Assembly: GCA_964016885.1 (NCBI GenBank)
Contig: OZ024758.1
Coordinates: 23,560,001 to 23,624,000, forward strand
Source of the DNA: Eledone cirrhosa
Taxonomy: Eukaryota
Length of the DNA: 64,000 nt
Direction: 5' to 3'
A model generated the notes under the pieces. The model had not been told where the DNA came from. It ran no database searches and was given only the letters and a program-made list of their open reading frames with translations. How positions within the stretch are numbered: the first letter of the stretch is position 1; each line of letters opens with the position of its first letter. Of the stretch, positions 1 through 64,000 are shown in pieces. A program made the translations under genes and the position numbers.

Positions 1-117
1 GAGCTCAAGCCGTTTCGACGGCTATTTTTGGACTAATTTAGTCCAGAAATAGCCGTCGAAACGGCTTGAGTTCTGCCGTCGGGGTCATACTTTTTCCTAT
101 ATATATATATATATATA

Positions 118-543
118 TACGATATTAAATAAATGGAAACTATATTTATAAAACCATATTTATTTCATTATATATATTTCAGGGATATCATATTAACAAT
201 ATGCTATGCCTTCCTCAGACAAAATACAATATAGACAGTTTTATAGATAAATAGATTTGACATACCGTACTGCCAAATCAACTTTTCAAATACAAGTCGA
301 TGTTGAACGGTATGTCAAATCTATTTATCTATAAAACTGTCTATATTGTATTTTGTCTGAGGAAGGCATAGCATATTGTTAATATGATAACCCTGAAATA
401 TATATAATGAAATAAATATGGTTTTATAAATATAGTTTCCATTTATTTAATATCGTAAATATACTCCAAATACTTGTTGAGTGCTTTTATATCAGTTATA
501 AATATTTACTAGTTGTAACCCAACAATTTAAATATAACTTTCC
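118..543. mobile_element. Penelope-like fold-back element (151-bp inverted arms 118-268 / 307-457 plus unique tail) in a (TA)n tract
   Basis: Near-perfect inverted repeat with a 38-nt spacer; each arm carries a hammerhead core; flanked by (TA)n; related copies at 4099, 9152 and 38870. Confidence 0.75.
349..414 (+). ncRNA. Minimal type-I hammerhead ribozyme motif (antisense copy at 161-226, - strand)
   Basis: TATTTTGT-CTGAGGA-AGG C ..CATATT GTT AATATG.. C CCT-GAAA-TATATA-TA^-ATGAAATA; stem I and stem II pair. Confidence 0.7.
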
Positions 544-689
544 ATATATATATATATATTTTGCCTACCACAATGTTCGATTTGTCAAGCTATATAAACA
601 TTTATTTATCAGAAAGGGTGTGGTAAAATACCAGGTGGACCATAAACCCACCATAGTACTCGATACTTGGGGTAGCGGAGTGAGTAATA

Positions 690-807
690 TGAAAAGATTC
701 AGGACACCGACGGCTGAGCTCCGGTCGTTTCGACAGCTAGATCCGAACGTTCGAATTTAGCTGTCGAAACGGCCGGAGCTCAGCCGTCGGGGTCCTGAAT
801 CTTTTCA
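690..807. repeat. 118-bp near-perfect palindrome (related palindrome at 1-73; single-arm copy near 22945-22990)
   Basis: TGAAAAGATTCAGGAC..GTTTCGACAGCTA..AAC|GTT..TAGCTGTCGAAAC..GTCCTGAATCTTTTCA; centre between 748 and 749. Confidence 0.85.
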
Positions 808-1340
808 GGGTCGGACGCCATGCTTTGACGCATAGGGTTGCGGCCCCTGCCATTCTGAGTTCAAATCCCACCGAGGTTAACTTTGCCTTTCATCCTTACG
901 GGGTACATAAGATAAAATACCAGTAATACACTGGGTAATTGCTGGCCTTGTGCCAAAAGTAGAAACAATTATATATATATATATATTGTTTGAAGAATAA
1001 AGTGACAGTGACTTAAAAGTTCCGGCTGTTTCACAAACACACACGCAACACTAATTTTCATTATATATCTGGCTGAGTGGTAAGAGAATTGGATTAACAA
1101 TCGTGAGGCTGTAAGTTCGATTCCTGGATCGGATTATGCGTTATGTCCTTGAGCAAGACACTTTATTTCACGTTGCCCCTTCTACCTGGAGTTGCGACCG
1201 ATAGATAGTATTAGCAATTGGAAAGGCCAACGGAAACATTGATTCCTCGGTCCGATTTGACGAAAGTCGATCGACTATATATATATATATATATATATTA
1301 TTCAAAATATTAATAAATGAAGACGTTCACAATCAAAATA

Positions 1341-1406
1341 TGTTTTATTATATATATTTCGGAGGTACTGTGCTGTTTTTTCAGTACGTCCTCATCAGAT
1401 AAAATA
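1341..1406 (-). ncRNA. Minimal type-I hammerhead ribozyme motif
   Basis: Reverse complement: TATTTTAT-CTGATGA-GGA C GTACTG AAAAAACAGCA CAGTAC C TCC-GAAA-TATATA-TA^-ATAAAACA. Confidence 0.75.
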
Positions 1407-1694
1407 CATGAATTGATGTATGACATACCTCAACTGTCTTGATAGTTCAATTGCAGTATTGGCAGCAGAGTGCTTTTAATCTATTGTAAAACTATATTCA
1501 TTGAGTAATCAATGAATCATATTAATCTTTGGTTACCTACCCCCCACTCTCCTGAGCGTGAATTTAATAAACATTTATTGTACTGCCTCTCTGTTCTGTC
1601 CCTGTTCAAATTTTTCATTATATATATATATATATATATATAAGTATTGAAGTTTCCGTTGAAAATTGAAAAAGTCATAGGAGTGAAGAGTTAC

Positions 1695-1751
<57 letters not shown>

Positions 1752-3049
1752 CAAAGATAGATACATTTTATTCACAATTGTATAAATAATATTACAAATA
1801 AGAAAATGAAAAGTAAAAGAAAGGAAAAAAAAAACACCAGCAGGTAACACACGCACACGCATATATGTATTAATGGTCTGAAGAAAAGTTAAATGTCAGA
1901 TTTTTTAGAGGAGAAAAAGTTGGAAAGGCAGACATAAACACAGAGCAAATATAATCAAATATATAGATGGAAAAATTAGCTTTTAAATCACTTTAAATTC
2001 TGTGAATATATAATAACTACATCATCTAATATTTCCATTCTTTTAAAATGCTAGGATGTAACCTGAGGATTATTTGGCTGCTATTTTTTGTGGTTTGAGA
2101 TGTCCATGCAGTGGTTTCCGTCTTCGCTCTTGGCTGGAAAATGATTAATTTTTATTTTAAACATTAAAGCTACTTATTCCTTACACGTTTCAAGATAGTT
2201 ATATACACACGCGCGCACACACATATATATATATACACACACACACATATACATACATCCGTATATAGTTATTGATTGAGAGAAATATCTATTTTCATAA
2301 CACGCACAGGTAGGCAGAGAGAGACACCAACCAGCATGGTTATGTTTTATCATGTGACTAAGACACTGCTTAGACGACCATCACAACTATATTTTACATC
2401 GTTAATTGATGTAGGCTCGTCTTTCATCTCTAAACTAACTTTTCTTTAACTCTCTCTAAAATCCGATGTTAAATAAAAGAAGTACAGGAAAAGACGAGCA
2501 ATAAGCAAGTATATTGTATTGACTTGATTTTCTAGAAAGATGAATGCTTTCTATTTTATAATGCAAACTTTAACAAGTTTTGGTTCTGGATTACCACTCT
2601 CACCAACATTTTCACAGATCACTGGGCCGTGACCAACCATGCTTATACTTGAAGCAACAACCTCCAAACTGTAAACAGCCAGCAACTAGTACCATTACAA
2701 TCATAACTACACCATAATTAGTTGGTTAGTAGCTAACACCGTCCATAGATTGCATCCGAGATATGAAAAGAAAAGTCGAATCACCATAACGATTTGGAAA
2801 GTTGGTGCATACATAGTGCCGTCCGAATGAAAGTTTGAAAACACTTAAACAAAGAAACACCACTAGGCGTCCTCCTTGACACCAGGACCGCCTGTACAAT
2901 CAATCTGGTATTTATAGAGCTAGTAGTAGTACATACTATTACTGATAGTTGATAAATGACTAAAGCTGTCCAGACTCCACGTCAAACAATCGTTATCAGG
3001 ACAACCACAATCACCACTAATACTACCACCAAAGTACGATAGATTAGTC

Positions 3050-3405
3050 TGTATAGCGAGTCAGTGAAATATCGGGGCCCTGAAGCCACGATATTTAAGT
3101 AGGAGGAATATCTTGTCCTCTTTTCTCAAGCAAAAACAGTAAAAGAATCACGACGACGACCACCACAACAACCACAAAAATAAGATATATTAATTTGTAT
3201 AGCGGGTCAGTGGAATATCGGGGCCCTGAAGCCACGATATTCAAGTAGGAGGACTATCTTGTCCTCTTTAGTCAAGCAAAAACAGTAAAAAAAAAATCAC
3301 GACCACCACCACAGAAATAACATATACTAATTTGTATAGCGGGTCAGTGAAATATCGGGGCCCTGAAGCCACGATATTTAAGTAGGAGGACTATCTTGTC
3401 CTCTT
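3050..3405 (+). repeat. Three near-identical 73-nt structured units (3050-3122, 3196-3268, 3333-3405) with A/C-rich spacers, directly upstream of ATG 3431
   Basis: Unit TGTATAGCGGGTCAGTG-AAATATCG-GGGCCCTGAAGCCA-CGATATTT-AAGT-AGGAGGAC-TATCTT-GTCCTCTT; two hairpins per unit. Confidence 0.9.
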
Positions 3406-3430
3406 GGATCGAACAAAAATTAAAAGGAAA

Positions 3431-4032
3431 ATGAAGTCATTCGCTGACCAATTTACGTCGATTAAGAATCGCTACCGAGACTCGAACGTAATGTCGGTCC
3501 CTACTTACACCTCTGTCGGCGTTGGTGCTATGAGTGTGTATAAGTCAACGGTTTTACCAATTTGTTCTCAAGCAACAACAGCAGCTGCTGCTGCTGTTTG
3601 TTCTACAGAAACTTCAGACGACGACAGTCTGACAGACTTGCCAACTGGCGACTCTGTCGTCGCCATACTTCCTAATAAGAGCGACGACACTTTTGAAAAT
3701 AATCCTGCTATTAACAGCAACTACAACAACGATACACTCGTTGTTGGTGGTCTGAGTAGTGACTGCCATAATAAAAGTTTTCCAGTCCCGACTGGACTTT
3801 CAGTGTCCACAATGGGTCAGTTACAAAGTTACAACAGAAACAATAGTTTCTTATACAACAATGACAATAACAATAACACCGACAACAATAGTACACCTGC
3901 TTCCAACGTAACTATCGAAAAGCGTGCTCAAGTCTATGGCCTACCATCTTCAACATTACCGAACCATCAACACATATCTGCTCATGGATTGAATTCAAGA
4001 GAATCTTCTGTGGATAACGATTATTCTTGCAA
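3431..4032 (+). CDS. Probable first coding exon of the sorting nexin-16-like gene (S/T/N-rich, low-complexity N-terminus)
   Basis: Non-repetitive ~200-codon ORF from ATG 3431 (MKSFADQF...DNDYSC). It ends at a canonical donor AA|GTAAGT (GT at 4033-4034), phase 2. The exon at 41622 starts with one spare base (G), restoring AAG (Lys) in frame. The link to SNX16 is inferred from phase compatibility only; unseen intervening exons are possible. Confidence 0.6.
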
Positions 4033-4098
4033 GTAAGTACATATAGTTGAAGTTTACATACATACATACATATATACATATATACATATATACATATG

Positions 4099-4518
4099 TA
4101 CGATATATTAACAAATGGAAACTATATTTATAAAACCATATTTATTTCATTATACATATTTCAAGGACACCAAGTTAAATTATGGTGTGCTTTCATCAGA
4201 TAAAATATAATATAGAGCAGTTTTATAAATAAATATTGACATATATGTCAATATTTATTTATAAAACTGATCTATATTATATTTTAATGTCAATATTTAT
4301 TTATAAAACTGATCTATATTATATTTTATCTGATGAAAGCACACCATAATTTAAATTGGTGTCCTTGAAATATGTATAATGAAATAAATATGGTTTTATA
4401 AATATAGTTTCCATTTGTTAATATATCGTATTTTTACTCCAATAATTTGTTGAGTGCTTTATATCAGTTATAAAAATATTTGCTTGTTGTATCCCAACAA
4501 TTTAAAGAGAACTTCTAC
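4099..4518. mobile_element. Penelope-like fold-back element at the start of intron 1 (inverted arms spanning 4099-4430 plus tail)
   Basis: Same family as 118-543; arms nearly perfect, with a ~41-bp tandem duplication near the centre; flanked by TA-rich microsatellite. Confidence 0.75.
4322..4386 (+). ncRNA. Minimal type-I hammerhead ribozyme motif (antisense copy 4143-4207)
   Basis: TATTTTAT-CTGATGA-AAG C ACACCA TAATTTAAAT TGGTGT C CTT-GAAA-TATGTA-TA^-ATGAAATA. Confidence 0.75.
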
Positions 4519-4531
4519 ATATATGCATATG

Positions 4532-4572
<41 letters not shown>

Positions 4573-4925
4573 TAGTAATAATAAATAGAAGACCAAAATC
4601 CAGAGAGGACTCGATAAGGGTTGTATATATATATATATATATTTGTATATATAAATATAAGTATATATAAACCCATATAACAAATATTATTAGTACAGAT
4701 TAAAAGTTTAAACAAATATATATATGTATATGTATGTATGTATGTATGTATGTATATTACAATATGTGGATTCCTGTGATGTAAAAGGGGGTAACAGTTT
4801 AAAAAAAAAGGGACTCAATACGTTAGTAGAGTATAAGCATCTTTATTATATATAGAAATGGCTTCTACAGGACTAGAACTGTTTCATTTGTATGAACTCA
4901 CCAGGAATGTGACACTCACACACAC

Positions 4926-4956
<31 letters not shown>

Positions 4957-5251
4957 TATTTGTCTTTAATATATATATATATATGTTATTTGTCTTTAAT
5001 ATATATATGTTATTTGTCTTTAATATATATATATTATTTGTCGTTAATATATATATATATATATATATATAGATATGTTATTTGTCTTTAATATATATTA
5101 AAATATCTCAATGAAAAGATAAAATATAAACCCAGAGAAGCAATTAAACTTAAGCTAAAATCTCTATTTGGAGGGGATATAAGCTAGCTAAAGTAAAATA
5201 AGTCAGTTTTACTCATATACTATCCACAAACCAATATATATATATCTATAG

Positions 5252-5274
<23 letters not shown>

Positions 5275-5283
<9 letters not shown>

Positions 5284-5430
5284 AGATCAAAAGATGGTTA
5301 AATGAGTTCCATGATTTTATTATGCGCATTTCAAAAACAAATATCATCATGCAATAACATTTTTGTTTTTGAAATGCGCATAATAAAACACATGGAACTC
5401 ATTTAACCATCTTTTGATCTTATATATTAT
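5275..5430. repeat. Fold-back element next to (TA)n with the half-hammerhead signature GAAA-TGCGCA-TA
   Basis: AAGATCAAAAGATGGTTAAATGAGTTCCATG.. is inverted relative to ..CATGGAACTCATTTAACCATCTTTTGATCTT. Confidence 0.75.
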
Positions 5431-5514
5431 GTATACTCCAGTCCTACAAACTGTAGAGTGCTTCTTATCCGATATCTGCATTGCTTTATTGTACTACAAT
5501 AAAACTCACCTCCT

Positions 5515-5552
<38 letters not shown>

Positions 5553-5555
<3 letters not shown>

Positions 5556-5659
5556 AAAGCTTCTACAGGACTAGAACTGTTTCATTCGTAAGAAATCATC
5601 AGGAAGCTCTTGATGATTTCTCACGAATGACACAGTTCTAGTCCTGTAGAAGCTTTTCT
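5553..5659. repeat. Fold-back element of a third Penelope-like family (relatives 4855-4905, 8900-9022, 55265-55695)
   Basis: AGCTTCTACAGGACTAGAACTGTTTCATTCG..TCATCAG inverted around a ~7-nt centre; degenerate CTGATGA..GAAAC..GTC core on the - strand. Confidence 0.7.
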
Positions 5660-5735
5660 ATATTAAATATTTATACTCTGCTTTGTATTGAGTAGCTTAC
5701 TTACTGTGGTTACCTCCGATTCAACCCGGGATAAA

Positions 5736-5793
<58 letters not shown>

Positions 5794-5885
5794 TCCCGGG
5801 TTCAATCGGGGGTAACCACAGCAAGTAAGGTACTCAATACAATATATATATTAGTTAAAACAGGACCATAGGGGAAAATATTTAC

Positions 5886-5921
<36 letters not shown>

Positions 5922-5924
<3 letters not shown>

Positions 5925-5995
5925 TGTCCCCCCAAAATATATACACACTTCAACAGCTTTCTAATAAAAGTGTGTAGATATATTTTGGGACACTG
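5922..5995. mobile_element. Very short Tc1/mariner-type MITE
   Basis: TIRs CAGTGTCCC..AAAATATATACACACTT / AAGTGTGTAGATATATTTTGGGACACTG followed by TA. Confidence 0.6.
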
Positions 5996-6519
5996 TATAT
6001 ATCGGACTTTCGCTTTGATTATATATTTTTGTGTTATATTTATAAGGTTCCTTAGCAATAATTGATTGATTATTTGCCAATGTACTTCTATTTAATCTTA
6101 TATTATATTTATTTTGCTGTTTTTATATGATAATAAAACGAAATACTTTATAAAAGCAAAAGTTTATGAAAAAGGGTCAGTACCCCCCTAGACATACAAA
6201 TAACAAGGAAAAACAATTTTCTCAATTATGTTAGAATCACTTGTAAATATTAAAAGTTATATTTTGACGACAAATGTTTTTCATAAATATTTGCTCTACG
6301 GTTCTTATATATTTAATATATATTTATCCTTATCGAGCCCTCTTTGGATTTTAGTCTTCAAATTTATTATTATTACTATATATAAATAAATATATATATA
6401 TATATATATTTATAAATTTATATAGATAGATATATAATTCGCTTTTGAATTTGTTTTGCGAGATTTCTGATTTGAAAACGTGTGTTGAAACAGATATTAT
6501 ACTTTATACTCCTAAAGTA

Positions 6520-6562
<43 letters not shown>

Positions 6563-6603
6563 TTACTATTTTTATTATAAATATAAAGGTAATAGCAGGT
6601 ACA

Positions 6604-6635
<32 letters not shown>

Positions 6636-6821
6636 CACCAAAAAATATCACCAGAGGTTAGCTTTCTTTGCCTTTCAACCTTACAGGGTCGATAAAATAA
6701 AGTACCAGGATTCGATTTACTATGTATGGCCTTGTGACTATAGTAGAAACAATTATTACTTTTCTATGAATATAATAATATAATGTTTACAGAATGAAAC
6801 TATAGACACAAATAATATATG

Positions 6822-6888
<67 letters not shown>

Positions 6889-7171
6889 GGTTAACAGAAA
6901 TAACAACACAATCGATACAGTATATGGAAGGTATGTATTAGGTCACAAATACAATAGCAGGGGAGAATGAATGGTTCACCCAAAGCAGGTTTTTTTCTTT
7001 AAAATATAGTTTAGATTTTATTTTGTACGCTGAGTTCCTATGAAATATCAAAAGGCTGAGCACTATCATATGTAGGATATATTTTTTTTTACTTCAACAT
7101 CAATTTTTTATTTTATTTTTTAAACACTTTAGTCTTTATTGTGTTGTATCAGATGAAAGAATGGTATTCAA

Positions 7172-7665
7172 CTAATGTATTGGTACGCGATGGGGCCCAT
7201 CCACAGCCCCGGCGGACAGAATGGAGAAGGCGTTTCCCCGTAGGATGGCAAGGGAGACGCGCTGGAAAAGCCACTCCAACTCGCGGGGCTCACACCTGCG
7301 GCTGGCCAGCTCAGCGCCTATGGTGGTGAGTAAGGAAGTAGCCCTGGGGTCGAGGACACCAGAAGTCTCCACTGCCAGGGGAACGACCGCAAACCTGTCG
7401 GAGAGCGACCGACCGGTATTTGAGGAGTTTGGCCACCTCAGCCCGACGTGCAGCAGAACCTGGGTCAGTCGCAGACTGCACCAGGTTGCGGCTGCAGAAA
7501 GTGTCGGTGCAAGTGGCATCCCAGACGAGGGGTTTGCCACCGCGGAACGGGAAGTTGGTCATGCCATCTGCCCTTTTGCCGTCCCCTCGATCCAGCCCCA
7601 CCGGCTCGAGCTGGGAAGGGAAGCCTGCAGCGTCCAAGCCATGCTTAATGGCCTCGTTGAGGGCA
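7172..7665 (-). mobile_element. 3' fragment of a CRE-like (restriction-like endonuclease) non-LTR retrotransposon, frameshifted
   Basis: GC-rich island. EPVGLDRGDGKRADGMT..LVWDATCTDT..AARRAEVAKLLKY and, in another frame, VPLAVETSG..FQRVSLAILRGNA are typical RLE-domain motifs. A second decayed fragment lies at ~36865-37030. Confidence 0.8.
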
Positions 7666-7699
7666 GCAGTGTCACTTTTGGGAGGCTCCCATACATCTC

Positions 7700-7970
7700 T
7701 TAGTTTTTCATCCTCAGTGTATACTGATTAATGTTCAGAGCCATCCTCAGCATTCTCGTGTCGCACCCATCCACTATCTGAGTGAGTTTCTTGGTCAGTG
7801 TCCAAGTCTCAGACCCGTACAGCAGCACAGACTCCACTATAGCAATGAAGAGGCGGATTTTCAGGTCCTTACGAAGGTCCGACTTCCACACCGATCTCAA
7901 GCTGTTAGAGACGCAGGGCATGGCAGCGATAATGAGGGACAGAGACCGCTGGAGAGAACTCGTCCATTCG
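7700..7970 (-). mobile_element. RTE-type LINE reverse-transcriptase C-terminal fragment (with a short inverted piece at about 7900-7965)
   Basis: KDLKIRLFIAIVESVLLYGSETWTLTKK..DTRMLRMALNI on the - strand; MRDRDRWRELV on the + strand. Confidence 0.75.
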
Positions 7971-8172
7971 GGAATTTTACCCGCCCTATATATATATATA
8001 TATGTGTGTGTGTGAGTCCCGGGTTCAATCGGGGGTAACCACAGTAAGATATATTTCTTTATTTGCCACAAGGGCGCACAAAAAAAGGGGACAATACAAT
8101 GACACATGCCGGGGATTTTACATACAGTTGTGTAAAAATATTGAAACAAACAATTATAACCACAGTAAGATA

Positions 8173-8849
8173 TATTTCTTTATTTACCATAAAGGCATAA
8201 AAAGAAGGGACAAATACAAAGGGGGAGTTTACATAAAACCGAGTAAAAAGGGTATAAAATGAAAATAATCGAAAACAACCTCAAAAGGGAGGGGACGTGA
8301 TGGGGGTTGCACCCCCCCCCCCGAAAAAGTGTGCAATCCTTTGCCCGGGGAGCACATGGAGAAGGTGCTCCCCTCTCCTTCACTTCTTTACTTACAGGAT
8401 GGTATACAGAGAAGGCCCATTTACACGAGCCATTCTCGCCACTATCACCCACCTTTCATAAAACTGCCTGTGGCCAAGCACCTCTCTCTCCATTCTTATC
8501 CTTCTTCCGAAGTGATATCGGAAGAAGTAGACCAGACTATGGCCAGAGAGGAAGTTGCCTGACCTCAGACCTTTCAATCGTGTCCACCAAACAACCTCAT
8601 TCAACATGGCTATTACGCACAGAAAAACTGCCTTTGCTTCCTTTGTGAAGAGGGGAGGCGGCTTGATTGTCATCACGGACTCGGCGGTCAATCGAATCGG
8701 CGCCACCCGCGACAGCAGTCGTTCGGCGTAGCCCCACAGATCAGCCACGCCCGGATATTGCACAAAAGCGTGCGCAACGGTTTCTTCGTAACGCACGCAT
8801 CTAGGGCAAATCTTTTTCGAGGGATCCCTGCCCGGGCGCCCGTGCCATA
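8173..8849 (-). mobile_element. 5'-truncated Tx1/L1-type LINE (ORF2 C-terminal zinc-binding region plus 3' UTR)
   Basis: ORF 8392-8856 contains CPRCVRYEETVAHAFVQYP..LWGY (CxxC..ET..H motif); A-rich 3' end; flanked by the direct repeat TAACCACAGTAAGATA. Confidence 0.75.
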
Positions 8850-9110
8850 TAACCACAGTAAGATAGTCAATACATTAGTAGAGTGTATGCAACAGAACTT
8901 AATATAGAAATGGCTTCTACAGAACTAGAACTGTTTCATTCGAAGGAAATCATATGGAAAGCCCTTATCATTTCCTTCGAATGAAACAGTTCTAGTTCTG
9001 TAGAAGCCATTTCTATATTAAATTTTGTTTTTATATATATATGGTAGTATCTCGTGATATCTATAAACTACTTTTCCTCTACAGTTGTTTTAGTCACTCG
9101 CTGATGTTTG

Positions 9111-9153
<43 letters not shown>

Positions 9154-9192
9154 GATATTAATAAATGGAAACTATATTTATAAAACCATATT

Positions 9193-9257
9193 TATTTCAT
9201 TATACATATTTCAGGGATACCAAATTAAATTATGGTATGCCTTCATCAGACAAAATA
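9193..9257 (-). ncRNA. Minimal type-I hammerhead ribozyme motif within a Penelope-like fragment (about 9152-9387)
   Basis: Reverse complement: TATTTTGT-CTGATGA-AGG C ATACCA..TGGTAT C CCT-GAAA-TATGTA-TA^-ATGAAATA. Confidence 0.75.
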
Positions 9258-9384
9258 CAATATATAACAGTTTTACAAATAAGCTTATTAATATCGTATA
9301 TCTACTCCAAATACTTGTCGAGTGCTTTATATCAGTTATAAAAATATTTACTTGTTGTATCCCAACAATTTTAAATAGAACTTT

Positions 9385-9427
<43 letters not shown>

Positions 9428-10550
9428 AAACAAAAACGACAACCGTCCCTTTCTCCCATCACCAAATACCGATGCCTTAGAAATTATAGAACAATAATTG
9501 TTTCTACTTTTGGCACAAGGCCAGCAATTGTTTCAGTGTATTACTGGTACTTTATTTTATCGACCCCCCAACAATAATGTACGTTAGTAAAGTTGTTTGC
9601 AATCTTTCGTTTTAGGTACGTAAAATAAAACTTTGCGAATATGTTTAAATTTGACTAAGTTTCGGTTACCGTTAGTTTAAATATCATGGGTTAGGGTTAT
9701 TATCCTTTTTCATCCTTACGGGGTCGATAAAATAAAGTACCAGTAATACACTGGAATAATTGCTGGCCTTGTGCCAAGAGTAGAAACAGTTATTATCCTT
9801 TATGAGATATTCCTGTGAGATTTCGCTTCTTTTGAAATAAATTTTTATTTACGTACCTAAAACGAAAGATTACCAAGTTGTTAAATGTTGTTAAACTTCT
9901 AAATAGCTAATAGTTTTCTTTATATTTTGGAATGGAAATTATACCAAAAATTAGGGGGCAAAAATCTGAGGTAGGTCCCATATCTCATAAATGGCTTTGT
10001 TTTGTTGTATATTATATCAAAGTCGTTATCTTTAAACCTTAATTAACTTATTCTCCCCTGCTATAAATAACATTACAAATTGTTTATAATTTTTACAGAA
10101 TGAAAATATTAATACTATAATATATACAATTAATTATTGCTAGGAACCTTATAAATATAATACACAAAAATATATTATCAAAGCAAGAGAAAAAAAAAAT
10201 GAAGTTGTATTTACGCTACTCGTGTCATTGAGGAAAAACAAAAACAATTTAGGTTGACGAATAAGGCCAATATATAAGGAATAATATACTATTTTTTATT
10301 TTAATTGAGCTTTTAAAACATTAGACATATTGTTAACGTCAATATGTGAAGGAGACTAATATAAATTAACTAGATTTACACACACACACACACGTGTACA
10401 CGCACACCCATATGGTATACGTATAGAATAGTCGGATATTGCCTTGGTCTGCCTCGTCTCACATCATTGATTTCTTCTCACACTCGAAATCATCCCCACC
10501 TACCCTCCCACATTAAACGGGTCAGTTTAGCAGCAATATATATATATATG

Positions 10551-10587
<37 letters not shown>

Positions 10588-11279
10588 TTGACTTGTTCTT
10601 CTTTTTGGTAAATATCATCTTGGTTAAGAGAGTGGGACTGGCTTTGTGCAGTGCCTTTGCTCACTATAAAAGCTTCACGGCACAGGCATTGCTTTATATC
10701 TGGAGATCTCTCTGCACTTGTCATCACATGGTACCATGGGCCCAGCACTATGTGTCAATAATTGTCACAGGTGTAGTGTTTGTACCAGAGTTTTCAAGTC
10801 GCTGGCTGGACTAAAAAGTCACGCTTGTTCAGCGCATCGGTAAGGGTTCTCCTACATGGATATAAAGTAGTGGCCGTACTCGAAAACGAGTTGGCAGCCA
10901 CCATATATATACATACATGTATGTATGTATATGCGCGGGGACATAGAAATAGTCGGGCTGGACACCCGATCGCGCGGTTAAACCACTGAGAGTGAAGGAC
11001 TCCTAGCCTTTGTCAGGGCATTCTTCTAGGAGAAGGCAACTCAGGAAACTGGGATAACTCCGATATAAAACCCGCGGCTCAGTAGTTACCGATGATGTTG
11101 ATCTTTTCTTCTTTTCGGGTTATAGCTACTGTTGCTCAGAGAGTGGGATTGGCTCAGTGCACAGTCTTTCCTCACTTAAAAAAATATCTTCACGCACATG
11201 CATTTCACGATTTAATTAATAATGGCATATCGTGCAATGGCCATACTCGATAACGAGAGGACAGCCATCATATATATAT

Positions 11280-11740
11280 ATACAGGGTGGTCCAAAAAGA
11301 TGTATCCATTTTTGATAAAGTAGCATTTTCTATTGAAAGGAAAACTTTACAATTTTTTTTTTCATAGACCTGTCTTACAGACATGTAAGTTTTGTGTGGT
11401 GTAAGTTTTTTCCTCGCATACCACCATTTTGCGAGCACAACGCAATAGTTTGTAATGTGCTCGATCCAAGCCCCTTGGCACTGAGTCACTGTGGCTACTT
11501 GCACATTGAAGTTTGTGATGTGATTTTCTGTCCTGACTGACCGTGGCCGGCCACTGCGACCTTTAATGTTATCCTGTACACTCCCCTTCTCCCTGAATTT
11601 GTCCAGGAGGCGCTTTATTGTGAGTCTAGTTGTCCAAACTCAACGACAATTCGGAGGGACTTTCCAGGGAGAAACGCTCCAACCAGACTCACAATAAAGC
11701 GCCTCCTGGACAAATTCAGGGAGAAGGGAAGTGTACAGAT
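11280..11740. mobile_element. Rearranged Tc1/mariner-superfamily transposon fragment
   Basis: TA-CAGGGTGGTCCAAAAAGATGTATCC terminus; HTH-like peptide PTRLTIKRLLDKFREKGSV..GRSGRPRS present on both strands through an internal inversion. Confidence 0.65.
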
Positions 11741-12939
11741 ATTGGCCTTTACTGCTGAGGATTTGCTAAGGTTAGAAATGAAATGAGATGAGTATATTCC
11801 TATGGATGTGTAATGTTTGTGTTCATAAATGATGTAGCATGAGTGAACTGAGAGACAACCTGGGTATAAGTGGAATCTGGTGTTGTGTGGAACACTGGGT
11901 TGGTTTGGACATGTGATGTATATGGAAGATGACAACTGTATAATGAAATCTCAGTGGATGGGACTTTTAGAAGAAGTAGACCTTGCAAGACATGGCATAA
12001 AGTGGTGAAGACCCACTTTAGGAAGCTGAATTTCATGACAGAAGTGCATTGATAGGTGATGTAGTACTGGAGAAGACCCACCTACCAGTATAAAACCAAT
12101 CCCTCCTGCTATACCATCAGTTACACCCTTATATTCTTCTTCCCTTCCTACCTAGCACACCCTTCTTTTCTATGATGACCCTTTAGTAACATGGTAATTG
12201 TCAAACGTTTCTTATGGAAGTATATCTACATCTCTTTCATAATGATATCCCCAGTACAGACTGTAAACGGGGCATTTCAAAAACTCCTAGTCTTCGTTTA
12301 TCTTTAAATTTTCATGTCCACATTTCTGTGGCATAGGTTGTGATTGCAAAAGTAAGAACATTGTACAGTTAACCATTGGATGACTAGCTGATATCCCACC
12401 TGTTTCAGATTATGTTTCTTAATCTTCCATATGTAGATGCTAATGAGATCCATCTTTTGATGGTGGTATGAAGCCCTCCTTGCTAAACTATCCGCCTATC
12501 AGCTTCATCTGACACCGGGCACTCTTGATGGATTCTTGCTTGTGGAATTAAAGTGCTGGTGGCTGAGCATTCTACGGACATATGTATCCATAACATAGTT
12601 CCCAGGGAGATTTGGCATGACATGACATGGGGTGTAGTAAGGCTGGCTTTTTGAAATACAAAAGTACGACTCATTTTTGCCAGCTGAGTAGACTGGAGCA
12701 ATGTACCATAATGATAACTGGTTAAAAACACAAAGCACCACCAGGAATCAAACTCTTGACCTTACGATCATGATCTGAAGACCCTAACCACCAACCCTTT
12801 AGTAATAACATGTTATAAATATGCCTGTGTCACTGTGTGTCTGTCTGTGCATAAGAAAGAGTGTGTGAGACATAACCTAACCTTGTGCTGTTCAAATAAA
12901 TTGAATGTATATCAGTGGGAGCTCATCATCTGTAAAGTC

Positions 12940-13230
12940 CTTCCTTCTCACCCCATCCTCATATCTGAGGGTCGGAGGTCATGGGCTTATGGACCAGCAC
13001 TCTCCATCTTTTCCTCCCTCTTGCTATTGCTGTACATTCCGCCAAAATCCTTCCTGTCCATTCCTTAATGTCGTCTGTCCATCTCCTTTTCTGTTGACCC
13101 CTGGCCCTTTTCCCTTGTATTTGTCCCTCAGGGATGTGGGTAGTCAAATTTTGGGCTCTGATGACATGACCAAACTACTGAAGTTTCCTCTTCCTTACTG
13201 TTTCAACCAACTTGTCGATTGGCCCCAATC
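12940..13230 (-). mobile_element. RTE-type LINE 3' fragment
   Basis: EGQIQGKRARGQQKRRWTDDIKEWTG..ARGRKRWRVLV; GAT-rich end. Confidence 0.75.
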
Positions 13231-13844
13231 TCTTCCAGGACAGATTCATTTGTTGTGCAAGCTGTCCAGCTAATTCTAAGTGCACACCTATAGTTTGACA
13301 TCTCAAATGTACTCAGTCATTTCAAGTATCTGTAAAGTATAGGTGTGTAAATATTGATTACAATGAAAAGTGGTTATTAAAGTAATCAATATACAGGTGA
13401 GACAATTGCACTGATATAGACATATGATGTGACTCTTGTTAGTAGGGAAAACGGATGTTAAAACGATGATGTGAATGATTGGCAGGTGCTGAATGAAAAA
13501 AAGTTATATGTTGATAGCAGAAGCTGTTCGTGACAGTCGAATGCTAAGGATGACATAGGAAGAAGTGGTGAGATCAGATCTTAAGACGTTTTAACTTTAC
13601 TAGCAAGATGATGTAGGGTTGATATGTAAACCTATTCAACCCACCATCTTGGAAAAGTAAATAGTAAATATTTGTTTCTACTTTAGGCACAAGGCCAGCA
13701 ATTACCCAGTTCATTAGTAAATATTGTGAGAGTATTGATGTTGATGACATAACACAACATACAAAGGCATTCCCCAAGTTGCAAAAGAGCTGACTGGTAT
13801 TATTTCATGGATTTTATTAGAAAATAGTGCAATTTGAATCTACT

Positions 13845-14056
13845 TTAACCCTTTAGCATTTACATTACTCTATATACACATTTGTATTTTCATGGTAAAC
13901 ACTTTATCTCACATAATATTGAATCTATGAGATTTTCATATTATTTATTTTGAGAACAGTACCTTAACATCAGTATGAGTGGTCAGTTACAGCCGGTTTG
14001 AATAGAGGCGAGAGAATTCTGGCCGGATATGGCCGGTTTAAATGCTAAAGAGTTAA
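13845..14056. mobile_element. piggyBac-type MITE (~210 bp), abundant family
   Basis: TTAA-CCCTTTAGCATT...AATGCTAAAG(A/G)G-TTAA. Other copies, many nested or interrupted, near 15896-16696, 20623-20997, 21738-22390, 33020-33215, 34980-35212, 35444-35894, 42068-42297, 45420-45695, 57190-57719, 59914-60060. Confidence 0.8.
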
Positions 14057-16308
14057 GATATATATACGCCCCTTCGCATAAGACATTCCCACTTTTTTTA
14101 AAATTATATTTTACGTTATATTTTGACTTTTATAGACATTTTTATGGACCAAGTCCAATATTCGCGGTTTTTCACACTCTATCAATGTGACCTCCACGAA
14201 TACCAAGGGACAACTGTACTAGATGTTGACAAAGGTTCATTCCAAGTGGAAAATATTTACATAAATATAGATCACAATCAGAACCGATATCAGACAATGA
14301 AACTAAGTAGATTCAATAAACTGTTCAGTCCTTATTGTCTAACATTGAAGCATTCAAATAAACATGATTATATGAAGCAAAAATGGGACGCATAATAACA
14401 AAATATAGGACAGGGTTTCTTTCATAAACAAATTTACATGTGCACATACATACAGGCACACACACAGCCACACAGTCACACACCCACTGTCAGATACACA
14501 CATACAGACACGCTCGCACTCACACACAGACGCAGACGCACACATACAGACACACTCACACACATAGATGCAGTCACATACATACAGGCACACACACACA
14601 TACACACACAGCCACACAGTCACACACCCACAGTCACATACACACATACAGACAAACTCAGACACACACATAGACACGCTCAAAGATAGACGCAGACACA
14701 TACATACAGGCACACATACACACACACACACACAGCCACACATAGTCACACACCCACAGGGACACACACACTCAGATAGACGCAGACACATACAGACACA
14801 CTCACACACTCAGATAGATGCACACATACATACAGGCACACACACACAGCCACACATAGTCACACACCCACAGTCACATACACACAGACACACTCACACA
14901 CAGGCGCAGACACACGCATACAGACACTCACAGATAGACGCAGACACATGCACAGGCACACACACACACACACACACTTTGTCACAGGATCAGTAGATGA
15001 CAACAGCATATTAGTAGGGAGGTTATCCCCATAAACCTTGAAAGACACCTGCAAACTTCTCTAAACAATGACACCACCAATACCTTAGTCAAATCAGTGC
15101 CACTTTCTACACTAAATCAATAGAAAGTCTTGCAGAAATCTGTGCAGGTTTTAAACAAACAGTTTGTAAGCTCAGCCATTGTTAGAAATAAGCAAATCAT
15201 CATCATCATCATCGTCGTTTAACGTCTATCTTCCATGCTAGCATGGGTTTAGACGGGAATTGTCCCACTTGAGGCAAGATTGGTTGTCTTGCTCGTATAG
15301 GACTGTCTGGCGGGTTTTCTACGGCTGGATGCCCTTCCTAACACCAACCACGTTTACAAAGTGAATAGAAATATAGAACACAGTATGGAAAGTATGATAA
15401 AGTCATACAGTAGCTGCAGAAATAAATGTAATAATACTATCAATCAACTAAAACCCTAAAGCCCAAATAATTGTTTCTACTTTTGGCACAAGGCCAGCAA
15501 TTACCCAGTGTATTACTGGTACTTTATTTTATCGACCCCCGTAAGGATGAAAGGCAAAGTTAACCTCGGCGGGATTTGAACTCAGAATGGTAAGGGCCGT
15601 AACTCCATGCGTCAAAGCATGGCCCAAATAATACCAATATAAAAGATCTGAAAAACCTGTAACGCCTCATAGATATCATATATCTCACATACATATAAAA
15701 CATACTTCTTCTTTTCTTCTTTTTTGTTTTGTCCTGTAACTCCTGATGGAGTTTGTAATGCCGCTGTATTTGACTTATGGCGTTTCTAGAGAATTTTTAA
15801 ATACTTGGTGGAGCTCATCTCCTCTCCAGGTTTGAATACAGCAGATTTCTTCCAGAATAGGATATAGTGTGAGAGAAGGGAAGTCAGAAAGAGATTTAAC
15901 CCTTTAGCATTCACATTACGGAGGCACATTATGGGGGCACATGGCTTAGTGGTTAGAGCATTGGCCTTGCAATCTAAAGGTTGTGAGTTCAATTCTCAGA
16001 CCGGGTGATGTGTTGTTTCCTTGAGCAAGACACTTTATTTCACATTGCTCCAGTTTACTCAGCTGTAGAAATGAGATGATAGGACTGGGGGTCCCTATCA
16101 TTCCACTGCAAAGTGGTCGTGGAGGTGCCACGGCAAAAAAGCACCCAGCACTCACTGTAAATGAGGTTGGTGTTAGGAAGGGCATCCAGCTGTAGAGATC
16201 AAGCCAGAATCAGTTCCCGCCCCACCCTTGCAAGCAGGGAAAAAGCGGACGTAAAATGATGATGATGATGATTACTCTATATATACTATTATATTTTCAT
16301 GGTAAAGG

Positions 16309-16527
16309 AGGGTGGTGGATTGGCAGTATCGGTAGAGGGTCGGCCGCCATGCTTTGCAGCATAGACTTACGCCCCTTTATGATCTGAGTTCAAATCCCGC
16401 CGAGGTTAACTTTGCCTTTCATCCTTACTGGGGTCGATAAAATAAAGTACCAGTAATGCACTGGGGGTCGATTTAATCGACTTTCTCCTCACCCAAAATT
16501 GCTGGCCTTGTGCCTATATAAGAAACC
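16309..16527 (+). mobile_element. tRNA-derived SINE family A nested in a piggyBac MITE, with 21-bp target-site duplication
   Basis: A-box TGGCAGTATCGG, B-box GAGTTCAAATCCC, central GCCTTTCATCCTT..GGGGTCGATAAAATAAAGTACCAG (resembles the MetaSINE domain). TSD ATTATATTTTCATGGTAAAGG at 16288-16308 and 16528-16548. Confidence 0.85.
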
Positions 16528-19500
16528 ATTATATTTTCATGGTAAAGGCTTTATCTCACATAATATCGAATCTATGAGATTTTGAAAGTATTTATTTTGA
16601 GAACAATACCATAACATCAGTTTGAGCGACCAGTTACAGCCAGTTTCAACAGAAAGAGGTAGAGAATTCTGGCCGGTTTGAACATTAAGGGGTTAAAGTC
16701 AGAAAGAGATATAGAGGAAGATAAAGAGCCAGAAGAAATGCTGCAGGGGATAAAAGGCAAAGTTGACCTCAGCAGGATTTAAACTTTTAAGGTCAATAAA
16801 AATTTAATACTAGTTTAGTACTGGGATCTATTCCTGCTCTTGCTCTCTCTATCCTTTGCTGTAAGAAATTGGCTGTGTTCAGATCGGGAGAGAGAGGGTG
16901 GCTCTACCAGGTTTAAAATGCCCAAGACACATTGTATGCTACTACAGCACCACTATCTCACCCTTTCATAGTAGTTAGATACATGTTCTTTATGTTATCC
17001 TACCTGACTTTCTCCTGTCTAAACCTCTTTTCTGTATGTCCGTCTATATCTCTCGCTTTCTCTGTAAGAAATCAGCTGTGTTCAGATCAGGAGAGCGATG
17101 GGCTCCACCAGGTTTAAAATGCCCGAGTCATGCCATATTTTACTACAGCACTGCTACGACTCCTACAGGTCCCATACACAAATACAATTACCGTATTAAG
17201 TGGCGTCAAAGACGCTACTTTTTTCCTAAAGTAAGTCTAAAAAATCTACTATGCCTCTGGGAGGCCGACGGTTGTTTATTATTTTTTTTTTCATCCCGCC
17301 GAGGTTAACTTTGCCTTTCATCCTTACGGGGTCGATAAAATAAAGTACCAGTAATGTACTGGGTAATTGCTGGTCTTGTGCCAAAAGTAGAAACAATTAT
17401 ATAAATATATTTTGTGCCTAAAGTAGAAACAATTATTTCTTTTTTCATCCTTACGGGGTCGATAAAATAAAGTACCAGTAATGCACTGGGTAATTGCTGG
17501 CCTTGTGCCTAAAGTAGAAACAATTATTTCTTTTCAAAGTTTTGGTTGTCAAAATCAGGGTGTGTCCTCGAGGACGAAGAGTCTTCGGTGCCGGAAAATG
17601 TAGTAAATATTTATGGCAATGGACTTTTAAAAATTGTCTTTGATCCAAATCTACTAGAAAACAAAGATATATTATCTGTACTTACTGCAACCTCCCCATC
17701 AGAAAAAATACAAACCACTTTACAGTTACAAATGAAAGAAGGCTTTTAAGGATTGAAAGATATATTTAAAAAATAAAATACATTTGCTTCAGCAATTCAT
17801 CAAAAGTACAGTTTATATATTCGAATAAACTGAGGAATATGTGACCCCCCCCCCCCCCCAAAAAAAAAAAAATCAATGGTAGAGGGGGAGGGGGATCGAC
17901 TTATATTCTGGGTCAATATTTTGATGATTTTCGCCAACTTCAAATTCTACACAAATAAGGTTTGGATTTTTTGCCCATTTCTCAGACATAAAATAGTAGG
18001 GTAACTTATATTTGAGTATATATGGGAATCCAATTTATAGAAATTGCCAAACTATTTTTGCAAGAAAAAATAAATTGTCATCAACAAAACAAAAGCAATT
18101 AATTTGCACTAAGTTTCATTTTTATGTAATATATATTTTGCACTTTCTAATGTCAGCTAAACAGATTTAAAGTTGATGCTTTTAAAAGAGAGGAATTCAT
18201 ATAGACATTGTGGATTGGCAGTATCGGTAGAGGGTCGGACGCCATGCTTTGCAGCATAGAGTTACGGCCCTTTATGGTCTGAGTTCAAATCCTGACGAGG
18301 TTAACTTTGCCTTTCATCCTTACGTAGTCGATAAAATAAAGTACCAGTAATGCACTGGAATAATTGCTGGCCTTGTGCCAAATATAGAAACAATTATTTA
18401 TCTTAGTTTTTTTATTATTAAACAAACTTGTATTTTTAGTAGGTCATTATTTCAGTGCAGATTATTTACTAAATAGAAATTTCAACCCAGAAACAGCAAG
18501 CTAACATCATCATCATCATCATCATCATCATTGTTTAATGTCCATTTTCCACGCTAGCATGGTTAGGACGGGCTGTCCCTTTTGAGAGATCAGGTTGGAG
18601 GACTGTATTTTGCTCACACAGAACTGATTTTGGCTTTGTTTCTATGGTTGGATGCCCTTCCTAACACCTACTACATTTACAGTGTGGACTGGGTGCTTTT
18701 GTCGTGACACCTACATGACCACTTTATAGTGTGGGCTTTGTAATTTAGTGATTTATATAGACACATCTCAAATATTGGTGCCACTATCATTAAATGCATT
18801 CTGGGGTATTGTCTTGGCATAAGAAAGCACCGACTGACATTTTCTTTTAGAAGAGAAGGAGAGAGATAAACATTTATCAACTCCATTATAGTGAGCTGTA
18901 CCATCCCACAGCATTGGTTTACAGTAAACTGGACCTCAGAGACCTACCCCCTTTGTTACCCCCAAAGTACAACACAGTACCAGTAATTGGATATGAGCTG
19001 TGACTCTTCAACCAATGAACCAGCTGTCGATAACTAAATATATATCTATAGCTGAGTTACTTTATTTCGTTGTATTTCTTACATATTTTGTTTTTTACAA
19101 CTTTGCCAATACAATCCTTTCTTCTTGTTTTATATCATCATCACCGTTTTATGTCCGTTCTTCCACGCTAGCATGGGTTAGACGGGTTGTCCGGTCGGCT
19201 GACCTTGTTTTGCTCATACGGGAACTAATTCTGGCTTGATTCCTACAGCTGGATGCCCTTCCTAACACCAACCTCATTTACAGTGAGTGCTGGGTGCTTT
19301 TTTGCCGTGGCACCTCCACGACCACTTTGCAGTGTGGGCTGGGTGCTTTTTTACCGTGGCACCTCCACGACCACTTTACAGTGTGGGCTGGGTGCTTTTT
19401 TTTGCCGTGGCACCTCCACAACCACTTTGCAGTGTGGGCTCGGTGCTGTTTTGCCGTGGCACCTCCACGACCACTTTGCAGTGTGGGCTGGGTGCTTTTT

Positions 19501-21777
19501 TTGCCGTGGCACCTCCACGACCACTTTGCAGTGGAATGATAGGGACCCCAGTCCCTATCATCTCATTTCTACAGCTGAGTAAACTGGAGTAATGGGAAAT
19601 AAAGTGTCTTGCTCAAGGAAACAACACATCACCCGGTCTGAGAATTGAACTCACAAGCTTTCAATTGCAAGCCCAATGCAAAGAAGAAAATATATAAAAT
19701 AGAGCCATGACTAGTATGAAGGACAAACTTGAGATATCACAAGTAGATCATTGCAGCATCTTTTTAGAGTGAATTTGTCTTCATTAAATTTGATTAATGG
19801 GTTCTGATTTAGGCATAAGGTCAGCAATTTTAGGGAGGGGAAAGTCGATTAAATTGACTTCCACTACATTACTGGTACTTTATTTTATTGACTATCTTGT
19901 CATTAATAATGGTTTCTGATTTAGATACAAGGTCAGCAATTTTGGGGTGGGGAAAGTCGATTAAATTGACTCCCACTACATTACTGGTACTTTATTTTAT
20001 TGGCTATCTTGCCATTAATAATGGTTTCTGATTTAGATGCAAGGCCAACAATTTTAGGGAGGGGAAAATCGATTAAGTCAACCCCTCCAGTGCATTACTG
20101 GTACTTTATTTTATCCACCCGGTAAGGATGAAAGGGGCTAAGTTAACCTCAGCGGCATTTGAACTCAGAACCTAAAAGACCGTAATTTTATGCTGCAAAG
20201 CAGGCTGTCTGACGTTCTACCGATACTGCCAATAAGTGTCTGTAAGAGGGAGATGGCTCATCAGTAGTAGTGGTGGAGGGGGAAGTAGAAGAAGAATACA
20301 AGAGAAAGAACAACAACAACAACAACAACAATACAGGAGAAAGAAGAATCTAAAAAGTGGGCCACATTAAACATGAGCTCATGATCCATTTACTTAATAG
20401 CTGATGACCTATCCTTTCAACCATTAAAATAGGTCAGTAAGAAAGATAATTATGGAAAGTCACGTGAAAAGGGAGTAATTAGGGCATTAGACAGCCAGCT
20501 CATTGGTTGTTTTTGTTTTAAAAAATAACAAAAACCTTACAATTGGGTAGAAGTAGTCATCTAAGTACAAAGTTAGAACTTTTAGGCAATCTGCCCTAGA
20601 AGGTTGGGCAACTGTTTAAGTTGAACCCTTTAGCATTTAAAATGGCGGCCGTGTCCGACCAGAATTCTCTAACCTCTTTCTGTTCGAACTTGCTGTAACT
20701 GGCCGATCATACCAATGTTAAGGTATTGTTTCTACTTTTGGCACAAGGTCAGCAATTTCCCCAGTGCATTACTGGTGCTCATTTTATCGACCCCATAAGG
20801 ATGAAAGAAAGGCAAAGTTAACTTTGGCGGGATTTGAGCTCAGAACGTAAAGGACCATAACTCTATGCTGCAAAGCTTGGTATTGTTCTCAAAATAAATA
20901 ACATCAAAATCTCATAGATTCAATATTATGTGAGGTAAAGCCTTTACTGTGAAAATATAACAGTATATATAGAGTAATGTAAATGGTAAAGGGTTAAGTT
21001 TAACTGGTGGCAGAAGGTTGGGTAACTATCACATCACAAAACATGTAGGGGTAAGGGTAAGTATCACAGGATAATCTGGGTAAATGTGACGAGACAGCGT
21101 GGCTCGGTAATTGTGTCACAAGATAGAGAGTGTCATCCATCAGGCAGTTGAATAATGGTGACAGGCTGGAGGAAATTTGGATAACTGTGACAGGAAGTTG
21201 GGAAATTGCCAAAAATAAAAATGATGTTACTATTTTGATGCAATACTAGTAGGCTAAATAAGCTGCCACTTTGTATACTACCTGACTACATAAATAGGCT
21301 AAAGTTAGTAGGGTCAATGATTGTAGGTGGTATAGGTAGGGATGGGTCTCTACTAGAGGGGTATAATACTATGGAGGGGGTGGGAGGGAAAAGGGTTTGA
21401 TACAGAACCTAAAATGTTAAACAGTGAAAGGTTCAGAAAGTAAGATATATGGTGAGCTCCATGATGTGAAATGCAGTGCAAGTGTTGCAAAGGAACGAAA
21501 TAGATATATAAAACAAACTCAAGATTAATTGTTTCTACTTTAGGCACAAGGCCAGCAATTACCCAGTACATTACTGGTACATTATTTTATCGACACCGTA
21601 AGGATGAAAGGCAAAGTTAACCTCGGCGGGATTTGAACTCGGGTCGTAAAGGGATGTAACTACGCTGGAAAGCATGTCTGACTCTTTACCGATACTGCCA
21701 ATTCATGAAAATAAGGAACTTTGAATTGAAGCAATGGTTAACCCTTTGGCATTTACGTAACTCTATATTTACTATGT

Positions 21778-21995
21778 GAAGGCATGTGGCTGAGTGGGTA
21801 GAGAATTGGATTCGCAATCGTGAGGTTGTGAGTTCGATTCCCAGACTGGGCGATAGCGTTATGTCCTTGGGCAAGACACTTTATTTCACGTTGCTCCTTC
21901 TACCTGGAGTTGCGACCGATAGAGAGTATTAGAAATTGGAAAGACCAACGGAAACATTGTTTCCTTGGTCTGATCTGACGAAAAGTTGATCGACA
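21778..21995 (+). mobile_element. tRNA-derived SINE family C (same CORE-like box, different tail ending GACGAAAGTCGATCGAC)
   Basis: Copies at 1070-1275, 35465-35680 (+); 54985-55180 and 31020-31125 (-). Confidence 0.75.
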
Positions 21996-22840
21996 GTTGA
22001 TATTTACTATTGTATTTTCACAGTAAAGACTTTATCTCACGTACTATTAAATCTATGAAATTTTGATGTTATTTATTTTGAGAACAATACCTTAACCCTT
22101 TAGCATTTAAACCGTCCGTATCCGGCCAGAATTCTTTCACCTCTTTCAGTTCAAACCAGCTGTAACCAGCCACTCATACTTATGTTAAGGTATTGTTCAC
22201 AAAATAAATATCAAAATCTCATAGATTCGATATTATGTAAGATATTATGTGAAAATACAGTAGTAAATATAGAGTAATGTAAATGGTAAAGGGTTAATAT
22301 CTGTATGAGTAGCCGGTCCGGTTGGTTTGAACAGAAAGAGGTGAGAGAATTCTGGCCGGATATGGTCGGTTTAAATGCTAAAGGGTGGTTAAGGAAAGAA
22401 TATTTAAACTTTGCAATATTTCTAATATAAATGATTTTAATCTTGCAGTAATGACATTAGAAGGCTTCTAAATTCTTTTGTGTTCTTTCAATAGACATTT
22501 AATAGACCAAAAAAGCTAAAACAAAATCTTAAGCAACAGGGATTGATTAGAAGAATGCAAAGCAAATACTGCGAGGTATTTTGTCCTATACTCTAACGAC
22601 TCAGCCAGTTGGCCAATTAATTAAATTAGCACAATGTAGCTTATGTAAGTAGTGTTCATTAATGAAGAAACAACATTTATTGAATAAACATAACCAAACA
22701 ATGATATCTATGTGAACCGACTGAAAAGTTTGTAGGCTGACTATGAAGGAGTAATGCTAGAGCTGTGAAATCTTACATGCATTAATTTCAACTCTTATTA
22801 ATAACAACTGCAGTGTTTCTTGAAAAGGACTATGTATATA

Positions 22841-22892
<52 letters not shown>

Positions 22893-23497
22893 TAGGGTGT
22901 GGTAAAAACCAGCTAGATCATAACCCAGAGTTCGGCTCTTCTAGCTGTTGAAATGGCTGGAGCTCAGTCGTCGAGGTCCTGAATCTTTATATATATGTAT
23001 ATATATATATATATGTATATATATCATCATCATCATCATTTTACGTCAGCTTTTCCCTGCTTGCATATATATATATATATAACCAAACAATGATATCTAT
23101 GAGAGCCAACTGAAAAGTTCATAGGATGACTATGAAGGAGTGATGCTAGAGCTGTGAAATCTTGCATGCATTAATTTCAACTCTTCTTATTAATAACTGC
23201 ATTGTTTCTTTCCAAGGACCATGTTGAAAAATAAACCTCATTTGGTCATTCCATGAGTGGTCAGCCTATGAAGGAGTGATGCTAGAGCTGTGAAATCTCA
23301 CATCCATTAATTTCAACTCTTCTTATTAATAACTGCATTGTTTCTTTCTAAGGACTATGTTGAAAAATAAGCCTCATTTGGTCATTCCATGAGAGTGGTC
23401 AGCCTATGAAGCTTTTAGGCAACCCTATATAGAAAATCAGATAAATAGATAAAACCTTTAGGAATACAATGAAATTGTGCAACCATGAAACTGAAGT

Positions 23498-23838
23498 ACC
23501 GTATTTCCGGGTCTTGAAGACGCTACTGTTCTCCTAAAATAAGTCTAAAAAATCTACCATGTGTCCCGGAGGCTGAAGGCAGTATCGGTAGAGCGTCGGA
23601 CGCCATGCTTTGACGCATAGAGTTACGGTCCTTGCCATTCTGAGTTCAAATCCCGCCGAGGTTAACTCTGCCTTTCATCCTTACGGGGGTCGATAAAATA
23701 AAGTACCAGTAATGCACTGGGGTAATTGCTAGCCTTGTGCCAAAAGTAGAAACAATTATTTTTCTTTAAAATTTTTGGTTGTCAAAATTAGGGTGTCTCC
23801 TCGAGGACGAAGCGTCTTCGGCGCCGGAAAATACGGTA
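23498..23838. mobile_element. pogo/Tigger-like MITE interrupted by SINE A (sister copy about 17189-17604)
   Basis: Termini TA-CCGTATTTCCGG ... CCGGAAAATACGG-TA. Confidence 0.7.
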
Positions 23839-24949
23839 ACTGAAAGCTGTGGAAGAGTTAATTGTCAGCGTGCTGGCTTATTAATAGAAGAGCTGACATT
23901 CCATGTACTATCACTGGAATGTCCATGGTAAATATTCGGAATTCTTAATGGCTCAGCTTACATGACACTATCTCGGCTATACTGGTAAAATAGTTCTGAT
24001 AGTTGTTAGCAGTATAGTATAATAAATAATTGCTATTATCAGCTTGCAGTGGTAAGACAAAAAAACTTAAGAAAAACTTGTGATTATTTGATGTTCTTTT
24101 CAGGTGAGAAATATTTTCAGTTAGAGAATGGAAGTAGGTTTTGTTGTTAAGTCAGGTCAATGATAGTGGCAACCACCTTATTGTGCAACAGCTTTCTCAG
24201 CAGAACACAAGTAACAGTATATATATATATGCATATTTAAAAATACAGCAGGAAACTTTATATGTACATATCATCATCGTTTAACACCTGCTCTCCCTGC
24301 TAGCAACGGTTATATAAATGTGTGTGTGTGTGTGTGCAGGTAAATACATTTTAAGTACACTATGTCTTATAGTGTAAGAAAGAACGAAAAAATAAAAACA
24401 GACTTGGTGACAAAAAAAATGGAGAAGACACAGACTTTATATTATAAAATTTAATCTCTTTTAAAAGAATTATAATAATCTTTGTTCTTGTTTTTCTCAT
24501 CACTGGATGAGAAGAATCTTTATTTCATGAACCAGTAATAGTAAGATTCTTACTCTTACTAAGAGTAAGGTGGAATTCATTGAGCTGAAGTGTCGATCCA
24601 ATTACATTAAATTTTTGTATATACATGCATGCAAGGTCACATAACTCCCGGGGAGTTGTAGGGGGCGCTGTATTGACATAGTGTTTCTAGGGCATTTTAC
24701 AACCTGATGGAGCTCATCTCCTATCCAGGTCTGAATACAGCAGATTTCTTTCAGAGAAGGATAGAGAGAGTGTGAGAATGAAAGTGAGAAAGAGATAGAG
24801 GGAGTGAGAGAAAGAAGTGAGATGAAGATAGAGAGAGTGAGAGAATGAAAGTGAGAAAGAGATACAGAGGAAGAATCGGCCTGAAATGGATGAAAGGTAA
24901 AGTTGACTTCAGTATTTGAACACAGAGAGCAGAAACGAATACTGACAAG

Positions 24950-25317
24950 CAGGCATGTCAAACTGAGGGTCCTCTGAGGGCCACATGAGTCACATATGTG
25001 TTGTCTGAGGGCCACATGAGCCACATATGTGTTGTCTGAGGGCCACATGAGTCACATATGTGTTGTCTGAGGGCCACATGAGTCACATATGTGTTGTCTG
25101 AGGGCCACATGAGTCACATATGTGTTGTCTGAGGGCCACATGAGTCACATATGTGTTGTCTGAGGGCCACATGAGCCACATATGTGTTGTCTGAGGGCCA
25201 ATTTTATGTTACAAAGATAAAACATGCTCGTGCTGTAAAAACCTTTGTGCAGGCCACAGGTGTGCTTGTAAAGGGCTGCATGCGTGCTTGTAAAGGGCTG
25301 CATGCTTGACATGCCTG
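24950..25317. mobile_element. hAT-type MITE containing a 31-bp tandem array (about 7 copies)
   Basis: TIR CAGGCATGTCAA/TTGACATGCCTG; flanks CTGACAAG/CTGTAAAG (6 of 8 match); unit GTGTTGTCTGAGGGCCACATGAGTCACATAT. Confidence 0.7.
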
Positions 25318-26234
25318 CTGTAAAGCATTCTATCTGCCGTTCTAACGACTCTGCCAATTTACTGTCTTAAATTTTTGTATATATCTATTAAATGAAATTA
25401 TTTTCTTACAAAGAAATTTATAAACTTTTTTTGTTGCTTTTAACTTCCAAAATATACTTCCAACTATTTTGTATATAAAATCAAAAATAATTCTATTATA
25501 AGGAAGTGTGAAATTGAACATTTTGTTGTTCTTGTATACAAAATGCAACTCTAGCAACAATTTGTACGCGCGCACACACTCTTTATTAAAGCGAGTATAC
25601 ATATATATATATCATCATCACTGTTTAATGTCCATTTTTCCATGCTAGCATGTGTTATATATGTATATCATCATTTCATCATTTTACGTCCGCTTTTCCC
25701 TGCTTGCAAGGGTGGGATGGGAGCTGATTCTGGCTTGATTTCTACAGCTGGATGCCCTTCCTAACATCAACCTCATTTACAGTGAGTGCTGGGTACTTTT
25801 TTGCCGTGGCACCTCCACGACCACTTTGCAGTGGAATGATAGGGACCCCAGTCCCTATCATCTCATTTCTACAGCTGAGTAAACTGGAGCAATGTGAAAT
25901 AAAGTGTCTTGCTCAAGGAAACAACACATCACCCGGTCTAAGAATTGAACTCACAACCTTTCGATTGCAAGGCCAATGCTCTAACCACTAAACCATGTGC
26001 TTCCATATATATGTATACATATAATTGTTTCTACTTTTGGCACAAGGCCAGCAATTAATCCAGTGTATTACTGGTATTTTATTTTATCGACCCCCGTAAG
26101 GATGAAAGGCAAAGTTAACCTCGACGGGATTTGATCTCGGACCATAAAGGGCCGTAACTCTTTGCTGCAAAGCATGGCGTCAGACCCTCTACCGATACTG
26201 CCAATCCAGTTTTATATGTATACCAGTGCACCTT

Positions 26235-26284
<50 letters not shown>

Positions 26285-28816
26285 CCTGTCTATTGTGCTA
26301 GTGTATGTATTTGTGTATATATGTATGTATGTATATGTGTATATAGTGTATGTATTTGCATTTTTGTATGAATATACGTTTCTGTTGGTACACTGCCTTT
26401 GTATGCTTTGTATAAATATTTTTAAGCCTTTGTATATATATATATGCATATATATGTGTATATAATGTATGTACACATAATGTATGTACACACACACAAA
26501 GGCTCAAAAATGTTTGTGCATATATATGTATCTATATGTGTATATAATGTATGTATTTGCATTTTTGTATGAATATATGTTTGTATTGGTATACGACTGC
26601 CTGCGTATGCTTGTATAAATATTTTTGAGTCCTTGTATATAAGTATGTATGTATATATGTGTATATAATGTATGTATGTACGTACATACACACAGGCTCA
26701 AAAATATTTATTTATGCATATATATATATATATATGTGTATGTATATATATATATATATGTGTGTGTGTGTATATAATGTATGCGTGTCTGTAAATTTGT
26801 CACCATGTGTAACACATAATTGCCTTTCTCTGCAGAAGGTCTCTATTCATATCACCTAATACCATTCTGTCTGCAGGCTAGTATTTAGATCTGTTTATAG
26901 TGTGTCGTCAGAATATTTCCTAATTACTATGAGTAAGCTAGCTCTCACCTGAGTTGTTTAATGTCCTGTCCAGTCTTGCCAGTTGGCACAATTCTTTATC
27001 TCTTAATCGTTAAGTTTTGGCTAACGAAACTAGAAGCTTGGCTGTAATTAATTGCATTTTCAACATTGGTCTTTATGAATTTCGTGATATTTAATCTGCT
27101 GTATAATAAGTCCTTTTATTCACCCCCCCCCCCCCCCCGCCTTGTAGCTTTTTGTAGGTTTCTTTTATTCAGATGAGGTACTCTCTTGTTTTTGTAGACT
27201 TATCCAACCCATTTTCACACAGAAGATGAGATAACTCAGATTGTAAAGATGGTAAAACTAATAATAATAATAATTGTTTCTACTTTTGGCACAAGGCCAG
27301 CAATTATCCCAGTGCATTACTGGTACTTTATTCTATCGACCCCGGAAGGATGAAAGGCAAAGTTAACCTCGGCGGGATTTGAACTCAGATCATAAAGGGA
27401 GGTAACTCTATGCTTCAAAGCATGGCGCCCGACCCCCTACCGATACTGCCAATCCTACTTTTGGCACAAAGCCAGCAATTACGCCAATGCATTACTGGTA
27501 TTTATTGTTCCTGTAAGGGTGAAAGACAAAGTTAACCGTGGCGGAATTTGAACTCAGATCATAAAGGACACCATGCAGAGCATGGGGTCTGATGCTGATG
27601 CTCTACCAATATTGTCAATCCACCAGCCTTATAATAATAATAATAATAATTGTTTCTACTTTAGGCACAAGGCCAGTAATTTGAAGGGAAGGGGAAAGTC
27701 GATTAAATCAACACCAGTGCATTACTGGTACTTTATTTTATCGGCCCCGTAAGGATGAAAGGCAAAGCTAACGTTGGTGGGATTTGAACTTAGAACTTAA
27801 ACTCTGGAATAAGTGGACAAAGAAGCAGAAGAAGAAGGCTTAGGAAAAATACAATTCAAAAACACATTGTTTTGTGTTTGTAACAATATTTTCTTTAAAC
27901 ATATTGTATCACGTTTTCTAAAGACTGCATTGTTTCTATTAATTTATGGTTACAAAGAGAAGGAAAAATCTGATATCTAGAACAGTGTTCTTCATAGGAA
28001 AAAGAAAATAAGATTTTGTGCACAACAGAACAGCTTGAAGAATAATAGGTTATAAAGTAAAGGAAAAATTAGGTTGAGAGATGGGGGGTACTAAGAAGAA
28101 GAAGAATCTAAGCAGATAAAGTGACTAAGCAACAAGTGAAGAAAAAAAGTACTGAGAAACAAAAATGCGAAATATCAGTGTCTTTTTCTAACATAAGCTA
28201 TTATATGTAATATGACTTTATACTCTTATTCTTTTATTGGTTTCAGTCACTGGAATGTGGCCATACCGGGGCCCTACCTACAATGGTTTTAGTTGACCTC
28301 AGTACTTATTTCAGTTTAGTACTTTGTTGTTTCTTTTTAATAATCTGTGAAATTATCAAGCTGTGTGAAATTAGGAGATATAAGGGACACAAGAGAAACA
28401 CAATACTTATTAACCAACATAATGTTGACATACACCATATCTAGGGCATTTTTTAAAATCTGGCAGACCCCCCCCCCCCCCCCCCCCCCCATCTCCTCTC
28501 TGGGTTAGAATACAGCAGATTTCTTTGAGAGAAGGAGAGAATGGAAGTGATAAAGAGGTATAGTGAAAGAATCGACCTGAGTACTTCACTGGTACTTTTT
28601 TTTTTATCGACTATGAATGGATGAAAGGCAAAGTTGGTTGACTTGAGCAGGATTTGAATTCAGGGAGCCGGGACGAATACCACGAAGCATTCTATCTGAC
28701 GTTCTAACGACTCTATCAAATCACCGCCAGGAAATGTACTACAACATATTAAAATGTTAAAAATTTACTACACAAAACAAATAAGAGCAATCCACCTATA
28801 AATGGGGTGAGAAGCT

Positions 28817-29165
28817 ACCACCACCATCACCTCCACCACTACCACCTCCACCACCACCTCCACCACCACCACCACTACTACCACCACCACCACCACCACC
28901 ACGACCACCGCTACCACCACCACGACCACCACTACCACCACCACCACCACTACCACCACCACCACCACCACCACCACCACTACCACCACCACCACCACTG
29001 CTACTACCACCACCACTACCCCTGCTACTACCACGACTACCACCACAACCACCACTACCACTACCACCACTACCACTGCTACTACTACCACCACCACCAC
29101 CATTACCACCACCACCACCACCATTACTACCACCACTACCACCATCACCTCCACTACCACCACCA
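28817..29165. repeat. (CAC/TAC)n microsatellite
   Basis: Direct inspection; produces spurious poly-V/G/H ORFs. Confidence 0.95.
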
Positions 29166-29935
29166 ACTGATCCAGCTGGATCCCCAAGCACGACTAGTCA
29201 AGCTCATGGATGTTATCCAACCATCTTACTTGGGGTCTACCCCCTGGGTTTCCTGCCAATTGGTTTTGCCCGTAAAATCTGTCCAGCAATTCTTTCCTGA
29301 GACATTCTAACCACATGCTCATAGTATCGGAGCTGTGATCTCTCAATTCGGAGAAGTAGTGGCTCTACCTGGATTGACTCTCTGATCTCCTGAAACATTC
29401 TAACCACATGACCATAGTATGGGAGCTGTGATCTCTCAATTCGGAGAAGTAGTGACTCTACCTGGAGTGACTCTCTGATCTCCTGAGACATTCTAACCAC
29501 ATGTCCATAGTATCGGAGCTGTGGTCTCTCAACTTGGAGAAGTAGTGGCTCTACCTGGATTGACTCTCTGATCTCCTGAAACATTCTAACCACATGACCA
29601 TAGTATTGGAGCTGTGATCTCTCAATTCGGAGAAGTAGTGGCTCTACCTGGATTGACTCTCTGATCTCCTGAAACATTCTAACCACAAGGCCATAGTATC
29701 GGAGCTGTGATCTCTCAATTTGGAGAAGTAGTGGCTCTACCTGGATTGACTCTCTGATCTCCTGAAACATTCTAACCACATGACCATAGTATGGGAGCTG
29801 TGATCTCTCAATTTGGAGAAGTAGTGGCTCTACCTGGATTGACTCTCTGATCTCCTGAGACATTCTAACTACATGCCCATAGTATCAGAGCTGTGATCTC
29901 TCGATTCGGAGAAGTATGGTTCTATCAGGAATGAC
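29165..29935 (-). mobile_element. RTE-type LINE 3' fragment with an in-frame 87-bp tandem expansion (about 7 copies)
   Basis: Repeated QEIRESIQVEPLLLRIERSQLRYYGHVVRM, then ERIAGQILRAKPIGRKPRG; related fragment at 44885-44985. Confidence 0.8.
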
Positions 29936-30933
29936 TCTAAAATATAATATTGTCATTCACTGAACCCGGAACATGAAAGAACCAATGAATCATATCCAAC
30001 AGGTCATTATTTCTGCTCTTTAATCATTCTACTATTGTTTATTTTCTATATCAGAGAGATGAAGTTGCATAACTTCAAATTTGATTGATATTTCGTTATC
30101 TGGTGGCTTTGAATATTTCCAGTTCAGAAAATTACTGGTGTCATAAAATTACTGGTGTCAGAGTAAGATGTATCTAGCCCACTCTGTAAAGTGGTAGAGT
30201 TGGTTCCATGATAAAATGTACCCATCCCAATTAATAAAGTGGTAATGCTGGTGCCATGATAAAATGCACCCAACCACTATGGAAAGTACGGGCAATATGC
30301 AGATAATATACGTCGTGATGTGGGAACGTCTTTACGAACCAACATATTGTCTTCCCGTTTTCCTTTGGTTTAACATTTTTCGAAATATTTACTTCTGCAT
30401 CTACATATTGATTTTTAAAAAAAAAATTTCAGAAGATCCCGTTAAGGGTGAAAGTAGCCATTCTTTGCTTAAACTTTAATCTGTTCTTATAATAAATATT
30501 TGCTCTACGGGTTTATATATATATATATATATATTTATTTATGGAGGCGCATGGCTTAGTGGTTAGAGCATTGGCCTTGCAATCGAAAGGTTGTGAGTTC
30601 AATTCTCAGACCGGGTGATGTGTTGTTTCCTAGAGCAAGACACTTTATTTCACATTGCTCCAGTTTACTCAGCTGTAGAAATGAGATGATAGGGACTGGT
30701 GTCCCTATCATTCCACTGCAAAGTGGTCGTGGAGGGGCCACGTCAAAAAAGCACCCAGCACTCACTGTAAATGAGGTTGGTGTTAGGAAGGGCATCCAGC
30801 TGTAGAAATCAAGCCAGAATCAGTTCCGGTCCCACCCTTGCAAGCAGGGAAAAGTGGACGTAAAATGAAATGATGAATGATGATGAATCCTTGTCGAGCC
30901 CTCTTCGGATTTTAGTCTTCACATTTATTATTA

Positions 30934-30989
<56 letters not shown>

Positions 30990-32664
30990 GACAATTGACA
31001 CCATTCATTACAAATCTTATTTGCTTACCAAGTGGGGTGGAACTTGTCAATTCGGACCAAGGAAACAATGTTTCCATTGGTCTTTCCAATACTGCTACTA
31101 TCTGCTGGTCACAACTCCTGGCAGGAAACTTTAGATACACCTACATTAAATTCATCTTAGATTTTCTCATACACATTATATTGTGCATGTGTGGATTGCC
31201 AGTATCGATAGAGAGTCGGACACAATGCTTTGAAGCATAGAGTTACGTCCCTTTATGATCTGAGTTCAAATCCCGCCGAGGTTAACTTTGCCTTTCATCC
31301 TTACGGGGTCGATAAAATAAAGTACCAGTAATGCACTGGCATTTGCTGGCCTTGTGCCAAAAGTAGAAACAATTATATTGCGCATAGGTATTTATTACTT
31401 CCTATGAATAAGAACAGCAACAACAACACCATGATCATTAGCGTTCGTGACATATAAGTCTGGAATCCAACATCATACCTACCCTACAATTGCTTCTCTT
31501 AATGCAGGCATATATTTCATTGTATCACCCCTACCTTGCTTCAGAGTAGTACTCTGACCTTTGGCAAGAGAAGGGTCAAGGCAGCAGGTTTAGTATGTGT
31601 AAGAACTGAAGTAGTGTTGTAACGTTATGGAATAATAATTACCCTTGCTGTTTTCATATGTCGCTCTCTCTGCTCCATGCACATCTGTTGCTACAGAATG
31701 CTTCTATTAAATTTCAAATACTTTCTCAACAATTACTTAGACTTCTATTCTATTCTTCTCTCTCAGTGTCTTCCACCAAACTCTATTTTTTATTTTTTTT
31801 TACAAACTTTTTTTTTTCCTTCTTCTCTTGTTTTTTCTCTTCTTCTTTAAGAAACTATTTCATTCTCTTTATTTTTCTGTCTTCTAATTCTCGACCTCCA
31901 CCATAAAGTTATTTACTACTTAGCTTTTCTTTCTTTCTTTCTTACTTTCTTTCTCTCTTTCGCTTTCTTTCTTTCTTTTTTCATTCTCTTTTTCTTTCTC
32001 TTTTTCTTTCTTTCTCTATTTCCTTCCTTTTTATTCCTTTTTTCTTTCGTCCTTTCCTTCTTTTTATTCCTTCTTTCTTTCTTCTATCTCTATCATATTG
32101 TCTTACTCTCTATTCCTGTCTCTTTATCTCACCCCCACCCACCCCACCGAAGTCCTCCCTCACCAAACATACTTTCATTCTTTTGTTTTTTTTCTTGTTG
32201 TTTCTATCACCAACCAGTACCCCCCCCCTCCACACACACACACACTTCTCACCACCAAACAACCACCCCCAACTTGCTTTACCAAATGACTTCTTTCATT
32301 ACTAATTGTTTTCACCGCAGCCAACTGCACCACACACACACACACACACACACACAAATACACACATACACACACACACGTGCACACAGAAACAGACGCG
32401 CACACAGATCCGCACGTAGTAAAGCTAATGTCACTGGCTTCTACACATGTTCTCTTGTGTTTCTATCTGTAAACCTCAAATAATCTCTAACCTGGGAGTC
32501 CAGAGTCTGTATTAGATATATCCACCTACCTTTGTAGACATTTCGGTGGAAAATACTGTGGTGAATATTGAAAGAGGCAAACTTTTGTAGTGGAAAGACC
32601 ATTTTCGAAATTGAATATTGAATTTTGGAAGAAAGGAATTCTTGTCTTGAATTTATTTAAAAAG

Positions 32665-32695
<31 letters not shown>

Positions 32696-33639
32696 CCAAG
32701 TTCAACTGAATAGTGTCAACTCATCTGATACATCTATCTTTGTTGCATAAATTGTGTGCGTGCATATACACATACACACATAAACAAACATATATACACC
32801 ATGCAATGTATACACACACACACATCCACCTACACACACACACCATGGTTGATGAATTCATAGGTAATTCCTGATGCATGCATACACATACACACTCTGC
32901 AATGTATGCGCACATACATCCACCTACACACCCTGATAGTTGCATTCATAGATAATTCCTGTCGCTGCAGTTGACAAGCAGCGGGACAGAAAATGTTGGT
33001 AATGAAAAAAGGAACTCTAACTCATTAGCATTCACGCTATTCTATATTTATTACTATATTTTCACGGTAAAGGCTTTATCTCACATAATATCGAATCTAT
33101 AAGATTTTGATATCATTTATTTTGAGAACAATACCTTAACACCAATATGAGTGGCTGGTTGCAGCCGGTTTGAACAGAAAGAGGGGAGAGAATTCTGGCT
33201 GGACACTAAAGGGTTGAGGCCAGATTTTTCAGCTTATTTCTTATCTACTCCTTACAACACAACAACACACTATTGTAAAGTGTTTGTAGAATGGACACTA
33301 TAAAGCTACAACTAGATTATTATGTATGAAGCAAGTTCAAGCGCTGGCCAAATGAGGAGGACTAAGTGCGATGTTATTACTAGAACTACTACTACCACTA
33401 CCACCACCGCCACTACCACTACCATTGGCACTACTAACACAATTAATGTTAGTCAAGCGAGATACTACCTGCTTTTCACCTTGCTTTGTGTACTGAATGT
33501 CATCCGAGAACCAAATTTTCTTTCCAACATTCGTATCGGTCACATGACCAATATTAGATCAATGGCTGTTAACTTTGTATTAAAACTTTTCGGCATTTGT
33601 TTGTAAGTTGCCAACGCCATCTATTTTGTTGTTGCCACC

Positions 33640-33656
33640 GCCACCACCGTCATCGC

Positions 33657-33690
<34 letters not shown>

Positions 33691-34760
33691 GTCATCGTCA
33701 TCATCATCATCATCATCAGTATCCGAACAATCATCATCTGTACAATCATCTTAATCATCACCATCACCATCATCAGTACAATCATTATCCTCATCACCAT
33801 CACTACAATCATCATCACCATCACTACAATCATCATCATCATCAGTACAATCATCATCATCATCAGTACAATCATCATCATCATCAGTACAATCATCATC
33901 ATCATCAGTACAATCATCATCATCATCAGTACAATCATCATCATCATCAGTACAATCATCATCATCATCAGTACAATCATCATCATCATCAGTACAATCA
34001 TCATCATCACTACAACAATTATTACCATCACCATCACCACCATCACCATCATCACTACAACCATTATTACCATCACCATCACCACCATCACCATCACAAC
34101 AATTATTACCAACACCATCACCACCATCACCATCATCACTACAACCATTATTACCATCACCACCATCACCATCACCATCACTACAACCATTATTACCATC
34201 ACCATCACCATCACCATCATCACTACAACCATTATTACCATCACCACCATCACCATCACCATCACTACAACCATTATTACCATCACCATCATCACCATCA
34301 CCATCACTACAACCATTATTACCATCACCATCATCACCATCACCATCACTACAACCATTATTACCATCACCATCATCACCATCACCATCACTACAACCAT
34401 TATTACCATCACCACCATCACCATCACCATCACTACAACCATTATTACCATCACCATCACCACCACCATCATCACTACAACCATTATTACCATCACCACC
34501 ATCATCATCACCATCACTACAACCATTATTACCATCACCATCACCACCATCACCATCACCATCATCACTACAACCATTATTACCATCACCATCACCACCA
34601 TTACCATCATCACTACAACCATTATTACCATCACCATCACCACCATCATCTCTACACTACAACCATTATTATCATCACCATCACCACCATTACCATCATC
34701 ACTACAACCATTATTACCATCACCATCACCACCATCATCAATACAATCATCATAATCAAT
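33640..34760. repeat. (CAT/CAC)n-derived array with 18-bp and 39-bp higher-order units
   Basis: CATCATCATCAGTACAAT repeats followed by repeats of CACTACAACCATTATTAC(CATCAC)n. Confidence 0.95.
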
Positions 34761-36303
34761 ATTGGATATTTTTTATTTTTGCTTTATTCTATTGCCTTTA
34801 AATTGTTGTTGTTGTTGTTGTGACTGGTATTGTAAATGTTTGTTTATTCTCTCACATTGTCGCCACCATCCAATAAATAATCTCCTACAACCAGACTGTT
34901 TTCTTTTACCTTCAATGTAGCACTCCTCCATTAACTCTTAACATCCTGTATCACATGAAACCACATTAGTAAGACACTCTTAACCCTTTAGCATTTACAT
35001 TACTCTATATATATATATACTATTGTATTTTTTCACAGTACAGACTTTACCTCACATAATTATCTCGCATACTATCGAATCTATGAGATTTTGATATTTA
35101 TTTTGAGAACAATACCTTAACATCAGTATGAGTGACCAATTACAGCAGATTTGGACAGAAAGAGCTGAGAGAATTCTGGCCAGATATGGCCGGTTTAAAT
35201 GCTAAAGCGTTAAAAAATATGGACACCACTATAAATGTAGCACATGAAAAATTTAAGTCTTTACAATTTTTTCCTGCAAATTTTCACTGCAACTTCTTTA
35301 GTAGTAAAGGTACTATAAACATTTGAATTAACTAACATGTTTTATTTTTAGATCAGCGTTTCTCAAACTTTTAAATTTTGTGGAACCCTTGGAATAATTT
35401 TCATGTCTCAGAACCCCAGCATAAAAATTATCATATACCATTATTAACCCTTTAGCATTTAAAGTGAAGGCGTGTGGCTGAGTGGTTAGAGAATTGGATT
35501 CATAATCGTGAGGTTGGGAGTTTGATTCCTATACCGGGCGATGCATTATGTCCTTGAGCAAGACACTTTATTTCACGTTGCTCCTTCTACCTGGAGTTGC
35601 GACCGATAGATAGTACTAGCAACTGGAAAGACCAACAGAAACATTGTTTCCTCGGCCTGATTTGACGAAAGTCAATCGATCCTAGCATTTAAACCTGCTG
35701 AATCTGGCCAGAATTCTCTCAGTTCTTTCTGTTCAAACCGGCCATAACCGGTCACTCATACTGACATTAAGGTATTATTTTGTTCTCAATATAAATATCA
35801 TCGAAATCTCGTAGATTCCATATTATGTGAGATAAAGCCTTTACCATGAAAATATAATAGTAAATATAGAGTAATGTAAATGCTAAAGAGTTAAAATCTA
35901 TCTCTTTTAGAGGTTGAAGTCTTTACTATATTTTACTGCAACTGCAAATTTTCATAGTGACCTGTCCAGTAGTAAAGGTACTATAAACATTTGAACTAAC
36001 ATCTGCTTGGAACAGCTGCCAATTGTCCTTTGAATCACATCCTTTTGTATTAAAAAAGAAAGGAAGACATGTTGGATAATGTAGTCTTAGATATGCTGCC
36101 ACCACCACCACCACCACCACCATTGTTTAATATCTATTTTTCTATGCTTGCATGGGTTAGATGGGTCGTCCACATTGTGATACAAGTCTGGCCAGTTGGC
36201 TGCACCGTACCTGACACAAATGGAACTGTATTTTGACTGTTTTCTTTTTTATATCTGGATGCCCCTCTTAACACCAACCGCGTTTATAGCTGACAAAAAA
36301 GTT

Positions 36304-36856
36304 ATGGGCTGGTCAAAGCTTGAATGTGTTTGACCACTGATCTGCTTCATTGAAGCTGACCTAGGGTTTAACAACAAATCAATTTTTCTAGTTAATACAC
36401 AAATACTATTAACATGGGCTGGTCAAAGCTGTTATGTGTTTGATTGAAGCTGACCTAGGGTTTAACAACAAATCAATTTTTCTAGTTAATACACAAATAC
36501 TATTAACATGGGCTGGTCAAAGCTGTTATGTGTTTGATTGAAGCTGACCTAGGGTTTAACAACAAATCAATTTTTTTAGTTAATACACAAATACTATTAA
36601 CATGGGCTGGTCAAAGCTGTTATGTGTTTGATTGAAGCTGACCTAGGGTTTAACAACAAATCAATTTTTCTAGTTAATACACAAATACTATTAACATGGG
36701 CTGGTAAAAACCGCAATGTGTTTGACCAGTGGTCTGGTTGATTGAAGCTGACCTGGGGTTTTAACAATAACAAATTCATTTTCCCAGTTAATGCACAAAA
36801 ATAATATTAACATTGGACTGGTCAATGCTGGAATATGTTTGGTTGAAGCTGACCTA
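36304..36856. repeat. 94-bp minisatellite, about 6 copies
   Basis: CATGGGCTGGT recurs at 36413, 36507, 36601, 36695. Confidence 0.9.
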
Positions 36857-37975
36857 CCACCCTACTCTCCACCATAGGCGCTGAGCTGGCCAGCCGCAGG
36901 TGTGAACCCCGCGAGTGGAAATGGCTCTTCCAGCGCATCTCCCTTACCATCCTCTGTCTGGGGGAAACACCTTCTCCGTTCTGTCCACCGGGGTTGTGGG
37001 GAGGCCAGCGCGTGGGACCCCATTTGCTCACCATACAGAGAGATGGGGAGGGCGAGAGAGATGGAGGCGATGACAGTGGGAGTTTGGCTCTTCCACGTTC
37101 GGACCATACCCTCGTGGTTGTGTTCATTATGTATAGAGTTCATTCCAATAACATTTCTATAGTCAGATATACTTTTTGACACCATTGTTAGAGTGGTAAA
37201 TTGATAATATTAATGTGGGGTTGAGGAGAATAAGACTGGCTTTTCTGGAGCCAACAGTTTGGTATGATGATGGTGATGATGATGATGATGAATTGACACT
37301 TATACAAACTGAAGTGCTAATGACCCGTGTTTGGTGTAATATTACTGTGTTTTTTTTAGACTGAACTAGATCAACAAAGCATGATAGTCTTCTAAAAGCT
37401 ATGTAATATTCCAAAGCAAGGGATGTCACATTCAGATTCACAGTAGTCAGTGTGTGAATTATGTATGTGTGTGTGTGTGTATTAGTATGTGTGTGGGTGA
37501 ATTGATATGTGTGAACTATGTATTTGTGTGTATTGGTGTATTAGTGTGTGTGTGTATATATTAGTATGTGTGTGGGTGAATTGATATGTGTATATATTAG
37601 TATATTTGTGTGTGCATTAGTGTGTTTGTGTGTGTGTGTGTATCATCATCATCATTTTATGTCCGCTTTTCCCTGCTTGCAAGGGTGGGACGGGAACTGA
37701 TTCTGGCTTGATTTCTAACACCAACCTCATTTACAGTGAGTGCTGGGTGACTTTTTTGCCGTGGCACATCCACGACCACTTTGCAGTGGAATGATAGGGA
37801 CCCCAGTCCCTCTCATCTCATTTCTACAGCTGAGTAAACTGGAGCAATGTGAAATAAAGTGTCTTGCTCAAGGAAACAACACATCACCCGGTCTGAGAAT
37901 TGAACTCACAACCTTTCGATTGCAAGGCCAATGCTCTAACCACTCAGCCTTCACAATGTGTAACCAATTTCCTCC

Positions 37976-38009
<34 letters not shown>

Positions 38010-38478
38010 TAGTATATTAGTATGTGTGAATTGATGTGTGTATTTGTGTATATATTAGTGTGTGTGTGTTTGTATAAGTTTGTGTGTGTGTATTAGTATG
38101 TGTGTATTTGTATATATATATTAGTATGTGTGTATTAATGTATGTGTATTTGTGTGTATTTGTATGTTTGTTGTTGAGATGGAGTTGGTCAGAGTATCGC
38201 TTAAGGCTTTCTCTGTTTATGTATTGTATATATATATATATATATATAAGTATGAATGTTTATATCAACACGTGTGTACATATTTAATATCACAGAGTAC
38301 AATAAGCCAGGAAGTTTTATTACTAAGGTAAATAAATTCAACCTCCTTCCCGCCACATCTCTCACCTGGTTTCTTGTTTCTATTTACAGACAAGCAAAAA
38401 CAGCTAAAACAGCAAAAGTATCTACTACAGCATATAATCTAATACTACACCATAGCATTGCTCCCGTGAATATTTTTC

Positions 38479-38512
<34 letters not shown>

Positions 38513-39160
38513 GAGGCACATGGCTTAGTGGTTAGAGCATTGGCCTTGCAATCGAAAGGTTGTGAGTTCAATTCTCAGACCGGGTGATGTGTTGTGTCCT
38601 TGAGCAAGACACTTTATTTCACATTGCTCCAGTTTTCTCAGCTGTAGAAATGAGATGATAGGGACTGGGGTCCCTATCATTCCACTGCAAAGTGGTCGTG
38701 GAGGTGCCACGGCAAGAAAGCACCCAGCACTCACTGTAAATGAGGTTGGTGTTAGGAAGGGCATCCAGCTGTAGAAATCAAGCCAGAATCAGTTCCCGTC
38801 CCACCCTTGCAAGCAGGGAAAAAGCGGACGTAAAATGAAATGATGATGATGATGATATATATAAGCAGAAGGGATATTCAATTTGTTGGTAATTCAACAA
38901 ATATAAATGTTTATAACTGATTCAGAGCACTCGACAGGTTTTCTGGAGTATATATTCAATGATATTAAATAAATGGAAACTATATTTATAAAACCATATA
39001 ATACAAAGTTTGTTTTATAAATTTTCAACCTCATTTGCATACTCATCTTAATAATTTGAAATATCCGACTTTTCTTCTCTTTTCCTTCACTATCCAAGAA
39101 AAACTTGAACTGTTAAGGTATCTTTTCTTGGTAATGTCAAAATTTATAAAACACACTTTG

Positions 39161-39221
39161 TATTTTATCTGATGAGAGCGTACCAAAGTTTTGGTACCCT
39201 TGAAATATATATAATAGAATA
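39161..39221 (+). ncRNA. Minimal type-I hammerhead ribozyme motif within a Penelope-like fragment (about 38870-39270)
   Basis: TATTTTAT-CTGATGA-GAG C GTACCAAA GT TTTGGTAC C CTT-GAAA-TATATA-TA^-ATAGAATA. Confidence 0.75.
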
Positions 39222-39789
39222 AATATGGTTTTATAAATATAGTTTCCATTTCTTTAATATCATTGGATATATATATATCATCATCATCATTTAACGTCCA
39301 TCTTCCACGCTAGCATGGGTTTGGCCGGGAATTTTCCCACTTGAGGCAAGATTGGTTGTCTTGCTCGTATAGGACTGTCTGGCGGGTTTTCTACGGCTGG
39401 ATGCGCTTCCTAACACCAGCCACATTTACAGTGTGGACTGGGAGGTTTTTACCGTGTTACCTACACGGCCACATTACAGCGTGGACTGTGTGTTTTTTTG
39501 TCGTGACACCTACACGACCTCATTTATTTAGGACTGGATGTTGTGGTACCAACATAACTTTACATCGTGGTGTGGATGGGGTGGGGGTAGTGGGACCGGG
39601 GTGTATTTTTGTTAAGAGGTGCCTACTGACTGTAGGTTTCGCTTTGCACTTAGGCAAGGCGGGTCTTCTGTATTAGTGCGTAACGCCAAAGATCTCGGTC
39701 CAGTGACATTGTCTTGGAGAGGTGTAAGTGTGTGAGGTCGGAATTTATCAAGTCGTCCCAGATTTTTCTGGGTCTGCCTACTCCGTGGC

Positions 39790-39830
<41 letters not shown>

Positions 39831-40505
39831 CACACACACCACACACATAAATATAGATATACGCACACACATATATATATAAATATAGATATATACACAC
39901 ACACATATATATATAAATATAGATATATACACACACATATATATATAAATATAGATATATACACACACACATATATATATATATAGATATATACACACAC
40001 ACACATATATATATATAAATATAGATACACACACACACACTTCACCCTATATACATACCTGTTTATAGGTACCCATTTATATTCTAGTCTTGTCTAGTTT
40101 TGTCATGCATTGTTTTGTTTTCAGGCTTGTTTTGTTCTTGGAATTTTTGCAGTGCAGTAGATAAGTGTTTCTAACAGTAGCTACCAGTTAGTTAGCACAC
40201 AGCTACAGTTCCATAGTTAACTTAGTATGCTATTACTCCCATTATGACAACTTTGGGAATTCTATTCAAAGTTGATGATGATGTTAATTCAGTTCTAAGA
40301 GGTTGATTGTCAGAAAGAAATGGGGGAAATATTTCATCAGAATTTTTAAATAACTCTTCAATATCGTTTTTTATTTTTTATTTTTGTGTTTGCTGTTGTT
40401 GTTTCACTGCGGAGTTTAACTTCACACTATCTGGTTATTAAGTCAGCCCTCTTCAAGAACTTCAAGTCTCCTCTTTATGTATGTATGTCATTTATTCCAA
40501 TATAG

Positions 40506-40856
40506 CAGAGGTTCCCAAAGTGGGTGTGTTGGAAAGGTCCAGGGGGACACTGGAGCCTAAGGAAGCGCTCGGAGGGGGGGGGGGGGAGGAGGGCAGTGTA
40601 GAGATGATATAATAGTATATTAAATATCAAATGATATTATATCTAAATATAGTAAAATAAAAATATATAATATTTATTTATACATAGTATATATTATATT
40701 ATTTATTATATATAAATTAACAATTTTATTTATTATATATTATTTACAATTTCTGTGTTGGAAGGTCTCTCTGGAAATAGGGTTGGGGAGCTCTGAAGGT
40801 ATTATTTGGCTGTGAGGGGGTGGGAGCAGTGGCCCCCAAAATTTTGAGAACCTCTG
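40506..40856. mobile_element. Possible old hAT-type MITE
   Basis: Termini CAGAGGTTCCCAAA / TTTGAGAACCTCTG; no clear TSD. Confidence 0.5.
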
Positions 40857-41621
40857 TTTTATGGCAAGCTTAGAAAGCACAGGATTTTACTTCTCATTTG
40901 ATCTTTCATTTTAGGTAAAAGAAAAAAAGCAGAATGTATTAACTTAGTGTTAATGAGAGGATGTGAAAGTGAAAGATTATTACTGAATGTGAAGAAAAAA
41001 AAAGAAGAATATTTTTGTGTGAAGGAATGAGAATGTTTGATGAGAATATCTGTCATTGTGGAAGAACAGAAGAGAGTTTTTCTCTCTTTCCTCTCCTTCA
41101 ACCAGATTTCTTGTTGCTATTATGAGAAAATTAGGGACCTTTACCAAATAGAATTATGTTAGTACCTTAACCAATGAGTTACTTCGGTCATCACCCTTGA
41201 CTAAATTTGGCTAAGACAACGTCTTAAAATTATTGTTTTAGCTGAGATTAATAATTTGGAAATAGTAACATTGAATATCAAATTACACCCAAGGTGTTAT
41301 TCATTTTTCCTATTATCTTAACTCCTCTTTCTTTATTGAGATATTTATTTTGACTACCTTACAGAACGACGCTTCCATTCTTCTTTGTTGTAATTAAAAC
41401 TTATATTTTCTCTTTCATCTAATTTTTTACATTATCTTAGTTCATATTTTTTTTTGAGATATTTATTTTGACTATATTACAGAGCAAAGCTTCCATTATT
41501 CATCATCATCATCATTTTATGTCCGCTTTTCCCTGCTTGCAAGGGTGGGACACCCTTGCAAGCAGGGAATTAAAACTTGTTGTAATTAAAACTTATACTT
41601 TCTCTTTTTTTTTTTATCCAG

Positions 41622-41997
41622 GGTGTCACCAGAACAAAGCATGGAAAAAGAATTCGAATTGGATAAAAATATAAATATTGTGAAACCTTGCAGTAGTATG
41701 AATGTATACTTAGTAGACAAAACCAAAGTGCAATATGCTGAAGGAGACTTTGATTCTGCTGAAGAGGTCATGGAAGACTCTAAATTCAGTAGTAACAAAA
41801 GAAACACTGATTGTTCAACACCTGTAAGTCCTAGTTCTGTAAATAGCAGTCGGAATTCTTTAAATTCCTTGGATGGAGATAAGGAATGTACTTCTTTAAA
41901 TGAAGAAGACAACTTATATACTTCAGCTTATTCCAATAACCCAATAACAGTTCCAATAATTGGATATGAAACTATGGAACAACGTGCCAGATTTACT
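41622..41997 (+). CDS. SNX16: Internal coding exon of sorting nexin-16-like gene, ending at the start of the PX domain
   Basis: Strong acceptor (TTTCTCTTTTTTTTTTTATCCAG|G) and donor (ACT|GTAAGT at 41998). Translation ends ...NNPITVPIIGYETMEQRARFT, matching the SNX16 motif PTILGYEVMEERAKFT|VYKI as I recall it. The next exon (VYKI...FRRYTDF) was not found in the window. Confidence 0.85.
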
Positions 41998-42434
41998 GTA
42001 AGTTGACATTTTCATTTATCAAATTTATTGTTTTTGTCATCTAGTTCTACATTTCTTTATTAATGAGGTTAACCCATTAGCATTTAAACTGGCCGCATCT
42101 GGGCCAGAATTTTCTCACCCTTTTCTGTTCAAATTGGCCACAACTGGCCGTTCATACTGATATTAAGATATTGTTCTCAAAATAAATAATATCAAAATCC
42201 CATAGATTCGATATTATGTGAGATAATTATGTGAGATAAAGCCTTTACCACAAAAATTCATTAGTATGTATAGAGTAATGTAAATGTTAGAGGGTTAAGC
42301 AGGGCTACAGACCTCCTAGACGAGCTGATGGGGTCTTTATCCTGCTTATGTAAGGTCGTATCGAGTGCAGAGAAGTTGTCATGTCTTATGACACAAACTG
42401 AAGGGTCTCCCTAATTCCTTGTTTGGCAAGCTTT

Positions 42435-42620
42435 CTACTTCAAGGAGCCAGCCAGGCAGCCAGGCATCTGATTACCTACCAATCAGGAGAGCATACAAGC
42501 CAAATAGACTTCATCCTCACCAGGAAACAAGACAGGAAAAGGGTTGTAAATAGCATAGCCATTCCCGGGGAAGAATGTACTTCCCAACAGAGACTAGTTG
42601 TCAGTGACCTTAGAATAAAT
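42435..42620 (+). mobile_element. LINE (RTE-like) AP-endonuclease fragment
   Basis: ITYQSGEHTSQIDFILTRK..IPGEECTSQQRLVVSDL. Confidence 0.75.
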
Positions 42621-43329
42621 GTTAAACTGACTTATTCTAAAAAACTGGGATACATACAGGGTATCACCGTTTTGTTTTTGTACAATGTTTTGATTTGAGG
42701 CAAAAAACACCCAGTCCACACTGTAATGTGGTCACGTAAGTGTGATGACAATTAGCACCCAACCCCCACTGTAAAGTTGTCTTGTAGGTGTCGTGTCAAA
42801 AAGCTCCCAGCCCACACTGTAAAGAGTCGTGTAGGTATTGCGACAAAAAGCATCCAGCCCACACTGTAAATATGGGTGGCTTTAGGAAGGGTATCCAGCT
42901 GTAGAAATCTAGTCAGAAACAGTTATGTATGAGCAGGACATGGTCACTTGACCCAATTTGCCTTAAATGGGACAACTCGTCTAACCCATGCTAGCGTGGA
43001 AAGTGGACGTTAAACGATGATGATTATGTTTCACAAAAAAGTTCTATTGTCCCTTTAAATTAATGAATGATTTAAATTAATGAATGATTGTCTCTTTAAA
43101 TTAATGAAGGATTTGTGGAAGTTTTTTATTTTATTTTTTTTAATTAATGAATTTCTTTTTTTTTTTGGTTGGCATTTTTTTTGTCTGTCACACATATTTC
43201 GGTGTACCCTCTATCATGGCATTAGTCCAATGAATGAAACCAGTCTAAGAATGAAAGAATATAGGAAAGTGTTGTTTTGTTATTAGTTTAGAGATTGGCA
43301 AAAAGAAATTAAATTGTCATTATAACAAC

Positions 43330-43730
43330 TATCACCACCACCACTACCACCACAAGTGCCACAATCATGACCACAAATGCCACCACCACCACCACCACCA
43401 CCACCACCACTAACGCCACCACCATAAATGCCACCACCACCACAAATGCCATCAACACCAACACCATAAATGCTGCTGCCACCACCAACACCATCACCAT
43501 AAATGCCACCACCATCACCACCATAAATGCCACCACCACAAATGCCATCAACACCAACACCACCACCATAAATGCTACCGCCACCACCAACACCATCACC
43601 ATAAATGCTGCCACCATCACCACCATAAATGCCACCACCACAAATGCCATCAACACCAACACCACCACCATAAATGCTGCCGCCACCACCAACACCATCA
43701 CCACCACAAATGCCATCAACACCATAAATG
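43330..43730. repeat. (CAC)n-derived array with ACCATAAATGC subunits
   Basis: Direct inspection. Confidence 0.9.
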
Positions 43731-44499
43731 CTTTTAAAATAATTGTTTCTACTTTAGGCACAAGGCCAGCAATTACCCAGTGTATTACTGGTACTTTATT
43801 TTATTGACCCCGTAAGGATGAAAGGCAAAGTTAATCTAAATAATGGTTTCTGATTTAGGCACAAGACCAACAATTTTGGGGGAAGGGAAAGTCAATTAAA
43901 TTAGCCCTAGTATGTGATTTATACTTTATTTTATTGACCCCTGTAAGGATGAAAAGCAACGCTGACCTCAGCAGGATTTGAACTCAGAATATAAAAAGTC
44001 TGTAATTCTATGCCACAAAGCATGTGCTCCGACGCTCTACCAATATGACCAATCCACCGTCCTTTTTAAATAATTGTTTCTACTTTTGGCACAAGGCCAG
44101 CAATTACCCAGTGCATTACTGGTACTTTATTTTATCGACCCCGTAAGGATGAAAGGCAAAGTTAACCTCGGCGGGATTTGAACTCAGATTGGAAAGGGCC
44201 GTAACTCTATGCGTCAAAGCATGGCGTCCGACCCTCTACCGATACTGCCAATCCACCGCCCTTTTAATAATTGTTTCTACTTTAGGCACAAGGCCAGCAA
44301 TTACCCAGTGCATTACTGGTACTTTATTTTATCAACCCCGTAAGGATGAAAGGCAAAGTCAACCTCGGCGGGATTTGAACTCAGATCGTAATAATAATAT
44401 TTTTGTTTTGGAGTTGTACTTGTCTGGCAAATGACTTGATCTGAGATCATGAGTTGAAACTAAAACAATTACTGTGTAGTCATTTTAGCCTTCAAAAAA

Positions 44500-44882
44500 C
44501 ACACATATTCCTGAGAGGGTCGTGGGGGCAGAGTCCTCAAACACTCCTTCCAGCGGGTCCTGTCAGAAGCAAACGTCTCCCACATATTTATGAGAGGGTC
44601 TTGGGGTCAGAGTCCTCAAACACTCCTTCCAGCAGGTCCTGTCAGAAGCAAACGTCTCCCACATATTCCTGAGAGGGTCTTGGGGTCAGTCCTCAAACAC
44701 TCCTTCCAGCGGGTCCTGTCAGAAGCAAACGTCTCCCACATATTTATGAGAGGGTCTTGGGGTCAGAGTCCTCAAACACTCCTTCCAGCGGGTCCTGACA
44801 GAAGTAAACGTCCCCCACATATTCCTGAGAGGGTCGTGGGGGCAGAGTCCTCAAACACTCCTTCCAGCGGGTCCTGTCAGAG
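44500..44882. repeat. ~79-bp minisatellite, 5 copies (single diverged copy near 63245-63320)
   Basis: CACATATT recurs at 44581, 44660, 44737, 44816. Confidence 0.9.
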
Positions 44883-46218
44883 GTAACCGCCTCCAACTGA
44901 TCTGGCTGGATCCCCGAGCGTGACCAGCCAAGCCCATGGATGTTATCCAACCATCTTGCTTGGGGTCTACCCCTGGGTCTCTTGCTGGTTGTTTTTACTC
45001 ATAAATAAAAACACACACAAACTGTAACTGAAGTGGAATTGTGTCAGTGACCAGGTCACAAATAGTGTCATGAAAATTTTGAGTCCAAGAAATAAATGAT
45101 AAATGTAAAGTGGAGTTAATAAAGAAAATATGTTTAGAAAGCAGTGAACGTAGTTTGAAATTGAAATAGAAATATAAAGCTTCACTAACATTTGACTAAA
45201 TAATTGTTTCTACTATTGGCACAAGGCCAGCAATTACCCAGTACATTACTGGTACTTTGACTAAATAATATAGTTTAATAATGTGGCTTATAAACTCACT
45301 GAACTGTAACCATCTTTTTCCATTCAGTGGGTTTATACGTCTCATTATTAGACTGATATTTAGTCAAATGTTACGGCAAAGCTTTATATTTCTATTTGAA
45401 GTTAATAATTTTTGAGTTTCTTTAACATTTACATTACTCTATATTTACTATTGTATTTTCACAGTGAAGGCTTTACCTCACATAATATCTCATATAACAT
45501 TTACATTACTCTATATTTACTATTGTATTTTCACAGTGAAGGCTTTACCTCACATAATTATCTCACATAATATCGAATCCATGAGATTTTGATATTATTT
45601 ATTTTTATTTTGAGAACAATACCTTAACATCAGTATGAATGGCCAGTTAGAGCCAGCTTTAACTGGATACCGCTGGTTTAAATGCTAAAGGGTTAAAATG
45701 ACTGAAACACTCTTCCAGACAAATATTTTTGTTGTTTCTCTCTTTCCTGGTCACCTACTGGTCTCAAGTGTCTTCTTTCCTTTTCCCCTATTGCTCCCAG
45801 CCCCATAAGTATTATCTACTGTTGTATTTATTTATTATTTATATTTGTTTAATTTGTTTTATTTACATACTTAGTCATATATTTACTTTAAATCTTCTCC
45901 TCCTCCTCCCTCAACAGAAACCTGTTTACATATTTACATGTACTAAGAATGTGGAGTATCAAGTGTAGTCTGCTGCAGTCTCTGTATATATTTACACACA
46001 CCTGCTGCAAAATGGCTGTCGAACACAGTCACTGCCACGTTTGTATGTGTCTGTCTATGAGTGCGTATCATCATTTTATGTCCGCTTTCCCCTGCTTGCA
46101 AGGGTGGGACGGTTGTCCTGTTGTGGGTAGTGTCCGGTCGGCTGACCTTGTCTTGCCCATACAGGAACTGATTCTGGCTTGATTTCTACAGCTGGATGCC
46201 CTTCCTAACACCAATCTC

Positions 46219-46912
46219 ATTTACAGTGAGTGCTGGGTGCTTTTTTTCCGTGGCACCTCCACGACCACTTTACAGTGAGTGCTGGGTGCTTTTTTTCCGT
46301 GGCACCTCCACGTCCACTTTACAGTGAGTGCTGGGTGCTTTTTTTCCGTGGCACCTCCACGTCCACTTTACAGTGAGTGCTGGGTGCTTTTTTTCCGTGG
46401 CACCTCCACGACCACTTTACAGTGAGTGCTGGGTGCTTTTTTTCCGTGGCACCTCCACGTCCACTTTACAGTGAGTGCTGGGTGCTTTTTTTCCGTGGCA
46501 CCTCCACGTCCACTTTACAGTGAGTGCTGGGTGCTTTTTTTCCGTGGCACCTCCACGACCACTTTACAGTGAGTGCTGGGTGCTTTTTTTCCGTGGCACC
46601 TCCACGTCCACTTTACAGTGAGTGCTGGGTGCTTTTTTTCCGTGGCACCTCCACGTCCACTTTACAGTGAGTGCTGGGTGCTTTTTTTCCGTGGCACCTC
46701 CACGTCCACTTTACAGTGAGTGCTGGGTGCTTTTTTTCCGTGGCACCTCCACGTCCACTTTACAGTGAGTGCTGGGTGCTTTTTTTCCGTGGCACCTCCA
46801 CGACCACTTTACAGTGAGTGCTGGGTGCTTTTTTTCCGTGGCGCCTCCATGACCACTTTACAGTGAGTGCTGGGTGCTTTTTTTCCGTGGCGCCTCCACG
46901 TCCACTTTGCAG
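46219..46912. repeat. 48-bp tandem array (about 14-15 copies) inside a SINE B copy
   Basis: Unit TTTACAGTGAGTGCTGGGTGCTTTTTTTCCGTGGCACCTCCACG(A/T)CCAC. Confidence 0.95.
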
Positions 46913-47099
46913 TGGAATGATAGGGACCCCAGTCCCTATCATCTCATTTCTACAGCTGAGTAAACTGGAGCAATGTGAAATAAAGTGTCTTGCTCAAGGA
47001 AACAACACATCACCCGGTCTGAGAATTGAACTCACAACCTTTCGATTGCAAGGCCAATGCTCTAACCACTAAGCCATGTGCCTCCATATATGTATGAAT

Positions 47100-47139
<40 letters not shown>

Positions 47140-48124
47140 AGCATGTATGCATCATCATCATCATCATTATCGTTTAATGTCCATTTTCCATGCTAGCATG
47201 GGTTAGACGGGTTGTCCCATTTAGAGTCAAGTTGGGTCAAGTGACCGTGTCTTACTCATATAGGACTGTTTCTGGTTTGGTTTCTACGGCTGGGTGCTTT
47301 TTGTCGTGATGCATACACAACCGCATTACAGGGGCTTCGGTGATCTTTGTCATGACACCTACACGCCCACTTTACAGGGTGGGCTGTATATGTATGAATA
47401 GTGGGTGTTTGTTTGTGTGTGTGTGTGTGTGTGTGTGCATATGTCATGCATACATACATGCACACACATAAGTGCACACATCCATGCATAGTTTCTTCAG
47501 TTTAATTAGAAATTAACAATAAAACCATACCAGGTCGTGCTATTAAGTTAGATATGACCTGGGCCAATACTGGCTGAAACCTATCAAAGTTTCCATATAT
47601 TTAACCATTGTATATGTGTTGGTGTTGGTGTGTATATGTGTTGGTGTGCATGTGTGTGTTGGTGTGCATGTGTGTTGGTGTGTATGTGTTTTGCAACCAG
47701 TGCACAAAAGAAACATTTTTTTTCTGATTTGGTACTAAAGCAATTATTGTAAACACCACACCCTCTCAGCTGTGTATTTCTAACAAGTGCACAAAAGAAA
47801 TTAATATTGTACAGAATGGAATGTATGAGAAAGGCATGGTCATATGACCTGTCTAGTGTCAGATCATGATAACCCATCTGACCTATCCAACCATGAAAAA
47901 TGATAACGATGATGATGATAAAAGATTAGTTGCCTAAAAATACTGTTGCAGATAATAATTATATTTACTATACATTCAGTGTGTACATACGTTTGTCACA
48001 GGAAAAATAATTTTACACAACATAAGATTTTCATGCACACTGACTGTAAAGAGTTCATGCTGGTGACATGGCCAAAAGCACCCAGCCCTCCCTATAACGC
48101 TGGTTATGTTGGTGCCATGACAAA

Positions 48125-48725
48125 AAACACCCAGTCCACACTATAAAGTGGTTGTGCTGGTGTCATGATAAAAGGCACTCGTTCCACACTGTAAAGTGGT
48201 TGTGTTGGTGACATGATAAAAGGCACTCAGTCCACACAGTAAAGTGGTTGTGTTGGTGCCATGATAAAAGGCACTCAGTCCACAGTGTAAAGGGGTTGTG
48301 TTGGTGCCATGATAAAATACACTCAGTTCACAGTGTAAAGGGGTTGTGTTGGTGCCATGTTCACCCAGTCCACAGTGTAATGTGGTTGTGCTGGTGCCAT
48401 GTTCACCCAGTCCACACTGTAAAGTGGTTGTGTTGGTGCCATGTTCACCCAGTCCACAGTGTAAAGTGGTTGTGCTGGTGCCATGTTCACCCAGTCCACA
48501 GTGTAAAGTGGTTGTGCTGGTGCCATGTTCACCCAGTCCACAGTGTAAAGTGGTTGTGCTGGTGCCATGTTCACCCAGTCCACACTGTAAAGTGGTTGTG
48601 CTGGTGCCATGTTCACCCAGTCCACAGTGTAAAGTGGTTGTGCTGGTGCCATGTTCACCCAGTCCACAGTGTAAAGTGGTTGTGCTGGTGCCATGTTCAC
48701 CCAGTCCACACTGTAAAGTGGTTGG
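48125..48725. repeat. 42-47-bp tandem array inside a SINE-B-related element
   Basis: Unit CCAGTCCACAGTGTAAAGTGGTTGTGCTGGTGCCATGTTCAC. Confidence 0.9.
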
Positions 48726-49259
48726 CATTAAGAAGAGCATCCAGGCATACAAACGAAGCCAGAATCAGTTCTATATGAGCAAGACACAGTCATCTGATCT
48801 GAGTTGTCTCACAACGGGACAACCTGTCTAATCCACGCTATTGTGGAAATATGGACATGAAGCAGTGATGATGATGATTATGATGATAATCACTACTTCT
48901 GCTTTGGTGATATCAATACAAAAGTATATCTGAAAAGGATCTTATATACACTGGTAGTGTATGTTTTAATGGTTAAAATATTGATTATTGCCTTCTATTA
49001 CTTAACACAAGATAAACCCTGTAGTTTTATTAACTGCATATATTACAAATATGTTATTGGATTGGCAGTTTCGGTGGAGGGTCGGACGCCATGCTTTCCA
49101 GCATAGTTACGTCCCTTTACGATCCGAGTTCAAATCCCGCCGAGGTTGACTTTGCCTTTCATCCTTACGGGGTCGATAGAATAAAGTACCAGTAATGCAC
49201 TGGGTAATTGCTGGCCTTGTGCCTAAAGTAGAAACAGTTATTACACTTGATTTGTACAA

Positions 49260-49565
49260 GGTGTTAGTCACAGCTCTTGTGTGTATTACAACTATATTAC
49301 TACGTGTGATTTCTATACGGTGTTAGTCACAGCTCTTGTGTGTATTACAACTATATTACTACGTGTGATTTCTATACGGTGTTAGTCACAGCTCTTGTGT
49401 GTATTACAACTATATTACTACGTGTGATTTCTATACGGTGTTAGTCACAGCTCTTGTGTGTATTACAACTATATTACTACGTGTGATTTCTATACGGTGT
49501 TAGTCACAGCTCTTGTGTGTATTACAACTATATTACTACGTGTGATTTCTATACGGTGTTAGTCA
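49260..49565. repeat. 59-bp perfect minisatellite, 5 copies
   Basis: Unit GGTGTTAGTCACAGCTCTTGTGTGTATTACAACTATATTACTACGTGTGATTTCTATAC. Confidence 0.95.
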
Positions 49566-50791
49566 TGTGTAGAATGCTGCTCTCTGAAAGTTACTGAAGT
49601 GGTTACAACTTTCATATCTGTGATCAACCTTTACCTTTATTATATAATATCTTCTGTTCATCCTACTTCTGTGAATAGGTGCACCCATAACCTTGTGTGT
49701 CGTAAGAGGAAAGTAAAAGAATTGACGATAGGAAGGCCATCTGGTTGAAAACACTGACCCCCCCCCCATCCCCATCCCCAAGGGGTGAGAGAATTCTGGC
49801 TGGATACAGCTGTTTTAACCCTTTAGCATTTAAACCGGCTGCGTCGAGGTTAACTTTGCCTTCCATCCTTACGGGGGTCGATAAAATAAAGTACCAGTAA
49901 TACACTGGGATAATTGCTGGCCTTGTGCCAAAAGTAGAAACAATTATTACAGCTGGAGAAATACTTTTCAATGGAAGAGGAACATGTTTAATTTTCTTCA
50001 ATTTTGTATTCATAAATTTACTAATCTTCCTGTTTTCATTCTAATTTTTAGATATCCTTTCATTTCCATGTAACTAAACAAATTTCATCTCCCTTGACCA
50101 TGAAAATATATTTAAAAATAAAATTATAAGTTTAATTATACATTTTTTTTGAATGGATGGGTTTAGCAGAGCTGCAAATTTGCACATTTATTTGGTGAAT
50201 TGGAGTCTTCTAATGTGATTTCTAATGATAATGACTCACTGAAAGTTTGTTTACATTCACCTACTTTTGGCTACAACTTGGCAGCACATTTTACACACTA
50301 TTGTGTTGGGTTTGGGATTATGCCAATTATAACAGAAATTAAGGTCATTAGTACATATCTATGTGCATTTTTATGTGTGCATAATGCGTATATGCATCAT
50401 CATCATCATCATCATCACCGTTTTACGTCCGTTCTTCCACGCTAGCATGGGTTAGACGGGTTGGGTTGTCCTGTTGTGGGCAGTGTCCGGTCGGCTGACC
50501 TTGTCTTGCTCATACGGGAACCGATTCTGGCTTGATTTCTACAGCTGGATGCCCTTCCTAACACCAACCTCATCTACAGTGAGTGCTGGGTGCTTTTTTT
50601 GCTGTGGTGCCTCCACGTCCACTTTACAGTGTGGGCTGGGTGCTTTTTTTCCGTGGCACCTCCACGTCCACTTTACAGTGGAATGATAGGGACCCCAGTC
50701 CTATGATCTCATTTATACAGCTGAGTAAACTGGAGCAATGTGAAATAAAGTGTCTTGCTCAAGGAAACAACACATCACCCGGCATATATAC

Positions 50792-50829
<38 letters not shown>

Positions 50830-50869
50830 CGAAGGAAATGTAAGGAACCAGATGGACCATGTATATGCA

Positions 50870-50913
<44 letters not shown>

Positions 50914-51226
50914 CATATGTATATACACACAGATATATACACATATACATAAGCATATTTTAATACAAATTTTATGAGCCATAGCTTAAATAAAGCTGCT
51001 TTTAAGTATCTATATATAGATGTGTGTGTGTAAATATATATATATATATATATATTTATGTATATTTATATGTATGTATGTATATATGTATGTATGTATA
51101 TTTATATGTATGTATGTATATTTATATGTATGTATGTATATTTATATGTATGTATGTATATTTATATGTATGTATATTTATATATATGTATGTATGTATA
51201 TTTATATGTATGTATATATATATATG

Positions 51227-51746
51227 TATAATAAATAAATAACAAAGAACGCTTATAGCATATGCATATCTTTACTTGCTAACATTGTTTCATCCACACT
51301 ATAAGTGGGACTCATCAGAGCATAAAGGTTAATTACATACCATACAAGCAATAACAAATCCAGAAATATATTTTTAAAAAATTGGTGTGTGAACCGGTTT
51401 GTGATTACCCCACCGCTCAACTGTGTGAATGCACACCCATGACTTTCGAGTGAACTTTCGAGACTGCCCAACCTGGGACGCCTCCATTGCCTTGCAATGG
51501 TCAAGTGATACTGGTGACTGTGACACTTAGTGCCTTCGTGGGCCCCTGATGTTTTCAAGAAATGTATTTTGAAAAATTGGTCAAGTGATACACATAACTG
51601 TGACATTTAGTGCCTTCGTGGGCCCCTGATATATTCAAGAGATATATTCTAAAAAAATATATATCTTATCTCAATTTACTTTATTTCATTTTATTTTATT
51701 TCATTTCATGTTATCTAATTTTATTTATTTACTTACTTGACTCCAT

Positions 51747-51789
<43 letters not shown>

Positions 51790-52672
51790 TATTTAAATTT
51801 AGATTTTAATTTTAAAATTTTAAAATTTAAATTTAAATTTTATTTATTTATTTATTTATTTAATTTTTAATTTTTATTTATTTATTTATTTATTTAATTA
51901 CATTTAATTACATTTAATTATACATATAATTATAATTACACATTTGATTTTAATTTTAATTTAGTCTGTTATTTGATTTTAGTTTACCTTATTTTATCTT
52001 ATTTTACGATTATACTATATTATGTTCTATGTATATAATTTTTAATTTTTAATTGTATATTATTTTATCTCATTCCTTACCCTATATTTTATATTTTATA
52101 TGTAAGTTTGTTATGTATTTCTTTGTATTTCTTTTTATATATATTATAAGTCTGTTTTTTACCTATTTTTTACCTATTTTTTACCTATTTTTTACCTATT
52201 TTTTTACCTACTCTTACCTAATCCCATTATCTTATCTACTCTTGTCTGTTCTCTTATCCATGTGTCTACTCTTGTCTGTTCTCTTATCCATGTGTATGCT
52301 TGTATGTAACTATATGTTGACAGCACACCGCCCAACTGTGACAGATAGCACCCCTTATTTTTATTTTTATTTTCACTTTTATTTTTATTTACTTTTTATT
52401 CTTATCCTCTATCGTCTATTATTACCTTTCATTCTTCAATGTCTTGGATTTGTTATTGCTTGTATGGTATGTAATTAACCTTTATGCTCTGATGAGTCCC
52501 ACTTATAGTGTGGATGAAACAATGTTAGCAAGTAAAGATATGCATATGCTATAAGCGTTCTTTGTTATTTATTTATTATATTACGGCTCTGTCCTCAGAC
52601 ATTGAGCTAACCTCATACTGCCTGCTGGATAAGTGGAGTGTTATACACCCCTGATCCTTTCCCTAGCATACT
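51227..52672. mobile_element. Second Penelope-like family: ~136-bp inverted repeats (51227-51362 / 52445-52580) around a 1.1-kb AT-rich body, plus tail
   Basis: Arms appear identical in reverse complement, each with a hammerhead core; embedded in TA/TATG microsatellite. No intact RT or GIY-YIG ORF is recognisable. Confidence 0.7.
52480..52537 (+). ncRNA. Hammerhead ribozyme motif (antisense copy 51270-51327)
   Basis: CTTTA TGCT-CTGATGA-GTCC CAC TTATA GTG T GGAT-GAAA-CAATG-TT^-AGCA AG TAAAG; stem I extended across a 2-nt bulge. Confidence 0.7.
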
Positions 52673-52859
52673 ATATATATATGTATGTATGTATATTTAT
52701 ATGTATGTACAAGTGTGTGTGTATAGAAAGGGCATCCAACCGTAAAAACCAAGCCAAGATCTGTATGAGCAAGACATGGTTAACTGACCTGACTTGCCAC
52801 ATAGTGTGACAACCTGGCAAAGTATAGAAAATGGATTTTAAATGTTGTGGTTGATGATG

Positions 52860-52967
52860 ATGGGGTGTGTGTGTGTGTGTGTGTGTCAACATATATGTAT
52901 GTACATGTGTATATATATATATATGTATGTACATGTGTATATATATATATATGTGTATATATACATT

Positions 52968-53010
<43 letters not shown>

Positions 53011-53580
53011 ATATATGTATGTATATATACATATATGTGTATATATGTATGTATATGTGTATATATGTATGTATATATACATATATATGTGTATATATGT
53101 ATGTATATATACATATATATGTATGTATATATACATATATATGTGTATATATGTATGTATATATACATGTATATGTGTATATATGTATGTATATATACAT
53201 GTATATGTGTATATATGTATGTATATATACATGTATATGTGTATATATGTATGTATATATACATGTATATGTGTATATATGTATGTATATATACATGTAT
53301 ATGTGTATATATGTATGTATATATACATGTATATGTGTATATATGTATGTATATATACATGTATATGTGTATATATGTATGTATATATACATGTATATGT
53401 GTATATATGTATGTATATATACATGTATATGTGTGTATATATGTATGTATATATACATGTATATGTGTGTATATATGTATGTATATATACATATATATGT
53501 GTGTGTATATATGTATGTATATATACATTTATACGTGTGTGTATATATACATGTATATATATATAAATATACATATATAT
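52860..53580. repeat. Compound (TA)/(TG)/(TATG) microsatellite with higher-order periodicity
   Basis: Direct inspection; similar tracts at 14440-14975, 26235-26775, 53835-54085, 58125-59430. Confidence 0.95.
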
Positions 53581-53620
53581 ACAAACTATTTATACATATA
53601 AGCTATATTATTTATGTGAA

Positions 53621-53803
53621 TTGGCAGTATCGGTAGAGGGTCGGACGCCATGCTTTGATGCATAGAGTTACGGCCCTTGCCATTCTGAGTTCAAATCCCG
53701 CCTAGGTTAACTTTGCCTTTCATCCTTACGGGGTCGATAAAATAAAGTACCAGTAATGTACTGGGATAATTGCTGGCCTTGTGCCTAAAGTAGAAACAAT
53801 TAT
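53621..53803 (+). mobile_element. SINE family A, representative full copy
   Basis: More than 20 full or partial copies in both orientations, e.g. 808-970, 15470-15622, 18214-18395, 21526-21701, 23578-23758, 26022-26205, 27270-27453, 31195-31375, 43740-44390, 49063-49241, 57755-57970, 62165-62350. Confidence 0.85.
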
Positions 53804-53852
53804 TTATAGTATACATTTGAAACCACTTATACACACACCCACCCACACACAT

Positions 53853-53983
<131 letters not shown>

Positions 53984-54739
53984 AGCACACACCAGCACAC
54001 ACACCAGCACACACCAGCACACACACCAGCACACACACCAGCACACACCAGCACACACACACACACACACACCAGCACACACACATATACAATGACACTG
54101 ATCTCCTGTTTATCTCTGGTATCAGACAAATCTCTTTTTAATATAGCTGTGTGTGTGTGTGTGAGAGAGAGAAGGTTTGTGTGTGTGTGAGAGAGAGTTT
54201 GTGTGTGTGTGATAGAGATTATAAGTTATTATGATGGAGACTAGTGATCTTTGAAAAAAATTGAAATTCCACCACAGTAATTTATTTTTATCTGTGACTT
54301 TCTCAATACCTCATCTTATATAGCTTCTTCAGAACAATCTCCTTGAAGCTTAGTCACACCCCCTCAAACCACAACACATACTATGTATATTATGTATCAT
54401 CATCATCATCATCATCATCATTTTACGTCCGCTTTTCCCTGTTTGCAAGGGTGGGACGGGAACTGATTCTGGCTTGATTTCTACAGCTGGATACCCTTCC
54501 TAACACCAACCTCATTTACAGTGAGTGCTGGGTGCTTTTTTGCCGTGGTACCTCCACGACCACTTTGCAGTGGAATGATCTCATTTCTATCATCTCATTT
54601 CTACAGCTGAGTAAACTGGAGCAATGTGAAATAAAGTGTCTTGCTCAAGGAAACAACACCTCACTTGGTCTGAGGATTGAACTCACAACCATTTGATTGC
54701 AAGGCCAATGCTCTAACCACTAAGCCATGTGCCTCTATC

Positions 54740-54837
<98 letters not shown>

Positions 54838-55287
54838 GAATTACTCTCTGTTGTTTTTGCCGAGAATAAGTGACATATCCACTACTTTAAAACTCATAGC
54901 AAATGGTCTTCAAAATGTTTTTAATTAAACATATAATATATTGCCAAATATACTATACATGCATTCGTATATATATTTATATCGACAGTCGATCGACTTT
55001 CGTCAAATCAAATCGAGGAAACAATGTTTCCATTGGTCTTTCCAATTGCTAATAGTATCTATCGGTCACAACTCCAAGGTAGAAGGAGCAACGTGAAATA
55101 AAGTGTCTTGCTGAAGGACATAACGCATCACCTGGTCCAGGAATCAAACCCCTCAACCTCACGATTGTGAAGCCAATTCTCGGGTTCAGTTGGAGGTAAC
55201 CACAGTTAGTAAGGTACTCAATAATGCATTAGTAGAGTTTAAACATCAAGTTTAATATAGACATAGCTTCTACAAGACTAGAACTGT

Positions 55288-55322
<35 letters not shown>

Positions 55323-56377
55323 TTTACATCCACTTTTCCCTGCTTGCAAGGGTGGGACAGGAACTGATTCTGGCTTGATTTCTACAGCTGGATGCCCTTC
55401 CTAACACCAACCTTATTTACAGTGAGTGCTGGGTGCTTTTTTGCCGTGGCACCTCCACGGCCACTTTGCAGTGGAATGATAGGGACCCCAGTCCCTATCA
55501 TCTCATTTCTACAGCTGAGTAAACTGGAGCAATGTGAAATAAAGTGTCTTGCTCAAGGAAACAACACATCACCCGGTCTGAGAATTGAACTCACAACCAT
55601 TCGATTGCAAGGCCAATGCTCTAAGCCATGTGCCTCCATTCAAAGAAAATCATCAAGCCGTCTTGATGATTTCTTTTGAATGAAACAGTTCTACGATGAT
55701 GATAGATAAGGTATTATTGCTGCAATGATATGATACCAGGCTACTAACAACATAGTCATAAGTTCACATCTTACTGCAGCCTTTTTGTTGTTAGGTATAT
55801 ATCTGCATGTTAAATAAAATAATAATAATTGTTTCTATATTTGGCACAAGGCCAGCAATTATCTCAGTGCATTACTGGTACCTTATTTTATCGACCCCCG
55901 TAAAGATGAAAGGCAAGTTAACCTCGGCACAAGGCCAGTAATTTGGGGAGAGGGAAAAGTCGATTAAATCGACCCCCCCCCCCCCCCAGTACGTTACTGG
56001 TGCTTGGTGCACTACAACTCATCAAAGGTGCATGTATAGTACGTAGAATAATGTACAAATGTGATGAAAGTGAACAGTGTATGAGTCATGATATACACAC
56101 AGATACATGCGTGCATGTGTATGGAGGGGGAATATCAGGTGTAATGTTGGCAAATTTCAGGAAGCATGGAAGTTCATCTTACTGGTAAGGACAATTTTCA
56201 CCCCCCCCACTTCTCGGTCATGAGATGGTTGAGTGGTTAGCAGTTGGAAAAGTATCCAGCTGTAAAAACAATTGCTCCAACAAAATTTCTACCAGGCATG
56301 GAAAAGATGGATGCTATATTAATATATGTAAATAGACTTCTGGCAATTGCTGTTCCCCAAAGACAAGAATGAACCTA

Positions 56378-56487
<110 letters not shown>

Positions 56488-58122
56488 CGTAAAGGTAACA
56501 GAAATAACAACACAATCAATTGGTACAGTATATGGAAGGAATATATTAGGTTAATGCTTGAAATAGTGGTAAGAGGGTCTTGACATTACGGACGCTAGTC
56601 CTTCATCAGAAGAAAAAATGAGAAATTAGAAAGATTGAAGGGACGGGCGGGGTGGAATTGGAAAAAATGTCTTTAGATAAAAACACACACACACTGTAAA
56701 TGTGGTTGGTGTTAGGAAGGGCATCCAACTGTAGAAAACCCGCCAGACAGTCCTATGCGAGCAAGACAACCACTCTTGCCTCGAGTGGGAAAACTCCCGT
56801 CCAAACCCATGCAAGCGTGGAACATGGACGTTAAACGATGATGATGATGATGGTATATATATGAGAGAGAGAGAAGTGTGCTCATGTGTGGACTTCTTCT
56901 GCTCGTCTCCACAAGAGCGCCAGTTACAAAGCTTGGCTAGATGTGGTTCCGCCACAGCTGAACACATTGCTGCTCTTTCACGTTAAACTCTGCCAAGTCC
57001 AATGCGATGCAGGGGTGTTCCAGCAGGGGGTCATATCAGGAGGTCCTGCGTAGTCTGTGGCTTGATACTGCAGTCACACACAACATTCCCATCCTTTAAA
57101 TATCCTCATTTTACAAGATGAGATGCTACAAAATAGCTTATAAAATAGGGCGAAAGCCCTTAGAGATTGAAGAAGAGGGGTTAATACGTTTAACCCTTTA
57201 GCATTCACATTACTCTATATAAACTATTATATTTTCATGGTAAAGGCTTTACCTCACATAATTATCTCGCATAATATCTCACATAACCTTCACATTACTC
57301 TATATATACTATTATATTTTCATGGTAAAGGCTTTACCTCACATAATATCTCACATAACCTTCACATTACTCTATATATACTATTATATTTTCATGGTAA
57401 AGGCTTTACCTCACATAATATCTCACATAACATTCACATTACTCTATATATACTATTATATTTTCATGGTAAAGGCTTTACCTCACATAATATCTCACAT
57501 AACATTCACATTACTCTACATTTACTATTATATTTTCATGGTAAAGACTTTACCTCACATAATTATTTCACATAATATCGAATCTATGAGATTTTGAAAG
57601 TATTTATTTTGAGAACAATACCTTAACATCAGTATGAGCGACCAGTTACAGCCAGTTTCAACAGAAAGAGGTGAGAGAATTCTGGCCGGTTTTGGCCGGT
57701 TTGAACATTAAAGGGTTAAGTAGAACAAGTAAGCAACATCATAAGTAACAAAATAGGGATTTCTACAATTGGCACAAGACCAACAATATTTTGGGGCACG
57801 GGGAAAGTCGATTAAATCGGCCCCAGTGCATTACTGGTACTTTATTTCATCAATCTCGTAAGGACGAAAGGCAAAGTTAAGATCGGCAGGATTTGAACCC
57901 GGGACGTAAAGGGCCGCGACTCTGTGCTGCTAAGCATGGTGCCCGATGCTCTACCGATTCTACCAATCCACCAACAATAATATAAGGATGTTGTGTGTCT
58001 TGACAATGGATTGAGGTCAGTCTCTGTTGATTGTCTGGATAAATGTTCCGGTTTGAAATTCTGAGAAAATTTATTGAGGAGGGCACAATGGCTGAGGATT
58101 ATGTTAACTAAGGCGAGGACAT

Positions 58123-58169
<47 letters not shown>

Positions 58170-58437
58170 TGCATATATGTGTGTACGTGCATATGTGTGT
58201 GTGTGTGCATATATGTGTGTGTGTGCATATATGTGTATGTATGTGTGTGTGCATTTATATGTGAGCATGTATGTGTGTGTGCATGTGTTTGTGTGTGTGT
58301 GTACGTGCATATGTGTGTGTGTGCATATATGTGTGTGCATGTGTGTATGTGTGTGTGTGTATGTGCTTATGTATGAGTGTGTGAATTTATGTGAGCGTGC
58401 GTGCTTATGTGCCTGTGCATATGTGTGTGTGTGTGTG

Positions 58438-58477
<40 letters not shown>

Positions 58478-58624
58478 CATGTGAGTGCATATACATGTGT
58501 GTGTTGTGCATATGTGTGTGTGTGTGTGTGTGTGCATATATATATATATATATACACATACATGTGAGTGCATATATATGTGTGTATGTATGTGTGTGTG
58601 CATATATATATATACATATATGTG

Positions 58625-58664
<40 letters not shown>

Positions 58665-59272
58665 CATGTGAGTGCATATGTGTGTGTGTGTGCATTGTCA
58701 TCATCAAGTTTGTAATTGTTTTTTTCCATGCTGGCAGTGAGTTGGATGAGACTTGAGGCAGAATTCTATGGTCAGGTGTCCTTCCTGTTCCCAAACCTCA
58801 CTGCTGACCAGTTTATCACCACTTGTGCTAGTCATATCAAATATGAAAAGATAAGACGAGGCAGAAGCAAACATACCCGCATGCACATACCTACACACGC
58901 ACATACACGCATGCACATACCTACACACGCACATACCCACATGCACATACCTACACACGCACATACACGCATGCACATACCTACACACGCACATACCCGC
59001 ATGCACATACCTACACACGCACATACCCGCATGCACATACCTACACACGCACATACCCGCATGCACATACCCACACACGCACATACCCACATACACACAG
59101 TGACACACATATTCCCACACACGCACATAACACACATACATAGTACACACCACCCTCACATACATGTATACGCACACACTCACATACATAGTACACACTC
59201 CTACATGCATAGCACACACACACATGCATGGCACACACACACACACACATATATACATGGCACACATGCATG

Positions 59273-59309
<37 letters not shown>

Positions 59310-59520
59310 TGGCACACACACACATACATGGTACACACAAACACCTACATGGCACACACACATACATGGCACACTAACACTCACATAGTACGCTAACACA
59401 CATACACACACACAGTACACTAACACACACAGTACACTAACACACAGTGTACTCTGTGAGTTAGTGTACTCTGTGTGTTAGTGTACTCTAACTCACATAG
59501 TACACTAACTCACATAGTAT

Positions 59521-59563
<43 letters not shown>

Positions 59564-61223
59564 CATGTATATAGCATATATTTATAACAATATACATAAC
59601 TATATAGACTGCCCTCCCAGTGTACAATGCTATTTAGTAAGGTGTTAATAACAGTATTACCTATGTTATTAATGATTTCATTTCCTCTTTACTCATTTCA
59701 CTACGTTACTACCTGTTATTTTCTCTCGAAATACATTCTCTGGTGTCACCAACATTGTTTAGTGCTGCTTGTCTTTAGGTAAATGTCTCCTGTTCTTGTT
59801 TGTATTAATGCATCATCCTGTGTATACAGGGCCAACCCAGAGAGAGCCTCTACATGCTCACTCAATTTGTTAGTAAAAGTAGTCAAATTTCCTTGAATTC
59901 ACTGCCTACTTTCTTAACCCTTCAGCATTTACATTACTCTATATATACTATTGTATTTTCATGGTAAAGGCTTTATCTCACATAGTATGGAATCTACGAG
60001 ATTTTGATATTATTTATTTTGACAACAATACCTTAACCCTTTAGCATTTACATTACTCTATTTCTACTTTGGTGATATATTTTGATTTTTGAGTTAATGT
60101 TATAATTCTTTCTTTTGGCTCTGATGACAGCACTAAATCACCCATTTATTTTCACTGTACGGATATCGATTTTTGATAGGTATTATGGAGGCACATGGCT
60201 TAGTGGTTAGAGCACTGGCATTGCAATCGAAAGGTTGTGAGTTCAATTCTCAGACCGGGTGATGTGTTGTTTCCTTGAGCAAGACACTTTATTTCACATT
60301 GCTCCAGTTTACTCAGCTGTAGAAATGAGATGATAGGGACTGGGGTCCATATCATTCCACTGTAAAGTGGTCGTGGAGGTGCCACGGCAAAAAAGCACCC
60401 AGCACTCACTGTAAATGAGGTTGGTGTTAGGAAGGGCATCCAGCTGTAGAGATCAAGCCAGAATCAGTTCCCGTCCCACTCTTGCAAGCAGGGAAAAGCG
60501 GGCGTAAAATGAAATGAACTACAACTGTACATTCTTCTACTAAAAGTTCTAGTTATAATGTTTTAGGCTACTGTATGCTTATATATGCTTACACTACTTT
60601 TTACCATTAGTGTATTCTATTTACAGAATGTGTGGTCTATTTCACTACTCATTATAACAATATAGTTCACCTTCCATCACCTTCTACCATTATCATGCTT
60701 GCTATAATCTTCTGCTTCTCTCTATGTATATACTACTGTTAACATGGCACTCTATTTCCATTACTCCTGCGTCACTATAGTAAACCCCACCACCTGTATG
60801 TTTAAGGGTCAAATTCTCATTAAAGGGGAGTACTTTTTCCAGCTCTTTGCACTCTGAGTTTGAATCCCACTGAAGTCAACTTTGTCTTTTATCCTTTTTA
60901 GGGTTGATAAAATAAAGTATCAGTCTTGGATGGTGGCTTGGTAGAATTGTTAGAGTATCGGATGAAATACCTTGCAGTATTTGTTCAGGCTTTGTTTTTT
61001 GGCTCTTTGCATTCTGAGTTCAAATCCTGCTGCAGTTTACTTGGGTGGTGGCCTTAATCTGTTACCTGGTTTAACATCACCCTCACCACCTGGCTCTTGT
61101 GTGCTTTTAGCAGAGTCCACTTTGTTGCAAACATGCAGATCAGGCTTCTGGTTTGAGGATACCTCCTTCCTATTAATTTCAGAAACTCTAAAAAGGATCC
61201 CTCCCTGACTAAACAGTGACAAA

Positions 61224-61273
<50 letters not shown>

Positions 61274-61472
61274 TAGTATATCTACCAACATATGTATACA
61301 GATGTATACCCATGCTAGCAAATATATATGTTATTTCTTAGTACCTTTGTGGTTCTATGCAGGGGGATGCAGAACAATTATATGAAAGATGTAAAATAAG
61401 AAAATTTTGAGTGCAATGTCAACTCTGGATGTCGGTGAGCATGTCCAGCTAACCTCAGTCTCCCCGGTGTCA

Positions 61473-61507
<35 letters not shown>

Positions 61508-62507
61508 GTTAACATATACATAAAGTTATAGATATATATATGTTGTTGCAACTGTTCACTTTTAAGATGTTGGATAAATACTCGCCGGGGGCCGCCGCGA
61601 AGAGGCTACGTTCGGTTATTTGTTGGAGATTTCCCCATAAGAGCATTTATTCTTATAGCTTGTTCTGATTGATTTTTTTATATGGTTAATTATGCTAATT
61701 AGAAGAAGAAATAGTATATATTTTATTATCTGATGATTCTAAAGACATGATATATATATATATATCATCATCATCATCATCAACGTTTAACGTCCGTGTT
61801 CCACGCTTGCATGGGTTTGGACGGGGGTAGTCCCACTTGAGGCAAGAGTGGTTGTCTTGCTCGCATAGGACTGTCTGGCAGGTTTTCTACAGTTGGATGC
61901 CCTTCCTAACACCAACCACATTTACAGTGTGGGTCTGGGAGGTTTTTACCGTGTTGCCTACACGGCCACATTACAGCGTGGACTGTGTGTTTTTTTGTCG
62001 TGACACCTACACGATCTCATTTGTTTCGGCCTGGATGGCGCGGCACCAACATAACTTTACATAGAACGGGGTGGTGTGGATGGGGTGGGGGTGGTGGTGG
62101 TGGGACGGGGTGTATTTTGTTAGAGATGCCTACTGGCTGGAGTAGGTTTTACTATATATAATAAGAATGTTTCTACTTTTGGCACAAGGCCAGCAATTAT
62201 CCCAGTGAATTACTGGTACTTTATTTTATCTAGCTTGTAAGGATGAAAGGCAAAGTTAACCTCGGTGGGATTTGAACTCAGAACGCAAAGCGCGGTAACT
62301 CCATGTTGCAAAGCATGGTGTCCAACCCTCTACCGATTCTGCCAATTCACCGCCTATATATAATAATATTACAGGCAAACTTGACATGATTGTGCTGGTA
62401 AGGTGGAGCCTAAAGTAGGTGACTAAGAAATGCTGGAGTCAGTCATTATCGTTAGATATTAGGAGACTAGTACTTCAAATTAGTAATTAATGACTGTCTT
62501 TTAATAT

Positions 62508-62708
62508 ACGAGGATTGGCTGAAAAGTTCATTGGCCGACTAAGAGACTCTCATGGAATGACCAAATGAGGTTTATTTTTCAACATAGTCCCTGGAAAGAA
62601 ACAATTCAGTTATTAATAAGAAGAGTTGAAATTAATGCATGCAAGATTTCACAGCTCTAGCATCACTCCTTCATAGTCACCCTATGAACCTTTCAGCTGA
62701 TTTTGTAT
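62508..62708. mobile_element. Mariner-like MITE (relatives at 22710-22835 and 23098-23430)
   Basis: TA-CGAGGATTGGCTGAAAAGTTCAT ... ATGAACCTTTCAGCTGATTTTG-TA imperfect TIRs. Confidence 0.6.
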
Positions 62709-62889
62709 TTTTGTGGTTAAGGGCGATGGGCTGGCAGAATTGGGAGACAACCATCAACTTGCAGCTGTTCAAGAAGGGCATGAACTGCATGAATATCACA
62801 TGTCTCAGAAAATTTGGGTCCAGACAAACCGCTAGGAAGGGAAAAGAAGGGTTCTCCACCATATAGTCTAAGTCTAAAGTCTGTCTTAA

Positions 62890-63155
62890 GCCAGAAGGCT
62901 CATTTGGCTGGTGCTTATCCCGGTTTCATGGCGTGAAGCGACTGAGAGTACAAGACTCCCCCCCTGGACAGGACGCCAGTCAATCGCAGGGTTAATCCTC
63001 CAGCTATTGCTGGTACTCATTTTCAGCTGAGTAAACTGGAGCAACGTGAAATAAAGTGTCTTGCTCAAGGAAACAACACATCACCCGGTCCAAGAATTGA
63101 ACTCACAACCTTACGATTGCAAGCCCAATGCTCTCATCACTAAGCCATGCGCCTT
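62890..63155 (-). mobile_element. SINE sharing the family-B head and CORE-like box but with a different 3' half
   Basis: Similar to family B up to CTCAGCTGAAAATGAG, then diverges (TACCAGCAATAGCTGG..GACTGGCGTCCTGTCCAGGGGGG..GAAACCGGGATAAGC). Confidence 0.7.
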
Positions 63156-63389
63156 CACCCACCATATAGTAAAATATCTATTGAAATGATGAGAATGGAA
63201 ATGGTTTTCATCTAACTGAAGAATAAGCATCTCTTCTTCACACACTTATTCCTGAGCGGGTTGTGGGCGCAGACCTCAACAGAGTCCTCAGTCCTTCCAA
63301 CAGGTCCTGTCAGAAGCAACCATTAAAAGCTTTGTAACTGACACTTGTAGATATGACAAGAAGAAAGAATATTACGTGAGATATTACAT

Positions 63390-63728
63390 GGAGGCACATG
63401 GCTGAGTGGTTAGAGCATTGGCCTTGCAATCGAAAGGTTGTGAGTTCAATTCTCAGACCGGGTGATGTGTTGTTTCCTTGAGCAAGACACTTTATTTCAC
63501 ATTGCTCCAGTTTACTCAGCTGTAGAAATGAGATGATAGGGACTGGGGTCCCTATCATTCCACTGCAAAGTGGTTGTGGAGGTGCCACGGCAAAAAAGCA
63601 CCCAGCACTCACTGTAAATGAGGTTGGTGTTAGGAAGGGCATCCAGCTGTAGAAATCAAGCCAGAATCAGTTCCCGTCCCACCCTTGTAAGCAGGGGAAA
63701 AGCGGACGTAAAATGATGATGATGATGA
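63390..63728 (+). mobile_element. tRNA-derived SINE family B (CORE-like box, (ATG)n tail), representative copy
   Basis: A-box TGGCTGAGTGG, B-box GAGTTCAATTC, CORE-like CCTTGAGCAAGACACTT. Highly similar copies: + 15919-16272, 30542-30885, 38511-38855, 60187-60515; - 19240-19680, 25676-26005, 37643-37950, 46068-47085, 50400-50782, 54397-54735, 55289-55637. Source of the recurrent MPFLTPTSFTV.. pseudo-ORF. Confidence 0.85.
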
Positions 63729-64000
63729 AATGATGATAATTACTATTAAAATACAATAGTATATATAGAGTAATGTAAATAGTAAAGGGTTAATCCCCAG
63801 TGATAATTTACGTCATTCTCAAAGCTCAGGTTGGAAAGGTGAACATGCCCAAGGCTAAAAACTATTGTAAATTATATTTTGATTTAGTCATTGACCAAAG
63901 TATGAAGGGTGTTTCCTGTTTATCTGTTAGTATCACAGAAGCAAATACTGTTACTAATGGAAAGATAGTAACTAGAGCTTATTGCCAAGTCACGGTAATC

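What the first reader, a model, noticed from the sequence alone, without database searches (positions are those of the whole stretch)
3050..3405. Triplicated two-hairpin element just upstream of the start codon, with a compensatory base pair
Seen: three 73-nt cores end 25 nt before ATG 3431, while the spacers between them vary by indels. Hairpin 1 is AAATATCG-G-GGC-CCTGAA-GCC-A-CGATATTT; hairpin 2 is AGGAGGAC-TATCTT-GTCCTCTT. Cores 2 and 3 differ at only two positions, and these are partners in hairpin 1 (G3213-C3242 versus A3350-T3379; copy 1 has A3067-T3096). I see no ATG in 3050-3430. The unit occurs nowhere else in the window and I cannot match it to a known RNA family. Inference: a conserved structured RNA element (5' UTR regulator, small RNA gene cluster or ribozyme) amplified in tandem. 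Quasi-palindrome correction at the DNA level could also produce the paired change.
Basis: partly seen in the sequence, partly recalled or inferred. Interest (0 to 1): 0.75.

Follow-up and report, generated by a model that had tools for sequence, protein, structure and literature searches.

The report
Triplicated hairpin module in SNX16 leader
An octopus-like animal has three near-identical copies of a predicted two-hairpin sequence in the transcribed leader of its sorting nexin-16 gene; they likely help control translation of that message, but the paired base change that first suggested this appears not to be fixed, and no function has been tested.

Summary
The three 73-nt cores are real (3050-3122, 3196-3268, 3333-3405) and were found only here in a 3.0-Gb genome. 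They lie in the transcribed leader of the octopod SNX16 gene: a run with spliced contigs covers 2300-4032 and joins exon 2 at 41622. Cores vary at 4 of 73 columns, adjacent flanks at 17 of 39, so the block looks constrained.

The headline compensatory pair is weaker than reported. Contig break points in both the spliced and an unspliced run are reproduced only if copy 2 reads A3213 with C3242, a mismatch. G3213 is therefore probably a polymorphic allele.

No Rfam family matches; hammerhead, twister and IRE tests fail. The units fill an ATG-free zone between 12 upstream ATGs and the start codon.

Best reading (0.42): a cis-acting translation-control RNA module amplified in tandem. Rivals: neutral conversion-homogenised repeat (0.25), DNA-level element (0.22). 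Orthologous leaders could not be fetched, so real covariation is untested.

The parts
2300..4032 (+). First (5'-most seen) exon of SNX16: about 1,130-nt leader plus 602 nt coding; true 5' end not mapped
   Evidence: X1 contigs 2300-3089, 3078-3220, 3214-3357, 3361-4033; the last runs on into exon-2 sequence; X1 has no contig past the donor while X2 does. Contigs are unstranded.
2336..3042 (+). Distal leader with 12 upstream ATGs (uORFs of 1-37 codons); the last uORF (2956-3042) stops 7 nt before core 1
2959..3430 (+). ATG-free zone of 472 nt holding the three units
   Evidence: 0 ATG against a mean of 5.1 in shuffles (1 of 300 with none); non-redundant 189 nt: mean 2.1, 17 of 300 with none
3050..3122 (+). 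Core 1: 17-nt leader, hairpin 1 (3067-3096), AAGT hinge, hairpin 2 (3101-3122); A3059 and stem-breaking A3108 differ from core 3
3123..3195 (+). Spacer 1, A/C-rich (37 A of 73), with short ACC/ACG repeats
3196..3268 (+). Core 2: hairpin 1 (3213-3242), hairpin 2 (3247-3268); C3242 in assembly and reads
3213..3213 (+). Variable site: G in the assembly (G-C pair), A inferred in the contigs of X1 and X2 (A.C mismatch); probably a G/A polymorphism
   Evidence: 1 of 429 substitutions fits; depth bookkeeping leans to heterozygous, not decisive
3269..3332 (+). Spacer 2, A/C-rich (35 A of 64)
3333..3405 (+). Core 3: hairpin 1 (3350-3379), hairpin 2 (3384-3405)
3342..3351 (+). Core positions 10-19, complementary (9 Watson-Crick + 1 G.U) to codons 4-7 at 3440-3449; candidate helix enclosing both hairpins and the start codon
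   Evidence: context- and temperature-dependent, a lead only
3406..3430 (+). A-rich 25-nt linker to the start codon (15 A), a diverged homolog of the spacer start
3431..4032 (+). SNX16 coding exon 1 (octopod N-terminal extension, begins MKSFADQF); splice donor GT at 4033
41622..41997 (+). SNX16 coding exon 2, in frame with exon 1, runs into the start of the PX domain; 3' end inferred from a GT donor
   Evidence: a further PX exon at G000:C19:23645431-23645580

Best explanation
A 73-nt block with two predicted hairpins sits in three tandem copies in the transcribed leader of the octopod SNX16 gene, and it likely acts as a cis-acting RNA module that controls translation initiation at AUG 3431. 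Shown: the copies are in RNA continuous with the spliced SNX16 message, are single-locus, are much more alike than their flanks, and fill the ATG-free stretch after 12 upstream ATGs. Inferred: selection keeps each core because a protein or the 40S subunit recognises it. The A/C-rich spacers would keep the modules folding separately. The 25-nt A-rich linker would be the landing site, so that ribosomes blocked by the uORFs can still start at SNX16 (reinitiation or internal entry). Triplication would raise the number of binding sites. Speculative: pairing of core positions 10-19 with codons 4-7 could give an off state that hides the AUG.
For: Transcription and splicing. Start codon orthologous to Octopus and Argonauta SNX16. 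Core 4 of 73 variable columns against 17 of 39 in the flanks: Fisher p = 2e-6. With the block position left free, 3 of 200,000 permutations do as well. Toy neutral mutation-plus-conversion models gave the pattern in 11 of 12,000 runs (free conversion; at most 3 of 400 per setting) and 0 of 12,000 (match-dependent conversion). The 3' edge of conservation coincides with the last paired base of hairpin 2. Both hairpins persist in folds up to 1,160 nt, mostly P > 0.85; copy-1 hairpin 2 falls to 0.3-0.46 in the longest fold. All three stem changes sit at helix-end pairs. X1 depth shows no clear step at the units (14.1, 13.7, 11.8; copies 1+3 together about 30).
Against: The only compensatory pair appears unfixed and is a terminal pair whose loss costs only 0.3 kcal/mol. 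Copy 1 breaks a hairpin-2 pair. Loops and single-stranded parts are as conserved as stems, which DNA-level constraint or conversion would also give. Internal spacers alone give only p = 0.056 (G allele) or 0.021 (A allele). Core z-scores are matched by 7 of 113 other windows of the exon, and the minus strand folds about as well. Contigs give no strand and no start site, so the 12 uATGs may not be on most SNX16 mRNAs. The leader-CDS helix drops to P <= 0.02 in the full leader and <= 0.07 at 10-12 C, and two other exon sites pair as well. No orthologous leader could be examined.
Confidence: 0.42

Rival explanations
1. Neutral local tandem duplication of leader sequence. Gene conversion between the copies keeps the gap-free block alike, while the low-complexity flanks drift faster; the hairpins are incidental, and the A3213 form may be a conversion from copy 1 or 3.
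For: Single locus. Variation does not avoid stems (3 of 4 changes). The broken A.C form is present. Folding strength is not unusual for this exon. Internal-spacer contrast is only p = 0.02-0.06.
Against: Sharp edges on both sides, with differences in the first 3 nt outside the core. Outer copies differ at 2 of 73 core sites but 17 of 39 flank sites (p = 1e-7). Toy neutral models rarely give this (11 of 24,000 runs), though they assume uniform mutation and a simultaneous triplication.
Confidence: 0.25
2. A DNA-level regulatory module (promoter-proximal enhancer or alternative promoter) that binds transcription factors and was amplified like the TYMS enhancer repeat; it is transcribed only because it lies downstream of a start site.
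For: The whole sequence, loops included, is conserved. Both strands fold alike. Precedent: conserved Hox leaders read as IRESes proved to be promoters (PMC9456764, abstract); TSER repeats carry USF1 sites (PMC7712088, passages).
Against: No clear rise in RNA depth at the units in X1 (one run, flat contig means). The conserved block ends exactly at a predicted hairpin end. Hairpin 2 has a G.U pair on the sense strand only.
Confidence: 0.22
3. Each unit is a self-cleaving ribozyme or a small-RNA gene of a class not yet described.
For: Compact, sequence-conserved two-hairpin unit of about 140-nt period. Possible extra pairings of loop 1 with the leader or the hinge, 4 bp each. Other AI notes report unusual hammerheads in this genome (unchecked).
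Against: No Rfam match. No CUGANGA core on either strand, no C box, no IRE stem. Strict twister descriptor 0 hits in 3 of 3 copies on both strands. RNA contigs run across all three units without a drop. Single locus.
Confidence: 0.06
4. The core is kept for a near-cognate-start uORF (CTG/TTG, 17 codons, LYS.SV.YRGPEATIFK, stop TAG). In copy 3 this frame is in frame with SNX16, and hairpin 2 could promote readthrough of that stop.
For: The 17-codon frame is open in all three copies, the copies lie in three different frames, and copy 3 is in frame with ATG 3431.
Against: Two of the 3 changes in the frame alter the amino acid. No other genomic relative of the peptide (only the 3 copies). Being in frame has a 1-in-3 chance.
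Confidence: 0.05

Closest known systems
Hoxa TIE + IRES-like leaders (PMC8172242, abstract and outline seen; disputed by PMC9456764, abstract seen)
   Same: A long leader with a uORF-bearing distal part and a conserved, structured proximal part before the main AUG.
   Different: No sequence likeness tested or expected. Here the proximal module is triplicated and nothing is assayed; the Hox IRES reading itself is contested as promoter activity.
TYMS enhancer region (TSER) 28-bp tandem repeat (PMC7712088, passages seen)
   Same: Two to three imperfect tandem units just upstream of a start codon, with a SNP inside one unit.
   Different: TSER units are contiguous and act through USF1 sites on DNA. 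Here 73-nt cores with predicted hairpins are separated by diverged spacers.
Arrays of protein-binding stem-loops in UTRs: five IREs of transferrin receptor mRNA, six MAT2A hairpins (recalled, no call)
   Same: Several copies of a sequence-conserved hairpin separated by variable spacers in one UTR.
   Different: Those are 3' UTR arrays with known loop motifs; the IRE stem test fails here and Rfam gives no match.
Aplysia egg-laying hormone IRES (PMC3760813, two passages seen)
   Same: Precedent for cap-independent initiation on a cellular mRNA in a mollusc.
   Different: No sequence comparison was made; it is a precedent only.
Twister ribozyme (PMC11662667, passages and section 32 seen)
   Same: The loop-1 sequence and the following purine-rich stretch loosely recall L4 and PK2 (resemblance recalled).
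   Different: No P2, PK1 and L1 arrangement fits. That paper found no active twister among its cephalopod candidates.

Membership tests
Hammerhead ribozyme (including type-SGC order) | CUGANGA core strand | tested here: not met
   no CTGA.GA on either strand of 2990-3450; the cores read CUGAAGC
Hammerhead ribozyme (including type-SGC order) | GAAA strand with stems I-III around an NUH site | tested here: not met
   GAAA is present in copies 1 and 3 and in the A form of copy 2, but by inspection no stem II and only a 2-bp stem I can form; no Rfam hit
Twister ribozyme | N^AA, P2, PK1, P4, L4, PK2 and general-base G in order | tested here: not met
   strict descriptor 0 hits in 3 of 3 copies, both strands (type-P1 order only, no positive control run); the loose version gave 166 and 266 hits and did not discriminate; no Rfam hit
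HDV-like ribozyme | Nested double pseudoknot (P1, P1.1, P2, P3, P4) with catalytic C in J4/2 | tested here: inconclusive
   a loose P1/P3 descriptor gave 24 and 39 mostly G.U-rich partial fits; P2 and P4 not tested; no Rfam hit
Iron-responsive element | CAGUGN loop on a 5-bp stem with a bulged C | tested here: not met
   CAGTG is present but only 2 of 5 stem pairs form and there is no bulged C, in 3 of 3 copies
C/D or H/ACA snoRNA, U7-like snRNA, miRNA | Family boxes and size; Rfam model match | tested here: not met
   no match on the units; no C box; hairpins of 30 and 22 nt are too short for H/ACA or pre-miRNA (size norms recalled)
Dispersed transposon end, MITE or SINE | Many interspersed copies | tested here: not met
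   3 matches each, all at this locus (searches give lower bounds)
Cellular IRES or 5' UTR translation element | Lies within the mature mRNA leader | tested here: met
   contiguous contigs 2300-4033 in a run that shows the exon 1-exon 2 splice; strand and start site not shown
Cellular IRES or 5' UTR translation element | Structure conserved by covariation across species | not testable with these tools
   no relatives held for this genome; metagenome and viral scans gave no ortholog; within-genome evidence is one unfixed terminal pair
Cellular IRES or 5' UTR translation element | Changes protein output from RNA, with promoter and splicing artefacts excluded | not testable with these tools
   needs reporter assays

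The most novel reading that the evidence does not exclude
An octopod-specific RNA switch, amplified three times, lets ribosomes bypass twelve uORFs in the SNX16 leader and can also fold back on codons 4-7 to bury the start codon. Copy 2 catches compensatory evolution half-way: a fixed U-to-C break with its A-to-G repair still segregating.
Probability: 0.12. Interest if true: 0.68.

Novelty: new member of a known kind. Interest (0 to 1): 0.33.

Why it matters
If the module is functional RNA, it is an undescribed structured leader element in a cephalopod membrane-trafficking gene with a built-in dose series (three copies, one weakened, one polymorphic). That makes it an easy test case for how tandem amplification tunes translation. 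If G3213/A is a true polymorphism beside a fixed C3242, it is a small natural example of a compensatory intermediate. For the scan itself: a compensatory pair read from one assembly haplotype is not evidence of fixed covariation.

Tried and rejected
Rfam at E <= 10 on 3,001 and on 431 nt: nothing credible on the units. Own-genome DNA, pattern and peptide searches: only the 3 copies. Viral and metagenome pattern scans: 0. Metagenome scan with exon-1 protein: 1 of 227 candidate stretches, a 35-residue match (L019), taken as chance and not opened.

Run search: no RNA holder listed by record; I class X1 as RNA only from its splice. RAD runs X5 and X6 had no depth over the units.

Hammerhead (also as a dimer or in scrambled order), twister, IRE, snoRNA and U7-like readings were rejected (U7 resemblance recalled, present in copies 2-3 only). 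ADAR editing as the source of G3213 was set aside: the G is in the assembly, the A form is in an unspliced run, and the site ends an 8-bp stem.

Leader-CDS helix: 23 and 29 of 5,000 shuffles and 142 of 5,000 synonymous recodings pair as well; found post hoc, kept as a lead only. The X2 estimate from a 2-nt overlap was nonsensical (repeat contamination) and was dropped.

Papers: 'sorting nexin 16' + 'octopus' 0; cephalopod + conserved RNA structure + untranslated region 0; searches listed nothing on this element by title or abstract start. No supplements were read. Earlier-finding look-ups near, by sequence and by words were empty.

Full report
Context. The window is G000:C19:23560001-23624000 of a 3.0-Gb genome. 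The ORF at 3431 matches Octopus bimaculoides (51% identity) and Argonauta hians (40%) proteins with a PX domain, 2 hits among 834 candidates. Cluster members are named sorting nexin-16, and P0001 and P0002 start at the same methionine motif. The animal is therefore an octopod (inference). Exon 1 (donor GT at 4033) joins exon 2 (41622) in frame, and a PX exon lies 21 kb beyond the window.

The observation in the assembly. The cores lie at 3050, 3196 and 3333, spaced 146 and 137 nt, and are identical at 69 of 73 columns. Copy 1 differs from copy 3 at core positions 10 and 59, copy 2 at 18 and 47. Both hairpins fold as described. Four own-genome DNA or pattern searches returned 3 matches each, all here (lower bounds), so this is a local triplication, not a dispersed element.

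Transcription. Four of the 7 listed runs were laid on 1770-4085. X1, whose kind is not on record, has a 2,027-nt contig covering 3361-4033 that continues into exon 2, and no contig into the intron; X2 continues to 4049. I read X1 as spliced RNA and X2 as DNA. X1 also covers 2300-3089 (depth 14.1), 3078-3220 (13.7) and 3214-3357 (11.8), and nothing at 2264-2299 where X2 does. The 790-nt contig is unbroken, so no common splice site lies in it. The units are thus inside RNA continuous with the SNX16 message. Strand and start site are not shown by contigs. The leader would be about 1,130 nt, with 12 ATGs in 2336-2956 and none in 2959-3430. The depletion is mild once the repeat is counted once (17 of 300 shuffles with none).

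The compensatory pair. In both X1 and X2 the contigs break inside copy 2 (143 and 146 nt). A k=31 graph of the assembly predicts a single 295-nt contig there. Setting 3213 to A reproduces all four observed boundaries, and it is the only one of 429 single substitutions in 3078-3220 that does. So molecules with A3213 and C3242 exist in both runs. Depth bookkeeping puts the A form at about 5-7 (or about 9 by a coarser route) against 12-14 in X1, and about 2-6 against 9.5 in X2. This leans to a G/A heterozygote whose G branch was removed in contig building, but noise is about 20% by my estimate; a difference between animals or an assembly error is not excluded. The pair is terminal: U47C alone costs 0.3 kcal/mol and the double change gains 2.3. 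Copy 1 also loses the loop-closing pair of hairpin 2. The structural evidence from variation is therefore one unfixed terminal pair against one broken pair.

Constraint. The stronger signal is core against flank: 4 of 73 against 17 of 39 variable columns in gap-free register. Three of 200,000 permutations match this with the block position free. All three copies differ in the first bases after hairpin 2. Outer copies differ at 2 of 73 core and 17 of 39 flank sites, but internal spacers alone give p = 0.056 or 0.021. Toy neutral simulations with conversion gave the pattern in 11 of 12,000 and 0 of 12,000 runs. They assume uniform mutation and one triplication event, and the match-dependent set was nearly conversion-free, so they lower but do not exclude a neutral history. 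Fold stability is not itself unusual: cores z -2.4 to -3.3, while 7 of 113 other windows of the exon reach -3.0 or lower, 6 of them in coding sequence.

What it is not. There is no credible Rfam match, no hammerhead core, C box or IRE stem, and no strict twister fit (features taken from PMC11662667, passages and section 32). HDV-like was only partly tested. A 17-codon near-cognate frame is open in each copy, but 2 of its 3 changes are non-synonymous and it has no other relative in the genome.

A further lead. Core positions 10-19 are complementary to codons 4-7. In a 146-nt fold at 37 C the helix forms with P = 0.99 and closes a junction holding both hairpins and a small AUG hairpin. It falls to about 0.7 in longer single-unit folds, is shared by copies 2 and 3 (about 0.3 each) with three units, and is 0.02 or less in the full leader and 0.07 or less at 10-12 C. 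Two upstream sites pair as well, and 142 of 5,000 synonymous recodings do as well. It is unproven.

Mechanism. I commit to an RNA-level translation-control module (0.42): separate hairpin units on A/C-rich linkers, in an ATG-free zone behind a uORF-rich leader, ending 25 nt before the AUG. Location, single-locus status and conservation are shown; binding, direction of effect and ribosome entry are inferred. The anatomy resembles Hoxa TIE + IRES leaders (PMC8172242, abstract), but those were reinterpreted as promoters (PMC9456764, abstract), and TSER shows a DNA-level tandem analogue (PMC7712088, passages). Hence 0.22 for a DNA element and 0.25 for neutral concerted evolution. A molluscan cellular IRES precedent exists (PMC3760813, two passages).

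Novelty and verdict. Searches showed no paper on this element; the library lacks most subscription journals and no supplements were read. It is an undescribed sequence of a known kind (tandem, probably regulatory leader element), not a member of any named RNA family tested.

Noticed in passing
window 3431-4032: SNX16 here has an N-terminal extension of about 200 residues of low complexity on its own exon, found only in Octopus and Argonauta among 834 candidates; its first 46 residues are much better conserved than the rest.
   Followed up: partly
window 4033-41621: Intron 1 of SNX16 is 37.6 kb and made largely of microsatellites and repeats; the splice is seen in run X1.
   Followed up: partly
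window 2262-2310: X1 coverage begins at 2300, about 35 nt after a TATATAG run; possible start site, but the region is TA-rich and contigs cannot show starts.
   Followed up: partly
window 3548-3780: The coding part of exon 1 has windows folding at z -3 to -5, stronger than the leader cores; a CAG/CTG-rich inverted repeat lies at 3565-3610.
   Followed up: no
window 119-455 and 4085-4430: Two related long palindromic (MITE-like) elements with similar ends flank the first exon; the second gives AT-rich miRNA-model noise in Rfam.
   Followed up: no
window 29237-29863 (-): An ORF made of about five tandem copies of a 39-residue unit that resembles the C-terminal end of an RTE-type reverse transcriptase (family resemblance recalled).
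   Followed up: no
window 7172-8107: GC-richer stretch with retroelement-like ORF fragments; similar pieces near 36822-37185.
   Followed up: no
L019 2001-2090: Lone metagenome hit to 35 residues of exon 1, probably chance.
   Followed up: no
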